Origin: Bacteroides fragilis | GTDB taxonomy: Bacteria > Bacteroidota > Bacteroidia > Bacteroidales > DTGW01 | Length of the DNA: 64,000 nt | Reading direction: 5' to 3' | Assembly: GCA_945889005.1 (NCBI GenBank) | Contig: CAMDBI010000015.1 | Coordinates: 6,961 to 70,960, forward strand | Part shown: piece by piece, positions 1 to 64,000 of the stretch | Position numbering within the stretch: the stretch's first letter is position 1 | Layout: every line of letters starts with the position of its first letter | Notes under the pieces: model-generated | Database searches by the model: none | The model's input: the letters and a program-made list of their open reading frames with translations, nothing else | What the model was told of the DNA's origin: nothing | Position numbers and translations under genes: made by a program

Positions 1-3000
1 TCGCCTTTGGCATACATAGGAATCGGGGCTCCTACAGAATCATGTAAAATATTACCTTCATTGTCTTTCTGATATACAATTTGACCTCTTTTCCTAATTA
101 TCTTTTTTGCTGGACTAAGCGATTGGTTTCTTGCAATATTGTTTATCAGAATACAGTCTTCAATTTCTTTAATATGGGTAATATTGAATGATTGATATGG
201 TTTATCGTGAAACTGCTTTTCTTTTTCATAACCCAGTTTAAAACGCTCAAAATGTTCGTAATTTTTCCGAAGCGTTTCTTCTCTGTTTTTTGAATATGGA
301 ATCAATGTTAATACAGCTGCATCAATGGCATGATGAGAATGTTTGCTTCTGTCTTTTTTCTCATCTTTTGGTTGTATTCCATATATCTTCCTGAATTCAG
401 AGGTATGCGTACCTTTCTGTAATTCAACTTTGTCAAATGCAGATTTGAGAAAGTGAAATGCATATTTCGAAATAAGTTGAGTGTCGGTTAACTGGCTATT
501 TTTAAAACCTGTAGTAATCTCGGTCATTGTGAACCGGTTCAATTTGTTTTGCCAATAATCAAGTTCCATTTGCCAAAGGTGTCTTTGCTTTATAGCATCA
601 TCTTTAAAATCTTTAGTAGTTGCCGATTTTGATTTTCCTTTCCAAAACTCAATGTTATGTTTTAAATGCTCAACCTTTTCTTCCCATTCCTTCAATCGGG
701 GTTTTATTGCCAAATATGTTTCTCCGTCAATTGTTGCATCTTTATCATAATTAGGCAATTGTGCCGGTATTTGATTTTTCTTTACATACCGATTGTATCT
801 TGCAAAGCAAACCGTAAGGTTTTCTAAAGAATTATCCATTGAAATACTACGAGGAATAGTATGTTCAAAATCAACCCTATTTTCGTCAAATAAATCACTA
901 AATGAAATCGGACGACCAGTGTACATACATGTACATTTTTGTTCTTTCCATAGTCTATATTTATCTATAACAGATTTGGCTTGTGCCAAATTGGTAAAGA
1001 GTTCTGAAGACTGGTTCGTCCATTTATTTTGGCCGTATTCGCCTTTGCCTTTATTTAATTGAGATTGTTTTACCTGTTCGTACCACAAGCGAACTTTATC
1101 AATATCATCATTGCTATCTGCATTGGCAACTATATTAGTGTTGTCTTGTAAAAGCCCCCTAATTGCATCGGCAAATTCATTATTTTCTGCTTGTCGTTGT
1201 CTTTGATAGGTTTCTATAGCCCAACGTTTATTGGCATCATTGAGTTCTCGAGATAGTTCCACTACAATTCGTGTTTCTTCGTCTACTTGCCCTGTTTTTA
1301 TCAAATAATTTATTTGATTGCGCAATATATAAAGAGTGCGCATTGCCATTGGGTTTTTAAAAGCTCCTGTTTTAGGACTTCTTAAATAGTATTTACCATC
1401 TTCACTTTGTTTCGATGAGGGGTAAATATCAATCATTGACGGATGATAAAGCTTGTCTAACTGTATATCCGTTAATTGAGAAAATTGGTTTTTTAAAAAG
1501 TCTTTTAAAGAATCGACAACCCTTGGTAATTTGACATATTCACGTGTGTCGCTAAAAAAGAAATTTTGGTATAATTCAATAACTTTTGTTTTAACAATTT
1601 GCCTTTTATCATCTGAAATCTTTTCCCACGTATGCTCTCCAAAAGATTCTTTTATAGCATTTAAAACGTCTTTTATATCTGAATCATTGAGATTATAAGA
1701 GGTGTCTTTATAACCAAAACGATTTTCATAAGGTAACGATTTGTACTTGGAAATTAAATTGTTTACAATATTAAAAATATTCTTTTTATCCCTATTCACT
1801 GTAATTATACCTTTTAATGAAGAGGTTATCATTTCCTCGTTTTCATCAAATAATTTATTGCCAATAATATCGGGAATATTTGATATTAGGACTGCTTCGG
1901 TATAAATGTAGCCTTTTAAAAGAAATCGATTAATTTTTTGTATAGCATTAATACTCAACATTGAATAACCATCTGGTAAAGCTTTCCATGCACCAACAAA
2001 TTTCTTTGCTTTTTCATCGGCTAATTTTAGTTTTTCTATGGCAAATTCCTTTACAGACTCATCATCGTCAAACGAAAATAATACATGCCAAATGTCGTCT
2101 AGTGTATAATAGTCTTTTTTCGACTTACTGTCTTTTCTAATTTCCTTAGGCAGTCTGATGTTTACCCAATTTTCACCAAATATATCGCAAAGTCTTGCCG
2201 ATATTGGACAAGCTGAAATATGAGTTTTGTCTTTATAATTCAATTCCCAATTATGCCCTTTCTTTTTTACAAATTCAGATATTTCGGAAAAAAGAAAATC
2301 GGGCTTTTGCCTGCCAATAAACTTCTCACTGTAAAGTTCTTGCCTTAGCTCAATAGGTATTTGCGCCCATTTGGCGTTAGGTACACCAATTTGTCGGTAT
2401 TCAATATTATTGATGAAACTCCAAGCCCGAAACGTTTCAAATGCTGGATGACTTATAGGTGAACGAGATTTATTCTTTTCCAAGGTGCAATTTCCTACCA
2501 AACCTTTTTGCGAGCGCAAAGGACGTTGATAAAAAATGGCTCCGTTATACTTATTCTTACTCTTTTCAACAAGAGCTTTATAAAAATCTGTATCTAAACC
2601 AATTCCTTGATATTCAAAAATCTTGTTTATTTCATCACGATAATGCTTTCTAAACGTATGCTGAATCCATTCGAGACGCACTCTTTCGCCTTGGCTTTCT
2701 ATGTAACCTAAGGCTGCTCCAACAGTTGGAAAGTCAGCTAAAGTTTTCCCAAACTTTTGATTAAGGCTATTAGAAAACTCGTTGTCTTTCTTAACCTCTG
2801 ATTTTGCATCTTTTCTTTCGCCTTGCTCATCAGGTACAGCATCTTTTCTGCTGCTTTTAAAGCCACGTCTTTGTGCTATATGATATAATGCTCTACCTAT
2901 TTTGAATTTATTTTCAGGATTATTTAGGTCAAGTTTTTGGTCGACCAATAATGCCCGGATTTCATAGGGACTTCTATAATCAGGCTTTCCATCATTGTTA

Positions 3001-3353
3001 AAATCAAGTTTAATCCAATTTTCAAAAACTTCAATATGAGGATATATTCGCTTGTTTACTTTATCGTATTTTCTCCAATTATTGAGCTGGTCCATTGTCA
3101 TTGGGCAATAACCGTTCGAAATAAGAACCTCTAATGTTTCCCATAAGCGGTATTTTCTGGCCTGATACAATCTTCGAACTGAACGCTTTTGAGTTCGTTT
3201 TGCTGCATATGAGTATTCTACACCTTTTTCGCTACCAACACCCTTTTCAAAAATTGCAACGCCATATTTTTCAATCTGGTTCTCATTTAAATCGTGGTTT
3301 CTTATTGCCCATCCAATAGAATTGGTTCCTAAATCGAGTCCTAAAGTTTTCAT
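1..3353 (-). CDS. cas9: CRISPR-associated endonuclease Cas9, type II-C-like (3' end outside window)
   Basis: Hand translation from ATG at 3353: RuvC-I MKTLGLDLGTNSIGWA, Arg-rich bridge helix (KRTQKRSVRRLYQARKYR), HIAQRRGF, FYQRPL, HNH motif DFEHTIPRSISMDNSLENLTVC (about 800-870) and RuvC-III SHHAIDA (about 320-340). Spot checks put these in one frame. Missing from the ORF track because it runs off the edge. Confidence 0.97.
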   Translation of the reverse strand, partial: MKTLGLDLGTNSIGWAIRNHDLNENQIEKYGVAIFEKGVGSEKGVEYSYAAKRTQKRSVRRLYQARKYRLWETLEVLISNGYCPMTMDQLNNWRKYDKVNKRIYPHIEVFENWIKLDFNNDGKPDYRSPYEIRALLVDQKLDLNNPENKFKIGRALYHIAQRRGFKSSRKDAVPDEQGERKDAKSEVKKDNEFSNSLNQKFGKTLADFPTVGAALGYIESQGERVRLEWIQHTFRKHYRDEINKIFEYQGIGLDTDFYKALVEKSKNKYNGAIFYQRPLRSQKGLVGNCTLEKNKSRSPISHPAFETFRAWSFINNIEYRQIGVPNAKWAQIPIELRQELYSEKFIGRQKPDFLFSEISEFVKKKGHNWELNYKDKTHISACPISARLCDIFGENWVNIRLPKEIRKDSKSKKDYYTLDDIWHVLFSFDDDESVKEFAIEKLKLADEKAKKFVGAWKALPDGYSMLSINAIQKINRFLLKGYIYTEAVLISNIPDIIGNKLFDENEEMITSSLKGIITVNRDKKNIFNIVNNLISKYKSLPYENRFGYKDTSYNLNDSDIKDVLNAIKESFGEHTWEKISDDKRQIVKTKVIELYQNFFFSDTREYVKLPRVVDSLKDFLKNQFSQLTDIQLDKLYHPSMIDIYPSSKQSEDGKYYLRSPKTGAFKNPMAMRTLYILRNQINYLIKTGQVDEETRIVVELSRELNDANKRWAIETYQRQRQAENNEFADAIRGLLQDNTNIVANADSNDDIDKVRLWYEQVKQSQLNKGKGEYGQNKWTNQSSELFTNLAQAKSVIDKYRLWKEQKCTCMYTGRPISFSDLFDENRVDFEHTIPRSISMDNSLENLTVCFARYNRYVKKNQIPAQLPNYDKDATIDGETYLAIKPRLKEWEEKVEHLKHNIEFWKGKSKSATTKDFKDDAIKQRHLWQMELDYWQNKLNRFTMTEITTGFKNSQLTDTQLISKYAFHFLKSAFDKVELQKGTHTSEFRKIYGIQPKDEKKDRSKHSHHAIDAAVLTLIPYSKNREETLRKNYEHFERFKLGYEKEKQFHDKPYQSFNITHIKEIEDCILINNIARNQSLSPAKKIIRKRGQIVYQKDNEGNILHDSVGAPIPMYAKG

Positions 3354-3392
3354 AATTTTTGTTTATTCAAAGATTTTATCTATTTTTACATT

Positions 3393-3472
3393 CATACAAA
3401 TTGAAAGACTTTTCACAATAAGGCTATAAGCCGAAGAAAATCTCAGCCCTGCGTTTCGTGGGGCTTTTTTTT
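3393..3472 (+). ncRNA. Putative tracrRNA
   Basis: Divergent from cas9. Anti-repeat-like ATACAAATTGAAAGACTTTTCACAAT, then AAGGCTATAAGCCG (small nexus-like hairpin), then hairpin AGCCCTGCG-TTT-CGTGGGGCT plus T run. Ends are approximate. Confidence 0.8.
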
Positions 3473-3491
3473 GATATTTTTTTGATAAAGA

Positions 3492-4040
3492 TCAACATTC
3501 TTTTAATGGATTTCTTTTACTCCCCATATAATATTTTTCAAATACATCGTCCATTTCTCCCGGAAATCCATAACCGCATGGTTCGGCATATTTGAGGCAG
3601 TCTTCGCATCGCAACTTAAAATCGTTTAACAGTCCATTTTTTTTCATGTATTTCAATGCACGTTCGAAATTATTTACTGTACTGTTATAAAATTGCTCAC
3701 TCATATCGCCATAGTCGAATGTAAATTTACATGCCATTTCAGAAAAAGTAATCATTAGATCAGCAACGAGTTTTGGCGATGGTTTGTATGATGAAAATTC
3801 TGTAATTGCTTTTTTTACTACAATAAAGCGGGTTTTGGGTTCAGTATATTTCCCTTTTGGGTAAAATTCGTTGATTATTATATTTTTATACTTTTCAAAA
3901 AGCTCATTCTCATTAGGGTTTAAGTAGAATATATAAAAATCTTTAACCGGTTTTATAGATTCGTAGAGATCTAGTATTTGCTCAATTATCTGTTCTTTAG
4001 TGAGCGTTTGTAAATGTTTCTTCAATTGTATTTTTGACAT
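3492..4040 (-). CDS. DUF6155-like helical hypothetical protein
   Basis: ORF; MSKIQLKKHLQTLTKEQIIEQILDLY N-terminus resembles this Bacteroidota family; start moved to ATG 4040. Confidence 0.65.
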   Translation of the reverse strand: MSKIQLKKHLQTLTKEQIIEQILDLYESIKPVKDFYIFYLNPNENELFEKYKNIIINEFYPKGKYTEPKTRFIVVKKAITEFSSYKPSPKLVADLMITFSEMACKFTFDYGDMSEQFYNSTVNNFERALKYMKKNGLLNDFKLRCEDCLKYAEPCGYGFPGEMDDVFEKYYMGSKRNPLKEC

Positions 4041-4306
4041 ATTCACAAATTTTCTCCAAAATACAAAATTATTTGAATCAATAATTCGTTTCTTCAATTA
4101 TTAATTCATCAAATTGCCTTTAGTATTGTAATAACAACAATATTTGTGAGCTCATTTTATTTTCATTTTAAAAAATTGAAATAAGTAATGACTATCAACA
4201 TATTATAACCAGGCAACAAGATACCAAAATACATATTTCGTTGCTTTCAGAATAACAAACACCTGAAAATTATCTTTGGCAATAATGGTAATTACCTAAC
4301 GGGGAA

Positions 4307-4456
4307 ATGATACAACAATTGACATCGATCAAACCTTTGATACAAACAAAAGTCGACAAGAGCAAACATGGTCGTGTAATGGGGTTTTACACTCTAGTAT
4401 TTATGGGGACTGCACTATTTGTAAGTATTTTGATAAGGCCTTGCTGCCAAGCATAG
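4307..4456 (+). pseudogene. Remnant of an MFS transporter C-terminal half
   Basis: Translates as LIQTKVDKSKHGRVMGFYTLVFMGTALF, matching the MFS loop motif QxxVxxxxRGRVMxxY; no full ORF. Confidence 0.6.
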
Positions 4457-4668
4457 GTGCCTTGCAACGTTTACGATTGGCGTAATTGCCCGTATTGAAA
4501 TATTAATGCTTTGATCTATTGGAGAAAGTTATTAAAAATAATTAGATTGATTTATAAGCAAACAATCTGCTTGAACTAAACAAAAAAACACCTAATTAAT
4601 TTTATATAAATCAATTAGTGTTATTTTTTGATAAAAGTAAAAGTGTGAGTGATAAAAACAATCTTAAC

Positions 4669-5568
4669 TTATCGATACTTCAAAGAATGGTTGAAAAGCC
4701 ATGTCATTAGGTATTGATCTGTATAACAAGGACCCGGAATATGCCCCATATTTGCATATTCACTATATTTAAACATCGGAAATCCAGAACGGGTAAGTGT
4801 TACTGTAGTTCTTGCATATCCAGTATTGATGTCTGAGGAACTTGTTTCAATGGCTGCACTATTACATTCATAGTTCCGCATGTAATTTAAAGCTTCGCGA
4901 GCAACACCTACTCTAGTTTCTGAATCAGAAAGTCCTATATGATACCATACAGCTGTATGCCTCGCAATTTCGTTTCCCAAATCTGGTTGACTTTGTCCAG
5001 CAACACGAATTATGGCAGCAAAATAATTTTTTTCTACAAACATACCCTTTGCCAAAGGGTAACTACCCGATCCCCCCATCGAAAAACCTGTAAGGTAAAT
5101 ACGACTTAAATCTATCCGATATCCTGCTTCTATTGCGCTTTTGATCCAACGGCCCAATACTTGACCATCAGATTCTGTATTTTTTTGGTAATTGATAACA
5201 AATGCTGGGTAATGCTGAGCTACAGCTTTATAATAATTTTCCCCCTCACCCCACAGGCCAACAACTAGCAAAGGGTAATGTCTTGAAGCGTTACCTGCTT
5301 TTTTATATCCCCAAGGACTCTGAAAGCTTAAATTTTCATGTATATGATTAACAGGTGCATCAGAATTTACAAATGTCTCATCCGGATTTAAATCGACTAA
5401 ACTATCGAGCATTTTGCCATTTTTATTGAGCAGCGGCACTGTGTCTGTTTGTCCGTTTCGGTTTACAAAGTCACTATCCAAAATGGTGCTTTGTCCGTGT
5501 TTGGTAATGCCCTGTGAATATGCTGAAATGGCACAAATCGTTGCGATGATTAATAATAATTGCCTCAT
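4669..5568 (-). CDS. Secreted alpha/beta-hydrolase (esterase/peptidase-like)
   Basis: Signal peptide; RIYLTGFSMGG nucleophile elbow; late Asp and His (SD..., MGH). Confidence 0.75.
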   Translation of the reverse strand: MRQLLLIIATICAISAYSQGITKHGQSTILDSDFVNRNGQTDTVPLLNKNGKMLDSLVDLNPDETFVNSDAPVNHIHENLSFQSPWGYKKAGNASRHYPLLVVGLWGEGENYYKAVAQHYPAFVINYQKNTESDGQVLGRWIKSAIEAGYRIDLSRIYLTGFSMGGSGSYPLAKGMFVEKNYFAAIIRVAGQSQPDLGNEIARHTAVWYHIGLSDSETRVGVAREALNYMRNYECNSAAIETSSSDINTGYARTTVTLTRSGFPMFKYSEYANMGHIPGPCYTDQYLMTWLFNHSLKYR

Positions 5569-5582
5569 GTAAAGAGCTGTAT

Positions 5583-6716
5583 TTAGTAGTAATAATCGAA
5601 CTGTACACGATCGCCTGTACTCAGGGAGTAAGTTCCATTGTTGGCAGGAATGTAAGTAAGTATAGTTCCAGTAACACTATAAGCTGAGTTGCTAATGCGT
5701 ATACCATTTATAAACATTTTCACCTTACTGTTAGCAGCTGGTGTTTGTGTAAGTGTAAACGTGGTTTGGTCAATAACAGAAGTAAATTCGTTTGATACCT
5801 CGCGTACCAATATCTGTGTTGGTATAGTTGGTTTATTAAATATTTGTGCATCACCATTTGTGGCATTCCAATCGGCATTTACGTTTACTTCAGCACCGAT
5901 GGCAATGCCTCCAAGCTTTGCTTTATCTGCTGTTGTATAATCTTCTGTAGATAAGGCTTTTCCGTAAATTTTATCTACTTTTGTAGTCAAATCATTTGTA
6001 AGTGCAGTTTTGGTAGCTTTTAAGTCTAACTCATCTTTTATTTTGGTAGATGTCCATGTTTTGTTGGTTAAAGCTTGGGTATTATCAAAAAAATCTGCAG
6101 GGTTACCAGTTGGACCTTTGTCACCTAAAGGCCCCTTATCGCCAGTTAAACCTTTATCTCCTTGAACACCCTTGTCACCTTGAACACCTTTGTCACCTAC
6201 AGGCCCCTTATCGCCAGTTATACCTTTGTCGCCTTGTAAGCCAATATCGCCCTGAACTCCTTTATCGCCTTGAGGACCTTTATCACCCTGTATACCTTTA
6301 TCGCCCTGATTTCCAGAATATTTTGCATACAAAGCATACGGCACACTCAACAACTGGCTAATGCTAGTTATGCTATAACTTGTACCTCCTGTAGGGTCTA
6401 TTTCAATTTTTATAAAATACAGACCAGTAGCCCAATTAATGGAATCGAAACCAATCTGACCTCCAATTTCTATACTCACCAGCCCATTGGTGTTAGTGGT
6501 TGGAGCTTGAGTTTCGCTGTATACGGCTATACCGTCTGCTGAACCATGCAAAATACTTATACGCATACCTATTTTGCTCGATACAACCAATGTGTTGCTA
6601 CTATTACGCACTACTGCCTGAAAACTCATCTTTTGGGGTGCTTGAGCCCAAAGATACATTTGTGTAAAGGCACAAATTATAAGTGCTAATAACGATTTAA
6701 AGAATACATTTTTCAA
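5583..6716 (-). CDS. Secreted collagen-like fibre protein
   Basis: Signal peptide, AQAPQKMSFQAVVRN N-domain ending SVPYALYA, 24 Gly-X-Y triplets, fibre-like motifs, C-terminal beta domain; TTG start. Confidence 0.8.
   Translation of the reverse strand: MKNVFFKSLLALIICAFTQMYLWAQAPQKMSFQAVVRNSSNTLVVSSKIGMRISILHGSADGIAVYSETQAPTTNTNGLVSIEIGGQIGFDSINWATGLYFIKIEIDPTGGTSYSITSISQLLSVPYALYAKYSGNQGDKGIQGDKGPQGDKGVQGDIGLQGDKGITGDKGPVGDKGVQGDKGVQGDKGLTGDKGPLGDKGPTGNPADFFDNTQALTNKTWTSTKIKDELDLKATKTALTNDLTTKVDKIYGKALSTEDYTTADKAKLGGIAIGAEVNVNADWNATNGDAQIFNKPTIPTQILVREVSNEFTSVIDQTTFTLTQTPAANSKVKMFINGIRISNSAYSVTGTILTYIPANNGTYSLSTGDRVQFDYYY
6099..6314 (-). repeat. Collagen Gly-X-Y repeat (GDKGxx, 18-bp period)
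   Basis: 24 consecutive triplets from GNQ to GNP. Confidence 0.95.
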
Positions 6717-6872
6717 AGTAGGTTTATTTAATAGTTTTACATCATTGATAATTAAATGAACTTTTATTTCATTTATTTAATACAATTAATTTCTTACAAT
6801 ATTTTTGATTGCAAAATTAAAAAAACATTATCAAATTTTTGCACATATTAATTCCGAAATTTAAACTATATT

Positions 6873-7481
6873 TTATTTATGTCTTTCTTCCAAAACCTTT
6901 ACGACATCTGCTATTGAATATTTTTTCTCGGTGAGCAATACAATCAAATGATACATTAGATCGGCTGCTTCGTTGAGAAATAAGTCGTCGTTATTGTCTT
7001 TAGCTTCAATAACAAGCTCTACGGCTTCTTCGCCAACTTTTTGGGCAATTTTATTGATCCCTTTTTGGAAAAGTTTTGTTGTATACGAACCTTCGGGCAT
7101 ATCTACTTTTCGTTTGTCGATCAGGTTCTGAAGGGTCATTAGAAACTCAATATTTTGGTTTTGATTTATTTCTTCGAAACAAGTATCGGCTCCTGTATGG
7201 CACACAACCCCTTTGGGGCGGGCTTTAATAAGTAAAGTATCCTTGTCGCAATCTAATAATATATCGATAACTTCCAAAAAGTTGCCACTCTCCTCGCCTT
7301 TGGTCCACAAGCGGTTTTTGGTACGGCTAAAAAAAGTAACCAATTTTCCCGAAACAGTTTTTTCATAAGCTTCTTGGTTCATAAAACCAAGCATAAGAAC
7401 TTTATTGGTTTTAAAATCCTGAATTACAGCCGGAACCAATCCGTTTAATTTTTCGAAATCAATTTTTTCTATTTGTATCAT
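6873..7481 (-). CDS. hisIE: Bifunctional phosphoribosyl-AMP cyclohydrolase / phosphoribosyl-ATP pyrophosphatase
   Basis: FFSRTKNRLWTKGEESGN, DCDKD, CHTG, KVGEEAVE. Confidence 0.97.
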   Translation of the reverse strand: MIQIEKIDFEKLNGLVPAVIQDFKTNKVLMLGFMNQEAYEKTVSGKLVTFFSRTKNRLWTKGEESGNFLEVIDILLDCDKDTLLIKARPKGVVCHTGADTCFEEINQNQNIEFLMTLQNLIDKRKVDMPEGSYTTKLFQKGINKIAQKVGEEAVELVIEAKDNNDDLFLNEAADLMYHLIVLLTEKKYSIADVVKVLEERHK

Positions 7482-7482
7482 T

Positions 7483-8700
7483 TTATTTATTTCTCTTAAT
7501 GAACAACGCTACTAACTTATTGTCGGTTTCAAATGCCCTATTCAAAGCTCTTGCAGCAACCAGCACAATGAGGGGTACAAAGGTAATACTTATTTTCTGA
7601 GGCAAAAAAGGCATTGAGAGTAAAAATAATATTGCCAGTGATGCTACTATAGAAAAATAATATTTTGAAATTTTTTTGTTCAACACCCACAAAAAGTAAA
7701 AAGCGTTGAAAGGCAAAGCCCATAGTAAATTTAAGTTTTGATCGCAAGCAATATGCTCAGAAACAAACCACATAAAACCAATTAAAACACCTACTAAACC
7801 CAAAATTGTGAAAAAGATTCCATCTGCCCAAAATGCAATTTTTTGAGAAATTGGAAAAGCCAAAATCATCAAAAAAGCAATGATGATAAATAGTACAAAC
7901 GGAGTAAACCATGGACGATGCAATTTTTTCTGATCAAGATCAAACACCAAATTGTCGGAACTTACAAGACGGGTCGAGTCTGTTCTGTATATAGCATTAA
8001 AAGAGCCGTGCATATAATCGGGCAAATACATACCATAGTAAAACCCGGCATTGTCGTCGGCTTTCATTCCTAGCATGAGATCTATACCGGCCTGTATCCA
8101 TGGTTTGTCGTTTAAACTAATAATATTCAATTGTCTAAAACTTACAATCTCGTTGCTTTTTGCCGAATCGACAAAGTATTTATTGTCGATCGTACGGAGT
8201 ATCAAATCGCGAATACGAGTTGCGCAATTGTCAAACAGAAAATCGTATTTATAACTTCTGTTTTCGGGTTGAAAATTAAGTACTACGAGGTCAAATAGTT
8301 TTTTTCGCTCATTATACGAAAGATTTACAACCTGTTCAAACACTGGCCGTTCTTCGTATTGCATTTGAACAATAAACGATTCGAATGTTTCGGCAGCCAT
8401 AAGGTAATCGAGCTTTCCACGGGCAAATTTCATGTAGAAATTTGGAGTGTTGAAATTGAAAGTTCCCCAATTGAATACTATATCGACTTTGTTTGTCAAA
8501 TCTTTGATTCTCAATGCCGAATGCCCGTAGGCCGAGTACAATTCTTCACCAACACCTACAGTAAGTATGCTAAATTGCGCACTTTCGGAAATTGTTTGCG
8601 CTTCAACCCTTTCGAAAAATGAGAAAAGAAGAAATAGTAAAATAAATAAGTGCCTCGTGCTTCGTGCCTCGTGCTTCGTGCTTCGGACTTCGTTTTGCAT
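7483..8700 (-). CDS. DUF4105 / Lnb-like lipoprotein N-acyltransferase
   Basis: YGHSALR, FNWGTF and YDFLFDNCATR motifs plus several C-terminal TM helices. Confidence 0.75.
   Translation of the reverse strand: MQNEVRSTKHEARSTRHLFILLFLLFSFFERVEAQTISESAQFSILTVGVGEELYSAYGHSALRIKDLTNKVDIVFNWGTFNFNTPNFYMKFARGKLDYLMAAETFESFIVQMQYEERPVFEQVVNLSYNERKKLFDLVVLNFQPENRSYKYDFLFDNCATRIRDLILRTIDNKYFVDSAKSNEIVSFRQLNIISLNDKPWIQAGIDLMLGMKADDNAGFYYGMYLPDYMHGSFNAIYRTDSTRLVSSDNLVFDLDQKKLHRPWFTPFVLFIIIAFLMILAFPISQKIAFWADGIFFTILGLVGVLIGFMWFVSEHIACDQNLNLLWALPFNAFYFLWVLNKKISKYYFSIVASLAILFLLSMPFLPQKISITFVPLIVLVAARALNRAFETDNKLVALFIKRNK
8651..8692. repeat. 7-bp tandem repeat (C/T)TCGTGC
   Basis: TGCCTCGTGCTTCGTGCCTCGTGCTTCGTGCTTCGGACTTCG. 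Confidence 0.9.
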
Positions 8701-8727
8701 AATTCTAAACTTTTAACTTTTCAACTC

Positions 8728-9480
8728 TTATCGTACCGTTATATTTTTATTGCGCAAATATGCTTTCAAATCGGGAATAGCAATTTCTTTATAGTGAAAA
8801 ATACTAGCAGCCAGAGCGGCATCAGCCTTACCTTTGTTAAAAACATCGACAAAATGCTCCATTTTTCCTGCTCCTCCCGAAGCTATAATAGGTATATTGA
8901 GCGATTGCGAGAGCACCGAGAGTGCATCGTTTGAAAATCCTTGTTTTACGCCATCGTGGTTCATAGAAGTAAACAGTATTTCGCCAGCACCACGGTTTTC
9001 AGCTTCTTTAGCCCACGAAAACAATTCTTTGTCGGTAGCAACTCGTCCTCCGTTTACAAAAACAGACCATTTATTATCCTTAAACTGAGCATCGACAGCT
9101 ACCACAACAAACTGACTTCCGAAACCTTTCGCCAACTGATCGATAAGCGACGGATTCTTCACAGCAGCCGAATTGATCGATATCTTGTCGGCTCCGGCAC
9201 TCAAAAGTCTTTCGGCATCGGACATTTCGTTAATACCTCCCCCAACCGTAAAGGGTATACTTAGGTTTTGAGCTATGCGTTTTACCAAATCGGCAAACAA
9301 TTTGCGTTTTTCGTGCGAGGCTGTAATATCGAGGTATACCAACTCATCGGCACCCATTCGACTATATTCGGCACCAAGTTCTACAGGGTCGCCTACCGCT
9401 TTAATATCGAGAAAATTTATACCTTTTACTGTTTGCCCGTCTTTTATATCGAGACAAGGGATAATGCGTTTTGCTAACAT
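8728..9480 (-). CDS. hisF: Imidazole glycerol phosphate synthase cyclase subunit
   Basis: [24 protein letters not shown]; start corrected to ATG 9480. Confidence 0.97.
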
Positions 9481-9537
9481 AAAAAACAATTTAGTAATGT
9501 ACCAAACTACCAATTTACCAATTTAATGTTGGTCAAC

Positions 9538-9662
9538 TTACTTCTTGGATGATACAATTATACAACATACTTCCTATTTTCATCTAAAATCTCAACAAAA
9601 GCTATTAAATCAATTGCAAATTCAAAGGAGAGTTTTACTATTTGATTTTCATTTTGATTCAT
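9538..9662 (-). pseudogene. Internally deleted four-helix-bundle protein gene remnant
   Basis: MNQNENQIVKLSFEFAIDLIAFVEILDENRKYVV* (9662-9558) joined out of frame to IIVSSKK* (to 9538); these resemble the N- and C-termini of Bacteroidota four-helix-bundle proteins. Confidence 0.7.
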
Positions 9663-9691
9663 ACACTTACATTGGTATATGGGTACATTAT

Positions 9692-10414
9692 TTAATTAAT
9701 AAATTTTTTAAGTTCTTCTGGTTTTATCAATCCTTCGTAAAAAGCTTTGCCAATAACCACAGCATCGACATTGGCATCGTTGAGCTCTTCTATTTCGGCA
9801 ACCGACGACACACCTCCACTTGCAATAAGCTTACAATGCGGGAAACGTTGCACAATTTCTTTGTAAAGCCCAATAGCAGAACCTTGCATCATACCATCTT
9901 TGCTTATGTCGGTACACAGAAAGTGTTTGTAGCCCGAATGTAAATAATTGTCGATAAAGAAAAACAAATCGATGGTCGAATCTTCTAACCAGCCCGAAAT
10001 GCTAATTTTCTGATCTTTACTATCGGCTCCAACTATTATTTTATCGGCACCATAGCGCGCTAACCATTGGTCGACTAGCTCTTTGTTTTTAACTGCAAGA
10101 CTTCCGAGTGTAACCATTTGAGCACCACATTCAAATACAATATTTAAGTCGGTTTCGGTTTTAATACCTCCTCCAAAGTCTACAAGCAAACTGGTTTTAG
10201 AGGCTATATTTTCAAGTACTTTGTTATTGATAATACGTCCGGCCTTAGCTCCGTCTAAGTCGACCAAATGAAGACGTTTAAACCCAAAACCCTCGAAATA
10301 CTTAGCTACTTCTGTCGGATTCTCGTTATAAACCTTTTGGGTATTGTAGTCTCCCTTGGTCAGACGTACACACTTTCCGTCAATCAGGTCAATAGCAGGA
10401 ATAATGTTAATCAT
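9692..10414 (-). CDS. hisA: ProFAR isomerase
   Basis: IIPAIDLIDGKCVRL, HLVDLDGA, TDISKDG. Confidence 0.97.
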   Translation of the reverse strand: MINIIPAIDLIDGKCVRLTKGDYNTQKVYNENPTEVAKYFEGFGFKRLHLVDLDGAKAGRIINNKVLENIASKTSLLVDFGGGIKTETDLNIVFECGAQMVTLGSLAVKNKELVDQWLARYGADKIIVGADSKDQKISISGWLEDSTIDLFFFIDNYLHSGYKHFLCTDISKDGMMQGSAIGLYKEIVQRFPHCKLIASGGVSSVAEIEELNDANVDAVVIGKAFYEGLIKPEELKKFIN

Positions 10415-10417
10415 ATT

Positions 10418-11821
10418 TTATTGTTTAATCTGGTATAAAGTTATATAAATTCGACTACTAGAAAATGTTTTTATAGCTGTATAATTTTTTTCGATCAATT
10501 CAAACTCCTGGTCTGTAAGGTTATATACATTTGAATAAAAAACATATTTGTTGAAACCATCGAAACTACTAAAGCTTCGTTTATCGCCACTCAAGTCAAC
10601 ATCGTCGATACTACATTCGTTCGGGAAAAAGCTTGCAGTTTTTTCAACAGCTACTCCTTGTTTGTTCATGTATTGAATGGCTTCATTTCTCAAATTAAAA
10701 TAAGGTATGTGTGCCAATGAAGCATCCCAACCCTGTGCTACTTTTTGAGGATATATCCAGAAATTTCCGGTTATCAATCCGATTAAAAGCATGAAATAAA
10801 TAAGTTTTTGATATTTTTTTATATTTTCAAGAAATTTAAAAGCTATTAAAATCAGTGTAAGAAACGATGCTATAAAATATCTATGAGCAAACGAATTGGT
10901 CGACAACAGACTAACCAATGCAATGATAATCACAGAACTTACTGTCAAAAGAAGTAATTGTTTTATTTTCAGATCATTTAACAGTGCTGTTTTTTTCAAT
11001 ATTATAAGAAAAATAAAACCCAACACGAAAACACGTCCAAAGTCGGCGTACCAACGAGCCAATGTGAAAATATTAAATGCAAATATTTTAACAGAAGCGA
11101 AGTGCCACAAGCTTTCCCATGGAGAGCCCGGATGTGTTTGTAACCAACCCTTTGTAGATAATCGCCAAATTACATAAACCAATGCTGGAATCGACCCAAT
11201 TAAATAGGTTAAAATAACATCTCGGGTAAAAAAAGCTTTTAACTTTAATCTATTGATAAGCAAATGATTAAACAATTCAAATAGAAAAATACCTGCACAC
11301 AACATCATTCCCCGAAAAGTAACTATACCTAAAAGTGCCAATGAAATAGTTTGAAGAATTCTTTGTTTATTCAACAATGCATTGATAGCCATGAAAAAGA
11401 AAAACAATTGTATTACTTCGGGGTTTACGAGAACCAGCTGAGCAACAAGAGTTGGATCAGCTATAATTAAAGCCAAAGCAGCAATTTGATATTTAAAATC
11501 TTTTACATAATGGCTTATAAACTTATACAACTGCACCAATAATCCAAGTACGAAGGGCAACATGAGCAAATGACTTACCCAAAGCTTATGACCAAGTATT
11601 TTCCAAATAGCAGCAAGCATAAAAGCCAGAAATGGCGGATGTCCCGGATCGAAGGTGTCGGGCATCGAAAGTGCCAAAAAACCATTTTCAAATAAATGAT
11701 TTCCCATTTTCGAAGCAAAAAGCACATTGTCCCAAAACATACCTTGGTTTATAGACACAACAAACAAAAGCAAAGACAATGCTCCTAGCACTATGTATAT
11801 ATATGGGTTTTGAATTTTCAC
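10418..11821 (-). CDS. Polytopic membrane protein, GT-C/ArnT-like glycosyltransferase
   Basis: Many TM helices; WD motif followed by GHPP in the first loop. Confidence 0.6.
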   Translation of the reverse strand: MKIQNPYIYIVLGALSLLLFVVSINQGMFWDNVLFASKMGNHLFENGFLALSMPDTFDPGHPPFLAFMLAAIWKILGHKLWVSHLLMLPFVLGLLVQLYKFISHYVKDFKYQIAALALIIADPTLVAQLVLVNPEVIQLFFFFMAINALLNKQRILQTISLALLGIVTFRGMMLCAGIFLFELFNHLLINRLKLKAFFTRDVILTYLIGSIPALVYVIWRLSTKGWLQTHPGSPWESLWHFASVKIFAFNIFTLARWYADFGRVFVLGFIFLIILKKTALLNDLKIKQLLLLTVSSVIIIALVSLLSTNSFAHRYFIASFLTLILIAFKFLENIKKYQKLIYFMLLIGLITGNFWIYPQKVAQGWDASLAHIPYFNLRNEAIQYMNKQGVAVEKTASFFPNECSIDDVDLSGDKRSFSSFDGFNKYVFYSNVYNLTDQEFELIEKNYTAIKTFSSSRIYITLYQIKQ

Positions 11822-11843
11822 ATTCTCAATTTAACTCAAAAGT

Positions 11844-12425
11844 CTAGAGTTCGATAAAGTTCTTCAATATTTTTTCGCCTACACTTCCACTTTTCTCGGG
11901 GTGAAACTGTGTAGCGTAGAAGTTTGATTTGTTGAGCGAAGCACTGAACTGGTTGATATAATCTGTAGTTGCAATTGTATTTACACCCACTTCGGCATAG
12001 TAACTATGCACAAAATAAACATACTCGCCTTCGATTCCACCCTCGAATAATTTAGTTTTACAGTCCAGAAGAGTATTCCAGCCCATGTGCGGAACTTTAA
12101 GCCGGGGTTCAAATAATCGCACACGTTCGTCGAAAATACCCAAACAATCGGTATTTCCTTCTTCCGAATGCTTACACATCAATTGAAGTCCAAGGCAAAT
12201 ACCCAATACAGGTTGTTTAAGCTCTTTAATTAACAGATCGAGCTTTTGAGCATTCAAAAAAGCCATTGTAGTACTCGCTTCGCCAACTCCCGGAAAAATT
12301 ACCTTATCGGCATTCTTTATTGTCTCAGCATTGCTCGAAATTTCGGCATCAAAACCTAAGCGTTTAAGCGCAAACTCAACCGATTGAATGTTTCCGGCAT
12401 TGTATTTTATTATTACTATCTTCAT
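11844..12425 (-). CDS. hisH: Imidazole glycerol phosphate synthase glutaminase subunit
   Basis: PGVG, GICLGLQ, YFVHSY, QFHPEKS. Confidence 0.97.
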   Translation of the reverse strand: MKIVIIKYNAGNIQSVEFALKRLGFDAEISSNAETIKNADKVIFPGVGEASTTMAFLNAQKLDLLIKELKQPVLGICLGLQLMCKHSEEGNTDCLGIFDERVRLFEPRLKVPHMGWNTLLDCKTKLFEGGIEGEYVYFVHSYYAEVGVNTIATTDYINQFSASLNKSNFYATQFHPEKSGSVGEKILKNFIEL

Positions 12426-12513
12426 AAAAATAATTTGAAAATGACAAATTATGAAGTGCGCAAATGATTTTGATTTTCAAATTTACACATTTTCACACTT
12501 ACACATTTGCTTA

Positions 12514-13374
12514 TTAATTAAAAACAACTGTTTTGTTGTTGTACACTATGGTTTTGTGTTGCAAGTGCAGCGAAATAGCTCTGGACAAAACTATTTTTTC
12601 CAAATCGCGTCCTTTCATCACCAAATTGTCAATACTGTCTTTATGACTTATGCGCGTTACATCTTGATCGATAATTGGACCTTCGTCTAAGTCGTTTGTA
12701 ACGTAATGACTGGTGGCCCCAATAATCTTTACCCCCCGTTTATAAGCCGAATGGTATGGCTTTGCTCCCGGAAATGCCGGCAAAAACGAGTGGTGAATAT
12801 TTATAATTTTGTTTGGATAATAATCTATAAAGTTGCCCGACAATACCTGCATATACCGCGCCAATACGATAAAGTCAATTTTATGATCTTGTAAGAGTTT
12901 CAAATGCGTTTTTTCGGCTTCTGCTTTATTGTCAGAAGTAACAGGAATATAATGAAATGGTATTCCAAACTTCTGGGCAACCGGCTCCAAAGTTTCATGA
13001 TTACTGATAATAAGCGGTATTTCTACATTCCATTCATTATCCATATAGCGGGCAAGTATATCGAACATACAATGTGGCATTTTTGATACCATTAATGCCA
13101 TTCGATGAATATAATTGTTAAAATACAGGTCAAACTTCATATTGTACAATTGACCAATCTGTATCTGAAAAAAATCGGCAATTTTGTCGTTTGGAATCAG
13201 AAAATTATTCAAATCCCATTCAACCCGCATAAAAAAAACTTTTTCTTCCATATCGACATGTTGGTCGAGAAAAAGAATATTCCCCCTATTGTTGTCCAAA
13301 AATTCTGTAACTTTTGCTACAATACCCTGTTGATCTGGACAGTGAATCAATAATATAGCTGTATTAATATTCAT
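12514..13374 (-). CDS. purU: Formyltetrahydrofolate deformylase
   Basis: N-terminal ACT domain (CPDQQGIVA), LARYMQVLS, INIHHSFLPAF, GATSHYVT. Confidence 0.96.
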   Translation of the reverse strand: MNINTAILLIHCPDQQGIVAKVTEFLDNNRGNILFLDQHVDMEEKVFFMRVEWDLNNFLIPNDKIADFFQIQIGQLYNMKFDLYFNNYIHRMALMVSKMPHCMFDILARYMDNEWNVEIPLIISNHETLEPVAQKFGIPFHYIPVTSDNKAEAEKTHLKLLQDHKIDFIVLARYMQVLSGNFIDYYPNKIINIHHSFLPAFPGAKPYHSAYKRGVKIIGATSHYVTNDLDEGPIIDQDVTRISHKDSIDNLVMKGRDLEKIVLSRAISLHLQHKTIVYNNKTVVFN

Positions 13375-13469
13375 ATTATTTTAAATTCTAATATTCTGAA
13401 ATTTAAAAAGTCATTACTAATTACTATTTTGACTTTTGAATTTTATCATTAGTCATTTGTCATTAGTAA

Positions 13470-14597
13470 TTATAATACCCCTTTGGTACTTGGCAATTGA
13501 GAATTGAACGGATCGCGTCGAAGTGCCATTTTGAGTGATTTGGCAAATGCTTTGAAAACACCTTCAATTTTGTGATGTTCGTTATCGCCTTCAACTTTTA
13601 TGTTAAGATTGCACTTTGCCGAATCGGTAAACGATTTAAAGAAATGATAAAACATTTCGGTTGGCATATCGCCAATTTTCTCGCGTTTAAACTCAGCATC
13701 CCATACAAGCCAATTGCGACCTCCAAAATCTATGGCAACCTGCGCCAAACATTCGTCCATAGGCAAACAAAATCCATAACGTTCGAGACCTGCTTTAGAA
13801 CCAATGGCTTTGGCAATTGCATCGCCCAGAGCAATTGCAGTATCTTCTATTGTATGATGTTCATCTACGCTTAAGTCGCCCTGTACTTCTATTTTGAGAT
13901 CAAATATGGCATGACGACCAATCTGTTCAAGCATGTGATCGAAAAAACCTAATCCTGTATTTATATGACAATCGCCTTGGCCGTCGAGGTTAATCAGAAT
14001 ATTGATATCGGTTTCATTGGTTTTGCGCATTACATGTACTTGTCGTTGAGAAAGAGCAATATGCGAATATATTTTTTCCCAGTCGGTTGTTACAAGGCTA
14101 CATGAGCGCGACAGCTTATTATCTATTATTTCTTGGCGTTTCGTGTCATCTCCAATTAAAATACCTTTTGCCCCAAGGTTTTTAGCCAATATAATATCGG
14201 TAAGCCTGTCGCCAATTACAAAAGAATTATCAAGGTCGTAAGTGCCGTCCATGTATTTAGTAAGTAATCCGGTATTGGGTTTACGAGTAGGAAGGTTTTC
14301 TTCGGGAAACGATTTGTCTACAAGAATATTGTCAAAAACAATTCCTTCGTTTTTAAAACAGGTAAGCATTTTCGACTGTATCGATTCAAATCGCTCGTTG
14401 GGATAGGCCTTGGTTCCCAATCCATCCTGATTAGTAACAATCACCAACTCAAAATCGAGATTTTTCCGAATATTATATAAGATTCTGAACACCTTAGGTA
14501 GAAACTCAAGTTGATCAAGTGTATCTACCTGAAATGTAACTGGAGGTTCTACAATTAATGTTCCATCGCGATCGATAAATAATGCTCGTTTTTTCAT
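13470..14597 (-). CDS. hisB: Bifunctional histidinol-phosphatase / IGP dehydratase
   Basis: FIDRDGT HAD motif; [21 protein letters not shown]. Confidence 0.97.
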
Positions 14598-14612
14598 TCT
14601 AAATGGAAATAT

Positions 14613-15644
14613 CTAATATTTTTTTAAACAATCATATAATGCTTTATTCTCGTCGTCAGTACCTACAGTAATTCGAAGGCAGCCAGAACAGAGGCTTATA
14701 TTGTTTCTATTTCGTACAATTATTTTATTTACGACCAAATAATCGTACACTTTATTTGGTTCGTCAACTTTTGCCAGAAAAAAATTGGCATCCGAATTGT
14801 AAACTTTCTTAACCAATGGCAATGAATTTAAATCGTTCATAAGCCCCGAACGGTTATTGTTGATTTGCTCAACCCATTGTTCTTTTTTACCAACCAGATT
14901 TAATGCCTCATATACATATTCTTGTGTAAGTTGGTTAATGTTATAGGGGTATTTGATCTTGTTAAAAACCGAAACTATTTCTTTGTGGGCAAAAGCCATT
15001 CCTAGTCGCACAGCTGCCAATCCCCATGCCTTTGATAGCGTATGCAAAATAACAATATTAGGATATTGAGGCAATTCATCGACAAAACTTTGGGTATCGG
15101 CAAAATCGATATAAGCCTCATCAATTACTACAATTCCATTAAAGCCATTAAGTATTTTATATATTTCATTTCTATCCAAAAGATTACCACTTGGATTGTT
15201 TGGCGAACAAAGAAATATTATTTTGGTCTTGCTGTCGCAGGCCTGCAATACACTCAATGCATCGAGTGTAAAATCGTTGTTGAGCTTTACTTTGCGGTAT
15301 TCGACATTATTGATATCGGCAGCAACCACATACATACCATAAGTAGGGTCGATGGCAACAATATTATCGACCCCAGGGTCGCAAAATGCACGAATAACTA
15401 TATCGATAGGTTCATCGCTACCATTACCCAAAAAAATATTTTCAAACGAAACTCCTTTCAACTCCGAAATTCGACCTTTAAGCTTTCTTTGAAGTGGATC
15501 GGGGTAGCGATTGTACTTTTCGCGATACGGATTTTCGTTGGCATCGAGAAATACAGCCTCTCCTCCTTGATACTCGTCGCGAGCACTCGAATATGGCTTC
15601 AGTTCAAGTATGTTTTTTCGAAGTAATTTTTTAAAATTTTCCAT
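14613..15644 (-). CDS. hisC: Histidinol-phosphate aminotransferase
   Basis: LDANENP, NRYPDP, SPNNPSG, DEAY, TLSKAWGLA. Confidence 0.96.
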   Translation of the reverse strand: MENFKKLLRKNILELKPYSSARDEYQGGEAVFLDANENPYREKYNRYPDPLQRKLKGRISELKGVSFENIFLGNGSDEPIDIVIRAFCDPGVDNIVAIDPTYGMYVVAADINNVEYRKVKLNNDFTLDALSVLQACDSKTKIIFLCSPNNPSGNLLDRNEIYKILNGFNGIVVIDEAYIDFADTQSFVDELPQYPNIVILHTLSKAWGLAAVRLGMAFAHKEIVSVFNKIKYPYNINQLTQEYVYEALNLVGKKEQWVEQINNNRSGLMNDLNSLPLVKKVYNSDANFFLAKVDEPNKVYDYLVVNKIIVRNRNNISLCSGCLRITVGTDDENKALYDCLKKY

Positions 15645-15706
15645 CTTCTTACTTAAAAATCAACTAATCATCTTTTCATTAGTAATTAGTCATTTGTCAT
15701 TAGTAA

Positions 15707-16993
15707 TTACTTAAGTATTTTCTTTAATCTCAACGTCACAGCATTTTTATGTCCATGCAGGGCTTCCAGTTCGGCCATTTCTTCGATTGCAGGTCCAATA
15801 TTAAAAAGACCGTATTCACTAATTTGCTGAAAAGTAACTTTTTTGACAAAGCTATCGAGGTTTAGACCGCTATATACTCGGGCATTGCCATTGGTAGGCA
15901 ATGTATGATTTGTTCCCGATGCATAATCGCCTGCACTTTCGGGAGTAAGATGACCCAAGAAAACAGATCCGGCATTTATTACTTTATCGCCAAACCTTTC
16001 TGGATTGTCGGTTGCAATAATCAAATGCTCTGGTGCATAATTGTTCATCAATGCCATCAATTCATTTTCATCTTTTAAAATAATGGCTTTGCTATTATTA
16101 AGTGCTTCTTTGGCAATATCTTTACGTGGCAACTCTTCGAGTTGCTTATTCAATGCATTTAGTACTGGGTTTATAATATTCTCGTCGGTAGTAACAAGCA
16201 TAACCTGGCTATCGATACCATGTTCGGCTTGTGCAAGAAGGTCTGCAGCAACATAATCGGGATTACTTGTTTTATCGGCAATAACGGCAACTTCCGAAGG
16301 CCCCGCAGGCATATCGATTACAACACCTTGGCGGCTTACCATTTGCTTGGCGCAGGTTACATATTGGTTTCCGGGTCCAAATATTTTATAAACACCCGGT
16401 ATAGTTTCTGTACCATATGCCATAGCTGCTATAGCTTGCACACCACCTACTTTATATATTTTGGTAACACCCGAAATTGATGCTGTGTAGAGAATTGCTG
16501 GGTTCACTTTTCCACCTGTTCTAGGAGGCGAACAAAGTACAATTTCTTTACAGCCTGCAATGGCTGCAGGTACTGCCAACATTAATACTGTTGAAAAAAG
16601 CGGTGCCGTACCTCCAGGAATGTAGAGCCCAACTTTCTCAATAGGTGTAGCTTTTTGCCAACATTTAACACCTGGAGTTGTCTCTAAAGGCCTACAATTG
16701 CATTGTTGATATTTGTGAAACCTCTCAACGTTCGATTTAGCTAGCTTAATAGCTTTTTTAAGAGACTCAGGTACAAGCTTAGTTGCTTCTTCAATCTCTT
16801 CCCTTGACACTAATAGGTTTTCGATCTGAACTTGATCAAATTTCTCCGAATATTTTTTTACAGCCCGATCGCCATTTTGCTTAACATCATTCAAAATTTC
16901 TCCTACTACCGACTCAAGGTTTTTAATCTCAAAAACAGGACGTTTTAAAATCTCTGCCCATATCGAAGGGCTAGGGTATTTAATTGTTTCCAT
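15707..16993 (-). CDS. hisD: Histidinol dehydrogenase
   Basis: [37 protein letters not shown]; start corrected to ATG 16993. Confidence 0.97.
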
Positions 16994-16999
16994 AAAATA

Positions 17000-17103
17000 A
17001 ATGTGATAATGTGAAAATATGCAAATATGCAAATATGAAAATGTAAAAATATGGAAATAAGGACTTTGAATTTGCACATTTCCACATTTGTCATTCTCAC
17101 ATT
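17000..17103. repeat. Two opposed 8-bp tandem arrays between hisG and hisD
   Basis: AATGTGAT/AATGTGAA/AATATGCA units followed by complementary-type TTGCACAT/TTCCACAT units. Confidence 0.85.
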
Positions 17104-17960
17104 TAAATAATCATTTTTTCAATAGGAATAACTAGTATTCCTTCTGCACCGGCTGCTTGAAGCTTGTCGATCACTTGCCAAAAGTCTTTTTCGCTTACAA
17201 CCGAGTGTAACGAACTCCATCCTTCGCGTGCCAAAGGTACAATAGACGGGCTTTTCATGCCCGGAATTACTTTAATAATATCGTTAACCTTATCGTTTGG
17301 GGCATTCAGTAGTATATATTTGTTCTTTTTCCCTTTCTGTACGGCACGAAAACGAAACAAAATATCGTTCATAAGATCTTTCTTAGCCTTCGAAATATTT
17401 TTATGAGCAATCATGGCAGCTTCAGAGTGAAGAACAACTTCTACTTCTTTAAGATTGTTGCTAAACAATGTACTTCCCGAGCTCACAATATCAAATATCG
17501 AATCGGCAAGCCCAATTCCGGGTGCTATTTCTACCGAACCACTAATCTCATGTATTTCGGCCTTTACATTGTTTTCTTTCAGAAATTTTTCGAGAATAAT
17601 TGGGTAACTGGTTGCTATTTTCTTTCCATTGAAATAGCCAACACCATTGTATTCCTCCGTTTTAGGAATGGCAAGTGATATACGACACCTGCCAAATCCA
17701 AGTTTTTCGACAATATCTACAGGTTTGCTTTTCTCAAAAACCACATTTTCGCCAACTATACCGGCATCGGCAACACCATCGGCAACATACTGAGGTATAT
17801 CGTCGTCGCGAAGAAATAATATTTCTAAGGGAAAATCGGGAGAACTTGCAATTAATCTGCCACTTCCGGCATTAATACTTATTCCACATTCTGCAAATAG
17901 TGCTTGCGATTTTTCACTCAAACGCCCCGATTTCTGAATTGCAATTTTTAATTTTTCCAT
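17103..17960 (-). CDS. hisG: ATP phosphoribosyltransferase (long form)
   Basis: IAIQKSGRL, RDDDIP, GSVEIAP, DIVSSGSTL. Confidence 0.97.
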   Translation of the reverse strand: MEKLKIAIQKSGRLSEKSQALFAECGISINAGSGRLIASSPDFPLEILFLRDDDIPQYVADGVADAGIVGENVVFEKSKPVDIVEKLGFGRCRISLAIPKTEEYNGVGYFNGKKIATSYPIILEKFLKENNVKAEIHEISGSVEIAPGIGLADSIFDIVSSGSTLFSNNLKEVEVVLHSEAAMIAHKNISKAKKDLMNDILFRFRAVQKGKKNKYILLNAPNDKVNDIIKVIPGMKSPSIVPLAREGWSSLHSVVSEKDFWQVIDKLQAAGAEGILVIPIEKMII

Positions 17961-17981
17961 TAAATCTGTTACTTTTAAACG

Positions 17982-18012
17982 AAAAAAGGTCTGCAGAAAG
18001 CTGCAAACCTTT
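17982..18012 (-). terminator. his attenuator terminator
   Basis: Minus strand AAAGGTTTGCAG-CTTT-CTGCAGACCTTTTTT between the leader and hisG. Confidence 0.88.
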
Positions 18013-18065
18013 GACCGATATATTATTAATATTCGATTTTATTTACATTTTTCAACATATACCCA

Positions 18066-18137
18066 TTAAGGCAACAATCGTCCATGATGGTGATGATGCA
18101 TTGGAATAGATAGGATATGTGTTGTTTGTTTATTCAT
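18066..18137 (-). CDS. hisL: his operon leader peptide MNKQTTHILSIPMHHHHHGRLLP
   Basis: Five tandem His codons in a 23-aa ORF upstream of the terminator and hisG. Confidence 0.9.
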   Translation of the reverse strand: MNKQTTHILSIPMHHHHHGRLLP

Positions 18138-18158
18138 TTTACAAATTTCCTTGTTTGG

Positions 18159-18166
18159 CAAAAATA
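18159..18166 (-). promoter_or_regulatory. Bacteroidota -7 promoter element for the his leader
   Basis: TATTTTTG matches TAnnTTTG, about 20 bp upstream of the leader ATG. Confidence 0.6.
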
Positions 18167-18274
18167 ATAAAAAAAATTAATTTGAAAATGCCAAATGTGA
18201 AAATTGAATATGTAAATTCAATTGTTCGTTAAAAATATTATTTCCTCATTTGAAATCTGCACATTAGTCATTAG

Positions 18275-19201
18275 TTATATCCCCCCCCCATCGCTAAACA
18301 TATTTTCCTTAGCTCGTTGTTGTATAATTTTAGAATAGGGGGGTAAATCGTAAGTAACCCAAACGTTTCCTCCTACTACAGAGCCCTTTCCAATGGTAAT
18401 ACGACCCAAGATAGTGGCATGTGAGTAAATTGTAACTTCGTCTTCGACAATTGGGTGGCGTGGTATACCTTTTATTGGGTTGCCCTGTGCATCGACCGGA
18501 AAACTCTTGGCTCCCAGCGTTACACCCTGATACAACATAACATTATTGCCAATTATACACGTTTCACCTATTACAATTCCTGTGCCGTGGTCTATAGTAA
18601 AGTAGTCGCCAATGCTTGCCCCCGGATGAATATCGATACCTGTTTCGGAATGTGCCATCTCAGAAATAATACGAGGTATTATCGGAACGCCCAATTTAAA
18701 AAAAGAATTGGCTATTCGATAGTTTGTAATTGCTTTAATTCCCGGGTATGCAAATATTATTTCGCCATACGATTTCGCTGCCGGATCGTTCAAAAAAGTA
18801 GCATGCACATCTTTTGATAATTTTTCGCGCAGAAAAGGCAATTGTTCAATATACTTCAATGCAATGCTGTCTCCATCTGCTTTACATTCGTTGCAGCTAG
18901 CATCAAATTGGTTGTCGCAATTGAAGCAAAACCCATTATTTATTTGCCGAACAAGTAGTTTGTAAAGATTATCGACATTGACACCCAGATAATATTTCAT
19001 GGAGTCTGGCTTTATTGCTTGATTACCAAAAAAACCCGGAAATAAAATCTCTCTTGTTAAATCGACAATTTCTTTAATTGCATTGACCGACAGTATTTCT
19101 TGATTTTTTAATGGATGATGATAGCTGCTTTCATACGATTTGGGGTCAGATAATGTCTTTATTACTTTGCCCAGTTCATGGGAAATATGTTGTGCATTCA
19201 T
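18275..19201 (-). CDS. cysE: Serine O-acetyltransferase (EpsC/CysE type)
   Basis: DPAA, TGIDIHPGA, IDHGTGIVIGET, RHP hexapeptide-repeat domain. Confidence 0.93.
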   Translation of the reverse strand: MNAQHISHELGKVIKTLSDPKSYESSYHHPLKNQEILSVNAIKEIVDLTREILFPGFFGNQAIKPDSMKYYLGVNVDNLYKLLVRQINNGFCFNCDNQFDASCNECKADGDSIALKYIEQLPFLREKLSKDVHATFLNDPAAKSYGEIIFAYPGIKAITNYRIANSFFKLGVPIIPRIISEMAHSETGIDIHPGASIGDYFTIDHGTGIVIGETCIIGNNVMLYQGVTLGAKSFPVDAQGNPIKGIPRHPIVEDEVTIYSHATILGRITIGKGSVVGGNVWVTYDLPPYSKIIQQRAKENMFSDGGGI

Positions 19202-19243
19202 AGAGAATGATTTTTTAATAATTAAGATATGGAAAATTGAAAC

Positions 19244-19278
19244 AAAAAAAATCGAATGTTGTTTATTTACAACATCGA
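19244..19278 (-). terminator. Attenuator terminator overlapping the Cys leader
   Basis: Minus strand TCGATGTTGT-AAATAA-ACAACATTCGA followed by T8. Confidence 0.8.
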
Positions 19279-19319
19279 CAACAACAAAATGAAAATGCTA
19301 TGAAGGAAAGGTGAAGCAT
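19263..19319 (-). CDS. Cys-rich leader peptide MLHLSFIAFSFCCCRCCK
   Basis: 18-aa ORF with five TGT codons, directly upstream of serine acetyltransferase. Confidence 0.82.
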   Translation of the reverse strand: MLHLSFIAFSFCCCRCCK

Positions 19320-19337
19320 TTGAAAAGTAATTTTTTA

Positions 19338-19367
19338 CAAAAATACAAAACTGATTGAAATAACAAA
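19338..19367 (-). promoter_or_regulatory. Bacteroidota promoter for the Cys leader and cysE
   Basis: TTTG (19367-19364), 18-nt spacer, TATTTTTG (19345-19338). Confidence 0.65.
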
Positions 19368-19391
19368 TTATTTTGTAATTTATTATTTATA

Positions 19392-19562
19392 GGGCATCTC
19401 TAAAAACTGCTTTTTTGCTACGCTGAGCCCTTCGGGGTTCTTTGTTAGACTTCATTTTTAAAGTCCTCATTTCGGCTGTCGCTCAGTGAAACACATTTAC
19501 TGTAGTAAACTCAGGGTTTAAAAATTCGTCCGCCTCAAAAAATCGAGTTTTTAGAGACGCCC
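19392..19562. mobile_element. MITE-like element, 171 bp
   Basis: 17-bp terminal inverted repeats GGGCATCTCTAAAAACT / AGTTTTTAGAGACGCCC (1 mismatch); no ORF; no clear target duplication. Confidence 0.7.
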
Positions 19563-19688
19563 ACAAGTCGAAGTAATTGAAAAATCTAGATTCAAAAAGT
19601 TTTGCTGGACAACAATGTTAAATTTTGAATTAAATTTTGAACTTTTTTGCTAAAAAATTTGTTAGTTTTGAAGTTTAATAGATTTTGT

Positions 19689-20402
19689 ATGCAAACCGAA
19701 CAAATAAACCATTGGAATGACTATTTCAAATCGGCTACTCCAAAAGAAGTAATAAGCTATTTTGCCGATTTGTACAAAGGACGTATTGCTTTGGCATCGA
19801 GTCTTGGTGCAGAAGATCAAGTGCTTACCGAAATGATTTGCAGCATCGACAAAACAATCAACATATTCACACTTGATACAGGACGATTGTTTCCCGAATC
19901 GTACCAATTGATTGACGATACAAATAAAAAATACGTCATAAACATTGACATATACTTTCCCGATTCTGCGAAAGTAGAACAGATGGTAAAGACTAAAGGT
20001 GTCAATTTGTTTTACGACAGTGTTGAAAACCGCAAACAATGTTGTAATGTACGAAAAATTGAACTTTTGAAACGAGCCATGTGCAAGCTCGATATTTGGA
20101 TTTGTGGCTTGCGTAAAGATCAATCTATTACTCGGTTTTCGTCGAAGCTTGTCGAATGGGACGATGCCAATGGACTAATTAAAATTAATCCATTAATTAA
20201 CTGGACTGAAAAGCAAGTATGGGACTATATAAAACAAAAAAACATACCTTATAATACCTTACACGACAAAGGATTTCCGAGTATTGGTTGTCAACCATGC
20301 ACCCGTGCAATCGAAAAAGGAGAAGATGTACGTGCCGGTCGTTGGTGGTGGGAAATGCCCGAACATAAAGAATGCGGTTTACACAACAGACCCAATAAAT
20401 AG
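19689..20402 (+). CDS. cysH: Adenylyl-sulfate (APS/PAPS) reductase
   Basis: LDTG, CC-x-CxxC (QCCNVRK, SIGCQPCT), RAGRW, ECGLH; start at ATG 19689. Confidence 0.93.
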   Translation: MQTEQINHWNDYFKSATPKEVISYFADLYKGRIALASSLGAEDQVLTEMICSIDKTINIFTLDTGRLFPESYQLIDDTNKKYVINIDIYFPDSAKVEQMVKTKGVNLFYDSVENRKQCCNVRKIELLKRAMCKLDIWICGLRKDQSITRFSSKLVEWDDANGLIKINPLINWTEKQVWDYIKQKNIPYNTLHDKGFPSIGCQPCTRAIEKGEDVRAGRWWWEMPEHKECGLHNRPNK

Positions 20403-20471
20403 TTGATAATTGATAGTTGGTAATTGTTTTGAAATGAAAAATACAAACTTGGCTAATTAAAATAAAAAGCT

Positions 20472-21335
20472 TTATTCCAGTATTTTAATTAGTTTTTTCA
20501 ACCGCTCAATTTTATCGTTTTGATTTGTCGATTCGTACGAACTAATTAAATATCTGAGTGTTCTTTCAATTATTTGAACATTGCTGCATGGTATAAAATA
20601 TTTCTCATCTGAATCTATTTTTTGTTGTTTCAAAAAATAATCAATTTCTCTTTTCCCCAAAATAGCCCCTTTGTTGTAAGGATTGGCATAAAAAATAACA
20701 GAATTAGAAATATCGTTTACTTGCAAATCTTTATAAGCAACTATAAAGTTCTTGGGAAGATTGACTCCATATATAGGTATTTCAAGCTTCTGAGATACAA
20801 CTATGTATATAATTGCCAATGTTATTGGACTACCCTTACGTGTTTCTATTACATGATTGATATAATAATTATTGGGGGCATAATAATTACTATAATTTCC
20901 AGAATACTTATGAATGTTGAAAAAGATGTGATTAATTAGTCTAATTTTTTCTAAAGGTGTAAGACTAAAATTCATAACTGCTTCAATATCATTTTTTATT
21001 TTTTCAATATACAATAGAATAAATTCATATTTAAGAGAAGGAAACTGATATTTCGAAACAATAAAAGCTCCAAATAGTAAGTCTTTACAACCATTATTTA
21101 CCCAATTTTGAAGATCATTTTTCACTTCTTCAAATTGAAGATCCTGTATTATTGTTTCAATTTTTGTTTGTAACGACAAATTTATAGTTGTTTCCCAAGC
21201 TTTCTCTAAAGAAGGCACAATCTGAGTTCCTATTTCTACAAGTCTATTCAAAACAGCTGCTTGAACACCTTGGTCATTGTCATCGAGCAAATCTATTAGG
21301 GCTTTTATTTCAGCCTCACTTACTGTTGAATTCAT
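20472..21335 (-). CDS. SirB1 / transglutaminase-like protein
   Basis: YINHVIETRKGSPITLAIIY and GVNLPKNF motifs. Confidence 0.8.
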   Translation of the reverse strand: MNSTVSEAEIKALIDLLDDNDQGVQAAVLNRLVEIGTQIVPSLEKAWETTINLSLQTKIETIIQDLQFEEVKNDLQNWVNNGCKDLLFGAFIVSKYQFPSLKYEFILLYIEKIKNDIEAVMNFSLTPLEKIRLINHIFFNIHKYSGNYSNYYAPNNYYINHVIETRKGSPITLAIIYIVVSQKLEIPIYGVNLPKNFIVAYKDLQVNDISNSVIFYANPYNKGAILGKREIDYFLKQQKIDSDEKYFIPCSNVQIIERTLRYLISSYESTNQNDKIERLKKLIKILE

Positions 21336-21530
21336 AATTCAAAGCTACTTTAAATAGTCATTTCAAATCTAAATAAATTTCATTAATTGAATTAATATAT
21401 TCAAATTTTATTCGAACATCAAAAGAATATTTTTTTGTTCCGATTGAAATAAGAAAAAATAATTCTACTTTTATCTTTTAATTTCATCAACAAACCTAAT
21501 TCATAGTAAAACTTTATTAACTCTTTAACA

Positions 21531-23228
21531 ATGAAAAGAAAACTTATTCTTTTTTTTATTGGAATAACTTTACACACATTTTCTTATTCTCAAAATGTTG
21601 CAGGAACAGCAGTAAACACCCGCGACGACAATCCTTACAAAAAATACCTGCGCCCTTCTTTAACTGTATTGTATATTTCGAAAGAAGACGAACGTGCCAA
21701 ACGAATGCAAAAGGTTTTTGAAACTGCTAAAATACCCGACAAATTTAACGATAACAATCTGCCAACGAGATCGTTACAAGCCAATACCATAACGTTTAAT
21801 TTTACAAAGGATTTAGAAAATACACTTACACAAAATGTGTCGCGCGAATTGATTGCACGTTGGTTTTCACGTAACAATAAAGGCGAATTCTCTATGGATT
21901 TAATTGCCGAGCGTGGTCTTTACAATGCTACAGATGCCGATGTTATGAAAGCTCAGGCTTCGCAACGAAAACTTGATTTGTTGCGCGATGCCGGCGAAAA
22001 TCTTATAGATCGAAGTTATATAGTTGTTTACGATGTTTATAACATTAAAAAGCTATCGGAAACGGGTAATACCAGCGGTCTTTTGGGCGAAAGAGAAGGC
22101 TATCAATGCGAATTTAAAACCTATCTTTACAAACTCGACTGGACCGACTCTGTAGCCGCTATTTTTTATAACACCATGTGGGTCGATGCCGGAAGTTTCG
22201 ATTTCAAAAAAACAGAAATGTTCAACATGGCAAGCTTCCCTATCAAATTTGTGGGTCAAGCACCAGTAACAATGAACAGAGTTACAAGTGCACAATACAA
22301 AGATCCCGCAATTAACCCCGTTAAGCTTAGTGACGATGAACTTTTTGCTGGTTTATACGACGAAATAATGCTATATTCGGGAGTAGGTTTAGCCAAATTA
22401 AACGAAGATTTTAAAGTAAAAGCACCAATATTTACAACTGGTCCAATTACAGCTAAAATTGGTTTAAAAGAAGGACTGTCGGTCGACAAGCGTTTTTTTG
22501 CTTACGAAATGCAGTTAGATAAAAATGGGAACCGCAAAGCTGTTAGAAAGGGTGTTGTTCGTGCCGGAAATAAAATTAGCGACAACAGAGGTGTATCGAC
22601 CGGGAAAAGCGAAGCATCGTCTTTTTATCAAGTATATGGCAAACGCCTTTACCCAGGAATGATTTTGCAGGAAAACCCCGATTGGGGTATGGGCTTTATG
22701 CTTGGTTGGGGCAACACGCTTGGTATTGGTCATGGTCTCAATGCTACCATTGAGTCAAATGTCTCGATGTGGGCTGGTAAGAATGGAAAAATTGCTCCAG
22801 GTATCAAAGTCTACTTAAATGGTAATTTAAGTGCTACTGACCTCACTGTTAAAATCCAAAATGTAGATTCGACATATTCTGTTGTCGGTGGAGCTGCGGT
22901 TGGAGTTAGTAAAGACCTCAATTTTATGCATTACTTTGTTCTAACTCCATTTGTGGGAGGAGGGCTTGAGTTTTTACAGAATAAAAATATTAACGATGAT
23001 CCTCAATACGATGAAGCAAAGTATAACACTTATTTTGCACAAGTAGGGTCCCGATTTGGAATCAGCATTTTGCATAACGTCCAATTAGTTGGCAATTTCT
23101 CATTAAATGCAACAATAATGGGAAGACCAACAGAAAAAGGTACAGGTACAGAATCTGTTGCCGAAGAAATTGCCAAAAAGCGTGGATCTAACTCTCAGCT
23201 TATGATTGGTATTAGATTTCAATACTAA
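21531..23228 (+). CDS. Exported hypothetical protein with probable C-terminal outer-membrane beta-barrel
   Basis: Signal peptide; AKIGLKEGL...FFAYE segment; amphipathic beta strands ending GIRFQY. Confidence 0.65.
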   Translation: MKRKLILFFIGITLHTFSYSQNVAGTAVNTRDDNPYKKYLRPSLTVLYISKEDERAKRMQKVFETAKIPDKFNDNNLPTRSLQANTITFNFTKDLENTLTQNVSRELIARWFSRNNKGEFSMDLIAERGLYNATDADVMKAQASQRKLDLLRDAGENLIDRSYIVVYDVYNIKKLSETGNTSGLLGEREGYQCEFKTYLYKLDWTDSVAAIFYNTMWVDAGSFDFKKTEMFNMASFPIKFVGQAPVTMNRVTSAQYKDPAINPVKLSDDELFAGLYDEIMLYSGVGLAKLNEDFKVKAPIFTTGPITAKIGLKEGLSVDKRFFAYEMQLDKNGNRKAVRKGVVRAGNKISDNRGVSTGKSEASSFYQVYGKRLYPGMILQENPDWGMGFMLGWGNTLGIGHGLNATIESNVSMWAGKNGKIAPGIKVYLNGNLSATDLTVKIQNVDSTYSVVGGAAVGVSKDLNFMHYFVLTPFVGGGLEFLQNKNINDDPQYDEAKYNTYFAQVGSRFGISILHNVQLVGNFSLNATIMGRPTEKGTGTESVAEEIAKKRGSNSQLMIGIRFQY

Positions 23229-23292
23229 AAAATTTTTAACATAGAAATAACAATTAAATTGTAAATATTTATTAACCTAAATTTCATCTATT

Positions 23293-23820
23293 ATGAAAAG
23301 CAAATTTTTAATTTTCACGCTCAGCGTGTTTTTTATTTCAATGTGCGTATCGAGTTTTAGCCAACCTGTTGCTAAGTACAAAGCAAAAAGAGACATGGAA
23401 GCTTACCGTTACGAAATCGAATGTGTTGGTATTGGTGTTCAGGGCACTTATTTAATCAAAGTATGGACGTATTCTAAAAAACCTAAAGTTGCCATTATGC
23501 AATCGAAGAAAAACGCTGTTCACGGAGTTATTTTCAAAGGATTTGCCGGTGGTGGTCAAGGATGTACTTCGCAAAAAGCGTTGGCAAACAATCCAGCCAT
23601 TGAAGAAGAAAAAGCAGAATTTTTTGATGGTTTCTTCGACGATCGTGGCGGTTTCAACCGGTATGTTGCTGTTTCGAACGATGGTGCCTTAGATTCGGGC
23701 GATGTATTGAAAGTTGGAAAGGAATATAAAATTGGAGTTGTAGTATCGGTTATGAAGGACGATCTGCGCAAAGAACTTGAAGCAGCCGGTATTGTTAGAG
23801 GACTCGATTCTGGCTTTTAA
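23293..23820 (+). CDS. Exported hypothetical protein (possibly LPP20-like fold)
   Basis: Signal peptide; KKNAVHGVIFKG and LRKELEAAGI segments. Confidence 0.6.
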   Translation: MKSKFLIFTLSVFFISMCVSSFSQPVAKYKAKRDMEAYRYEIECVGIGVQGTYLIKVWTYSKKPKVAIMQSKKNAVHGVIFKGFAGGGQGCTSQKALANNPAIEEEKAEFFDGFFDDRGGFNRYVAVSNDGALDSGDVLKVGKEYKIGVVVSVMKDDLRKELEAAGIVRGLDSGF

Positions 23821-23906
23821 TTCACTTTCATATTAATTGCAACCAAGTTTTCAGAACAAATACATTGTCTGAATAAATAAATTTTAAAATCAAAAAATCA
23901 AAAAAA

Positions 23907-24851
23907 ATGAGAAAACTTATATTTTCAATAGCGCTTATATTAATCTCAGTTAGCGCTTTTAGTCAAGCAAAGAAACCAACCCTTATGGTTGTACCCAGCG
24001 ACAATTGGTGTAAACAAAATGGCTATATGCTTACATTCGACAACCAGGGCACACAAGAAGAACTTCCCGATTATAAAAAAGCAGTTCAAGGAAGTAGCGA
24101 CTTACTCTTAGTTACAGCCAAAATAAGCCAGTTAATGGCCGACAGAGGTTTCCCATGTAAATTGCTCGAACAGGAATTGAAAAAACTTTCTGCTGAAAGT
24201 GCCGAAAATGCAATGCTTACAAGCAAACAAGGTGGCTCAGTTGCCGAAAGTCCGATCGATATGTTAAACAAAACAGCCAAAGCCGATATTGTTATTCAAG
24301 TTACTTGGACTGTTAATGTTACCGGACCAAAGAAATCGATTACATTTGTATTACAAGGAATTGACCCATATACTGGAAAGCAAATATCTTCTGCATCAGG
24401 AACAGGAGCTCCTTCGTTTTCTGCAGAATTGGCAATACTTCTCGAAGAAGCAGTATTGGCTCATATCGACAATTACAATGTACAATTACAAGCCCATTTC
24501 GACGATATGTTCAAAAATGGTCGCGAAATCATTGTCCGTATCAAGAAATTTGACTCATGGGCCGACGACCTCGAAACAGAAGTAGATGGTAAAGAAATTA
24601 GTGTGCACCTCGAAGAATGGATGCAAAAAAACACCGTTAGTGGACGTTTCAGCACTTCAGATGCATCTGCCAACATGATGTTGTTTGAACAAGTTCGCAT
24701 TCCAATTTACGATGCAAACAACAAAGCGCTCGATGCTCGTGGTTTTTGCAGAGGCATTCAAACATTTTTGAAAAATCCACCTTTCAATGTTACCAGCAAA
24801 CTAATGATGAAAGGATTAGGACAAGCAACCATTGTAATCGGTGATAAATAA
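23907..24851 (+). CDS. DUF6175-like exported protein
   Basis: Signal peptide then QAKKPTLMVVPSD, ADIVI, GLGQA motifs recalled for this family. Confidence 0.7.
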   Translation: MRKLIFSIALILISVSAFSQAKKPTLMVVPSDNWCKQNGYMLTFDNQGTQEELPDYKKAVQGSSDLLLVTAKISQLMADRGFPCKLLEQELKKLSAESAENAMLTSKQGGSVAESPIDMLNKTAKADIVIQVTWTVNVTGPKKSITFVLQGIDPYTGKQISSASGTGAPSFSAELAILLEEAVLAHIDNYNVQLQAHFDDMFKNGREIIVRIKKFDSWADDLETEVDGKEISVHLEEWMQKNTVSGRFSTSDASANMMLFEQVRIPIYDANNKALDARGFCRGIQTFLKNPPFNVTSKLMMKGLGQATIVIGDK

Positions 24852-24861
24852 AAAATAAAAC

Positions 24862-25836
24862 ATGAGAAAATTATTAATTATAGCACTTGCAGCATTGGTT
24901 TTACCAATGTTGCATGCCCAGAACAACGAAACGAAGGCCGATGACTATTCGCGCATAGCATTGCACTCGTACGTTCCAGAAATTGGCGAAATGCCAGCTG
25001 CTGCAAAAAATATATTGAAGAACAAGCTCGATCAGGTTGCTACCCAGTCGGGTGCTGGTGGAGGTTCTGCCAATCCTCGATTTGTAATTACTGCAAATAT
25101 TACAGTTTTGACTAAAGATATAACAGCCACAGCTCCTCCTATGACTGCACTTACACTAGATATTATGTTTTTTGTTGGCGATGCCCAAACTATGACCAAA
25201 TATGCAAGTGCATCGATTCAAGCAAAAGGTGTTGGAGCAAACGAAACAAAGGCATATATTGAAGCTCTTAAAACTGTAAAAGCAGCTGCTCCCGAACTGA
25301 AAGTGATGGTCGAAACCGGCAAGAAAAAAATTGTAGAATATTACAATTCGCAATGCGATTTTATTTTGAAAAAAGCCGAATCGCTTGCAGCACAAAACCA
25401 ATACGGCGCAGCAATTTTTGAACTCAGTTCGGTTCCCGATGTTTGTAAAGAATGTTACTCACAAGCAATGGACGCTGTAACACCTATTTACAAAAAATAT
25501 AGAGATCAGGTATGTGCTCAGAAATTGAATGAAGCAAAAACAGCTTGGGCTGGGGCTCAAAATGCCGAAGGTGCAGCAAAAGCATCAACTATACTTAAAG
25601 ATATTGATCCGGAAGCAGCATGTGTTCCCGATGTTAATACTTTTGTAAGTGAAGTAAAAGCCAAAGTTCTCGAACTCGAAAAACGCGACTGGGACTTTGC
25701 TATGAAGGTATTCGATACTTCTGTTGATATCGAAAAACAACGCATTGAAGCTGCTCGTGAAGTTGGTGTTGAATTTGGTAAAAACCAACCCGAAACAGTT
25801 TATAAAATGGATGCTTGGTTTGGTGGTGCGAAATAA
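24862..25836 (+). CDS. Exported hypothetical protein with helical, Cys-containing C-terminal half
   Basis: Signal peptide; alpha/beta N-domain; helical region with five Cys. Confidence 0.65.
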   Translation: MRKLLIIALAALVLPMLHAQNNETKADDYSRIALHSYVPEIGEMPAAAKNILKNKLDQVATQSGAGGGSANPRFVITANITVLTKDITATAPPMTALTLDIMFFVGDAQTMTKYASASIQAKGVGANETKAYIEALKTVKAAAPELKVMVETGKKKIVEYYNSQCDFILKKAESLAAQNQYGAAIFELSSVPDVCKECYSQAMDAVTPIYKKYRDQVCAQKLNEAKTAWAGAQNAEGAAKASTILKDIDPEAACVPDVNTFVSEVKAKVLELEKRDWDFAMKVFDTSVDIEKQRIEAAREVGVEFGKNQPETVYKMDAWFGGAK

Positions 25837-25855
25837 ACATTTAATTTAACCAAAT

Positions 25856-25900
25856 AAAAAAAACCGATGTCCCCAATCTAGATGGGCATCGGTTTTTTTT
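25856..25900. terminator. Bidirectional intrinsic terminator
   Basis: A8-CCGATGTCC ... GGGCATCGG-T8 between convergent genes. Confidence 0.88.
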
Positions 25901-26227
25901 ATATTTTAACGCTTCTTACTCCCCGAATTTTCGAAATGCTCGAATGGGCATGAATAAACTCTTAAAACTTCAATTTGTTCATTAGTGATGCGATAGATAA
26001 TGAGGTGTGAATCAAGTTATATTTCTGTAAATGCGACTTTTTGTAGGAATATGACGACATTCGGGATATAAGAGGTAATTGTCGTTTAAATTGTATGTTA
26101 AAGTCAATATTCGTTTTTTGTGTTCTTCAGCTGCACGAAGTCCGAAAGTTTCAACACCGTATTCAAAAATACTCCGAATATCCAATTCAATATTAGAACT
26201 TAGCAGTACCCTTTTTCTTGTTTCCAT
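25899..26227 (-). pseudogene. RelE/ParE-family toxin, doubly frameshifted
   Basis: ORF stops at YRNIT*; other frames continue LDSHLIIYRITNEQIEVLRV and IHAHSSISKIRGVRSVKI*. Confidence 0.75.
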
Positions 26228-26415
26228 TTATCAAAGCGACTTTCAAATTCATCAATTGTATAAAATGGTCCCTTTTCAGCTTCTTTAATTCCTGCAATAA
26301 ACTCTTCATGAGTAAGCTTAACACCAGGACGTGTCCAGTTTTTTTCTTTTGTTGTCGCAGTTTTCATTTCAGAACTTTTTTTCAAAATTAATTCTTTGTT
26401 ATCAAAAATTTTCAT
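26200..26415 (-). CDS. Putative antitoxin
   Basis: Small ORF overlapping the toxin start; IKEAEKGPFYTIDEF; true start may be the internal MKTAT. Confidence 0.6.
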   Translation of the reverse strand: MKIFDNKELILKKSSEMKTATTKEKNWTRPGVKLTHEEFIAGIKEAEKGPFYTIDEFESRFDKWKQEKGYC

Positions 26416-26436
26416 TTTACGATCGGAATCATAAAC

Positions 26437-26479
26437 AAAAAAGCCACTATTCTCTCGGTAATAATGAGAATAGTGGCTT
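26437..26479 (-). terminator. Intrinsic terminator
   Basis: 14-bp stem AAGCCACTATTCTC / GAGAATAGTGGCTT with a T run on the minus strand. Confidence 0.85.
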
Positions 26480-26498
26480 CATGTTTTTTATTAAGAAA

Positions 26499-27776
26499 CT
26501 ACCAACTTGTTTTTAATGCCTGATTAAAAATTTTGTAAGTTAAACCTTCGCCAGTAATCGATTTATACTGTAATGTACCCGAAATGGTTCCTTTCTTGGT
26601 CGATGTGGTCTTGTCTTTGGGCAATGCTTGCGAGATATCGACCGATAGCAGTTGATTTCCTTTACCTTGAAATTGGAGACCAATATTGTCGACTACTACA
26701 GGAGGACAATTGTCGAAATTTAATGTAAGTTTTTCGATACTTACCGGACTATCGTATTTCGAAACGAGCGTTATATTGCATTTTGCACCACTAATACTGG
26801 TACCATCGTCGGTACCACCGCTCAATACAATGGCTTCTTTAATAAACACCTCTGCTTTATTGGCATTGATATCGAAATTAAAATTTTTCTTAGCATTGGG
26901 GCTAAATGGGTAAGCAACAGTAATGGCATTGCTAGGATCGTCGTAACATGCTGAATAGTTGTATGTAATTACCCATTCGGTCTGGTTATTTTGAATGTCG
27001 GTAACAGTAGCACATTTAGAAGTCACCTTTGGATTGGTTGCAGTAACAATAGTTTTATCGCCAATTTTTAAAGAATATTTAAGCACTCCAATTTTATTGT
27101 CGACTTGAGCAAACACAATAGAATTGAGCATTTGCTGAAGGGCATTGATTCCCTGATTTGCTTTTTCTTTACGTTGATCGAGAAAGGCTTTTGAAAAACC
27201 TTGCATTGAAGCAATGTAACGGGTAATTTGCTCAACCGATGTAATACTGTTGATACTATCGAGTATGTCATTCATTTCTTCGGTAAGTTGCTTGTCGGCC
27301 ATATCGAAATCGATCACCATTTTTTTGAGCTCCATTTCGCTAAATGGGTACTTAATACTGTAATAATATTTAAGTGTTCCATCTTTTTCCTTAACTTTTT
27401 CCCAATAATACTCGGTAACGTTGCTCAACGATATTCCTTTAATAAAGCCAATCTCAGCCGATTTGGTTTTGGTCGATGTTTCGAAATTTTCGATAAAGTT
27501 CGATACTCCATTAACCGACTGTTCGTTGCGGTAATACTCGCTCGATGTTTGTACATTTTCGGCAATAGAGGTTATAATTCGCTCTTTAACACGCAACAAG
27601 GCATTTTGCTGAGCTCCTTCAACAGTTTCGCTCGAACCTGAAGCAATAATAAAGTCCTTTTCAATTCCATTGACCCAGTCGGGTTTTTTGCCACTTTTAT
27701 CAAGCACTTTTTGAGCCAAAACCGTAACTTGCCCTATAATTAGAAGACTTATTAAAATATTGATAAACTTTTTCAT
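26499..27776 (-). CDS. Exported protein with LPP20-like N-domain and beta-rich C-terminal domains
   Basis: Signal peptide; KKPDWV...SGSSETVEGAQQNAL pattern. Confidence 0.6.
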   Translation of the reverse strand: MKKFINILISLLIIGQVTVLAQKVLDKSGKKPDWVNGIEKDFIIASGSSETVEGAQQNALLRVKERIITSIAENVQTSSEYYRNEQSVNGVSNFIENFETSTKTKSAEIGFIKGISLSNVTEYYWEKVKEKDGTLKYYYSIKYPFSEMELKKMVIDFDMADKQLTEEMNDILDSINSITSVEQITRYIASMQGFSKAFLDQRKEKANQGINALQQMLNSIVFAQVDNKIGVLKYSLKIGDKTIVTATNPKVTSKCATVTDIQNNQTEWVITYNYSACYDDPSNAITVAYPFSPNAKKNFNFDINANKAEVFIKEAIVLSGGTDDGTSISGAKCNITLVSKYDSPVSIEKLTLNFDNCPPVVVDNIGLQFQGKGNQLLSVDISQALPKDKTTSTKKGTISGTLQYKSITGEGLTYKIFNQALKTSW

Positions 27777-27818
27777 AGAAGTATTTTTTTAAATTTTCAG
27801 ATTTTTAATTTGTATATT

Positions 27819-28388
27819 TTATTCGAGTTTTTTCATTTCGGCATCAAATATTTCTTTGAATTTTGCCTGATCGTAATCGACTTTTAGCTTATTGTCTTGC
27901 AGAATGCTGTTGTTGAGTTGCTCAAACAACAACTCCTTTGGCATTTCAATGGCTGTAAAAGTTTCGAACATTCCATCCTTATTTTTGTTTGAAGTTTGAC
28001 ATGTAATGGTAATGAAACGAAGTTGTTGGTTTACAAACTCGTTGGTGAGGTTGTCGAACGATTGCATAAACCCATCAACTTTAGATGTTTCGATGCTTTT
28101 CGAAAAATTGTTGGAAACCGATTTGATGGTTGAGCCAATGAGCGACGAAAGTAATTGTTTGGTAACTAACATCGATTTGTCTTTTGAACTAATTTGACTG
28201 CTGCTTTTGGCCGAGCTTGCTGCTCTGAAATATTGCGAATCGGAGCGCCCCTTGTCCATACAAGGTACTGTAATTTCTTTTTCTTTGGGTTTTGCAGCTG
28301 TTACTAATTGGCTTTCAGACATTACCAAAAATGCTAAACAAATATAAAGTTTAATATATTTCATCATAGGAGTTGATATTTTAAACAA
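27819..28388 (-). CDS. Exported LPP20-like protein
   Basis: Signal-like N-terminus; SDSQYFRA motif; start uncertain (MMKY likely). Confidence 0.55.
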   Translation of the reverse strand: MFKISTPMMKYIKLYICLAFLVMSESQLVTAAKPKEKEITVPCMDKGRSDSQYFRAASSAKSSSQISSKDKSMLVTKQLLSSLIGSTIKSVSNNFSKSIETSKVDGFMQSFDNLTNEFVNQQLRFITITCQTSNKNKDGMFETFTAIEMPKELLFEQLNNSILQDNKLKVDYDQAKFKEIFDAEMKKLE

Positions 28389-28472
28389 ATATAAAAATTA
28401 TTTAGATGCAAGGGTTCAAAGTCCTCAATATTTTGTTTTCTTTGCCATTTAATTGATTTTATAAACAAAGTT

Positions 28473-28721
28473 ATGAGAATATCTGTAGAAATAAGCTATT
28501 ACCCTCTGCTCGAGAAATATATTCCACCAATTAGAGATTTTATTGATCGACTGAATACATACAAGAATATTGATGTAAAAACAAGTGGAATAAGCACTCA
28601 CATATTTGGCGAATATTCCGATGTAATGGGAATCCTTACCAAAGAGATAGAAAAATCGTTTGAAGTACCACATTCAATTTTTGTATTGAAAATACTAAAT
28701 TCCGATAGGAGCGACTTTTAA
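28473..28721 (+). CDS. YkoF/MTH1187-like thiamine-binding protein
   Basis: ISVEISYYPL...STHIFGEY small ferredoxin-like pattern. Confidence 0.7.
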   Translation: MRISVEISYYPLLEKYIPPIRDFIDRLNTYKNIDVKTSGISTHIFGEYSDVMGILTKEIEKSFEVPHSIFVLKILNSDRSDF

Positions 28722-29318
28722 ATGCTAATTAAATCGATAGATATTCAGTTTATTAGCGAGGTAGTTGCAACAATAACGGGACTTTTAGGAGTTTGGCTCA
28801 CATCAAGACAAATAATTTGGTGTTGGCCGGTAGCCTTAATCAATGTATTGCTTTCGCTATATGTATTTTATGTTGCAAAGCTTTATCAAGATGCATTATT
28901 ACAAGTATTTTACTTGGTAATGACCTTATATGGTTGGTACAGCTGGTTATATGGAGGCTCCAACCATTCGAAACTCAAGGTATCTAAGCTAAAACAAAAA
29001 TGGCTCATTACTTATTTAATATCTGGAACATTACTGATGCTAGGTTCAGGCTACTTGTTTAGCAAATATACCGATGCAGCTATTCCGTATTGGGATGCAA
29101 GCTCTCTTGTTTTTGGTATTATTGGTACCATTTGGATGACCCGAAAGTGGGTTGAGCACTGGTTACTTTGGATTGTACTAGATATTATTTGTACCGGAAT
29201 TTTCTTTTACAAAGAATTGTACTTCTTTACAGCTCAATATTTTATATTTAGCATTCTTGCATTTTATGGTTGGATTGAATGGAACAAAGAACTCAAAGCA
29301 TCGAAAATCGAATATTGA
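28722..29318 (+). CDS. pnuC: PnuC-family nicotinamide riboside/vitamin transporter
   Basis: Hydrophobic; PYWDA, EHWLLWIVLD, YGWIEW. Confidence 0.9.
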   Translation: MLIKSIDIQFISEVVATITGLLGVWLTSRQIIWCWPVALINVLLSLYVFYVAKLYQDALLQVFYLVMTLYGWYSWLYGGSNHSKLKVSKLKQKWLITYLISGTLLMLGSGYLFSKYTDAAIPYWDASSLVFGIIGTIWMTRKWVEHWLLWIVLDIICTGIFFYKELYFFTAQYFIFSILAFYGWIEWNKELKASKIEY

Positions 29319-29851
29319 AAGTCGCGATTACCGGTCCCGAATCGACCGGCAAGAGTATGCTGGCTTCTGCTTTGGCTGAGTACTACGATACCTGCTACAA
29401 CCCCGAGTATGCCCGCGAGTACCTACAAAGCATTAATAGACAATATACATACGACGATGTTGTTCATATTGGTTTGAAACAAATGAACAGTGAATTGCAG
29501 ATGCTCCAGAAGGCAAACAAAGTGCTTTTTTGCGATACCGATTTGCTTGTAATAAAAACCTGGATGGATTTTAAATACCAAAAACACCCTAGATGGGTTG
29601 CAGATTGGATTATAAGCGGCGGTTACGATTTATTTATTCTTTGCAACATTGATATTCCTTGGGAACCCGATCCCTTGCGCGAACACCCCGAGGCACGGCA
29701 AGAGCTTTTTAATATTTATTACAACGAACTTAATAACAATTCACTAAACTTTATAATTGCTTCTGGTTCGCACCACGAACGTATGAAACAATCAACTCAG
29801 ACAATAAGCAATTTATTTGGTATTTTTAAGCAATCTATCAAATGCATATAA
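29279..29851 (+). CDS. NadR-like P-loop kinase/ATPase
   Basis: TGPESTGKS, PEYAREY, CDTD, PWEPDPLR. Confidence 0.88.
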   Translation: MEQRTQSIENRILKVAITGPESTGKSMLASALAEYYDTCYNPEYAREYLQSINRQYTYDDVVHIGLKQMNSELQMLQKANKVLFCDTDLLVIKTWMDFKYQKHPRWVADWIISGGYDLFILCNIDIPWEPDPLREHPEARQELFNIYYNELNNNSLNFIIASGSHHERMKQSTQTISNLFGIFKQSIKCI

Positions 29852-29983
29852 AACACTAAATACCATGTATGTAATTTTGGTATTTTTTTTTTGAAAAATA
29901 TTTAGCCTTTCTAGTATTTTATTTAAAAATATTTAGTCTATCAAATCAAATTTGATTAATTTAATGTAAAAATATTTTCAATC

Positions 29984-30934
29984 ATGTTTTTCAAGAAAAC
30001 CCCCGAATCTACACGAAAAGAGCTTGTTGCTTGGGCAAAAAAAAATAGAATAGACATCACTTATGTTCCTGAAGAACTCGAAAGTGTCACCAAACTTGAT
30101 TTAAGTTATAAGAAAATGTCTCGATTGCCCAAACAAATCGAGTGTTTGGTAAACCTTCAGGAGTTGAACCTTTCAAACAATATGTTTTCAGATATTCCTT
30201 TTGAAATTAAAAAACTACCTAAACTTCGATCTTTAAATCTGTCTTTCAATAAATTTGCAGAAATACCGGGAGTTGTTTGCCAAATATCCAATTTGGAAGT
30301 TTTGAAAATTGAAGCCAATCAATTAAAAAAAGTTAACACAAATCTAGCCAACCTTAGCAATTTAAAAGAATTGAGTTTATTTGCCAATCAAATAATTGAG
30401 CTTCCAACAGAATTTGGTTCGCTCCAACAACTCATGAGGTTAAATCTTGCTCTAAATCAACTTTCTGCATTGCCCGAAAGTTTTTCGAAACTCCAAAATA
30501 TTGTTGAACTTGAGCTTTGGCTCAATAAATTTGAACTGATACCTGATGTAATATCCCAATTACCAAACTTAAAAGATTTTTACGACTCTGTAGATCCAGA
30601 GAGACTTAACAAAACACTACTTTGGGCGATAGTGGCAGACAATACCCACTTGGCCGAGAAGCTTATTTTTTATGGTGCCGATGTAAACTATATGCAAGAA
30701 GATGAGGACGGTATCAACATAACTACTCCTTTATTTGAAGCTTGTAGTATAGATATGATCGACCTTTTGATTAAGAAAGGTGCCGATCCCGAATTTAAAA
30801 GAGAAATTGTAAAAATTGTTTCTACTAAAAATGGTGAAGAAGTTAGACCTACCGGAAAATTTGAAACTTTTTTAACAGTTAAACACCAAAATGAAATTGT
30901 TAAGTATCTAAAATCTATGAACTTAATAAAATAA
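29984..30934 (+). CDS. Leucine-rich repeat protein with C-terminal ankyrin-like repeats
   Basis: About seven 23-aa LxxLxLxxN repeats, then LIFYGADVN...TPL...LLIKKGADP. Confidence 0.85.
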   Translation: MFFKKTPESTRKELVAWAKKNRIDITYVPEELESVTKLDLSYKKMSRLPKQIECLVNLQELNLSNNMFSDIPFEIKKLPKLRSLNLSFNKFAEIPGVVCQISNLEVLKIEANQLKKVNTNLANLSNLKELSLFANQIIELPTEFGSLQQLMRLNLALNQLSALPESFSKLQNIVELELWLNKFELIPDVISQLPNLKDFYDSVDPERLNKTLLWAIVADNTHLAEKLIFYGADVNYMQEDEDGINITTPLFEACSIDMIDLLIKKGADPEFKREIVKIVSTKNGEEVRPTGKFETFLTVKHQNEIVKYLKSMNLIK

Positions 30935-30957
30935 TTTTTTATTAAGTTCATAGATTT
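30911..30957. terminator. Perfect 21-bp inverted repeat spanning the LRR gene stop
   Basis: AAATCTATGAACTTAATAAAA-taatt-TTTTATTAAGTTCATAGATTT. Confidence 0.7.
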
Positions 30958-31046
30958 CGTAAATATCAACTTCTTATTTTTAACACACCGCGAGTTGCGT
31001 GTAGAAACACTCTACGTTAACAACAAAATATGTTCGCAATTTGCTT

Positions 31047-31739
31047 TTAAACAAAAAATCTTTTTAAAGTAATACTCCCTTTGCTGTCCTTAATTACTTG
31101 TAAAACAAAATCGAATCGTCCAAGATCTGTGCACATAAAAAAATCGCTACTAGGTGAGTGATTTTGGTTTTGTGGCTCAAACAAGCGCTTCCCACTCGTA
31201 TTTTTTATATGTTCAATAGCATCTTCCATATTAAAGAGTTTATTTTCCAAGGCACACTTTATATATTCTGCACAATATGTATCCTCTTCGGTTGGGTACA
31301 TGGTAGCATACCCCATGCAAACCAATGAAACATTTTGTGGTTTTTTCTCTTTTATGTATCGCACTATAGCTGGGGCATTTACAAAACCACCTGTAATAAT
31401 CTCGGTAGCTTTTTGAGCATATACCAGGCCTTGAGTACCGCTACTTGTCCGGTGCACAACTGTTCGACCCGAGAAATCAATCCCCTTTATTAAAGTTGGA
31501 GAATTGCCATAATCGAAACCATCGGGAATAAGCTCATTTACTTCGCCCAATAAGATGTAATCGGGGTTTAGTTGTTTTAATTCGAGTGCTTCTGTAACAC
31601 AACTTACAGGTATAATGCGTTCTACTCCTTGGTTATATAAGTAACAGGCTGTTGAAAATGCCCTAAAAACATCTATTATAACGGTTAGCCCTTCCGCCTC
31701 CTTAGCTCCATTAAGTAATTGAAGTATTTTTATATCCAC
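31047..31739 (-). CDS. comB: 2-phosphosulfolactate phosphatase family protein
   Basis: VIIDVFRAFST, GFDYGNSP, TSSGTQG, EEDTYCA. Confidence 0.88.
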   Translation of the reverse strand: MDIKILQLLNGAKEAEGLTVIIDVFRAFSTACYLYNQGVERIIPVSCVTEALELKQLNPDYILLGEVNELIPDGFDYGNSPTLIKGIDFSGRTVVHRTSSGTQGLVYAQKATEIITGGFVNAPAIVRYIKEKKPQNVSLVCMGYATMYPTEEDTYCAEYIKCALENKLFNMEDAIEHIKNTSGKRLFEPQNQNHSPSSDFFMCTDLGRFDFVLQVIKDSKGSITLKRFFV

Positions 31740-31820
31740 ATGTATTAAGTATTTTTTGTTTAAAAACTTCTTTTCAATTTTAAAAACTCGAAATTAAGTC
31801 GCATTTTTGTATAAAAAAAA

Positions 31821-32573
31821 TTGGCTATGAAATTATACGGATTAGTTGGCTATCCTTTGGGGCATTCATTTTCGGCCGGTTATTTTGCAAAAAAGTTTGA
31901 AAATGAAAAAATTACAAATTGCGAATACCGAAACTTCCCGATAGATTCAATTCAAAAATTCCCTTCTCTTTTTATTGATAATACAGGTATTTCGGGGCTC
32001 AATGTAACAATACCCTACAAAGAACAGGTCATTCCATTTTTAAATGAGATGGATTCTGAAGCTCAGGCTATTGGAGCTGTAAATACGGTGAAAATTATTC
32101 ATACTAACGCAGGAATAAAGCTAAAGGGGTTCAACAGCGATGTATATGGATTTGAAAAATCGCTACAACCCATGTTAAAAGACTATCATAAAAAAGCGTT
32201 GATTTTGGGTACCGGAGGAGCATCGAAAGCCATCAAATATATTTTACGAAAAAACAATATCGAATATATTTCTGCATCGATCGAAGATCTCAAAGAAAAA
32301 GAAATAAAATATTCTGACATTAATCAAACCACCATTGAAGATCACCTTCTTATTATCAATGCAACACCACTAGGCACCTATCCCAATGTCGACAATTGCC
32401 CTTCAATTCCTTATGAATTCATTAGTTCGAAGCATATATTATTTGATTTGGTTTACAATCCGGAGCAAACCTTATTTCTAAAAAAAGGAAAAGAAAAAGG
32501 AGCTGCAACCAAAAATGGTTTAGAAATGTTGCATTTGCAGGCCGAAAGAGCTTGGGCTATCTGGAATGAATAA
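31821..32573 (+). CDS. aroE: Shikimate dehydrogenase
   Basis: GYPLGHSFS, NVTIPYK, GAVNT, GTGGA, DLVYNP. Confidence 0.95.
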   Translation: MAMKLYGLVGYPLGHSFSAGYFAKKFENEKITNCEYRNFPIDSIQKFPSLFIDNTGISGLNVTIPYKEQVIPFLNEMDSEAQAIGAVNTVKIIHTNAGIKLKGFNSDVYGFEKSLQPMLKDYHKKALILGTGGASKAIKYILRKNNIEYISASIEDLKEKEIKYSDINQTTIEDHLLIINATPLGTYPNVDNCPSIPYEFISSKHILFDLVYNPEQTLFLKKGKEKGAATKNGLEMLHLQAERAWAIWNE

Positions 32574-32581
32574 ACTCGAAA

Positions 32582-34447
32582 TTAGACTTTCGGTTTCTTA
32601 GCTTCTTTGGATTTGGGTTTTTCAGGTTTTTCCATTTTTTTTTCGTCGACCGAAGCTTCTTGCTCAATTTGAATTATTTTATGGTTCTCGCGCTTAACTT
32701 CAACAACTAACTGCGAAAGCATTTCTTTCATTTCAGACAAGAAAATCTTTGGGTCGTAAGTGCCTTTTTCGATTTGGCGAAGTTTTTTTTCCCACATGCC
32801 TGTCAACTCGGCCGATTTGAGCAATTCGTTCTGAATGGTATTGATCAATTGAATACCTGTTTGCGTGGGAACCAGATTTTTCTTGTCGCGGGTTACAAAT
32901 CGGCGTTTGAACAAGGTTTCTATAATGTTGGCACGAGTAGAAGGTCGTCCAATTCCGTTTTCCTTCATTAGTTCACGCAACTCTTCGTCTTCGACCTGCT
33001 TACCTGCGGTTTCCATGGCTCTAAGCAATGTCGCTTCGGTAAGCATTTTGGGAGGTTGTGTTTGCCTTTCGAGCAAATCGGGCGTATGTTCGCCGCTTTC
33101 GCCTTTCTCGAAATGAGGCATTATTTGATCTTCCGAAGCATCGGTATCTTTTTCATCATCTTTCTTGGGATACAACACTCGCCAACCATCTTCGAGTATC
33201 ACTTTACCGGTTGCTTTGAACTCGTGTGTGCATACTTTTCCAATAACAGTGGTATTCGAAACAATACAATCGGAATAAAACACCGATATAAAGCGGCGGG
33301 CTATGAGGTCGTATACCCGTTTTTCTTCCAATATCAAGCCAGAAGGCTTGATACCAGTTGGAACAATGGCATGGTGATCGGTAATCTTTGTGTCGTCAAA
33401 TACTTTTTTGCTTTTCTTGATGGGCTTCCCGAGCAAAGGAGCCGTAAAATTGGCGTATGGCTCCATGTTTTTGAGAATACCTTCTATTTTGGAGTACATA
33501 TCGGTAGGCAGAAAAGTAGTATCGACACGAGGGTAAGTAACCATTTTTTTCTCGTACAGACTTTGTATATATTTCAATGTTTCGTCGGCTGTGAAACTAA
33601 ATTTTTTGTTACACTCAACTTGCAATGCAGTTAAATCGAACAATTTTGGAGGCGCTTCGTTGCCTTTCTTCTGTTCGAACGATACTATCTCGAACAAATT
33701 AGTTTTTATTTCCTCAACAATACGCGATGCATCTTCGACAGTATCGAAGCGTCCGTTGGTCGAATTGAAAATTACACCCCGATAATTTGTTTTAATTTCC
33801 CAAAATGTTTTCGATACAAAATTCTGAATCTCTTCAAACCTGCGAACAATCAATGCCAAGGTGGGTGTTTGTACCCTACCAATAGACAAAACTCCTTTTC
33901 CATCGGCATACTTCAAAGTATACAAACGGCTTGCATTCATGCCCAACAACCAATCGCCAATAGCACGAGCATTTCCGGCAGCATACAAGCAATCGAAATC
34001 CTTACCATCTTTTAGTTTTTTGAAACCTTCTTCAATGGCTTCATCGGTCATCGACGATATCCACAATCGTTTCAAGGGTTTGGAACATTCAGCCTTTGTA
34101 AGAACCCAACGTTGAATAAGCTCTCCTTCAATACCAGCATCGCCGCAGTTTATAACCTCATCGCAAGCGTCAAAAAGTTTTTTTATAATATCGAACTGCT
34201 TCTTAACCCCATCGTTATCTATAAGTTTAATTCCAAATCGGGGCGGAATCATAGGCAACGACTGCATTCGCCATGCTTTCCAATCGGAGGTGTAATCGTC
34301 GGGATTTTTGAGTGTGCACAAATGACCAAAAGTCCACGTTACCTGATACCCATTTCCTTCGAAATAGCCATCTTTACGGATTCCGGCTTTCAATATGCGG
34401 GCAATTTCCTTGGCAACACTTGGTTTTTCGGCAATACAGACTTTCAC
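32582..34447 (-). CDS. topB: DNA topoisomerase III
   Basis: IAEKPSVA, DAGIEGE, GRVQTPT, TYPRVD, GRPSTR; GTG start at 34447 likely. Confidence 0.93.
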   Translation of the reverse strand: MKVCIAEKPSVAKEIARILKAGIRKDGYFEGNGYQVTWTFGHLCTLKNPDDYTSDWKAWRMQSLPMIPPRFGIKLIDNDGVKKQFDIIKKLFDACDEVINCGDAGIEGELIQRWVLTKAECSKPLKRLWISSMTDEAIEEGFKKLKDGKDFDCLYAAGNARAIGDWLLGMNASRLYTLKYADGKGVLSIGRVQTPTLALIVRRFEEIQNFVSKTFWEIKTNYRGVIFNSTNGRFDTVEDASRIVEEIKTNLFEIVSFEQKKGNEAPPKLFDLTALQVECNKKFSFTADETLKYIQSLYEKKMVTYPRVDTTFLPTDMYSKIEGILKNMEPYANFTAPLLGKPIKKSKKVFDDTKITDHHAIVPTGIKPSGLILEEKRVYDLIARRFISVFYSDCIVSNTTVIGKVCTHEFKATGKVILEDGWRVLYPKKDDEKDTDASEDQIMPHFEKGESGEHTPDLLERQTQPPKMLTEATLLRAMETAGKQVEDEELRELMKENGIGRPSTRANIIETLFKRRFVTRDKKNLVPTQTGIQLINTIQNELLKSAELTGMWEKKLRQIEKGTYDPKIFLSEMKEMLSQLVVEVKRENHKIIQIEQEASVDEKKMEKPEKPKSKEAKKPKV

Positions 34448-34655
34448 GTTTTTCGATTCATTATAAAAGTTCAAAAGTAGCAATATCGTAGACTATTCGA
34501 CTGAAAAGCAAAAACAGATATCAAAGAGTTTTTAACAATTACCTCCATTAATTACCGGTAATTCACAACATGTCGTTTTTTTGTTAATATTTCCTTCAAC
34601 GATCTTTCATGAGTTTCGAAATTTTCCATTAGGTTTGCAACAATTTAAAATTTGT

Positions 34656-35768
34656 ATGGAAAATTTTATAGTATCGGCTCGTAAATATCGCCCTGCAACG
34701 TTCGACACAGTTGTAGGACAAGGATCAATTACGACCACGCTAAAAAATGCTATACGCAACAACCATTTGGCACAAGCATACTTGTTCTGTGGTCCTCGTG
34801 GAGTAGGAAAAACAACCTGTGCTCGTATTTTTGCCCGAACCATCAACTGTTTTAATCTTACCCCCGAACTTGAAGCCTGTGGACAATGCGAATCGTGCCT
34901 TTCATTTAGCCAATCGCGTTCGTACAATATACACGAGCTCGATGCTGCTTCGAACAACTCTGTAGAAGACATACGAACCCTTATAGATCAGGTTCGAATA
35001 CCGCCACAAGTAGGAAAATACAGTATATATATTATCGACGAGGTTCACATGTTGTCGAATCAGGCATTCAACGCCTTTCTCAAAACATTGGAAGAGCCTC
35101 CTCGCCATGCAGTGTTCATTTTAGCGACTACCGAAAAACACAAAATAATACCCACGATACTTTCGCGTTGTCAGATATTTGATTTTAACCGTATACAGAT
35201 AGAAGATACCGTAAAACATCTAGAAGGTATTGCAAAAAAAGAAGGTGTAGCATTCGAAAACGATGCATTGACCATTATTGCCCAAAAATCGGATGGTGGT
35301 ATGCGCGATGCATTATCAATTTTCGACCAAATAGTAAGTTACTCGGGAAACAATATTACATACAAAGGCGTAATCGAAAACCTCAACATACTCGATTACG
35401 ATTACTTTTTCAAACTAACCGATGCTTTTTTGAAAGGAAATATTTCGGAATCGTTTCTTTTGTTTAATGAGATACTTACCGATGGTTTCGATGCGCATAA
35501 TTTCATCAATGGTCTCAGCAAACACTTACGCGATATACTAGTTTGTAAAGAACAAGTTACACTGCAATTGCTCGAAGTGGGTCAGAATATTAAAGAACGC
35601 TACAAACAGCAATCGGCTAGTTGTCCGGCCGATTTTTTATTCGATGCCCTTGTTATTTGCAACCAATGCGATATTAATTTCAGACAAAGCAAGAGCCAAC
35701 GCCTACATGTAGAACTCGCACTTGTTCAGCTTTGTAATATTCAGGCATTAAAAAAAAAAATGAGCTAG
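34656..35768 (+). CDS. dnaX: DNA polymerase III gamma/tau, N-terminal (gamma-like) frame
   Basis: ARKYRP, GPRGVGKT, DAAS, IDEVHML, SRC; ends just after an A11 run. Confidence 0.96.
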   Translation: MENFIVSARKYRPATFDTVVGQGSITTTLKNAIRNNHLAQAYLFCGPRGVGKTTCARIFARTINCFNLTPELEACGQCESCLSFSQSRSYNIHELDAASNNSVEDIRTLIDQVRIPPQVGKYSIYIIDEVHMLSNQAFNAFLKTLEEPPRHAVFILATTEKHKIIPTILSRCQIFDFNRIQIEDTVKHLEGIAKKEGVAFENDALTIIAQKSDGGMRDALSIFDQIVSYSGNNITYKGVIENLNILDYDYFFKLTDAFLKGNISESFLLFNEILTDGFDAHNFINGLSKHLRDILVCKEQVTLQLLEVGQNIKERYKQQSASCPADFLFDALVICNQCDINFRQSKSQRLHVELALVQLCNIQALKKKMS

Positions 35769-36364
35769 CAGCCAAATCTGTTGCAGAAAAAGGCATACCC
35801 TACCCCGAAAATTCAACCACTCCATCAAGCTCAGTATCGGGTCGTCCAATAACATCGACCACTACAGAAATAAAAAAGGTGGTAATGCCATCGTATTCTG
35901 TTAAAACTGCATTGGGATTGGCAACTTCAACACAAGAAAAAAAAGAAGATAAACCCTTACAAATCTCAAGTCAGGAAATTGAGAAACCCTCTGTAAATAA
36001 TGCATTCACAATTGATCACTTAAAAAGGGCATATTTACAGTTTGTTGAAACCATAAAAGATGATAAACCTAGAATGTACAACACACTTGTACAGATAACA
36101 CCTTCAATAAGTAATAACGATCAGATTTCACTTCTTTTTATCAACGAAAACCAACGCGACGACTTCGAAAGAACTGTTAAGAGCGATTTTGTATTGTTTC
36201 TCAGAAAAGAACTGAAAAATGGAAATGTAAATTTCGAGGCTCAGGTGACCGAACACGAAGTAAATAATTCGCCCTATACGGCCGAGGAAAAATACAAATA
36301 TTTTGTTCAGAAAAATCCGAATGTTGCAAAGTTTAGACAACAATTCAATCTAGATTTTGATTAA
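35750..36364 (+). CDS. dnaX: DnaX tau C-terminal extension in the -1 frame
   Basis: Frame is open from the A11 run (35750-35760) through the 35879 ORF to the stop; ends PYTAEEKYKYFVQKNPNVAKFRQQFNLDFD. Confidence 0.8.
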   Translation, partial: KKKNELAAKSVAEKGIPYPENSTTPSSSVSGRPITSTTTEIKKVVMPSYSVKTALGLATSTQEKKEDKPLQISSQEIEKPSVNNAFTIDHLKRAYLQFVETIKDDKPRMYNTLVQITPSISNNDQISLLFINENQRDDFERTVKSDFVLFLRKELKNGNVNFEAQVTEHEVNNSPYTAEEKYKYFVQKNPNVAKFRQQFNLDFD

Positions 36365-36472
36365 AAACTCTAAGTTTCTGGCAAATAAAAGCCCCAAAAC
36401 CGAAACGTTGAAAATTGAACTTTTTTGTTATCTTTACTGTTAAGACGTTTTTTAAACCATAAAATCACAGCT

Positions 36473-37699
36473 ATGTCAGGACAAGCAATAACCATTTCAA
36501 ACGGCGTACTTAATGTACCAACAAACCCTATTATACCATTTATAGAAGGAGACGGAACAGGTCCAGATATTTGGGCTTCGTCGGTTCGAGTATTTGATGC
36601 TGCCGTAGAAAAAGCCTATCAAGGCAAACGAAAAATTGAATGGAAAGAAGTGTTAGCAGGTGAAAAATCGTTCAAAATCAATGGAGAATGGCTTCCACAA
36701 GAAACCATAGATATTATTAATAAATACTTAGTAGCCATCAAAGGTCCACTCACAACACCGGTTGGAGGAGGCATACGATCGCTCAATGTTGCCTTACGTC
36801 AAATACTCGATTTGTATGTTTGCTTACGACCGGTTCAGTACTACAATGGCGTTCCCTCGCCAGTAAAAGAGCCACACAAAACTGATATGGTTATCTTTCG
36901 CGAAAATACCGAGGACATCTATGCCGGAATCGAATGGATGGCTGGTACCGATGAAAACAAAAAAATTATCAACTTCCTGATAAAAGAAATGGGCGTTAAT
37001 AAAATTCGTTTCCCCGAATCGTCATCCATCGGAATAAAACCAGTGTCGAAAGAAGGTACCGAAAGGCTTGTTAGAGCTGCTATAAAATACGCAATAGACC
37101 ACAACAAGCCCTCTGTAACTATTGTTCACAAAGGGAATATAATGAAATATACCGAAGGAGGCTTTCGCGACTGGGCTTATGCGCTTGCCAAAAGCGAATT
37201 TGGTGCAGTTGAAATCGACAATGGTCCTTGGTGCAAATTCCCAAACCCCCAAACCGGAAAAGAAATTATTATAAAAGATTCGATTGCCGACGCATTTCTT
37301 CAACAAATACTTCTTCGTCCTGCCGAATACTCTGTTGTTGCAACCTTGAACCTCAATGGCGACTATATTTCAGATGCTTTGGCAGCTATTGTCGGAGGAA
37401 TTGGAATAGCCCCCGGAGCAAATATCAACTATATTACCGGACACGCTATTTTTGAGGCAACGCATGGAACAGCTCCCAAATATGCTGGCAAAGACCAAGT
37501 AAACCCAGGTTCGGTTATCCTTTCGGGAGTAATGATGCTCGAATACATGGGCTGGCACGAAGCTGCCAAACTTATTGTAAAAGGTATAGAAGGTTCAATA
37601 TCAAAAAAACGAGTTACTTACGATTTCGAAAGACTTATGGAAGGTGCTACATTGCTCAAATGCTCCGAATTTGGAACAGAAATAATTAGTAATATGTAG
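36473..37699 (+). CDS. icd: NADP-dependent isocitrate dehydrogenase
   Basis: [40 protein letters not shown]. Confidence 0.97.
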
Positions 37700-37707
37700 T
37701 TGTAATT

Positions 37708-38382
37708 ATGTACGAGCAAGAGATTTGCAACTATTTTGAAAATTTTCTGACCAACAATAGAATAGAAACTTTAAATCGAGTGCTTCAAAACCGTACTCGT
37801 TATATTACTGTTGTATTGGAAGATATTTACCAATCGCAAAATGCAAGTGCCGTTATAAGAACCTGCGATTGTATGGGTATTCAAAATATTCATATCGTTG
37901 AAAAAATCAATCGATTTTGTATCAATGCCGATGTGCTCAGAGGTGCCAACAACTGGGTCGATATCGAAAAATACAAACAAACCGAAACAACAATAAAAAA
38001 ACTGAAGAATGAAGGTTACCGTATTGTAGCAACTTCGCCACATGGAGGAAGCAAAACACCCGAAAATATCGATCTGAATTCAGGAAAAATTGCATTGTTT
38101 TTTGGAACCGAACTAACAGGAATTTCAGATGCTGTAAAATCTGAAGCCGACGAATTTATTAGCATTCCCATGGTTGGATTTACCGAAAGCTTAAACATTT
38201 CGGTTAGTGCAGCCATTTTTTTATATACATTAACCACGAGACTGAGGCAAACGAATATCGACTGGCAATTGTCAGAAAAAGAATTCATTGAAGTGAAAAC
38301 AAAATGGCTTCGAAATACTATTAAAAAAAGCGAACTGATTGAAGAACGATATAAATTAGAAAATAATTTATTGACATATTGA
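37708..38382 (+). CDS. TrmH/SpoU-family RNA methyltransferase
   Basis: NASAVIRT, FGTELTG, IPMVGFTESLNISV. Confidence 0.92.
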   Translation: MYEQEICNYFENFLTNNRIETLNRVLQNRTRYITVVLEDIYQSQNASAVIRTCDCMGIQNIHIVEKINRFCINADVLRGANNWVDIEKYKQTETTIKKLKNEGYRIVATSPHGGSKTPENIDLNSGKIALFFGTELTGISDAVKSEADEFISIPMVGFTESLNISVSAAIFLYTLTTRLRQTNIDWQLSEKEFIEVKTKWLRNTIKKSELIEERYKLENNLLTY

Positions 38383-38511
38383 ATGTAAGCTATTTGTTTT
38401 TATAAAAAAAACCATTAGGTTTGTCTTAAGAAACTTTTAAATAAATATAAAAAAACTAAAAATTTTATTTATATTTGATAAAGAGGCAAAAAAACCTATA
38501 ACATTTACTCA

Positions 38512-39210
38512 ATGAATTGCATTATAATCGATGATGACAAACTTTCATTAAAGCTTATTGAGGAGTTTGTAAATAAAACAGAAAGTCTTAATCTTATTGG
38601 CACCTTCGACAAGGCTTTAAGTGCGATTAATGCTATTAAACAAAACGACAATATAGATCTTATCTTTCTCGATATCGAAATGCCCGAAATGACCGGTATC
38701 GATTTCATGGAAGCATTGCAAAATCCACCACAAATTATCGTTTGCTCTTCGAAAGATAAATATGCACTCAATGCATTCGATTACGATGTAACCGACTTCC
38801 TTCTGAAACCACCTACATATACTCGTTTCTTCAAAGCAATTGAAAAAGCTCAAAAGAAATTTCAAAAGGGAGCCCTAGGAAAAGACGAAATTTTTATAAA
38901 GAAAAACTCATCGCTGGTTCGTTTAAGATACGAAGAAATATTATTTGTCGAAGCGCTCGAAAACTATGTCATATTCAATACATTCAATGAGAAGTTTACC
39001 ATTCATTTTACCATGAAATCGGTCGAACAAAAACTTCCTACACAACGATTCTCGAGAGTACACCGTTCGTTTATCGTTAACACCAGCGCCATTAAAGAGA
39101 TTGAAGACAATGCTATACTTATAAAAACTACAGAAGGTATAAAGTCGATTCCTATTGGCAAATCGTACCGCGACAAACTCATGGACGATATAAATCTTAT
39201 TGTAAAATAA
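38512..39210 (+). CDS. LytTR-family response regulator
   Basis: Receiver (IIDDD, FLDIEMP, LLKP) plus FSRVHRSFIVN. Confidence 0.93.
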   Translation: MNCIIIDDDKLSLKLIEEFVNKTESLNLIGTFDKALSAINAIKQNDNIDLIFLDIEMPEMTGIDFMEALQNPPQIIVCSSKDKYALNAFDYDVTDFLLKPPTYTRFFKAIEKAQKKFQKGALGKDEIFIKKNSSLVRLRYEEILFVEALENYVIFNTFNEKFTIHFTMKSVEQKLPTQRFSRVHRSFIVNTSAIKEIEDNAILIKTTEGIKSIPIGKSYRDKLMDDINLIVK

Positions 39211-39257
39211 ACAGCTTCATTTTTTCTTTATATTTTTGCTTTCATTTTAATAAAAAC

Positions 39258-40142
39258 ATGAAACGAATCTTTATTTCCATTTTTATTCTTAGTTCACTTA
39301 TTAATTGTTCATTTTCTCAAACCCAAAACCTTTCAATAGAAAATGAATTAAATGCCTTATCGGATAGTATTTATAAACTCAAAATGGGTCCCGATTCTTT
39401 AAAAAAACAAATTTCCGATACCATTTATACCAAATTCTCTGAATTTTTGACAGATAGCAGTTCTTTCTATTTAAAATTTGCCAATTTTAAGCATATTGGC
39501 ATTACAAGCGCCCCCGATAATGCATTTCGACTAATACAATGGAATTATATTGAAAAAGATGGCACCGGGAAACATTTTGGAATTATTCAATTCAGACCTG
39601 GCAACAATGGGAAATGCTTGGTGGTTAAACTTTCTGAAACCCAACATGAGATTAACCGCGACGAACTTATATTGAAAAGAATGTCGCCACAACAATGGTA
39701 TGGAGCATTGTATTACAAAATAATACCTATAAAAAACAATAAAACAACCATATACACATTACTTGGCACTCGCTACAACAGTATATTTACCACATCAAAA
39801 GTAATTGAAACACTACAAATTAGAGACGATGGGAAAATTATTTTTGGTTACCCAATTTTAAATGTTGCAACCAAAAAAAATGTTAGAATGATTTTCGAAT
39901 ACTCTAATAAAGCATCGATGGGTTTAAAATATTACGACAGCCAAAAAGCAATAGTATTTGATCATTTGGCACCCGACCAACCTTTACATACCAATATTTA
40001 CAAGTATTACGGTCCCGATTTTACTTACGATGCATTTAAAATGGAGAATAACAGTTGGGTTTTCTATTCGAACTACGATTTCAGACAACCCATAGAAGAA
40101 ATCAGAAAAGGCCCAAAACCGAAAATAATCCGAAGCAAGTGA
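39258..40142 (+). CDS. Exported hypothetical protein
   Basis: Signal peptide; WYGALYY, IVFDHL and YGPDFTYD motifs. Confidence 0.7.
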   Translation: MKRIFISIFILSSLINCSFSQTQNLSIENELNALSDSIYKLKMGPDSLKKQISDTIYTKFSEFLTDSSSFYLKFANFKHIGITSAPDNAFRLIQWNYIEKDGTGKHFGIIQFRPGNNGKCLVVKLSETQHEINRDELILKRMSPQQWYGALYYKIIPIKNNKTTIYTLLGTRYNSIFTTSKVIETLQIRDDGKIIFGYPILNVATKKNVRMIFEYSNKASMGLKYYDSQKAIVFDHLAPDQPLHTNIYKYYGPDFTYDAFKMENNSWVFYSNYDFRQPIEEIRKGPKPKIIRSK

Positions 40143-40145
40143 GTT

Positions 40146-42182
40146 TTACTCAACTTGTTTGAGCTTAATTACAAAGCCTCCACCAGAAGCCATTTTCATA
40201 TTAAGCACTGTAATTTTATCGGCATTACGAGATTCTTTAACGAGTTTTCGAGCATCGATATTACAATCGGGTGCATCTTTCCAAATCTCGGCCTCATACA
40301 ATCTGTTGTATTCGAGAAAATTTAACTTAATATCGATTGTGCGCTCGGTCCAATTGGTCATGCCAGCCAAATACCAATCGGAGCCCGAACGGCGGGCAAC
40401 TACAATGTATTGACCTATTTCGCCATCGACAAACCGAGTATCGTCCCAGGTAGTAGGTACCATTTTCAGAAAATCGGTGCCAGGTTGGTTTCGGTAATTA
40501 AACGGAGCATCGCACATAACCTGTAAAGCACTCTCGTAAATTACCATCATAGCCAGTTGAAAGCAACGTGTTCCCATTACCTGTGGAGCAGGTGCATCGA
40601 AACCAACCACTTTGAAACTATCTTTCGTAGAATTAAGAAATCCTCCAGGGGTAAAATCCATTTCACCTCCCAACATTCGGGTATAAGGCAAAGTAACACA
40701 ATGCTCTGGGGTAACAAATTTGCTCCATTTATTAAATTCGTTACCCAAAACACCTTCGCGAGTAATCATGTTGGGGTATACGCGACTATAACCGGTTGGC
40801 ATCATTGCCCCATGGAAGTCGACTAATAGTCGGTGCTTCGCAGCCCTGTCGGCTACTTTATGATAAAAATTGACCATTGCCTGATCGTTACGGTTCATGT
40901 AATCGATCTTTACACCTGCGACACCCCATTTCTCATATAACGAGAATGCTTCTTCCATTTGTTTTTCGGCATGTTTCCAATGCATCCAAAGAATAATTCC
41001 AACATCCTTTGACTTCGCATAGCGAACAAGTTCGGGAATATCTATTTCGGGGTTCGATTTGGTTATATCGCTATTGGGATTTGGTGCTTTTTGTACTTTT
41101 GATGTTGTATCGAACGGATTGCCATACCACATACAATCGACAATTTGATATTGCCAGTTCATTTCCGCAGCCAGATCGATATAATGCTTCATGGTTTCGG
41201 TATTTGATCCTACCTTAAAATTTACTTCTGGTGCATATTTCCCACTCCACCACCAATCCCATGCAGCTTTCCCGGGCTTTATCCACGTGGGGTCTACAAT
41301 CATAGAACTGCTACATAAATTTTGTAAAATATCGGATTCGATAAACTTTCCAGGATTTTCGGCCAACATAAGTACCCGCCAGGGCGAATAACGTGGAGCA
41401 TTTGTAATTACGGCAAGGCTTGAATCGGAATAAAGTGGTGACAACTTCGAGTAAAAATTATAAGCCTTTGAAGTGTCTCGTTTAATGCACATTGCAGCCC
41501 AATTCGATAACGAGGCCTCCATCATTGCTCCCCACCGGTTTTCGCCAAAGTTTATTAAAAGTGGTGTACCCAAAAGATCGTTATTCTTAATATCGCTAAT
41601 TTTATATTGCAAAAATGGGCTTTCCTGTGCTTGTTCAAATGTATGCCACTTTGTAGCCCAAATTTCGTGATTGGCATTGAAATTCCAAACCGTATTTTCA
41701 TTCACTATATTGATTTTCAGCAACGATTCCTGATAAGGAAGATAATATTGCATCGCTATACCATCGTTGTACAACCTAAAAACCAGGTTTATATTCCTTC
41801 TCAATCGTGTTTTTTCTTTGTATCGAGCTGTAATTTCTGTAAAATTATCTTTTACTGTTTTTCTTTTGCCCCAAACACGTTCCCAGCTTTCGTTTTCTTC
41901 AAAAGAGTTCCAGTATATAAATTCTAAACTATCGAAAATACTTGGCGAATCTTTAAAATCGAGCGAAAAACTAGCACTATCGACAATGTTTTTTTTCTTG
42001 AAATCTATCGAATAATAAATTTTCCCTGCTATACTGTCAGTTTTATGAACTCTTAAACAAATCCTTTTGTCGGGCGAATAAACTACAGCTTCTTCGATAG
42101 AAAACAATTGCGGAGAAATCAAAAACAAAAATAATATCCAAATATTACGCATAATCCAATAGTTTTTAAAACCAAATGCCAA
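40146..42182 (-). CDS. Glycoside hydrolase family 97 protein
   Basis: SPWR, WIKPGK, GVKIDY, DFHG, TREGV, MDFTPG. Confidence 0.93.
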   Translation of the reverse strand: MAFGFKNYWIMRNIWILFLFLISPQLFSIEEAVVYSPDKRICLRVHKTDSIAGKIYYSIDFKKKNIVDSASFSLDFKDSPSIFDSLEFIYWNSFEENESWERVWGKRKTVKDNFTEITARYKEKTRLRRNINLVFRLYNDGIAMQYYLPYQESLLKINIVNENTVWNFNANHEIWATKWHTFEQAQESPFLQYKISDIKNNDLLGTPLLINFGENRWGAMMEASLSNWAAMCIKRDTSKAYNFYSKLSPLYSDSSLAVITNAPRYSPWRVLMLAENPGKFIESDILQNLCSSSMIVDPTWIKPGKAAWDWWWSGKYAPEVNFKVGSNTETMKHYIDLAAEMNWQYQIVDCMWYGNPFDTTSKVQKAPNPNSDITKSNPEIDIPELVRYAKSKDVGIILWMHWKHAEKQMEEAFSLYEKWGVAGVKIDYMNRNDQAMVNFYHKVADRAAKHRLLVDFHGAMMPTGYSRVYPNMITREGVLGNEFNKWSKFVTPEHCVTLPYTRMLGGEMDFTPGGFLNSTKDSFKVVGFDAPAPQVMGTRCFQLAMMVIYESALQVMCDAPFNYRNQPGTDFLKMVPTTWDDTRFVDGEIGQYIVVARRSGSDWYLAGMTNWTERTIDIKLNFLEYNRLYEAEIWKDAPDCNIDARKLVKESRNADKITVLNMKMASGGGFVIKLKQVE

Positions 42183-42260
42183 ATGTATAAAAAGATTGAG
42201 ATATAATTTGAAAGGTCAATATCTGTTTTTTTCTAAATTTGTATTTTAATACTATTTCTT

Positions 42261-43127
42261 ATGTCAAAACATTTTTACATAGTAACTGTAATCATTACTA
42301 TTTTAAACACCACTGCTTATAGTCAGAAAATTGCGCCGAGCCTTACCAATCTTATAGTCTTAAATAATAAAATAACGAATGAAATTGAAGAAACTTCCGG
42401 ATTAATTCTATTCGACAATATGCTATGGACATTCAACGATAGTGGCGGTGAGGCATGTTTATTTGCACTTAATAGATACAGTCATGCTATTGAAAGGAAA
42501 GTGTATATCGACAATGCCCAAAATATAGACTGGGAGGATATTACACAAGACGATAATTTCATATATATTGGAGATGTTGGCGACAACAAAGGAGCTCGTC
42601 AGGAACTACACATTTACAAAGTCAATAAAGAATATTTGCTCGACAAATCAAATAAAAAAGTTTCTTCCGAACTAATCACTTTCTCGTACAACGACAAACG
42701 TAAACCTCTGAAATTGAGCAATTCTGCTTACGATTGCGAAGCCATAATTGCATCGAACGATAGTATATTTTTATTTACCAAGAACTGGGTACATTCCAAA
42801 AGCGACATTTATGGTTTTCCTACAAAACAAGGAAAATATTCAATTGAAAGAATAAAACGTATCGATAGCGAAGGTTTAATTACAGGAGCCTGTATATCGC
42901 CCGACAAACAATATGTTTTTTTAATTGCCTATGCCGATTACACGCCTTATATGCTTTGTTTAGATTACTCGAACTTTAAAATCATTGGTCGGTATGAATA
43001 TCCTCAATATGCAGGATACCAAACCGAGGCTGTTTGCTTTGCCGGAAAAGATACTATATTGATAAGTTCCGAAAAAACTGCCGTAAAACCTATTTCAATT
43101 TTAAGAACTATAATTGAAAATAAATAA
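42261..43127 (+). CDS. Exported beta-propeller-like hypothetical protein
   Basis: ETSGL, NDSG, DWEDI, IGDVGDN, DCEA motifs. Confidence 0.7.
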   Translation: MSKHFYIVTVIITILNTTAYSQKIAPSLTNLIVLNNKITNEIEETSGLILFDNMLWTFNDSGGEACLFALNRYSHAIERKVYIDNAQNIDWEDITQDDNFIYIGDVGDNKGARQELHIYKVNKEYLLDKSNKKVSSELITFSYNDKRKPLKLSNSAYDCEAIIASNDSIFLFTKNWVHSKSDIYGFPTKQGKYSIERIKRIDSEGLITGACISPDKQYVFLIAYADYTPYMLCLDYSNFKIIGRYEYPQYAGYQTEAVCFAGKDTILISSEKTAVKPISILRTIIENK

Positions 43128-43131
43128 TATG

Positions 43132-44253
43132 CTATGTTGTTTTACGGTATTGGGTTACAGCCAATGTCATTACTACAATACCAAAAACAAACATAGAAAT
43201 TATCTCAGTTTTTATATCCATAAACGACGACCCTTTGAGCAGTATCATTCGTACACATTTCATAAAATAAAATACGGGGTTTAACAAATCGACGTATTGC
43301 CCCCATTTGGGCATGGTTTCGACCGAAGTAAAAATGCCACTCATCATTACACATACCATCATTACAAAAAATGTAATAAACATGGCTTGTTGCTGGGTGT
43401 TGGTTACAGTTGAGATTAACAATCCCAAGCCCAAAACTATTACAAGATATATGCCTGCTGCCAAATACAGCAAAGGTAAACTTCCTACTATAGGAATATC
43501 GTAAACCAATTTTCCAAAGCCTAAGCCTAAACTAAATTCGATCAATGCCAAAATCCAGAAAGGGACTAATTTGCCAATAATAAATTCATATTTTCTAATT
43601 GGCGTAACATTTATTTGTTCAATGGTCCCCATCTCCTTCTCTCGTACAAGATTCAATGCAGCCAAAAACATTCCTATCATGGTTACCAAAATAACCAATA
43701 TTGCCGGCACCATATACGACGTATAATTTAGCTCGGTATTGTACCAAAATGCCGGTATAACAGATATTCTCTGTTGCTGAATACTTGTAATGCTTTTACC
43801 CAAATGCTCTACTACAATATCCTTGTTGAAATCCAAGATAATATTGGCTAAGTAGGCTGCCGAAATAGCAGCGGTTGTACCATTTATTGCATTGACCGAT
43901 AGTTGAACCTTGGCACTATTGTCGCGTACAAGCTGACGTTCGAAATTGTTGGGAATATTGACAATCAAGTCTATTTCCCCATTGTCGAGCAATCGAAGGG
44001 CTTCGTTGTAGCTACTAACCTGATATTCTACTTTATAAAAATTGGTTCCTTCGAATTTCTCAATCATTTTTCGTGATGTAGCCGACAAGTCTAAATCCAC
44101 AACAGCCATCTTTAAGTGTTTGATTTCCAATGTTGCAGCATTTACAATTATGATGAGTTGAACAATTGGTACAACAAATAAAATTGGAATTGAAATTTTA
44201 TTTCTAAAAATTTGCAAAAATTCTTTTCTAATAATTGTAAGTATTGTTCTCAT
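43132..44253 (-). CDS. ABC-2 transporter permease (YbhR-like)
   Basis: REKEMGTIEQINVTP; start corrected to ATG 44253. Confidence 0.92.
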   Translation of the reverse strand: MRTILTIIRKEFLQIFRNKISIPILFVVPIVQLIIIVNAATLEIKHLKMAVVDLDLSATSRKMIEKFEGTNFYKVEYQVSSYNEALRLLDNGEIDLIVNIPNNFERQLVRDNSAKVQLSVNAINGTTAAISAAYLANIILDFNKDIVVEHLGKSITSIQQQRISVIPAFWYNTELNYTSYMVPAILVILVTMIGMFLAALNLVREKEMGTIEQINVTPIRKYEFIIGKLVPFWILALIEFSLGLGFGKLVYDIPIVGSLPLLYLAAGIYLVIVLGLGLLISTVTNTQQQAMFITFFVMMVCVMMSGIFTSVETMPKWGQYVDLLNPVFYFMKCVRMILLKGSSFMDIKTEIISMFVFGIVVMTLAVTQYRKTT

Positions 44254-44265
44254 TTGTAAATTAAT

Positions 44266-44326
44266 TGACAGTGAACAGTGAACAGTGAACAGTGGAAATT
44301 TTTCCACATTTTCACATTTGCACATT
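44266..44326. repeat. 7-bp (ACAGTGA) and 8-bp (TTNCACAT) tandem arrays between permease genes
   Basis: GACAGTGAACAGTGAACAGTGAACAGTGG then TTTCCACATTTTCACATTTGCACATT. Confidence 0.85.
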
Positions 44327-44329
44327 AAT

Positions 44330-45436
44330 TTATTCAAGTCTGGTTTTAAACTTTTTGGAACTTGCTACCAACAGAAACAAAGTTACAAAAGCCAATACCA
44401 ATGTTTGCTTCCATACATAAGCGAAACCTAAGCCCTTTTCCATTATGGTTTTCAATATATCGATAAAATAGGTCGACGGATTGATGCGGCACACCACCTG
44501 AAGCCAAATAGGCATATTGTCGATGGGAAAAATAAAACCCGAAAGCAACAGGGTTGGCAACATAAGCGCCAACATCGAAATCATCATGGCATTTTGCTGT
44601 GTATCGTTGTTGGTCGATATAAAAATACCCAGCGACAATGCCAAAAGGATAAACAACAAAGCTTCGCCTAGCAATAGCAACAAACTTCCTTTTATGGGCA
44701 ATTCAAAAACAAAATTGGCCAAAACAATAATGATAACAGCATCTAAAAACGCCAATAAAATATACGGAATAACTTTACCTACAATTATTTGCAAAGGTTT
44801 AAGTGGCGAAACAAGCAGAACCTCCATGGTTCCCATTTCTTTTTCGCGAACAATAGAAACCGATGTCATTAGAGCCGAAATTAGAACTAGCACCAATGCC
44901 ATAATGCCGGGAACAAACATAAAAACTCCTTTCATATCGGGGTTGTACATCATTCTAACTTCCGGTACAATCCGCATGACCTGACCTACCGATGAATTCA
45001 TTGAAGCACTATAATTGTTGATAATATTGGAAGTATAGCCGGTCACAATGTTGGCAAAATTAGCATCCGAAGCATCGGCAATAATATGAACACTTGCTTT
45101 GCCTTCTTTTAAAAGTTTTTGAGCGAAATCGGGTTCAAACACCACTACCTCCTTTACACTGCCATTTTTAAAATAGGCTTGGATCTCCTTCTCTGAGTTT
45201 AAATACGCTTTTATTTTGAAATAGCCCGATGACGAGAGTTTCGATGTTATTTGCTTTGTCACATCGTCTTTCGACATATCAAGAATGGCAATATTGGCAT
45301 CTTTAATTTCGTTGGTTATTACATATCCAAAAATAAGCATCATTGCCAAAGGCATACCAAACAGCACAAACAAAGTTCGCTTGTCGCGAAATATGTGATA
45401 ACACTCCTTTATTACAAAACCTTTAAAAGCATTCAT
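44330..45436 (-). CDS. ABC-2 transporter permease (YbhS-like)
   Basis: VREKEMGTMEVLLVSP, LLSGFIFPI. Confidence 0.92.
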   Translation of the reverse strand: MNAFKGFVIKECYHIFRDKRTLFVLFGMPLAMMLIFGYVITNEIKDANIAILDMSKDDVTKQITSKLSSSGYFKIKAYLNSEKEIQAYFKNGSVKEVVVFEPDFAQKLLKEGKASVHIIADASDANFANIVTGYTSNIINNYSASMNSSVGQVMRIVPEVRMMYNPDMKGVFMFVPGIMALVLVLISALMTSVSIVREKEMGTMEVLLVSPLKPLQIIVGKVIPYILLAFLDAVIIIVLANFVFELPIKGSLLLLLGEALLFILLALSLGIFISTNNDTQQNAMMISMLALMLPTLLLSGFIFPIDNMPIWLQVVCRINPSTYFIDILKTIMEKGLGFAYVWKQTLVLAFVTLFLLVASSKKFKTRLE

Positions 45437-45540
45437 ATCTTATTAATTTGAAAATTTCGAATGAGCAAATTTGAAAATGAAAACCCACACATCACTTCAT
45501 TAGAACCTTTAATAATATTGCAATCCAAAATTTTAATAAA

Positions 45541-45581
45541 TTTGCACATTTCCACATTTGACATTTTCACATTTCCACATT
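45541..45581. repeat. 8-bp tandem array at a stop codon
   Basis: TTTGCACATTTCCACATTTGACATTTTCACATTTCCACATT; first 20 bp identical to 17071-17090. Confidence 0.85.
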
Positions 45582-46311
45582 ATTTCCCACGAGCCAAAAT
45601 ATAAAACACCTCATCCATATTTGCAGCGTTAAACTGCTGTTTTAGCCCATCTGGCGTATCGAGAGCCGCAATGCGCCCATCGACCATAATCGACACTCGG
45701 TTACAATACTCGGCCTCGTCCATATAATGCGTAGTTACAAACACTGTAATACCATCGTTTGCTGCATCGTATATTAGATTCCAAAATTGCCGACGGGTAA
45801 TGGGGTCGACCCCTCCGGTTGGTTCGTCGAGAAAAACAATTTTGGGTCGGTGAAAAACTGCAATCGAAAAAGCCAACTTTTGTTTCCAGCCAAGCGGAAT
45901 ATCCTGAATAAGCATATTACGTTCGTTTCCCAAACCGAGTTTATCGAACAATTGAATGGCTCTTTGTTTAATTTCTGCTCTTCTCATTCCATAAATACCT
46001 GCATAAAACTGAATATTTTCATAAACAGTCAAATCGCCATAGAGCGAAAACTTTTGGCTCATATAACCAATGTTTCTCTTAATACTCTCGGTTTGAGTAT
46101 GAGCATCGAAACCGGCAACCTTTACCAAACCAGAGCTTGGAGAAGACAAACCACAAAGAATCTTTATCGCGGTTGTTTTCCCCGCACCATTGGCCCCTAA
46201 AAACCCAAAAATTTCTCCTTGAAAAACATCGAATGTCAAATGATCGTTGGCTGTGAAATCGCCAAATCGCTTGACTAAATCTTTTACTTCTATAATTTTC
46301 TCACTGTTCAT
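45580..46311 (-). CDS. ABC transporter ATP-binding protein
   Basis: GANGAGKT, FLDEPTGG; start at ATG 46311 overlapping the upstream stop. Confidence 0.93.
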   Translation of the reverse strand: MNSEKIIEVKDLVKRFGDFTANDHLTFDVFQGEIFGFLGANGAGKTTAIKILCGLSSPSSGLVKVAGFDAHTQTESIKRNIGYMSQKFSLYGDLTVYENIQFYAGIYGMRRAEIKQRAIQLFDKLGLGNERNMLIQDIPLGWKQKLAFSIAVFHRPKIVFLDEPTGGVDPITRRQFWNLIYDAANDGITVFVTTHYMDEAEYCNRVSIMVDGRIAALDTPDGLKQQFNAANMDEVFYILARGK

Positions 46312-47225
46312 GATAGCTTCATTAATTTCATGAAACAATCTTCGATGCACGGAGTCTCCAGATGCATCTCGACATCGGTATGTCCAGCTTTTTCGACTTC
46401 TTTCAAAACAATATCGGACGAAATACCTGGCAAAAGGGTTATATGAACAAATTGCCCAAATAAAAACACGCTGTTGCAAAGTCCACTCGAATTCAGATCG
46501 TTCATAAGCTTATACATGTTTTTTGAACGAATAGCCCATAAATCTTCTCCAAAGTGATCGACCACTTCCTTAGGAGTTTCAATTGTCATTATTGAACCAT
46601 TTTGCATCAATGCCACTCGATCGCAGAGACTTGCCTCATCCATGTAAGGTGTAGAAACAACAATTGTAATCCCTTGCTCTTTAATGGAACTTAACATCTG
46701 CCAAAATTCCTTTCGCGATACAGCATCGACACCTGTTGTAGGCTCGTCGAGTACCAATATTTTCGGACGATGAATAAGAGCGCACGAAAGCGCCAGCTTC
46801 TGCTTCATACCTCCCGATAAAGCTCCGGCTTTACGTGTTTTAAATGGCTCAATGTGTTGGTATATGTCTTTTATAAGGTCGTAATTCTTTTCAATGGTAG
46901 TTCCAAAAATGGTTGCAAAAAAGTTCAGGTTCTCTTCGACGCTCAAATCCTGATAAAGCGAAAAACGTCCGGGCATATATCCCAACATATTCCGAAGTTT
47001 TTTAAAGTCCTTGACTGTATCCAATCCATCGACAGTCAATGTACCCTTTGTTGGCACCAACAATGTAATAATCAACCTAAACAATGTTGTTTTTCCGGCT
47101 CCATCGGGACCTATAAAGCCAAACAACTCATTTTCATTAATATTACACGTAATATTTTTCAAAGCATTCGTCTTTTCGAAGCTTTTCGAAACATTGTCTA
47201 TCAATATTTTAGTATTTGCTGACAT
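46308..47225 (-). CDS. ABC transporter ATP-binding protein
   Basis: GPDGAGKT, LSGGMKQK, LDEPT. Confidence 0.94.
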   Translation of the reverse strand: MSANTKILIDNVSKSFEKTNALKNITCNINENELFGFIGPDGAGKTTLFRLIITLLVPTKGTLTVDGLDTVKDFKKLRNMLGYMPGRFSLYQDLSVEENLNFFATIFGTTIEKNYDLIKDIYQHIEPFKTRKAGALSGGMKQKLALSCALIHRPKILVLDEPTTGVDAVSRKEFWQMLSSIKEQGITIVVSTPYMDEASLCDRVALMQNGSIMTIETPKEVVDHFGEDLWAIRSKNMYKLMNDLNSSGLCNSVFLFGQFVHITLLPGISSDIVLKEVEKAGHTDVEMHLETPCIEDCFMKLMKLS

Positions 47226-47240
47226 TCTTTACGTACTCTA

Positions 47241-48128
47241 TTAAAATTTCACTTCTCCAGGCATCCCTATTTTCATAGTACCATCGTTGACAACATCTAC
47301 TTTCATTGCATACACAAGGTTTACACGTTCTTCGCGTGTTTGAATTATTTTTGGAGTAAATTCCGATTGCTCCGAAATCCAACTGATAGTCCCTTCATAT
47401 TCTTTGATTTCATCGTTACCGGCATCGACTCTCACTTTAACCTTTTGACCCAATTTTACTTGACCCAACTGGCTACCCGAAATATAAACCTTGAGCTTGA
47501 TTACACTCAAATCTGCAAGTTTATAGATGGCTTTGCCCGGACTGGCAATTTCGCCTGCCTCAATATATTTTTCAAGAACTGTACCGGCTGATGGATTGCT
47601 TATTACAGATTTCTTTATTTGATCGTTTATTTGATAAACCTGAAATGTAAGAGCCTTAAGCTCGTTCGACAAACTGAAATTTTGTGTTTTTGTAGATGCA
47701 ATTTGTTTTTCGATTACCGACAATTGACCATTGATATCGTCGAGTTGCTTTACAGGTGCAGCATTTTGTTGTACCAGCTTTTCGAATCGTTCCTTTTCTT
47801 TCAAAAGAGTTTGTTTCTGCTCTTGTTGAACAGCTATTTGCGCATCTATTTGACTATAACGAGCTGTTGCAGCATCTTTTTGAGCCAATAATTGTTCTTT
47901 TTTTAAATATAAACCCAATGTATCTATAAACCCAACTACTTCGCCAGCTTTCAATACCTGTCCCTCACTAATTGTAAGATTCAGCACTTTGCCTTGCGCT
48001 TCAGCACCAATAAGTAAGTCTAAAGCTTCGAAATTGCCAAAAGCATCGGAGTCACTTTTATTTCCGCCACAAGAAATTAACAAAAATGCTGTAATTATTA
48101 GTAAAAAATGTGTTTTCATATTGTTCAA
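47241..48128 (-). CDS. HlyD-family membrane fusion lipoprotein
   Basis: Lipobox LISC, coiled coil, EFTPKIIQT, KIGMPG. Confidence 0.92.
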   Translation of the reverse strand: MNNMKTHFLLIITAFLLISCGGNKSDSDAFGNFEALDLLIGAEAQGKVLNLTISEGQVLKAGEVVGFIDTLGLYLKKEQLLAQKDAATARYSQIDAQIAVQQEQKQTLLKEKERFEKLVQQNAAPVKQLDDINGQLSVIEKQIASTKTQNFSLSNELKALTFQVYQINDQIKKSVISNPSAGTVLEKYIEAGEIASPGKAIYKLADLSVIKLKVYISGSQLGQVKLGQKVKVRVDAGNDEIKEYEGTISWISEQSEFTPKIIQTREERVNLVYAMKVDVVNDGTMKIGMPGEVKF

Positions 48129-48147
48129 TATTAAATTTCAATAATGT

Positions 48148-49422
48148 TTAGTTCCCTTTTAAAATCTTCAAATCGCACCTAGCTTGCAGAAGCTGTATTT
48201 TATGCACTTCGCCTTGAATTTTTGCAATTGTTTCGGCACTTACAGAGTTGAGATATTCGGTAGTGGTAATTAAACCTTGATCTAGACGAAGCGAGTTCTT
48301 CGAAACAATTTCTTTATGCAATTCAATTATTTGACCATCAGACACTACAGCACTTTCGAGTTGTTCAATTTTTGAACGGTAGTTTTCTTCGGCAATTTTA
48401 ATATTTCGTACGAATTGCGTTTCTTTCGAAGATATTTGTTCTTTTTGAAGTCCCAACACTTGTTTGTCTCTGTTGGTTTTATTCCAATCCCAAATATTCC
48501 ATTTGAGCGAAACACCTACAATATAAAATGTATTGAATTCGTTGCCCAACATATTGAGTCCGGGTTTCCCGTATCCAAGCTGACCAAAAGTATACAACTT
48601 AGGTACTCGTTGGGTTTGCAAAAGTTGCTTCGACAGATCGGTTGTTTTTCGTTGACTTTCGAACAACAAGAGCTCTGAACGCGACAATGAATCATTTACG
48701 TCATTAATTGAATCGGGCAATACCAATTGAACCGAGGTATCGAGTTTGAGTCCTGTGATTTCAGCCAACACATTAACATTGGCTGTATAAGCAATCTGAA
48801 GCTCTTTAATTTGTTGCTTTATTTTCATAAGCTCAACATCGATAAGTCTTAAATCGTTCTCATTGAGCAAACCATTTGCTACGCCCGATTCGATCGACTT
48901 GCGCTTTTCCAATAGATTATTGACTGTAGTTTGCAACAAGTGCTCGTTTTGTTTCAATATAAGCATATAGAAATATACCTGATTGACCTGCTCTTTTCCT
49001 TTATGGATATCGACTTCAGTTTGTAGAACGTCTGTTTGAGTCGACAATTCGGCTATTTGTTTTTGCACCTTCACTGTTCCCCCGTCGAACAATAGTTGGC
49101 TAACATCGACAGTTGCTTTGTACTGGTCTTTATCGGTTTGAATACGTTTGAAAGTCGGTGCTTGATTGGGCAAACTAATCGGAATACTCAGATCAATTGC
49201 ATCGGACTGATAGTTGGCTTGTCCGTTAAGGAAAAGCTGAGGAAGCCATTGTATTCCGGCATTTTCAACTTTTAATTTGTTTATTTGTTGAATTCGCAAT
49301 TGGTCACTATATGAAGGATGTCTTTCTCTTGCACCTATATAGCAATCGGCCAAAGTAACTTTTTGATTTTGTGCTTGCAGACTGAGCTGCAACATTAACA
49401 ATGCATAAATAATTCGTCTCAT
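48148..49422 (-). CDS. TolC-family outer membrane efflux protein
   Basis: Signal peptide; QLLFDGG and WNIWDW outer-membrane efflux repeats. Confidence 0.9.
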   Translation of the reverse strand: MRRIIYALLMLQLSLQAQNQKVTLADCYIGARERHPSYSDQLRIQQINKLKVENAGIQWLPQLFLNGQANYQSDAIDLSIPISLPNQAPTFKRIQTDKDQYKATVDVSQLLFDGGTVKVQKQIAELSTQTDVLQTEVDIHKGKEQVNQVYFYMLILKQNEHLLQTTVNNLLEKRKSIESGVANGLLNENDLRLIDVELMKIKQQIKELQIAYTANVNVLAEITGLKLDTSVQLVLPDSINDVNDSLSRSELLLFESQRKTTDLSKQLLQTQRVPKLYTFGQLGYGKPGLNMLGNEFNTFYIVGVSLKWNIWDWNKTNRDKQVLGLQKEQISSKETQFVRNIKIAEENYRSKIEQLESAVVSDGQIIELHKEIVSKNSLRLDQGLITTTEYLNSVSAETIAKIQGEVHKIQLLQARCDLKILKGN

Positions 49423-50051
49423 CGTTTTTCAATTGAATGGATGATAAATTTATAAACCTCCTTTTTGCGCGATTCGATAAAATCGTTGTATCGCGCCTTG
49501 TCGCCTTCGAATATAATGGTTTGTATAATTGGCCTTGCAATAAATGGAAACAGGCACATTGCTATCATATTTACAATTAATTGCTCAGGTTCTATAGGAT
49601 TAATAACGCCTTTCTCAACTTCATCGTTGATTAATTTTGAAAACTTCTTAAAGGGATTGTCTTTCTTATCAAAAATCTTTTTAAAAATATTTGCAATATT
49701 ATCGGGGTTTCGGTTTATTTCAGTTAAAACAAAAAATGGGATGTATGGATTCTTTTGAATAAGGCTAATGTAATTTTCAACAAAATATTCGATTTTCTGA
49801 AACAACGACATTTCAGATTCCATAAATTTAACCATAGAAGGAATGGCTTGTTTCATAACCAACTCAAAAATAGATGCAAATAACTTCTCCTTTGTCCGAT
49901 AGTAATAATGCAAAAGTGCCTTATTGATACCCGCACGATCCGAGATGTCCTGCATCCGAGCTCCTTCAAAACCTTTTTCAATAAATACCTCGCGAGCAGC
50001 ATCAAATATGAGCTCCTCGGTATTTTTTTCGTTATCCGTTACTTTAACCAT
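49419..50051 (-). CDS. TetR/AcrR-family regulator
   Basis: GFEGARMQDISDRAGINKALLHYYYRTKEKL helix-turn-helix; ATG at 50051. Confidence 0.94.
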   Translation of the reverse strand: MVKVTDNEKNTEELIFDAAREVFIEKGFEGARMQDISDRAGINKALLHYYYRTKEKLFASIFELVMKQAIPSMVKFMESEMSLFQKIEYFVENYISLIQKNPYIPFFVLTEINRNPDNIANIFKKIFDKKDNPFKKFSKLINDEVEKGVINPIEPEQLIVNMIAMCLFPFIARPIIQTIIFEGDKARYNDFIESRKKEVYKFIIHSIEKR

Positions 50052-50156
50052 ACAGTTAAACAAATTGATTTAATCTGAAAGCAAAAATAAGTTAACTTAT
50101 TTATTTATCCAAATTTTTTAACTACATAATTTAACTAATTAGTTAAATTATGTAGT
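50043..50156. promoter_or_regulatory. Candidate TetR operators TTTAAC-N6-GTTAAA
   Basis: One copy over the start codon (50043-50060) and one at the core of a perfect 36-bp palindrome (50121-50156). Confidence 0.7.
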
Positions 50157-50312
50157 ATTGATTATATTAATATTATATAAATAGTTATGAAATATTTTAC
50201 ATTATTCGTTATAAAGATTGGCTATAAAAAAATTGAAAATACTAGAATTGAAAAATAAAAATAAAAGCTATATTTGCTTAATATATAATTAAACTCTCAT
50301 ACTTCCAATAAA

Positions 50313-51095
50313 ATGCAGATGATAAAACGAAGAATACTATTTTTAACAATTTCGTTCATTATTGCTTTAATTACTGTTCTTTTTCTCAGAATAAACAACA
50401 ATAATTATCCGGTTGCAAAGGATATCTATATAGGAAATGAAAAATATAAATTACATTTCCCTGTTGAACATATTGGAAACAGTCATTGCCTTATCGAATT
50501 TCCCATAAATGACACATTGGTCAATGGTAAAATGCATTATCGCGACATAAGAAAAGACAAACAGTGGCAAACCATTAAAATGGTTCACATGAATCATCAA
50601 TTAAACTCACTACTTCCTGCAAAAACTCCAAACTCTAGAATAGTATATTACATAAGTTTAAACAAAGACGATGTTACTTACATATTATTTAAAGAAAAAC
50701 CGATTTTTCTCAATTATAAAATTGAAGTTCCAGACGTATTGTATTATTCTTTTTATATATTGGTTTTTATATGTATTTTTTTCTCCTGCTTCACCGGGTT
50801 TTATGCAGCATTTAACTTCTATGCATTGAAAAAATATACACTTATTACATTTTGGCTTTTTCTAATAACAGGTCTCGTTTTAGGACCATTAAACCAGCTC
50901 ATTGCTATACATTTCGATTTAAAAGCAATGCTTTATTCTTTTGACCTATTTATTATAAAAATATTTGCAGCCTTCTTGCTGTGGTGGATAGCTTATAGCT
51001 TATTCAAACGTTTTAATTTCAGGTGGGGAATTGTAGCAGCATCAATACTTACATTTATTATGTTATTAATACCTTATTCAGTTTTTGTGAAATAA
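50313..51095 (+). CDS. Membrane hypothetical protein
   Basis: N-terminal TM, soluble beta domain, four C-terminal TMs. Confidence 0.65.
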   Translation: MQMIKRRILFLTISFIIALITVLFLRINNNNYPVAKDIYIGNEKYKLHFPVEHIGNSHCLIEFPINDTLVNGKMHYRDIRKDKQWQTIKMVHMNHQLNSLLPAKTPNSRIVYYISLNKDDVTYILFKEKPIFLNYKIEVPDVLYYSFYILVFICIFFSCFTGFYAAFNFYALKKYTLITFWLFLITGLVLGPLNQLIAIHFDLKAMLYSFDLFIIKIFAAFLLWWIAYSLFKRFNFRWGIVAASILTFIMLLIPYSVFVK

Positions 51096-52004
51096 ACTAT
51101 TGGCAAATTTTTGTGAAATATAATTGTCGTAGCTAAGGCAAACATCGGTCGCAAATTCAATTCCAGATTCAATAAGCATTTTTATAGTTTGCTCTGAAAG
51201 TAATGCAAGCTCCGATTGTTTTATTTTTTCATTGTACAAAGCATAAATTATTCCGGCACTAAAATTATCACCTGCTCCTATCGTACTCACCGGTGATATT
51301 TTATGAGTTGGAACATATATCTTTTTTTCTTTAGAAATGAAATAAACCCCTTTATCGGCCATGGTATAAAACAAAAACGGACAGTATTTCGACACTTCTC
51401 TGAAAGCCTCATCAACTGTTGTAGCACCAAATATGAGCTTAAAATCTTCGTCGGAACCTTTAACGATACTTGCAAGACTAAAATTTTCTAAAATAATTGG
51501 ACGAAGCTTTTCCAGCTCGTGCAAATGAGCATTTCTATAGTTTGGATCGTAAATTATAAGTGCATTTAAATGTTTTGCAGCATCGACAAACGTAAAAACT
51601 TTTTCTCTGATTTCGTGTGCCAAGGAATAATATGATCCAAATAATAGAATATCGCCATCGTTTAAACTGGGAAATGCTTTGTTGAGCCTTGTTTGAGGAG
51701 TATCGCGGTAAAAATTATAACGAGCATTGTTTTTTTGATCCATCACAGCTATAGCTACAGTTGTTTTACCATCGGGAAAGCGGTAAACATCGTGCGTATT
51801 GACCGAGTTATCTTTCAAAACATGATCGATCATATTACCAATTTCATCGCAACCATATTCACTTATGAAATGAATAGGTAATCTAGCACGCCCCATCGAA
51901 ACAGCACTGTTGAGCATCGACCCGCCGGGACGACCAGTTTGCACTTGATTTTCTTTGAATATAATATCGTAAACCGTTTCGCCAATAGCATAAACCTGTC
52001 TCAT
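51078..52004 (-). CDS. PfkB-family carbohydrate kinase
   Basis: PGGS, YDPNYR, STIGAGDNF. Confidence 0.92.
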   Translation of the reverse strand: MRQVYAIGETVYDIIFKENQVQTGRPGGSMLNSAVSMGRARLPIHFISEYGCDEIGNMIDHVLKDNSVNTHDVYRFPDGKTTVAIAVMDQKNNARYNFYRDTPQTRLNKAFPSLNDGDILLFGSYYSLAHEIREKVFTFVDAAKHLNALIIYDPNYRNAHLHELEKLRPIILENFSLASIVKGSDEDFKLIFGATTVDEAFREVSKYCPFLFYTMADKGVYFISKEKKIYVPTHKISPVSTIGAGDNFSAGIIYALYNEKIKQSELALLSEQTIKMLIESGIEFATDVCLSYDNYISQKFANSLFHKN

Positions 52005-52005
52005 A

Positions 52006-52548
52006 CTATTTCACCAATTTCGAGATTGCTTTAAAAGTATCGGTTCCAGCTCGACGGGTAAGCTCAAAAAGAATAGATTCAGATGTTGTCAAAATTGCTC
52101 CTTCATGAATCATCCGTCTTAAGGCTATTTCCTTATCAGAAACCTTACGCGACGAAATACAATCTGTTACTACAACAGGAACATAACCGGCTTCTTTTAA
52201 ATCTAATACTGTCTGCAACACACATACATGCGATTCGATTCCACAAACAATTACATTTTTTCTACTCAACAAGTTTAATTTATCGACTACAACTGGCTCA
52301 TCGCAGCAACTAAAAGCTATTTTTTCGATCGATTCGAAAGTCGAAAAAAGTTCTTTAATTTCGTTCACTGTTTCGCCCAAACCCTTACGATACTGCTCTG
52401 TAACGACCATTGGAACGTCCAATGCTTTTAAACCATTGATTAATTTTATGGTATTGATTAAAAATTCTTCTTTGTTAGACATTGCAGGCAACAAACGTTC
52501 CTGAATATCAATAATTAAACCGACTGTGTTAATTTGTTCTATGCGCAT
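52006..52548 (-). CDS. Isochorismatase-family hydrolase
   Basis: IDIQERL, TEQY, GIESHVCVLQT. Confidence 0.92.
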   Translation of the reverse strand: MRIEQINTVGLIIDIQERLLPAMSNKEEFLINTIKLINGLKALDVPMVVTEQYRKGLGETVNEIKELFSTFESIEKIAFSCCDEPVVVDKLNLLSRKNVIVCGIESHVCVLQTVLDLKEAGYVPVVVTDCISSRKVSDKEIALRRMIHEGAILTTSESILFELTRRAGTDTFKAISKLVK

Positions 52549-52550
52549 AT

Positions 52551-52700
52551 ATTAGAAATTAGATAATAGACATTAGATGTTAGAAATTAGACAATAGACT
52601 TATAGATATTAGACAATAGACAAAATAACTTATGATTTGCTTGAACATTTGCATATTTGCACTTTTTCTCATTAGTAATTAGTAATTTGTCATTAGTAAT
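52551..52700. repeat. 7-8 bp tandem arrays between the SIS gene and the isochorismatase gene
   Basis: ATTAGA/ATAGAC-type units at 52551-52621 and CATTAGT-type units at 52670-52700. Confidence 0.85.
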
Positions 52701-53306
52701 TTATTTCATAGCTCTCGAACGTTCGCCCAAATATCCACCATGGTGTCGTTTGGCATAGTCTTCGGCTGTAAAACCAATCTTTTCCATAAGTAATACTACC
52801 AATATATCGCCAATTACGGTCATTGTGGTTGTCGATGTAGTTGGGGTCAATCCAAGTGCACAAACTTCTTTAGGATTACCTGTCGAAATTACCACATTGG
52901 CAAATTCTTTAAGTTCACCTTCCAGATTACTGGTAACAAGTATCATTGGAATATTATTTACCAACCTATCGGCCAAATGTACAAGATCGACAATTTCTTT
53001 TGTTTTACCCGAGTTTGAAATAAGAAACAACACATCGTTTTCCTGAAGTACGCCCAAATCGCCATGTTGGGCTTCACTCGGGTGCATAAATATGGCAGGA
53101 GTGCCTGTCGAACTAAATGTTGTAGCTATATTAACAGCTATTTGACCTGCTTTGCCCATTCCACTGGCAACCAGTTTACCTTTTTTTTGATGAACCTGAC
53201 TGTAAATAAGCTCCACCGCATTATCGAAAGTATCGTTTACAGGGATATTCAAGACAGCCTCCGCTTCGTGTTGCAACAATTGTTGAATTCTATTTATCGA
53301 CATCAT
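52701..53306 (-). CDS. SIS-domain sugar-phosphate isomerase (KdsD/GutQ-like, no CBS domains)
   Basis: GMGKAG, EAQHGDLG, SNSGKT, PTTSTT, HHGGYLG. Confidence 0.9.
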   Translation of the reverse strand: MMSINRIQQLLQHEAEAVLNIPVNDTFDNAVELIYSQVHQKKGKLVASGMGKAGQIAVNIATTFSSTGTPAIFMHPSEAQHGDLGVLQENDVLFLISNSGKTKEIVDLVHLADRLVNNIPMILVTSNLEGELKEFANVVISTGNPKEVCALGLTPTTSTTTMTVIGDILVVLLMEKIGFTAEDYAKRHHGGYLGERSRAMK

Positions 53307-53314
53307 AAGTTTAA

Positions 53315-54493
53315 TTATTCTGTAATCACTCCTGAGCCAATAAGCTCGTCGCCATTGTACCATGCAGCAAATTGACCTGCAGTAATGCTTCGCTGTGGCT
53401 GTTCAAAGTTAATAAAAAGCCCATTGGTCGTTTTCAGAAGAGTCGCCTCTTGTAAAGGCTGCCTATAACGGATCCTGACCATATATTCTTTGCTTTCCCC
53501 AATATTTAATTGTAAGTCAGAACGAATCCAATGAATATCGTTTTCTTCAATTTTTAATGCCTTTCGAAATAAACCCTGATGATCGTCGCCTTGACCGACA
53601 TACAATACATTGTTCGTAGTATCTGTACCTATTACATACAGGGGTTTTTCTTTGCCACCAATATTAATTCCCTTGCGCTGACCAATGGTATAATAGTGAG
53701 CACCTTTGTGCAAACCTACAAATTTACCTTTTTGTGTAATATATTCAAACGGTTTTGCCAATTCGTTTAAATCCGAAACATCGGCTTTTTGTTTATAACA
53801 ATCGGCATCTGCCATTATTTCGATTATTTTTCCTTGCAAAGGTTGCAATTTTTGTTGCAAAAAAGTAGGTAAATCGACCTTACCTACAAAACAAATACCT
53901 TGCGAGTCCTTTCGCTGAGCTGTAGGCAAGCCGAGTTGGTCGGCTATCTTCCGAACTTCAGGCTTTTCGAGGTGTCCGATAGGGAAAAGTGCTTTCGAAA
54001 GCTGCTGCTGCGATAGTTGACACAAAAAATAACTTTGATCTTTATTACCATCGACACCGGCAAGCAATCTGTATTTTCTTTTTCCATCTACAACAACTTC
54101 TTCGCAACGAGCATAATGCCCAGTTGCAATAAAATCGGCCCCAAGCTCGAAAGCTGCCTTGGCAAACACGTCGAATTTCACTTCTCTGTTACACAACACG
54201 TCGGGGTTGGGTGTTCGCCCTTTTTCATATTCGGCAAACATATAATCGACTACACGTTTGCGATAATGTTCACTAAGGTCGACAATTTGAAAAGGTATAT
54301 CGAGTTTTCGGGCAACCAGCTCGGCAAAAACCCGATCGTCCTCCCAAGGGCAATCGCCCGAAAGGGTACCGGTAGTGTCGTGCCAATTAATCATGAATAA
54401 TCCGGTAACGTCGTAGCCTTGCTGTTTGAGTAAATATGCTGCAACGCTAGAGTCGACACCTCCCGAAAGTCCGATTACTACTTTTTTGTTCAT
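53315..54493 (-). CDS. mnmA: tRNA 2-thiouridine synthase
   Basis: [39 protein letters not shown]. Confidence 0.97.
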
Positions 54494-54549
54494 GCGACAA
54501 ATATAAAAACAATTATACGCTTATTTCAAAAAAGTATTTTTTGTGGTTT

Positions 54550-55992
54550 TTATTTTGGAAACTCTATCGTAAAAGTAGTTCCTACATTTACTTCACTTTC
54601 GACAGTAATTTGGCTGTCGTTCAATTTCAAAAACTCATTACAGATCATCAAACCCATGCCCGACCCAACCTCGTTATTAGTCCCACGTGTCGACTGAATT
54701 TTGACTGTTTTAAAAAGCATATTTATTGTTTCATTAGACATCCCAACGCCATCGTCTTTTATACTAAATACAATTTTTGAATCTTTTTCTATAGATTTCA
54801 ACCAAATAGAACCTCCAGCCGAAGTATATTTCAGAGCATTGTTAATCAAATTGCGAATTACTGTAATTATTAGATCTCTATCAACAAATATTTTGTGATT
54901 TATGTCAACTTCATTAACAATATAAATCTTTTTTTCAATAAAATTTGGAGTATACAAGTTAACTATCTCATCAACAATGTCGAATATTTTAACCTCTTTT
55001 TTTGAAACTTGTATTGAATTCATTTGAGTTTTAGACCATACCAAAAGGTTGTTGACAAACTTATTGAGGTTATCTGCTGAATTATAAAATGCATAAATAA
55101 ATTTTTTAACTTTATCGGGACTCATTTCCAAATATTTACTTTTCAAATACTCGGCCGAAACATATAGAGAACCAATAGGCCCTTTAAGGTCATGCGAAAC
55201 AATCGAAAAAAATTTCAGTTTAGTATTATTAGCCTCAATCAAACGTTCTTTTAAAACAGACGCAACCGACAAATTGTTGTTCAGTTCGTTGTTCAATTGC
55301 ATCAATTGTTCTTTTTGTTGTTCAATTTCCTCATTCGACGATTCCAATTGATCAATATATTCATTAATCCGTATCTCATATTTGTTATTAATCGATTGCA
55401 GATAATACAATACGGCATGAACAAAAACAAAAACAGTAAGAAATGCCATTTTATATTGCAACTGAAATTCCCGAAGAACTAGCAAATCTCCATAGGGTAA
55501 TTTGGAAAATGAAATAATTAGATTGTCGAGCACCAACACCAACACAATATAAAATATAACTATAAATACATAGATGTAATTTTTAATATCTGCTCTAAAC
55601 ACAATTGCTCCAGTAATCGAATACAATAGCAACATAATGGGCGAAAACCTGATTTCAGAATAAGTATAGGTTCCTAAAAATATAGGTAATACAACTGTAA
55701 TCAAAGCAGGAACAATAACCAGACTTATTCTTGTAATTAAATGCCAACTTTTATAAGAAAACCAAAAATTGAAACACCACATAAACATCATTACTATTAG
55801 CAACTGGTCGGTTAAAGTAAATTCAATACCATGAAAGAATTTAACAATGCCTGTAATAAACATGTTAAACCCAATCATTAATACCGAAATTAAATTAATT
55901 CTGTTGGCTAAAACAATTTGACGGTTATCAGCTTTTAGATTAGTATTATCTATACCTAAATAAGATACTTTTATCCAAAGTTTCTTCAACAT
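54550..55992 (-). CDS. Membrane sensor histidine kinase
   Basis: About six TMs; SHDLKGP H-box; NLINNALKY, DDGVG, GSGMGL. Confidence 0.93.
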   Translation of the reverse strand: MLKKLWIKVSYLGIDNTNLKADNRQIVLANRINLISVLMIGFNMFITGIVKFFHGIEFTLTDQLLIVMMFMWCFNFWFSYKSWHLITRISLVIVPALITVVLPIFLGTYTYSEIRFSPIMLLLYSITGAIVFRADIKNYIYVFIVIFYIVLVLVLDNLIISFSKLPYGDLLVLREFQLQYKMAFLTVFVFVHAVLYYLQSINNKYEIRINEYIDQLESSNEEIEQQKEQLMQLNNELNNNLSVASVLKERLIEANNTKLKFFSIVSHDLKGPIGSLYVSAEYLKSKYLEMSPDKVKKFIYAFYNSADNLNKFVNNLLVWSKTQMNSIQVSKKEVKIFDIVDEIVNLYTPNFIEKKIYIVNEVDINHKIFVDRDLIITVIRNLINNALKYTSAGGSIWLKSIEKDSKIVFSIKDDGVGMSNETINMLFKTVKIQSTRGTNNEVGSGMGLMICNEFLKLNDSQITVESEVNVGTTFTIEFPK

Positions 55993-56019
55993 ATACTTTA
56001 TTAAACTATTAATATATAT

Positions 56020-56394
56020 TTATTGGATATTCTCAGATAAAATCATAGTAAGTTTTTCAATAGAAAAAGGCTTGGTAAACACCATATCAAAGCCTGTTTC
56101 TTTGAAATCTTCAAAGAGCAATTTAGGATTGTAAGCCGTTAGAGCAATTACTTTTACTGTTTTTTTTGAAGTAGGTAAAGTATCGCGAATGGCTTTTATC
56201 GTCTCAAAACCGTTCATAACCGGCATTTCAATATCCATAAAAACACAATCAAAATCATTGGCTTGTATCAGTTCTAAGGCTTGTTTTCCATTTTCGGCTT
56301 CCATCGATAGATGACCTAACTTTCTGATCATTTCTTTTAAAATAAATCTATTGACAATAATATCATCAACTATTAATATATTAAGTATATTCAT
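56020..56394 (-). CDS. Single-domain response regulator
   Basis: IVDD, FMDIEMPVMNG, ALTA, KPF. Confidence 0.92.
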   Translation of the reverse strand: MNILNILIVDDIIVNRFILKEMIRKLGHLSMEAENGKQALELIQANDFDCVFMDIEMPVMNGFETIKAIRDTLPTSKKTVKVIALTAYNPKLLFEDFKETGFDMVFTKPFSIEKLTMILSENIQ

Positions 56395-56416
56395 ATTACA
56401 TTTTAATTTACAAATT

Positions 56417-57100
56417 CTAACCCAATTCGCTAAGAGTTTTCACGATCTTCATACTCTTAATTTCTATTTCATTTTCGTAAACTTCAATAATTTTATCGTT
56501 TTTAAATTCTGTTAAAGTTCTAATAAAACTTTCTTTTGTAGTACCAGCAAGCTCTGCAAGTTCCTTACGAGTCAACGGAAGCTCAAACCGTACTTTTTTA
56601 TATATAACTTCTGAGAAATACAACAAAACATCTGCAATACGACCAGGCAATTGCTTGTGAGTTTGTGCAATTAATCTATTAAATATATACAAACCCTTTG
56701 TACTAATATTACTTACCAATTTCTCGGCAAATTCTCCATTAGTCTTAATTAGATTTTTAAACGTATTTAGATCAACATATATAATTTCTGTAGGAACAAC
56801 AGCAGCCCCCGAATATTCGTGAATTTCGGAACCAAAAGTTGACATGAGTCCAATAAAAGTATTTTCGGTTGCAAGTTTCAATATAACAGTCTTTCCCATT
56901 CTACCTTCTTTATATATCTTCACCATCCCACTTTTTACAAACATTAAATGCGATGTTCGAGTATTTTGAAGAAAAATTGTGTCGCGCCGATTATAACGAA
57001 CTGTATTGCTATTTCTTTGAACAATAGCCAACTCTTCTTCACTTAAAAACGAGAAGAAATCAAAACCTTTTTCATTCAAATCAGTATGAAGACTATTCAT
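56417..57100 (-). CDS. Crp/Fnr-family transcriptional regulator
   Basis: cNMP-binding domain plus LTRKELAELAGTTKESFIR helix-turn-helix; no Cys residues. Confidence 0.92.
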   Translation of the reverse strand: MNSLHTDLNEKGFDFFSFLSEEELAIVQRNSNTVRYNRRDTIFLQNTRTSHLMFVKSGMVKIYKEGRMGKTVILKLATENTFIGLMSTFGSEIHEYSGAAVVPTEIIYVDLNTFKNLIKTNGEFAEKLVSNISTKGLYIFNRLIAQTHKQLPGRIADVLLYFSEVIYKKVRFELPLTRKELAELAGTTKESFIRTLTEFKNDKIIEVYENEIEIKSMKIVKTLSELG

Positions 57101-57184
57101 ATTTGCATTATAAAATTGTCTATTATATAAATTTAAATATTTTTTTCTAGAACAATGTTAAAGATAGGAAAAAAAATCACACAA

Positions 57185-57198
57185 ATGATTTAAATCAC
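57185..57198. promoter_or_regulatory. Candidate Crp/Fnr-type box
   Basis: ATGAT-TTAA-ATCAC, perfect TGAT-N4-ATCA core in the divergent intergenic region. Confidence 0.5.
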
Positions 57199-57278
57199 CA
57201 TTTTTTGGTATTTAATGTCACTTAGTATAATATTTGTAAAGTTTTCTTTTTTTTCTACATTTAATTTATAATATTGTA

Positions 57279-57671
57279 ATGCAATTAATGCAAACAATGG
57301 AAACAAAAAATAAGACAATTTTAGTCATAGACGATTCAACTACAAATGTAGTTTTACTTGAGGCAATATTTATTGAGAAGGGCTATTCAATAGACAAAGC
57401 ATTGAATGCAAAAGATGCATTTATGTTGATTGAAAAAAACACACCAGATTTAATACTTTTAGATTTATTAATGCCCCGATACAATGGATTTGATTTTCTG
57501 AAAGAAATTAAATCCAATAACAAAACTAACCAAATACCTGTAATTGTGATTTCAGCAGTAACAGATAATGATAATATAAAGAAAACAATGGAATTAGGTG
57601 CAAGTTATTTTTTAAAAAAACCTATCGACATACCCCATTTAGTAGAAATGGCTGAAAAAATTTTAAATTAA
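57279..57671 (+). CDS. Single-domain response regulator
   Basis: VIDDS, LLDLLMP, LKKP. Confidence 0.92.
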   Translation: MQLMQTMETKNKTILVIDDSTTNVVLLEAIFIEKGYSIDKALNAKDAFMLIEKNTPDLILLDLLMPRYNGFDFLKEIKSNNKTNQIPVIVISAVTDNDNIKKTMELGASYFLKKPIDIPHLVEMAEKILN

Positions 57672-57683
57672 CCTTTTTATTTA

Positions 57684-59450
57684 TTGAGAATGACCCAAGC
57701 AGAAAAGGAAAAAAACTACATAGACACTCTACTCAACGCCATCTCCACCAACGATGCCATTGAGGTATTCAATTTAATAGATCATAAAATCATTAAATTA
57801 CTTGAATGCTCTACCGAAGATTTCATGTTGTTAAATGCTGAATTTAAAAATTATTTTAAAGATTATAAACACATTAATACCACAGCAAAAAACCTATCTG
57901 AAACATTCTCTAAACTTCTCAATGAAGAAACAATTGGTAAAGTAGACGCTAATTTTGACAATATTGAAGATCAGATTAAATCTCATATAGAGGGCTTACA
58001 ATTTAACCTCTCAATAATTAATACACTTACCCAAAAACACACAAATAACTTTCTTTTAATAAATAATATTAAACAAAATTTTTCGAGTCTCAAATTATTG
58101 ATTGCAAGCTTAAAACTAGGCGACACATCAAACCCAACCACTTCATCTACAATCGATACATCTATAAACGAAATAAAACTGACAATATCTTTACTCGAAA
58201 ACCAAAATGAAAAATTAAAAATTCAATTATCAGAAATAGTATCGAGTCTTAAATCGTTTCAATTAAAAGACCAGCAATCGGCAATAGAATTGGCGCACAA
58301 TAGCTTTTTACAAATAAAAGAAATATCTGTAAAAGCACCATCAATTACAGAATTAATTAAAGAATTTTCAAGTTCTTGTTCAACACGAATCGAGAAAATA
58401 ATTACCAATCTACAATACAATGATATTATTCGACAAAAAATTGAGCATATTCAACGATCGCACAAAGACATACTATGCGAACTAAACAATCTGATTGAAA
58501 ACGAAGGAAAACTTAGTATAATCCATAACAAAGTAAAAGTATTTTTTAAAATACGTGATATTGCAGGTTTACAAGCTGCCCAATTACTACATGCCAATTT
58601 ACAATATCAATCTGCCATTTCAGAAATAAACAGCGACTTAGATCTTATTGGTTCTGAAATGATTTCAATATCAAAACAAAGTAACTTACTTTTTAGTAAT
58701 AATAGCGACAATTTGCCCATAAATGATTTTCAAAAATCGCTCAATTCAATTTTACAACTAGTAAATACCGATTTAAAAATCGATTCATCAAGTATCTCAA
58801 AGCTCCATCTATCAATAGACGAATTTAATGAACAAATAAACAATGCAGTAAAAGCTATCAACGATTTAGCGATTATTATTCTTAATTATGTAGATAATGT
58901 TAAGAAAAAAGAAATAAGCCAAACCGACAAGAACAATTTAGATCTAATTTCCAATCTTATTAAAGAAATAAACCTTGCGGTCGTTCAAGTACCCATCTCA
59001 GATGAACAAAAAATAATTGAATTAAAAGAATTTTCTTCAGGAATAAAAAAGAACCTAGACGAAACCATTCAATTTGTCAATAACCTAATAAAAGATACCC
59101 AACCTTTATATATTGAAGAAAAAAACTTAATAGTTGGTGTTAGTCTCGAATTGAAGAGCTCAATAAAAAGAGTTAAATATTATGAACTATTTGAAGAGGT
59201 CTGCGACGATATTATAGATAAATTAAACCAATTGAATTTAAAATTAAATTATGGTCGCGAAATCGAAAGTCCTATAACTCGAGAAGAAAATTTGGCAAAG
59301 CTCAAATCGAGATATACCATGGAGAGCGAACATTTAATCCACGACCATTTGGCAAACAATATTGTTGATGTTACACAGTCTGAAGCAACACTTTTAGGAT
59401 TAATTGAACAAAAAACAGACGAAGATGATGACAATTTAGAATTATTTTAA
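57684..59450 (+). CDS. Soluble coiled-coil, degenerate MCP-like chemosensory protein
   Basis: No TM; LQYNDIIRQKIEHI, RYTMESEHLIH and terminal DNLELF; located in a che cluster. Confidence 0.6.
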   Translation: MRMTQAEKEKNYIDTLLNAISTNDAIEVFNLIDHKIIKLLECSTEDFMLLNAEFKNYFKDYKHINTTAKNLSETFSKLLNEETIGKVDANFDNIEDQIKSHIEGLQFNLSIINTLTQKHTNNFLLINNIKQNFSSLKLLIASLKLGDTSNPTTSSTIDTSINEIKLTISLLENQNEKLKIQLSEIVSSLKSFQLKDQQSAIELAHNSFLQIKEISVKAPSITELIKEFSSSCSTRIEKIITNLQYNDIIRQKIEHIQRSHKDILCELNNLIENEGKLSIIHNKVKVFFKIRDIAGLQAAQLLHANLQYQSAISEINSDLDLIGSEMISISKQSNLLFSNNSDNLPINDFQKSLNSILQLVNTDLKIDSSSISKLHLSIDEFNEQINNAVKAINDLAIIILNYVDNVKKKEISQTDKNNLDLISNLIKEINLAVVQVPISDEQKIIELKEFSSGIKKNLDETIQFVNNLIKDTQPLYIEEKNLIVGVSLELKSSIKRVKYYELFEEVCDDIIDKLNQLNLKLNYGREIESPITREENLAKLKSRYTMESEHLIHDHLANNIVDVTQSEATLLGLIEQKTDEDDDNLELF

Positions 59451-59480
59451 TAACTTTAAATTGAAAATAAAAGAATACTA

Positions 59481-59783
59481 ATGGATAAAAAATTAACAAA
59501 AATATCGATCAATTCTGATAATGAAGAAGTTCATGTTGTCATAGAAAGAGATTTCTCTATCAACAACATAGAACAAGTAAAAGTAGAATTGACAGAAATA
59601 CTAAATAAACACGATAAAATTACATTAGAATTAAAAGAAATTGAAAATTTCGATTTAACATCGATACAATTGTTATATTCTTTAAAAAAGCTTGAAAAGA
59701 AAGAAATAAAGATCAAATCGAAAATAAAAGACGATTTGAATAATATATTAGTCAATTCAGGATTTAAAGAGCTTATAAATTAA
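59481..59783 (+). CDS. STAS-domain protein
   Basis: FDLTSIQLL STAS-type motif; directly upstream of cheY. Confidence 0.8.
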   Translation: MDKKLTKISINSDNEEVHVVIERDFSINNIEQVKVELTEILNKHDKITLELKEIENFDLTSIQLLYSLKKLEKKEIKIKSKIKDDLNNILVNSGFKELIN

Positions 59784-59801
59784 CAGTATAATAAAACAAC
59801 C

Positions 59802-60167
59802 ATGGCAAAAACAATTTTAATTGTAGACGACTCAGAAAGTATCAGAGAAGTAGTTAGTTTTACTTTAGAAAACGAAGGTTACAAGGTGCTTGTAGGAGTT
59901 GATGGTAAAGATGCCCTTAAGTTTTTAACAGGCGATGAGATAGATTTAGTCATTACAGACCTTCATATGCCTGTAATGGATGGTATCGAGCTTATTAAAG
60001 AAATTAGAGCATTAGATAAATATTCGCGAGTGCCCATATTATTTTTAACAACCGAATCGCAGGCAGCTAAAAAAATAGAAGCCAAAGAAGCTGGAGCAAC
60101 AGGATGGATTATCAAACCATTTGTTCCTGCAAAACTTATTGCAGCAATCAATAAAGTAATCCGTTAA
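59802..60167 (+). CDS. cheY: Chemotaxis response regulator
   Basis: ILIVDDS, TDLHMPVMDG, LTTES, GWIIKPF. Confidence 0.92.
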   Translation: MAKTILIVDDSESIREVVSFTLENEGYKVLVGVDGKDALKFLTGDEIDLVITDLHMPVMDGIELIKEIRALDKYSRVPILFLTTESQAAKKIEAKEAGATGWIIKPFVPAKLIAAINKVIR

Positions 60168-62248
60168 TGGAAAATTTTAAGCTTAAATTCATCGAAGAGG
60201 CTACCGAGCACATCAATGAACTTGAAAAAACATTGTTAGATCTTGAGAAATTTCCCAACGACAAACAACTCATTGAGAAGGTTTTTAGGGCAATGCATTC
60301 ACTTAAGGGAGGTGGAGCTATGTTTGGTTTCGATCAAATTAGCGAATATACTCACAACCTCGAATCATTGTACGATTATGTTCGTAATGGTCAAATGGAA
60401 CTAACCAAAAATCTTTTTGACGTTACATTGGCTTCTGTAGACCATTTAACAAATCTTTTAGACGAAAGTAAATCAGAAACTTCCGCTACTAAAAAAAGAC
60501 ATAGTGAACTAACCTCTCAAATAGATGAAATAATTAAGCGAAAAAAAAGTGGATTACAAGAAGAAAAAAACAATTTAAAAACAGCCGTTACTGATATAGT
60601 TGAAATATCCGGTAAAGAAAAACAATCAACATATTATATACACTTTATACCTAATATTGATATTTTTGACAACGGAACAAACCCTTTGTTTTTGCTCGAC
60701 GAACTTACCGCTCTTGGCAAAACCATTGTCATACCTAATATGTCTAAGGTTGAAGGATTTCATAGTTTAAATCCCTGTAACTGCTATACCAGTTGGGAAA
60801 TATTTCTTTCCACAACTCACGATATTAATTCAATTACCGATATTTTTATTTTTGTTGAAGACGATTGCACCATAGATATCCACAAGCTTAGCGACACCAA
60901 TCTTTTAGATATTCCTTTATTTATTGAAAAAATAAATAGCCTACGAAGTGAAACAAAAGATATTGGAATAAATGAAATTGAACTTTTTATTGGGCAATTA
61001 AAAATTGTTACCCCAACTGTAGTAAAAGAAAAAAAACAAGAAGAAAAAAATCAAGGAGCCGCACCTAAAGAAAATATGATATCGAGTATCAGGGTTTCAT
61101 CAGAAAAACTCGACAATCTTATGAATTTAGTAAGTGAACTTGTTACAACTCAGGCCCGCCTCACCATGTACGCCGAAAACGATAGCGCGCCCGAGCTAAT
61201 AGCTATTGGAGAGAATGTTCAAAAACTATCGCGACAATTGCGCGACATTGCATTCAGCATAGTACTCATACCCATCGAAAACCTTTTAACACGTTTTCAA
61301 CGTTTGGTAAGAGATCTATCGCAAGAACTGAAAAAAGATGTCGTCTTCATTACCGAAGGTACAGATACCGAACTCGACAAAACTATCATTGAGAATCTTA
61401 CAGATCCTCTTATGCATATACTCCGAAATAGCCTCGACCATGGAATTGAATCGCCAGAAATACGAGAAAAACTTGGAAAGCCCAAACAAGGTACTATTAC
61501 TTTAAAAGCATTTTACTCAGGAGCAAATGTACATATCCAAATTAGCGACGACGGTTCAGGAATTGACTCCGAAAAGGTTCGCCAGAAAGCAATTAGCAAA
61601 GGGCTAATATCGGCAGATACCATTTTAACTCAAAAAGAAATACTTGATATTATATTCCTGCCCGGATTTTCAACAGCTACCAATATAACCGATGTATCGG
61701 GTCGAGGTGTTGGAATGGATGTAGTTCGTCGAAAAATTGCAGATATTAGAGGCGAGGTCGAAATTGAATCGAAAGTTAAACATGGAACAACACTTACAAT
61801 CAAACTACCTCTAACACTTTCTATTATTGATGGTTTGCAAGTTAAAGTGAATGATGTTTATTATATAATACCATTAACTTCGGTCGACAAAATATATGCT
61901 GCCGATCACAACAAAGTATATGGAACATTCAACAATCTTATAATACTCGATGGTCAACAATTGCCTTTTTTCTATTTACGCGACGAATTTGAAATAAACG
62001 AGAATACTATTGAAAATGAACAAATAGTTGTTGTCCGATACGAAGACAAACGTATTGGATTGGTTGTTGATAGTGTAGTTGGCGAATATCAGGCAGTTTT
62101 AAAGCCATTGGGAAAATATTATAAAAATCAAGAAATTATTTCAGGTGCAACCATTCTTGGCGATGGTACCATTGCTCTTGTTATAGATACCAATAAAGCA
62201 ATTAAATTCTTTTCACAAAAATACCTATCTTCGGAGGAAAAAAAATGA
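60167..62248 (+). CDS. cheA: Chemotaxis histidine kinase
   Basis: Hpt FRAMHSLKG, HILRNSLDHG, SGRGVGMDVV, C-terminal CheW domain. Confidence 0.97.
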   Translation: MENFKLKFIEEATEHINELEKTLLDLEKFPNDKQLIEKVFRAMHSLKGGGAMFGFDQISEYTHNLESLYDYVRNGQMELTKNLFDVTLASVDHLTNLLDESKSETSATKKRHSELTSQIDEIIKRKKSGLQEEKNNLKTAVTDIVEISGKEKQSTYYIHFIPNIDIFDNGTNPLFLLDELTALGKTIVIPNMSKVEGFHSLNPCNCYTSWEIFLSTTHDINSITDIFIFVEDDCTIDIHKLSDTNLLDIPLFIEKINSLRSETKDIGINEIELFIGQLKIVTPTVVKEKKQEEKNQGAAPKENMISSIRVSSEKLDNLMNLVSELVTTQARLTMYAENDSAPELIAIGENVQKLSRQLRDIAFSIVLIPIENLLTRFQRLVRDLSQELKKDVVFITEGTDTELDKTIIENLTDPLMHILRNSLDHGIESPEIREKLGKPKQGTITLKAFYSGANVHIQISDDGSGIDSEKVRQKAISKGLISADTILTQKEILDIIFLPGFSTATNITDVSGRGVGMDVVRRKIADIRGEVEIESKVKHGTTLTIKLPLTLSIIDGLQVKVNDVYYIIPLTSVDKIYAADHNKVYGTFNNLIILDGQQLPFFYLRDEFEINENTIENEQIVVVRYEDKRIGLVVDSVVGEYQAVLKPLGKYYKNQEIISGATILGDGTIALVIDTNKAIKFFSQKYLSSEEKK

Positions 62249-62754
62249 CAGTGGAAAAAAAACATAAAATAAACTCATACTTAACATTTATGTTGGGCGA
62301 AGAGTTTTTTGCTGCAAATGTCAGCAAAGTGCTTAATATTTTGGAAATGACCAAAGTAACAAAAGTACCTAAAGCTCCTCATTATATGAAAGGGGTTATT
62401 AATCTTAGAGGTGCTGTTTTGCCTTTGATCGACACACGAATTAAATTTGAAATGGACGAAACAGTATTTACAGCAAATACCTGCATATTAGTATTAGACA
62501 TCAATGTTAATGGAGATAGTGTACATGTTGGAGCATTGGTCGATTCGGTTCAGGAAGTTCTCGAAATTGACGACGCAAACATTATGCCCCCACCCAATAT
62601 TGGAACTAAATATAAATCGGAATTCATCGAAGGAGTTGCCAAAGTTGGGGAGGAATTTATAATGATACTCGATATGGATTTAATTTTTTCGACCGATGAA
62701 CTCAGTTTATTAAAAGATAATTTTAAAGAAGAAACCGAAGAAGTGAAAAAATAA
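62245..62754 (+). CDS. cheW: Chemotaxis adaptor
   Basis: VPKAPHYMKGVINLRG, GALVDSVQEV. Confidence 0.96.
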   Translation: MTVEKKHKINSYLTFMLGEEFFAANVSKVLNILEMTKVTKVPKAPHYMKGVINLRGAVLPLIDTRIKFEMDETVFTANTCILVLDINVNGDSVHVGALVDSVQEVLEIDDANIMPPPNIGTKYKSEFIEGVAKVGEEFIMILDMDLIFSTDELSLLKDNFKEETEEVKK

Positions 62755-62775
62755 AATTAAATAATCAATAATATT

Positions 62776-62803
62776 AAGCCCGGAAAAGTTTCGGGCTTTT
62801 TTT
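62776..62803 (+). terminator. Intrinsic terminator after cheW
   Basis: AAGCCCGGAA-AAG-TTTCGGGCTT plus T run. Confidence 0.85.
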
Positions 62804-62914
62804 ATTTAAAACACTTTAATAAAAAAAACTATTATTATAATTATAATCTATAATATTTTTTTAACTTTATAAGGTATTCTTTTTGAGTTTATTCCCTTAA
62901 TATAACGTATTACA

Positions 62915-64000
62915 ATGAAAATTATTTCAAAATTAAACGCATCGGTAATAACAGTTTCAATTTTATTATTAGTTTCTACCGGCATTATCTCATACTTTGT
63001 ATATTCTTCGTACAACACCCAACAAAATGAAAAAAAATGCAATTTACCGGTCTTGACATTAAATAATAATATATCATACTATGTCAATCAAATAAAAAAT
63101 GAACAAGTAAATAACATTATCGATGAAGGACAAAAGTATATTGATAGCCTTAAAATATATATTATTGAAGCCAAGGAACTTATATCAAATGTAAAAATTA
63201 ATAACTATAGTCCAATAGTCGAAAAAAGCGAACTGCTTTACACCAAAGTTGAGGAATATAATACTGAGAATAAAAAAGTAATTTCAAATTTTACTTCAAA
63301 CCAAACATCAATAAAAAACATTCAAAAAGAATTTGAAGATAAATGTCAGGCATATATCGATTTGCAACGACGTCTCATTAACAACGACTTAAACAGCAAT
63401 TCGAATGACAGGGTACGCTTACGCTTAAATCGCATTAGTATTATGACAAACATTTTGTCGAATGGCATTCAGGCGTTTAATAGTTTTGACTCCCAAATGA
63501 GCATATCTATAAACCTCAATAATATAATTTCACTTATTACAACAGTCGAAACACAGATTGAATCACTCAAAAGCCAAAGTAAGCAAACAAATGAGCAACA
63601 ATTGTTAGCATCTGCCTCAGAAAATATTAATCAATATAAAACAACACTTGACGAGAATATACTAGCACATGCAAAAAAAATTGAATTAAAAAATCAAATT
63701 AATAATCTTTCGAACGAGTTGAATGAGAATATATTTTCTTTTAATCAAAGTCAAATACAGCAAATACATAACAACACAGAAATTGAAGAGAAAAATCTTA
63801 TTGGAACAGGTATTACAACAATTTTAATATCAATTCTGATGTTAATTGTATTTATTAGTATTTCAATATATTTTAAGAAAAAAATAATAAACACCATCAA
63901 AAAGAGTATTGAATTTGCTAAAGAAATAGCATCGGGCAACCTCAATGCAAAACTTATAATACATGGTAATGACGAGTCGACCCAATTATTAAAAGCATTA
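62915..64000 (+). CDS. Probable methyl-accepting chemotaxis protein (runs off right edge)
   Basis: MKIISKLNASVITVSILLLVSTGII TM1, helical periplasmic domain, TM2, HAMP FAKEIASGNLNAKLIIHGNDESTQLLKAL; signalling domain not visible. Confidence 0.8.
   Translation, partial: MKIISKLNASVITVSILLLVSTGIISYFVYSSYNTQQNEKKCNLPVLTLNNNISYYVNQIKNEQVNNIIDEGQKYIDSLKIYIIEAKELISNVKINNYSPIVEKSELLYTKVEEYNTENKKVISNFTSNQTSIKNIQKEFEDKCQAYIDLQRRLINNDLNSNSNDRVRLRLNRISIMTNILSNGIQAFNSFDSQMSISINLNNIISLITTVETQIESLKSQSKQTNEQQLLASASENINQYKTTLDENILAHAKKIELKNQINNLSNELNENIFSFNQSQIQQIHNNTEIEEKNLIGTGITTILISILMLIVFISISIYFKKKIINTIKKSIEFAKEIASGNLNAKLIIHGNDESTQLLKAL

Follow-up and report, generated by a model that had tools for sequence, protein, structure and literature searches.

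Does the short cysteine-rich open reading frame (ORF) that precedes the serine acetyltransferase gene cysE allow the translating ribosome to adjust cysE transcription to the supply of cysteine? Cysteine synthesis is known to be controlled by CysB/CymR-type regulators, by T-boxes and by feedback inhibition. The first-pass annotation of the window (the whole 64,000-nucleotide stretch of DNA that was analysed) had instead read this locus as a minimal attenuator, in which a ribosome stalled on cysteine codons masks one arm of a terminator. On balance we lean towards the reading that the leader is a ribosome-mediated, cysteine-sensing transcription attenuator of cysE. The features of the locus are as follows.

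19647-20402, plus strand: cysH, phosphoadenylyl-sulfate reductase, the divergent neighbour (Pfam / NCBIfam)
19364..19367, minus strand: TTTG, candidate -33 promoter element, read from the sequence, 18 nt upstream of TATTTTTG
19338..19345, minus strand: TATTTTTG, a -7-like box that matches TAnnTTTG and ends 18 nt before the leader ATG
19293..19321, minus strand: weak upstream hairpin enclosing the leader start codon, AAAUGCU / AGCAUUU (7 bp, 15-nt loop; MFE structures)
19263..19319, minus strand: leader ORF of 18 codons plus TAA, encoding MLHLSFIAFSFCCCRCCK; ATG at 19319-19317, TAA at 19265-19263
19269..19286, minus strand: putative sensor block TGT TGT TGT CGA TGT TGT, codons 12-17 (sequence reading)
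19269..19278, minus strand: predicted terminator 5' arm TCGATGTTGT, the last base of codon 14 plus codons 15-17 (Arg-Cys-Cys) (sequence and RNAfold)
19263..19268, minus strand: hairpin loop AAATAA, which is exactly the Lys18 codon plus the TAA stop (sequence and RNAfold)
19252..19262, minus strand: predicted terminator 3' arm ACAACATTCGA, with one bulged T (sequence and RNAfold)
19244..19251, minus strand: T8 tract, followed by GTTTC, which prolongs the T-rich stretch (sequence reading)
18275..19201, minus strand: cysE, serine O-acetyltransferase of the Bacteroides 3f1x type, 308 aa (PDB and NCBIfam matches)

The product of cysE matched the solved serine acetyltransferase PDB 3f1x over nearly its full length (residues 9-301, E = 6e-107) and scored 155.6 bits against the EpsC-type serine O-acetyltransferase family NCBIfam NF041874, for which the cut-off is 150. 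It scored below the cut-off of TIGR01172, and Pfam recognised only its hexapeptide repeats. No minus-strand gene lies upstream of the leader terminator that would need termination.

The box TATTTTTG conforms to TAnnTTTG, which we take to be the Bacteroidetes -7 promoter consensus, with TTTG presumably serving as the -33 element. As this box ends 18 nt before the ATG, the leader mRNA probably carries a short 5' UTR rather than being leaderless. The leader ATG is the sole ATG start, and an in-frame TAA stands five codons upstream of it. The Cys codons are numbers 12, 13, 14, 16 and 17, all five of them TGT, and codon 15 is CGA. The hairpin consists of 10 pairs plus the one bulged T, and the T8 tract comes next. 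The cysE ATG at 19201 is 42 nt past the T8 tract, 50 nt from the hairpin end and 62 nt from the leader ORF, and the cysE initiation region lies outside the hairpin. The codons that would act as sensor, the stop codon and the terminator are fused within ~35 nt. The promoter, ORF, hairpin, T8 tract and cysE spacing had been given correctly, base for base, in the first-pass annotation, and our reading of the sequence bears out its statements that the 5' arm is made of the Arg-Cys-Cys codons and that the stop codon lies in the loop.

Folding of the 151-nt leader with RNAfold placed the terminator hairpin in both the MFE and the centroid structures. The fold had a z-score of -2.3, with 4 of 200 shuffled sequences folding equally well. 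Folded alone, the hairpin has a predicted energy of -10.5 kcal/mol, a value that describes a predicted terminator only. A simple terminator scan listed the terminator of a his leader elsewhere in the window and did not list the cysE leader hairpin; we think that the bulge lies behind this absence.

That his leader, MNKQTTHILSIPMHHHHHGRLLP, is rich in His codons and is located at window positions 18066-18137 (minus strand), with its terminator at 18012-17985 (minus strand) and hisG downstream (17103-17960). Its match to the Rfam family His_leader is weak (27.8 bits, gathering score 49, E = 0.058). Leader attenuation appears to be in use in this organism, because a His-codon leader and a terminator precede hisG.

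On the other side of the leader promoter, the listed cysH start is a TTG at 19647, and an ATG at ~19689 (MQTEQINH...) is likelier; the upstream 45 nt are A/T-rich and include a TTTG motif. Between the leader promoter and cysH, window positions 19390-19563 hold an element of ~175 nt that is GC-richer and has long inverted repeats at its ends, GGGCATCTCTAAAAAC...GTTTTTAGAGACGCCC. Either strand gives a strong fold (z = -3.0 and -4.0), and the genome contains more than 30 copies of the element at 72-95% identity. We rejected this inverted repeat as a structured RNA: with dozens of copies it looks like a MITE, and it lies outside the switch.

The occurrence of poly-Cys leaders was surveyed in the whole genome by collecting all intergenic ATG-initiated short ORFs of 8-45 aa (n = 6139). 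At least four Cys within seven residues were found in only four of these, at four loci. Three of the four lie upstream of cysteine or sulfur genes, namely 62 nt before cysE, 100 nt before cysK and 119 nt before an operon with DUF2061, siroheme and cysJI genes. The fourth, on contig C18, was rejected because it is antisense to a small gene. A frame-independent search of the same genome for four Cys codons within seven yielded no extra intergenic candidate. Cys makes up 0.9% of codons (997 long ORFs), and tRNA-Cys(GCA) is encoded only once. All three credible poly-Cys short ORFs precede cysteine/sulfur-assimilation units, and the Cys run is therefore not due to chance. The Cys leader that the first-pass annotation had noted before cysE alone is in this way placed in a multi-locus set, to which the scan adds cysK and the siroheme/sulfite-reductase operon.

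The cysK leader, MTLNLNISCCCCCNVSHKNGSNDCVKM, has five Cys residues and a strong terminator (G000 contig C3:83188-83271, plus strand; L031:1317-1400). A 7-bp antiterminator candidate, AUGGAAG/CUUCCAU, is present as well, and the CysK product scored 416 bits against TIGR01139 (cut-off 351). The third leader ends in GCCSCCCCS (G000 contig C33:15354-15452, plus strand; L254:55-153) and is followed by the operon DUF2061-sirC-hemA-hemCD/cobA-hemB-hemL-cysJ-cysI. The domains encoded there are DUF2061, a siroheme-synthase-like NAD-binding domain, GlutR, a HemC-methylase-HemD fusion, HemB, HemL, a sulfite-reductase flavoprotein and an NIR_SIR hemoprotein. The hairpin there is weak and ill-defined (-8.1 kcal/mol across 123 nt; a T9 run follows), and this element is a Cys leader that ranks as a candidate attenuator only. 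No Cys leader was found at cysDN or cysH of the same genome, which weighs against the attenuator reading of the cysE leader.

Relatives of the leader were sought in 41 related genomes and in metagenome contigs, where the best cysE identities were 64% and 58%, respectively. No close relative, as would serve for conservation or covariation, was found in either set. The 41-genome search supplied 30 cysE loci, one of them from the organism's own genome; 28 of the 30 have no Cys short ORF within 450 nt upstream, and only the own genome and genome G002 have one. Among the metagenome cysE loci, 46 of 63 were examined (the 17 left out were the weakest matches and one fragment), and none of the 46 has a run of at least three Cys. 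Six metagenome loci (L079, L094 and L097-L100) have a short ORF with a CC pair. The one at L094, MICIKTVDTVCCFIIR, lies ~98-47 nt upstream of a metagenomic cysE homologue and, with its Cys pair, may be a two-Cys leader.

Genome G002 belongs to a sister genus in the same family. Its cysE is 60% identical and is preceded by the leader MIQKNFNGGFISVQGNCCCCLIR. In foldings with a masked ribosome footprint, a 9-bp antiterminator formed between the stop-codon region and the terminator 5' arm when the ribosome was on the Cys codons, and it was lost when the ribosome was on the stop codon. As modelled in this way, the G002 cysE leader is a textbook Cys attenuator. Its promoter and Cys-run blocks align with those of the own cysE leader; as only two AT-rich sequences are compared, this is weak evidence for common descent. 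A terminator-like hairpin also lies upstream of the G002 cysK, where the contig ends 68 nt upstream of the gene.

Beyond these two genomes, a survey upstream of cysE and cysK genes of Bacteroidota, which the first-pass annotation had proposed, did find leaders with Cys runs. The CysK protein is 65-81% identical to those in named records of Bacteroidales (Draconibacterium, Mariniphaga, Sunxiuqinia), Chitinophagales, Flavobacterium and Ignavibacteria/Melioribacter. We applied a strict filter that accepted only intergenic leaders in which a Cys run is combined with a terminator of at most -6 kcal/mol and a long ORF follows downstream. It was passed by 27 of the 254 loci collected overall, by 18 of 80 cysK loci from the named Bacteroidales, Chitinophagales, Flavobacterium and Ignavibacteria records, and by 4 of 29 loci in an evenly drawn sample of the phylum. 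Cys-run leaders with terminators thus also stand before cysK or cysE-cysK in many Bacteroidota and Ignavibacteria. In 12 of the 27 Cys leaders, 8-40 nt separate the end of a TAnnTTTG box from the leader ATG; among random ATGs this holds for 10 of 334. At DUF2061 loci of other genomes, one of 12 (L129) has a Cys/Met-rich leader with an antiterminator-terminator arrangement. Judged by sequence, the Cys-leader family is real and widespread, yet patchy.

Two variants of the cysK leaders were observed in passing. At four Draconibacterium loci (L179, L180, L182 and L242) the leader MKNTGNNMMMCCCFLKNGKGVVVF, ~100 nt upstream of cysK, contains three Met codons directly followed by three Cys codons and may report both sulfur amino acids. 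At L219:1269-1489, a single cysK is preceded by two tandem Cys-codon leaders, both of which have a terminator of their own.

The cysE leader of the window differs from the rest of the family in its geometry. In 26 of the 27 leaders, 24-88 nt lie between the first base of the stop codon and the beginning of the terminator 5' arm, and the T run of those 26 begins 46-112 nt downstream of that base. The arm of the window's cysE leader begins 14 nt upstream of the stop codon and its T run 14 nt downstream, making it the only one of the 27 whose terminator starts before the stop codon. Its stem is A/U-rich, bulged and weaker than those of most others (-10.5 kcal/mol compared to -10.9 to -21). When the RNA was folded without the 3' arm, the 5' arm paired with AUAGCAUU (codons 7-9) through 8 bp, three of them G-U, at -6.1 kcal/mol. 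This segment is the 3' side of the weak upstream hairpin and the only alternative partner found for the 5' arm. It would be unusable as a ribosome-released antiterminator because a ribosome that stalls at the Cys codons would cover it. The claim that the locus has no separate antiterminator is borne out to the extent that folding revealed none that a ribosome could control.

Compact look-alikes were searched for in the 41 genomes with a pattern of three Cys codons followed by T7 within 3-40 nt, and ~150 of the ~570 matches were listed. Eight look-alike hairpins among the matches listed were rejected as ordinary terminators or coding sequence; in none of the eight does a Cys-encoding frame that has a start codon precede a cysteine gene. 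As predicted from its fold, the cysE leader is a structurally distinct, minimal variant of the family and the most stripped-down among those compared. Cys runs, on whose conservation the first-pass annotation had made its reading depend, recur across the family and are absent from most cysE loci; among the 27 leaders, the overlapping hairpin is confined to this one.

In the cysteine-sensing scheme that we favour, transcription would start a few bases past the TAnnTTTG box and the 18-codon leader would be translated. Where the 5' arm is free, the hairpin and the T8 tract would stop most transcripts 42 nt before cysE. Where Cys-tRNA is scarce, the ribosome would stall once any of the five TGT codons had entered its A site; already at codon 12, and at every later codon, the footprint of the stalled ribosome would cover the base of the 5' arm, the hairpin would be blocked and RNA polymerase would read through into cysE. 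The ribosome would itself act as the anti-terminator, unlike in the related leaders. With plentiful cysteine, termination would return, and this is the weakest step of the scheme.

The masking was modelled by folding with an assumed footprint that reaches 15 nt to the 5' side and 14 nt to the 3' side of the first base of the A-site codon, which is a typical size for a ribosome. The MFE structure lost the terminator when the A site was set at codon 12 or at codon 17, and it lost the terminator likewise when the ribosome was on the stop codon. In classical leaders, the stop codon is positioned so that a ribosome finishing there obstructs the antiterminator and the terminator can form. Here the stop codon is 14-21 nt from the T tract, and the shortest ribosome-to-polymerase spacing in expressome structures is roughly 23-30 nt. 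We infer that a ribosome keeping pace with the polymerase would mask the hairpin whatever the cysteine supply, and that a ribosome trailing at a distance, the Cys codons not yet having been reached, would leave it unmasked at low and high cysteine alike. Under simple one-pass kinetics the compact design would not discriminate, because a pacing ribosome always masks and a lagging one never does. The earlier proposal that a stalled ribosome masks the terminator arm is thus supported for the Cys codons and is complicated by the ribosome on the stop codon, which masks it too. The wider proposal of a minimal attenuator stands in its anatomy, its family and its gene set, and it is the discrimination between low and high cysteine that is questionable. 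The geometry shared with no other of the 27 leaders, the comparatively weak stem and the lack of a Cys leader at most cysE orthologues also count against the cysteine-sensing reading.

Discrimination could be restored if the leader were a release-timed, one-hairpin attenuator, in which the speed of ribosome clearance sets the decision without a competing helix, a reading that we put forward as speculative and rather improbable. By the distances involved, a ribosome that has come to the loop stop codon would touch a polymerase that has just transcribed the T8-GTTT tract to its end. With plentiful cysteine, the peptide would be released and the ribosome would leave while the polymerase dwells on the weak U-rich hybrid; the freed hairpin would then snap shut and transcription would end. 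With scarce Cys-tRNA, the ribosome would stay parked on the arm until the polymerase escapes.

The same foldings would also suit a leader that is an attenuator sensing translation or its coupling to transcription rather than cysteine. Any leader ribosome would then block the hairpin, the element would report that the leader is translated close behind the polymerase, and the Cys codons, inherited from a classical ancestor, would add little discrimination. The loss of the terminator with a ribosome at any of the three positions modelled (codon 12, codon 17 or the stop codon) agrees with this, as do the lack of a usable antiterminator and the block alignment with the G002 leader, which points to an ancestor of the classical kind. 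What a pure coupling sensor would not need is a block of six codons with five for Cys, in a genome that uses Cys so sparingly, or two more poly-Cys leaders before Cys genes, and we consider this explanation unlikely. The leader could also be a remnant, decayed or simplified, whose hairpin terminates constitutively and in part and so damps cysE, with the real control exerted by cysteine feedback inhibition. Such decay would fit a geometry that is unique among the 27 leaders, a weak A/U-rich stem and the absence of a leader from most cysE orthologues. The 10-bp complementarity between Cys codons and 3' arm, the T8 tract and the intact frame from ATG to stop would be unexpected without selection, however, and no disruption of the frame is seen; a remnant therefore appears quite improbable to us.

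The site could, finally, be an independent small gene or sRNA without a part in cysE control, giving a hydrophobic, Cys-rich peptide of 18 residues or an RNA of ~85 nt; in favour of this, its promoter, ORF and terminator make up a self-contained small transcription unit. A search with Rfam 15 gave no match at the gathering threshold in the 64-kb window, so that the Rfam comparison suggested in the first-pass annotation assigned the leader to no family at that threshold. A permissive search over the leader returned chance-level matches only, the best being a very weak cmscan match to the Burkholderia sRNA ncS16 (E = 1.4, 18.6 bits, gathering score 48), which is not significant. The position directly before cysE and the parallel leaders of cysK and the sulfite-reductase operon argue for control in cis, and an unrelated gene is, in our judgement, very unlikely.

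Cys-codon leaders would give a phylum that is prominent in the environment and in the gut a third control route for cysteine synthesis, acting on cysE, cysK and the sulfite-reductase operon. If the cysE leader responds to cysteine, it would set a lower limit on what a leader-peptide attenuator needs, provide a compact test bed for the ribosome-polymerase distance in Bacteroidota and offer a small cysteine-responsive part for engineering. If it does not respond, it would show how such switches decay. Should the release-timed reading prove true, the leader would represent a kinetic class of amino-acid attenuator not described so far.

Comparison with known systems places the cysE leader between several of them. 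The classical leader-peptide attenuators are those of enterobacterial trpL, hisL, leuL and thrL. Like these, the cysE leader has a short ORF with a run of codons for the end product and a terminator-like hairpin between the leader and the first biosynthetic gene, and the ribosome is the proposed sensor. Unlike these, it has no ribosome-controlled antiterminator (the G002 leader has one), its putative sensor codons lie in the terminator 5' arm with the stop codon in the loop, and a finishing ribosome at the stop codon would mask the terminator instead of freeing it. The E. coli pyrBI, pyrE and ampC leaders are ribosome-occlusion attenuators that lack an antiterminator. As in those leaders, the cysE leader ORF overlaps the terminator hairpin and no antiterminator is present; the leader ribosome itself prevents the hairpin there, and the same is proposed here. 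They differ in sensing polymerase pausing at low UTP or ribosome abundance, without a run of a single codon.

A literature search, whose coverage leaves most subscription journals outside, found no published Cys leader attenuator in Bacteroidota, in agreement with the first-pass remark that none had been characterised, and the Cys-leader family appears to be unpublished for this phylum. Attenuation as such is on record there, in the accessible part of a study on the ilvE and hisG leader peptides of Flavobacterium psychrophilum (PMC9723704); neither cysK nor cysE was found in those of its supplementary files that were accessible. Poly-Cys leaderless short ORFs forming a 'Cys ribulon' are described for mycobacteria (bioRxiv 10.1101/834739, accessible portion), and Cys leader peptides for Actinobacteria, where terminators were not found according to the available text (PMC1262725). 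As far as these portions go, the likeness is that several poly-Cys short ORFs precede cysteine or sulfur genes in one genome and that ribosome stalling within the Cys tract is itself what keeps an RNA structure from forming, as is proposed for the cysE leader. Unlike the actinobacterial Cys leaders as described there, the cysE leader has a hairpin and a T8 tract that ends 42 nt before the cysE start; unlike the mycobacterial leaderless ORFs, its mRNA probably has a short 5' UTR, and the phylum is another.

The uORFC-8-2 motif upstream of cysS in Rhodobacterales (PMC8632094) was compared by its description in the accessible part of that source, and it is not in Rfam as searched. In that description it shares with the cysE leader tandem Cys codons inside a stem and a U run consistent with an intrinsic terminator, and it differs in controlling a cysteinyl-tRNA synthetase, in having two stems and two Cys codons and in belonging to alpha-proteobacteria. 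In actinobacterial ilvB leaders, runs of Ile/Val/Leu codons overlap candidate terminator hairpins with poly-U next; the mode of regulation is given as unclear, and codon substitutions in S. coelicolor were without effect (PMC1262725, as far as its accessible text goes). On that account, the cysE leader resembles the ilvB leaders in that its putative regulatory codons overlap a hairpin followed by a U run, and the two differ in their amino acids and phylum.
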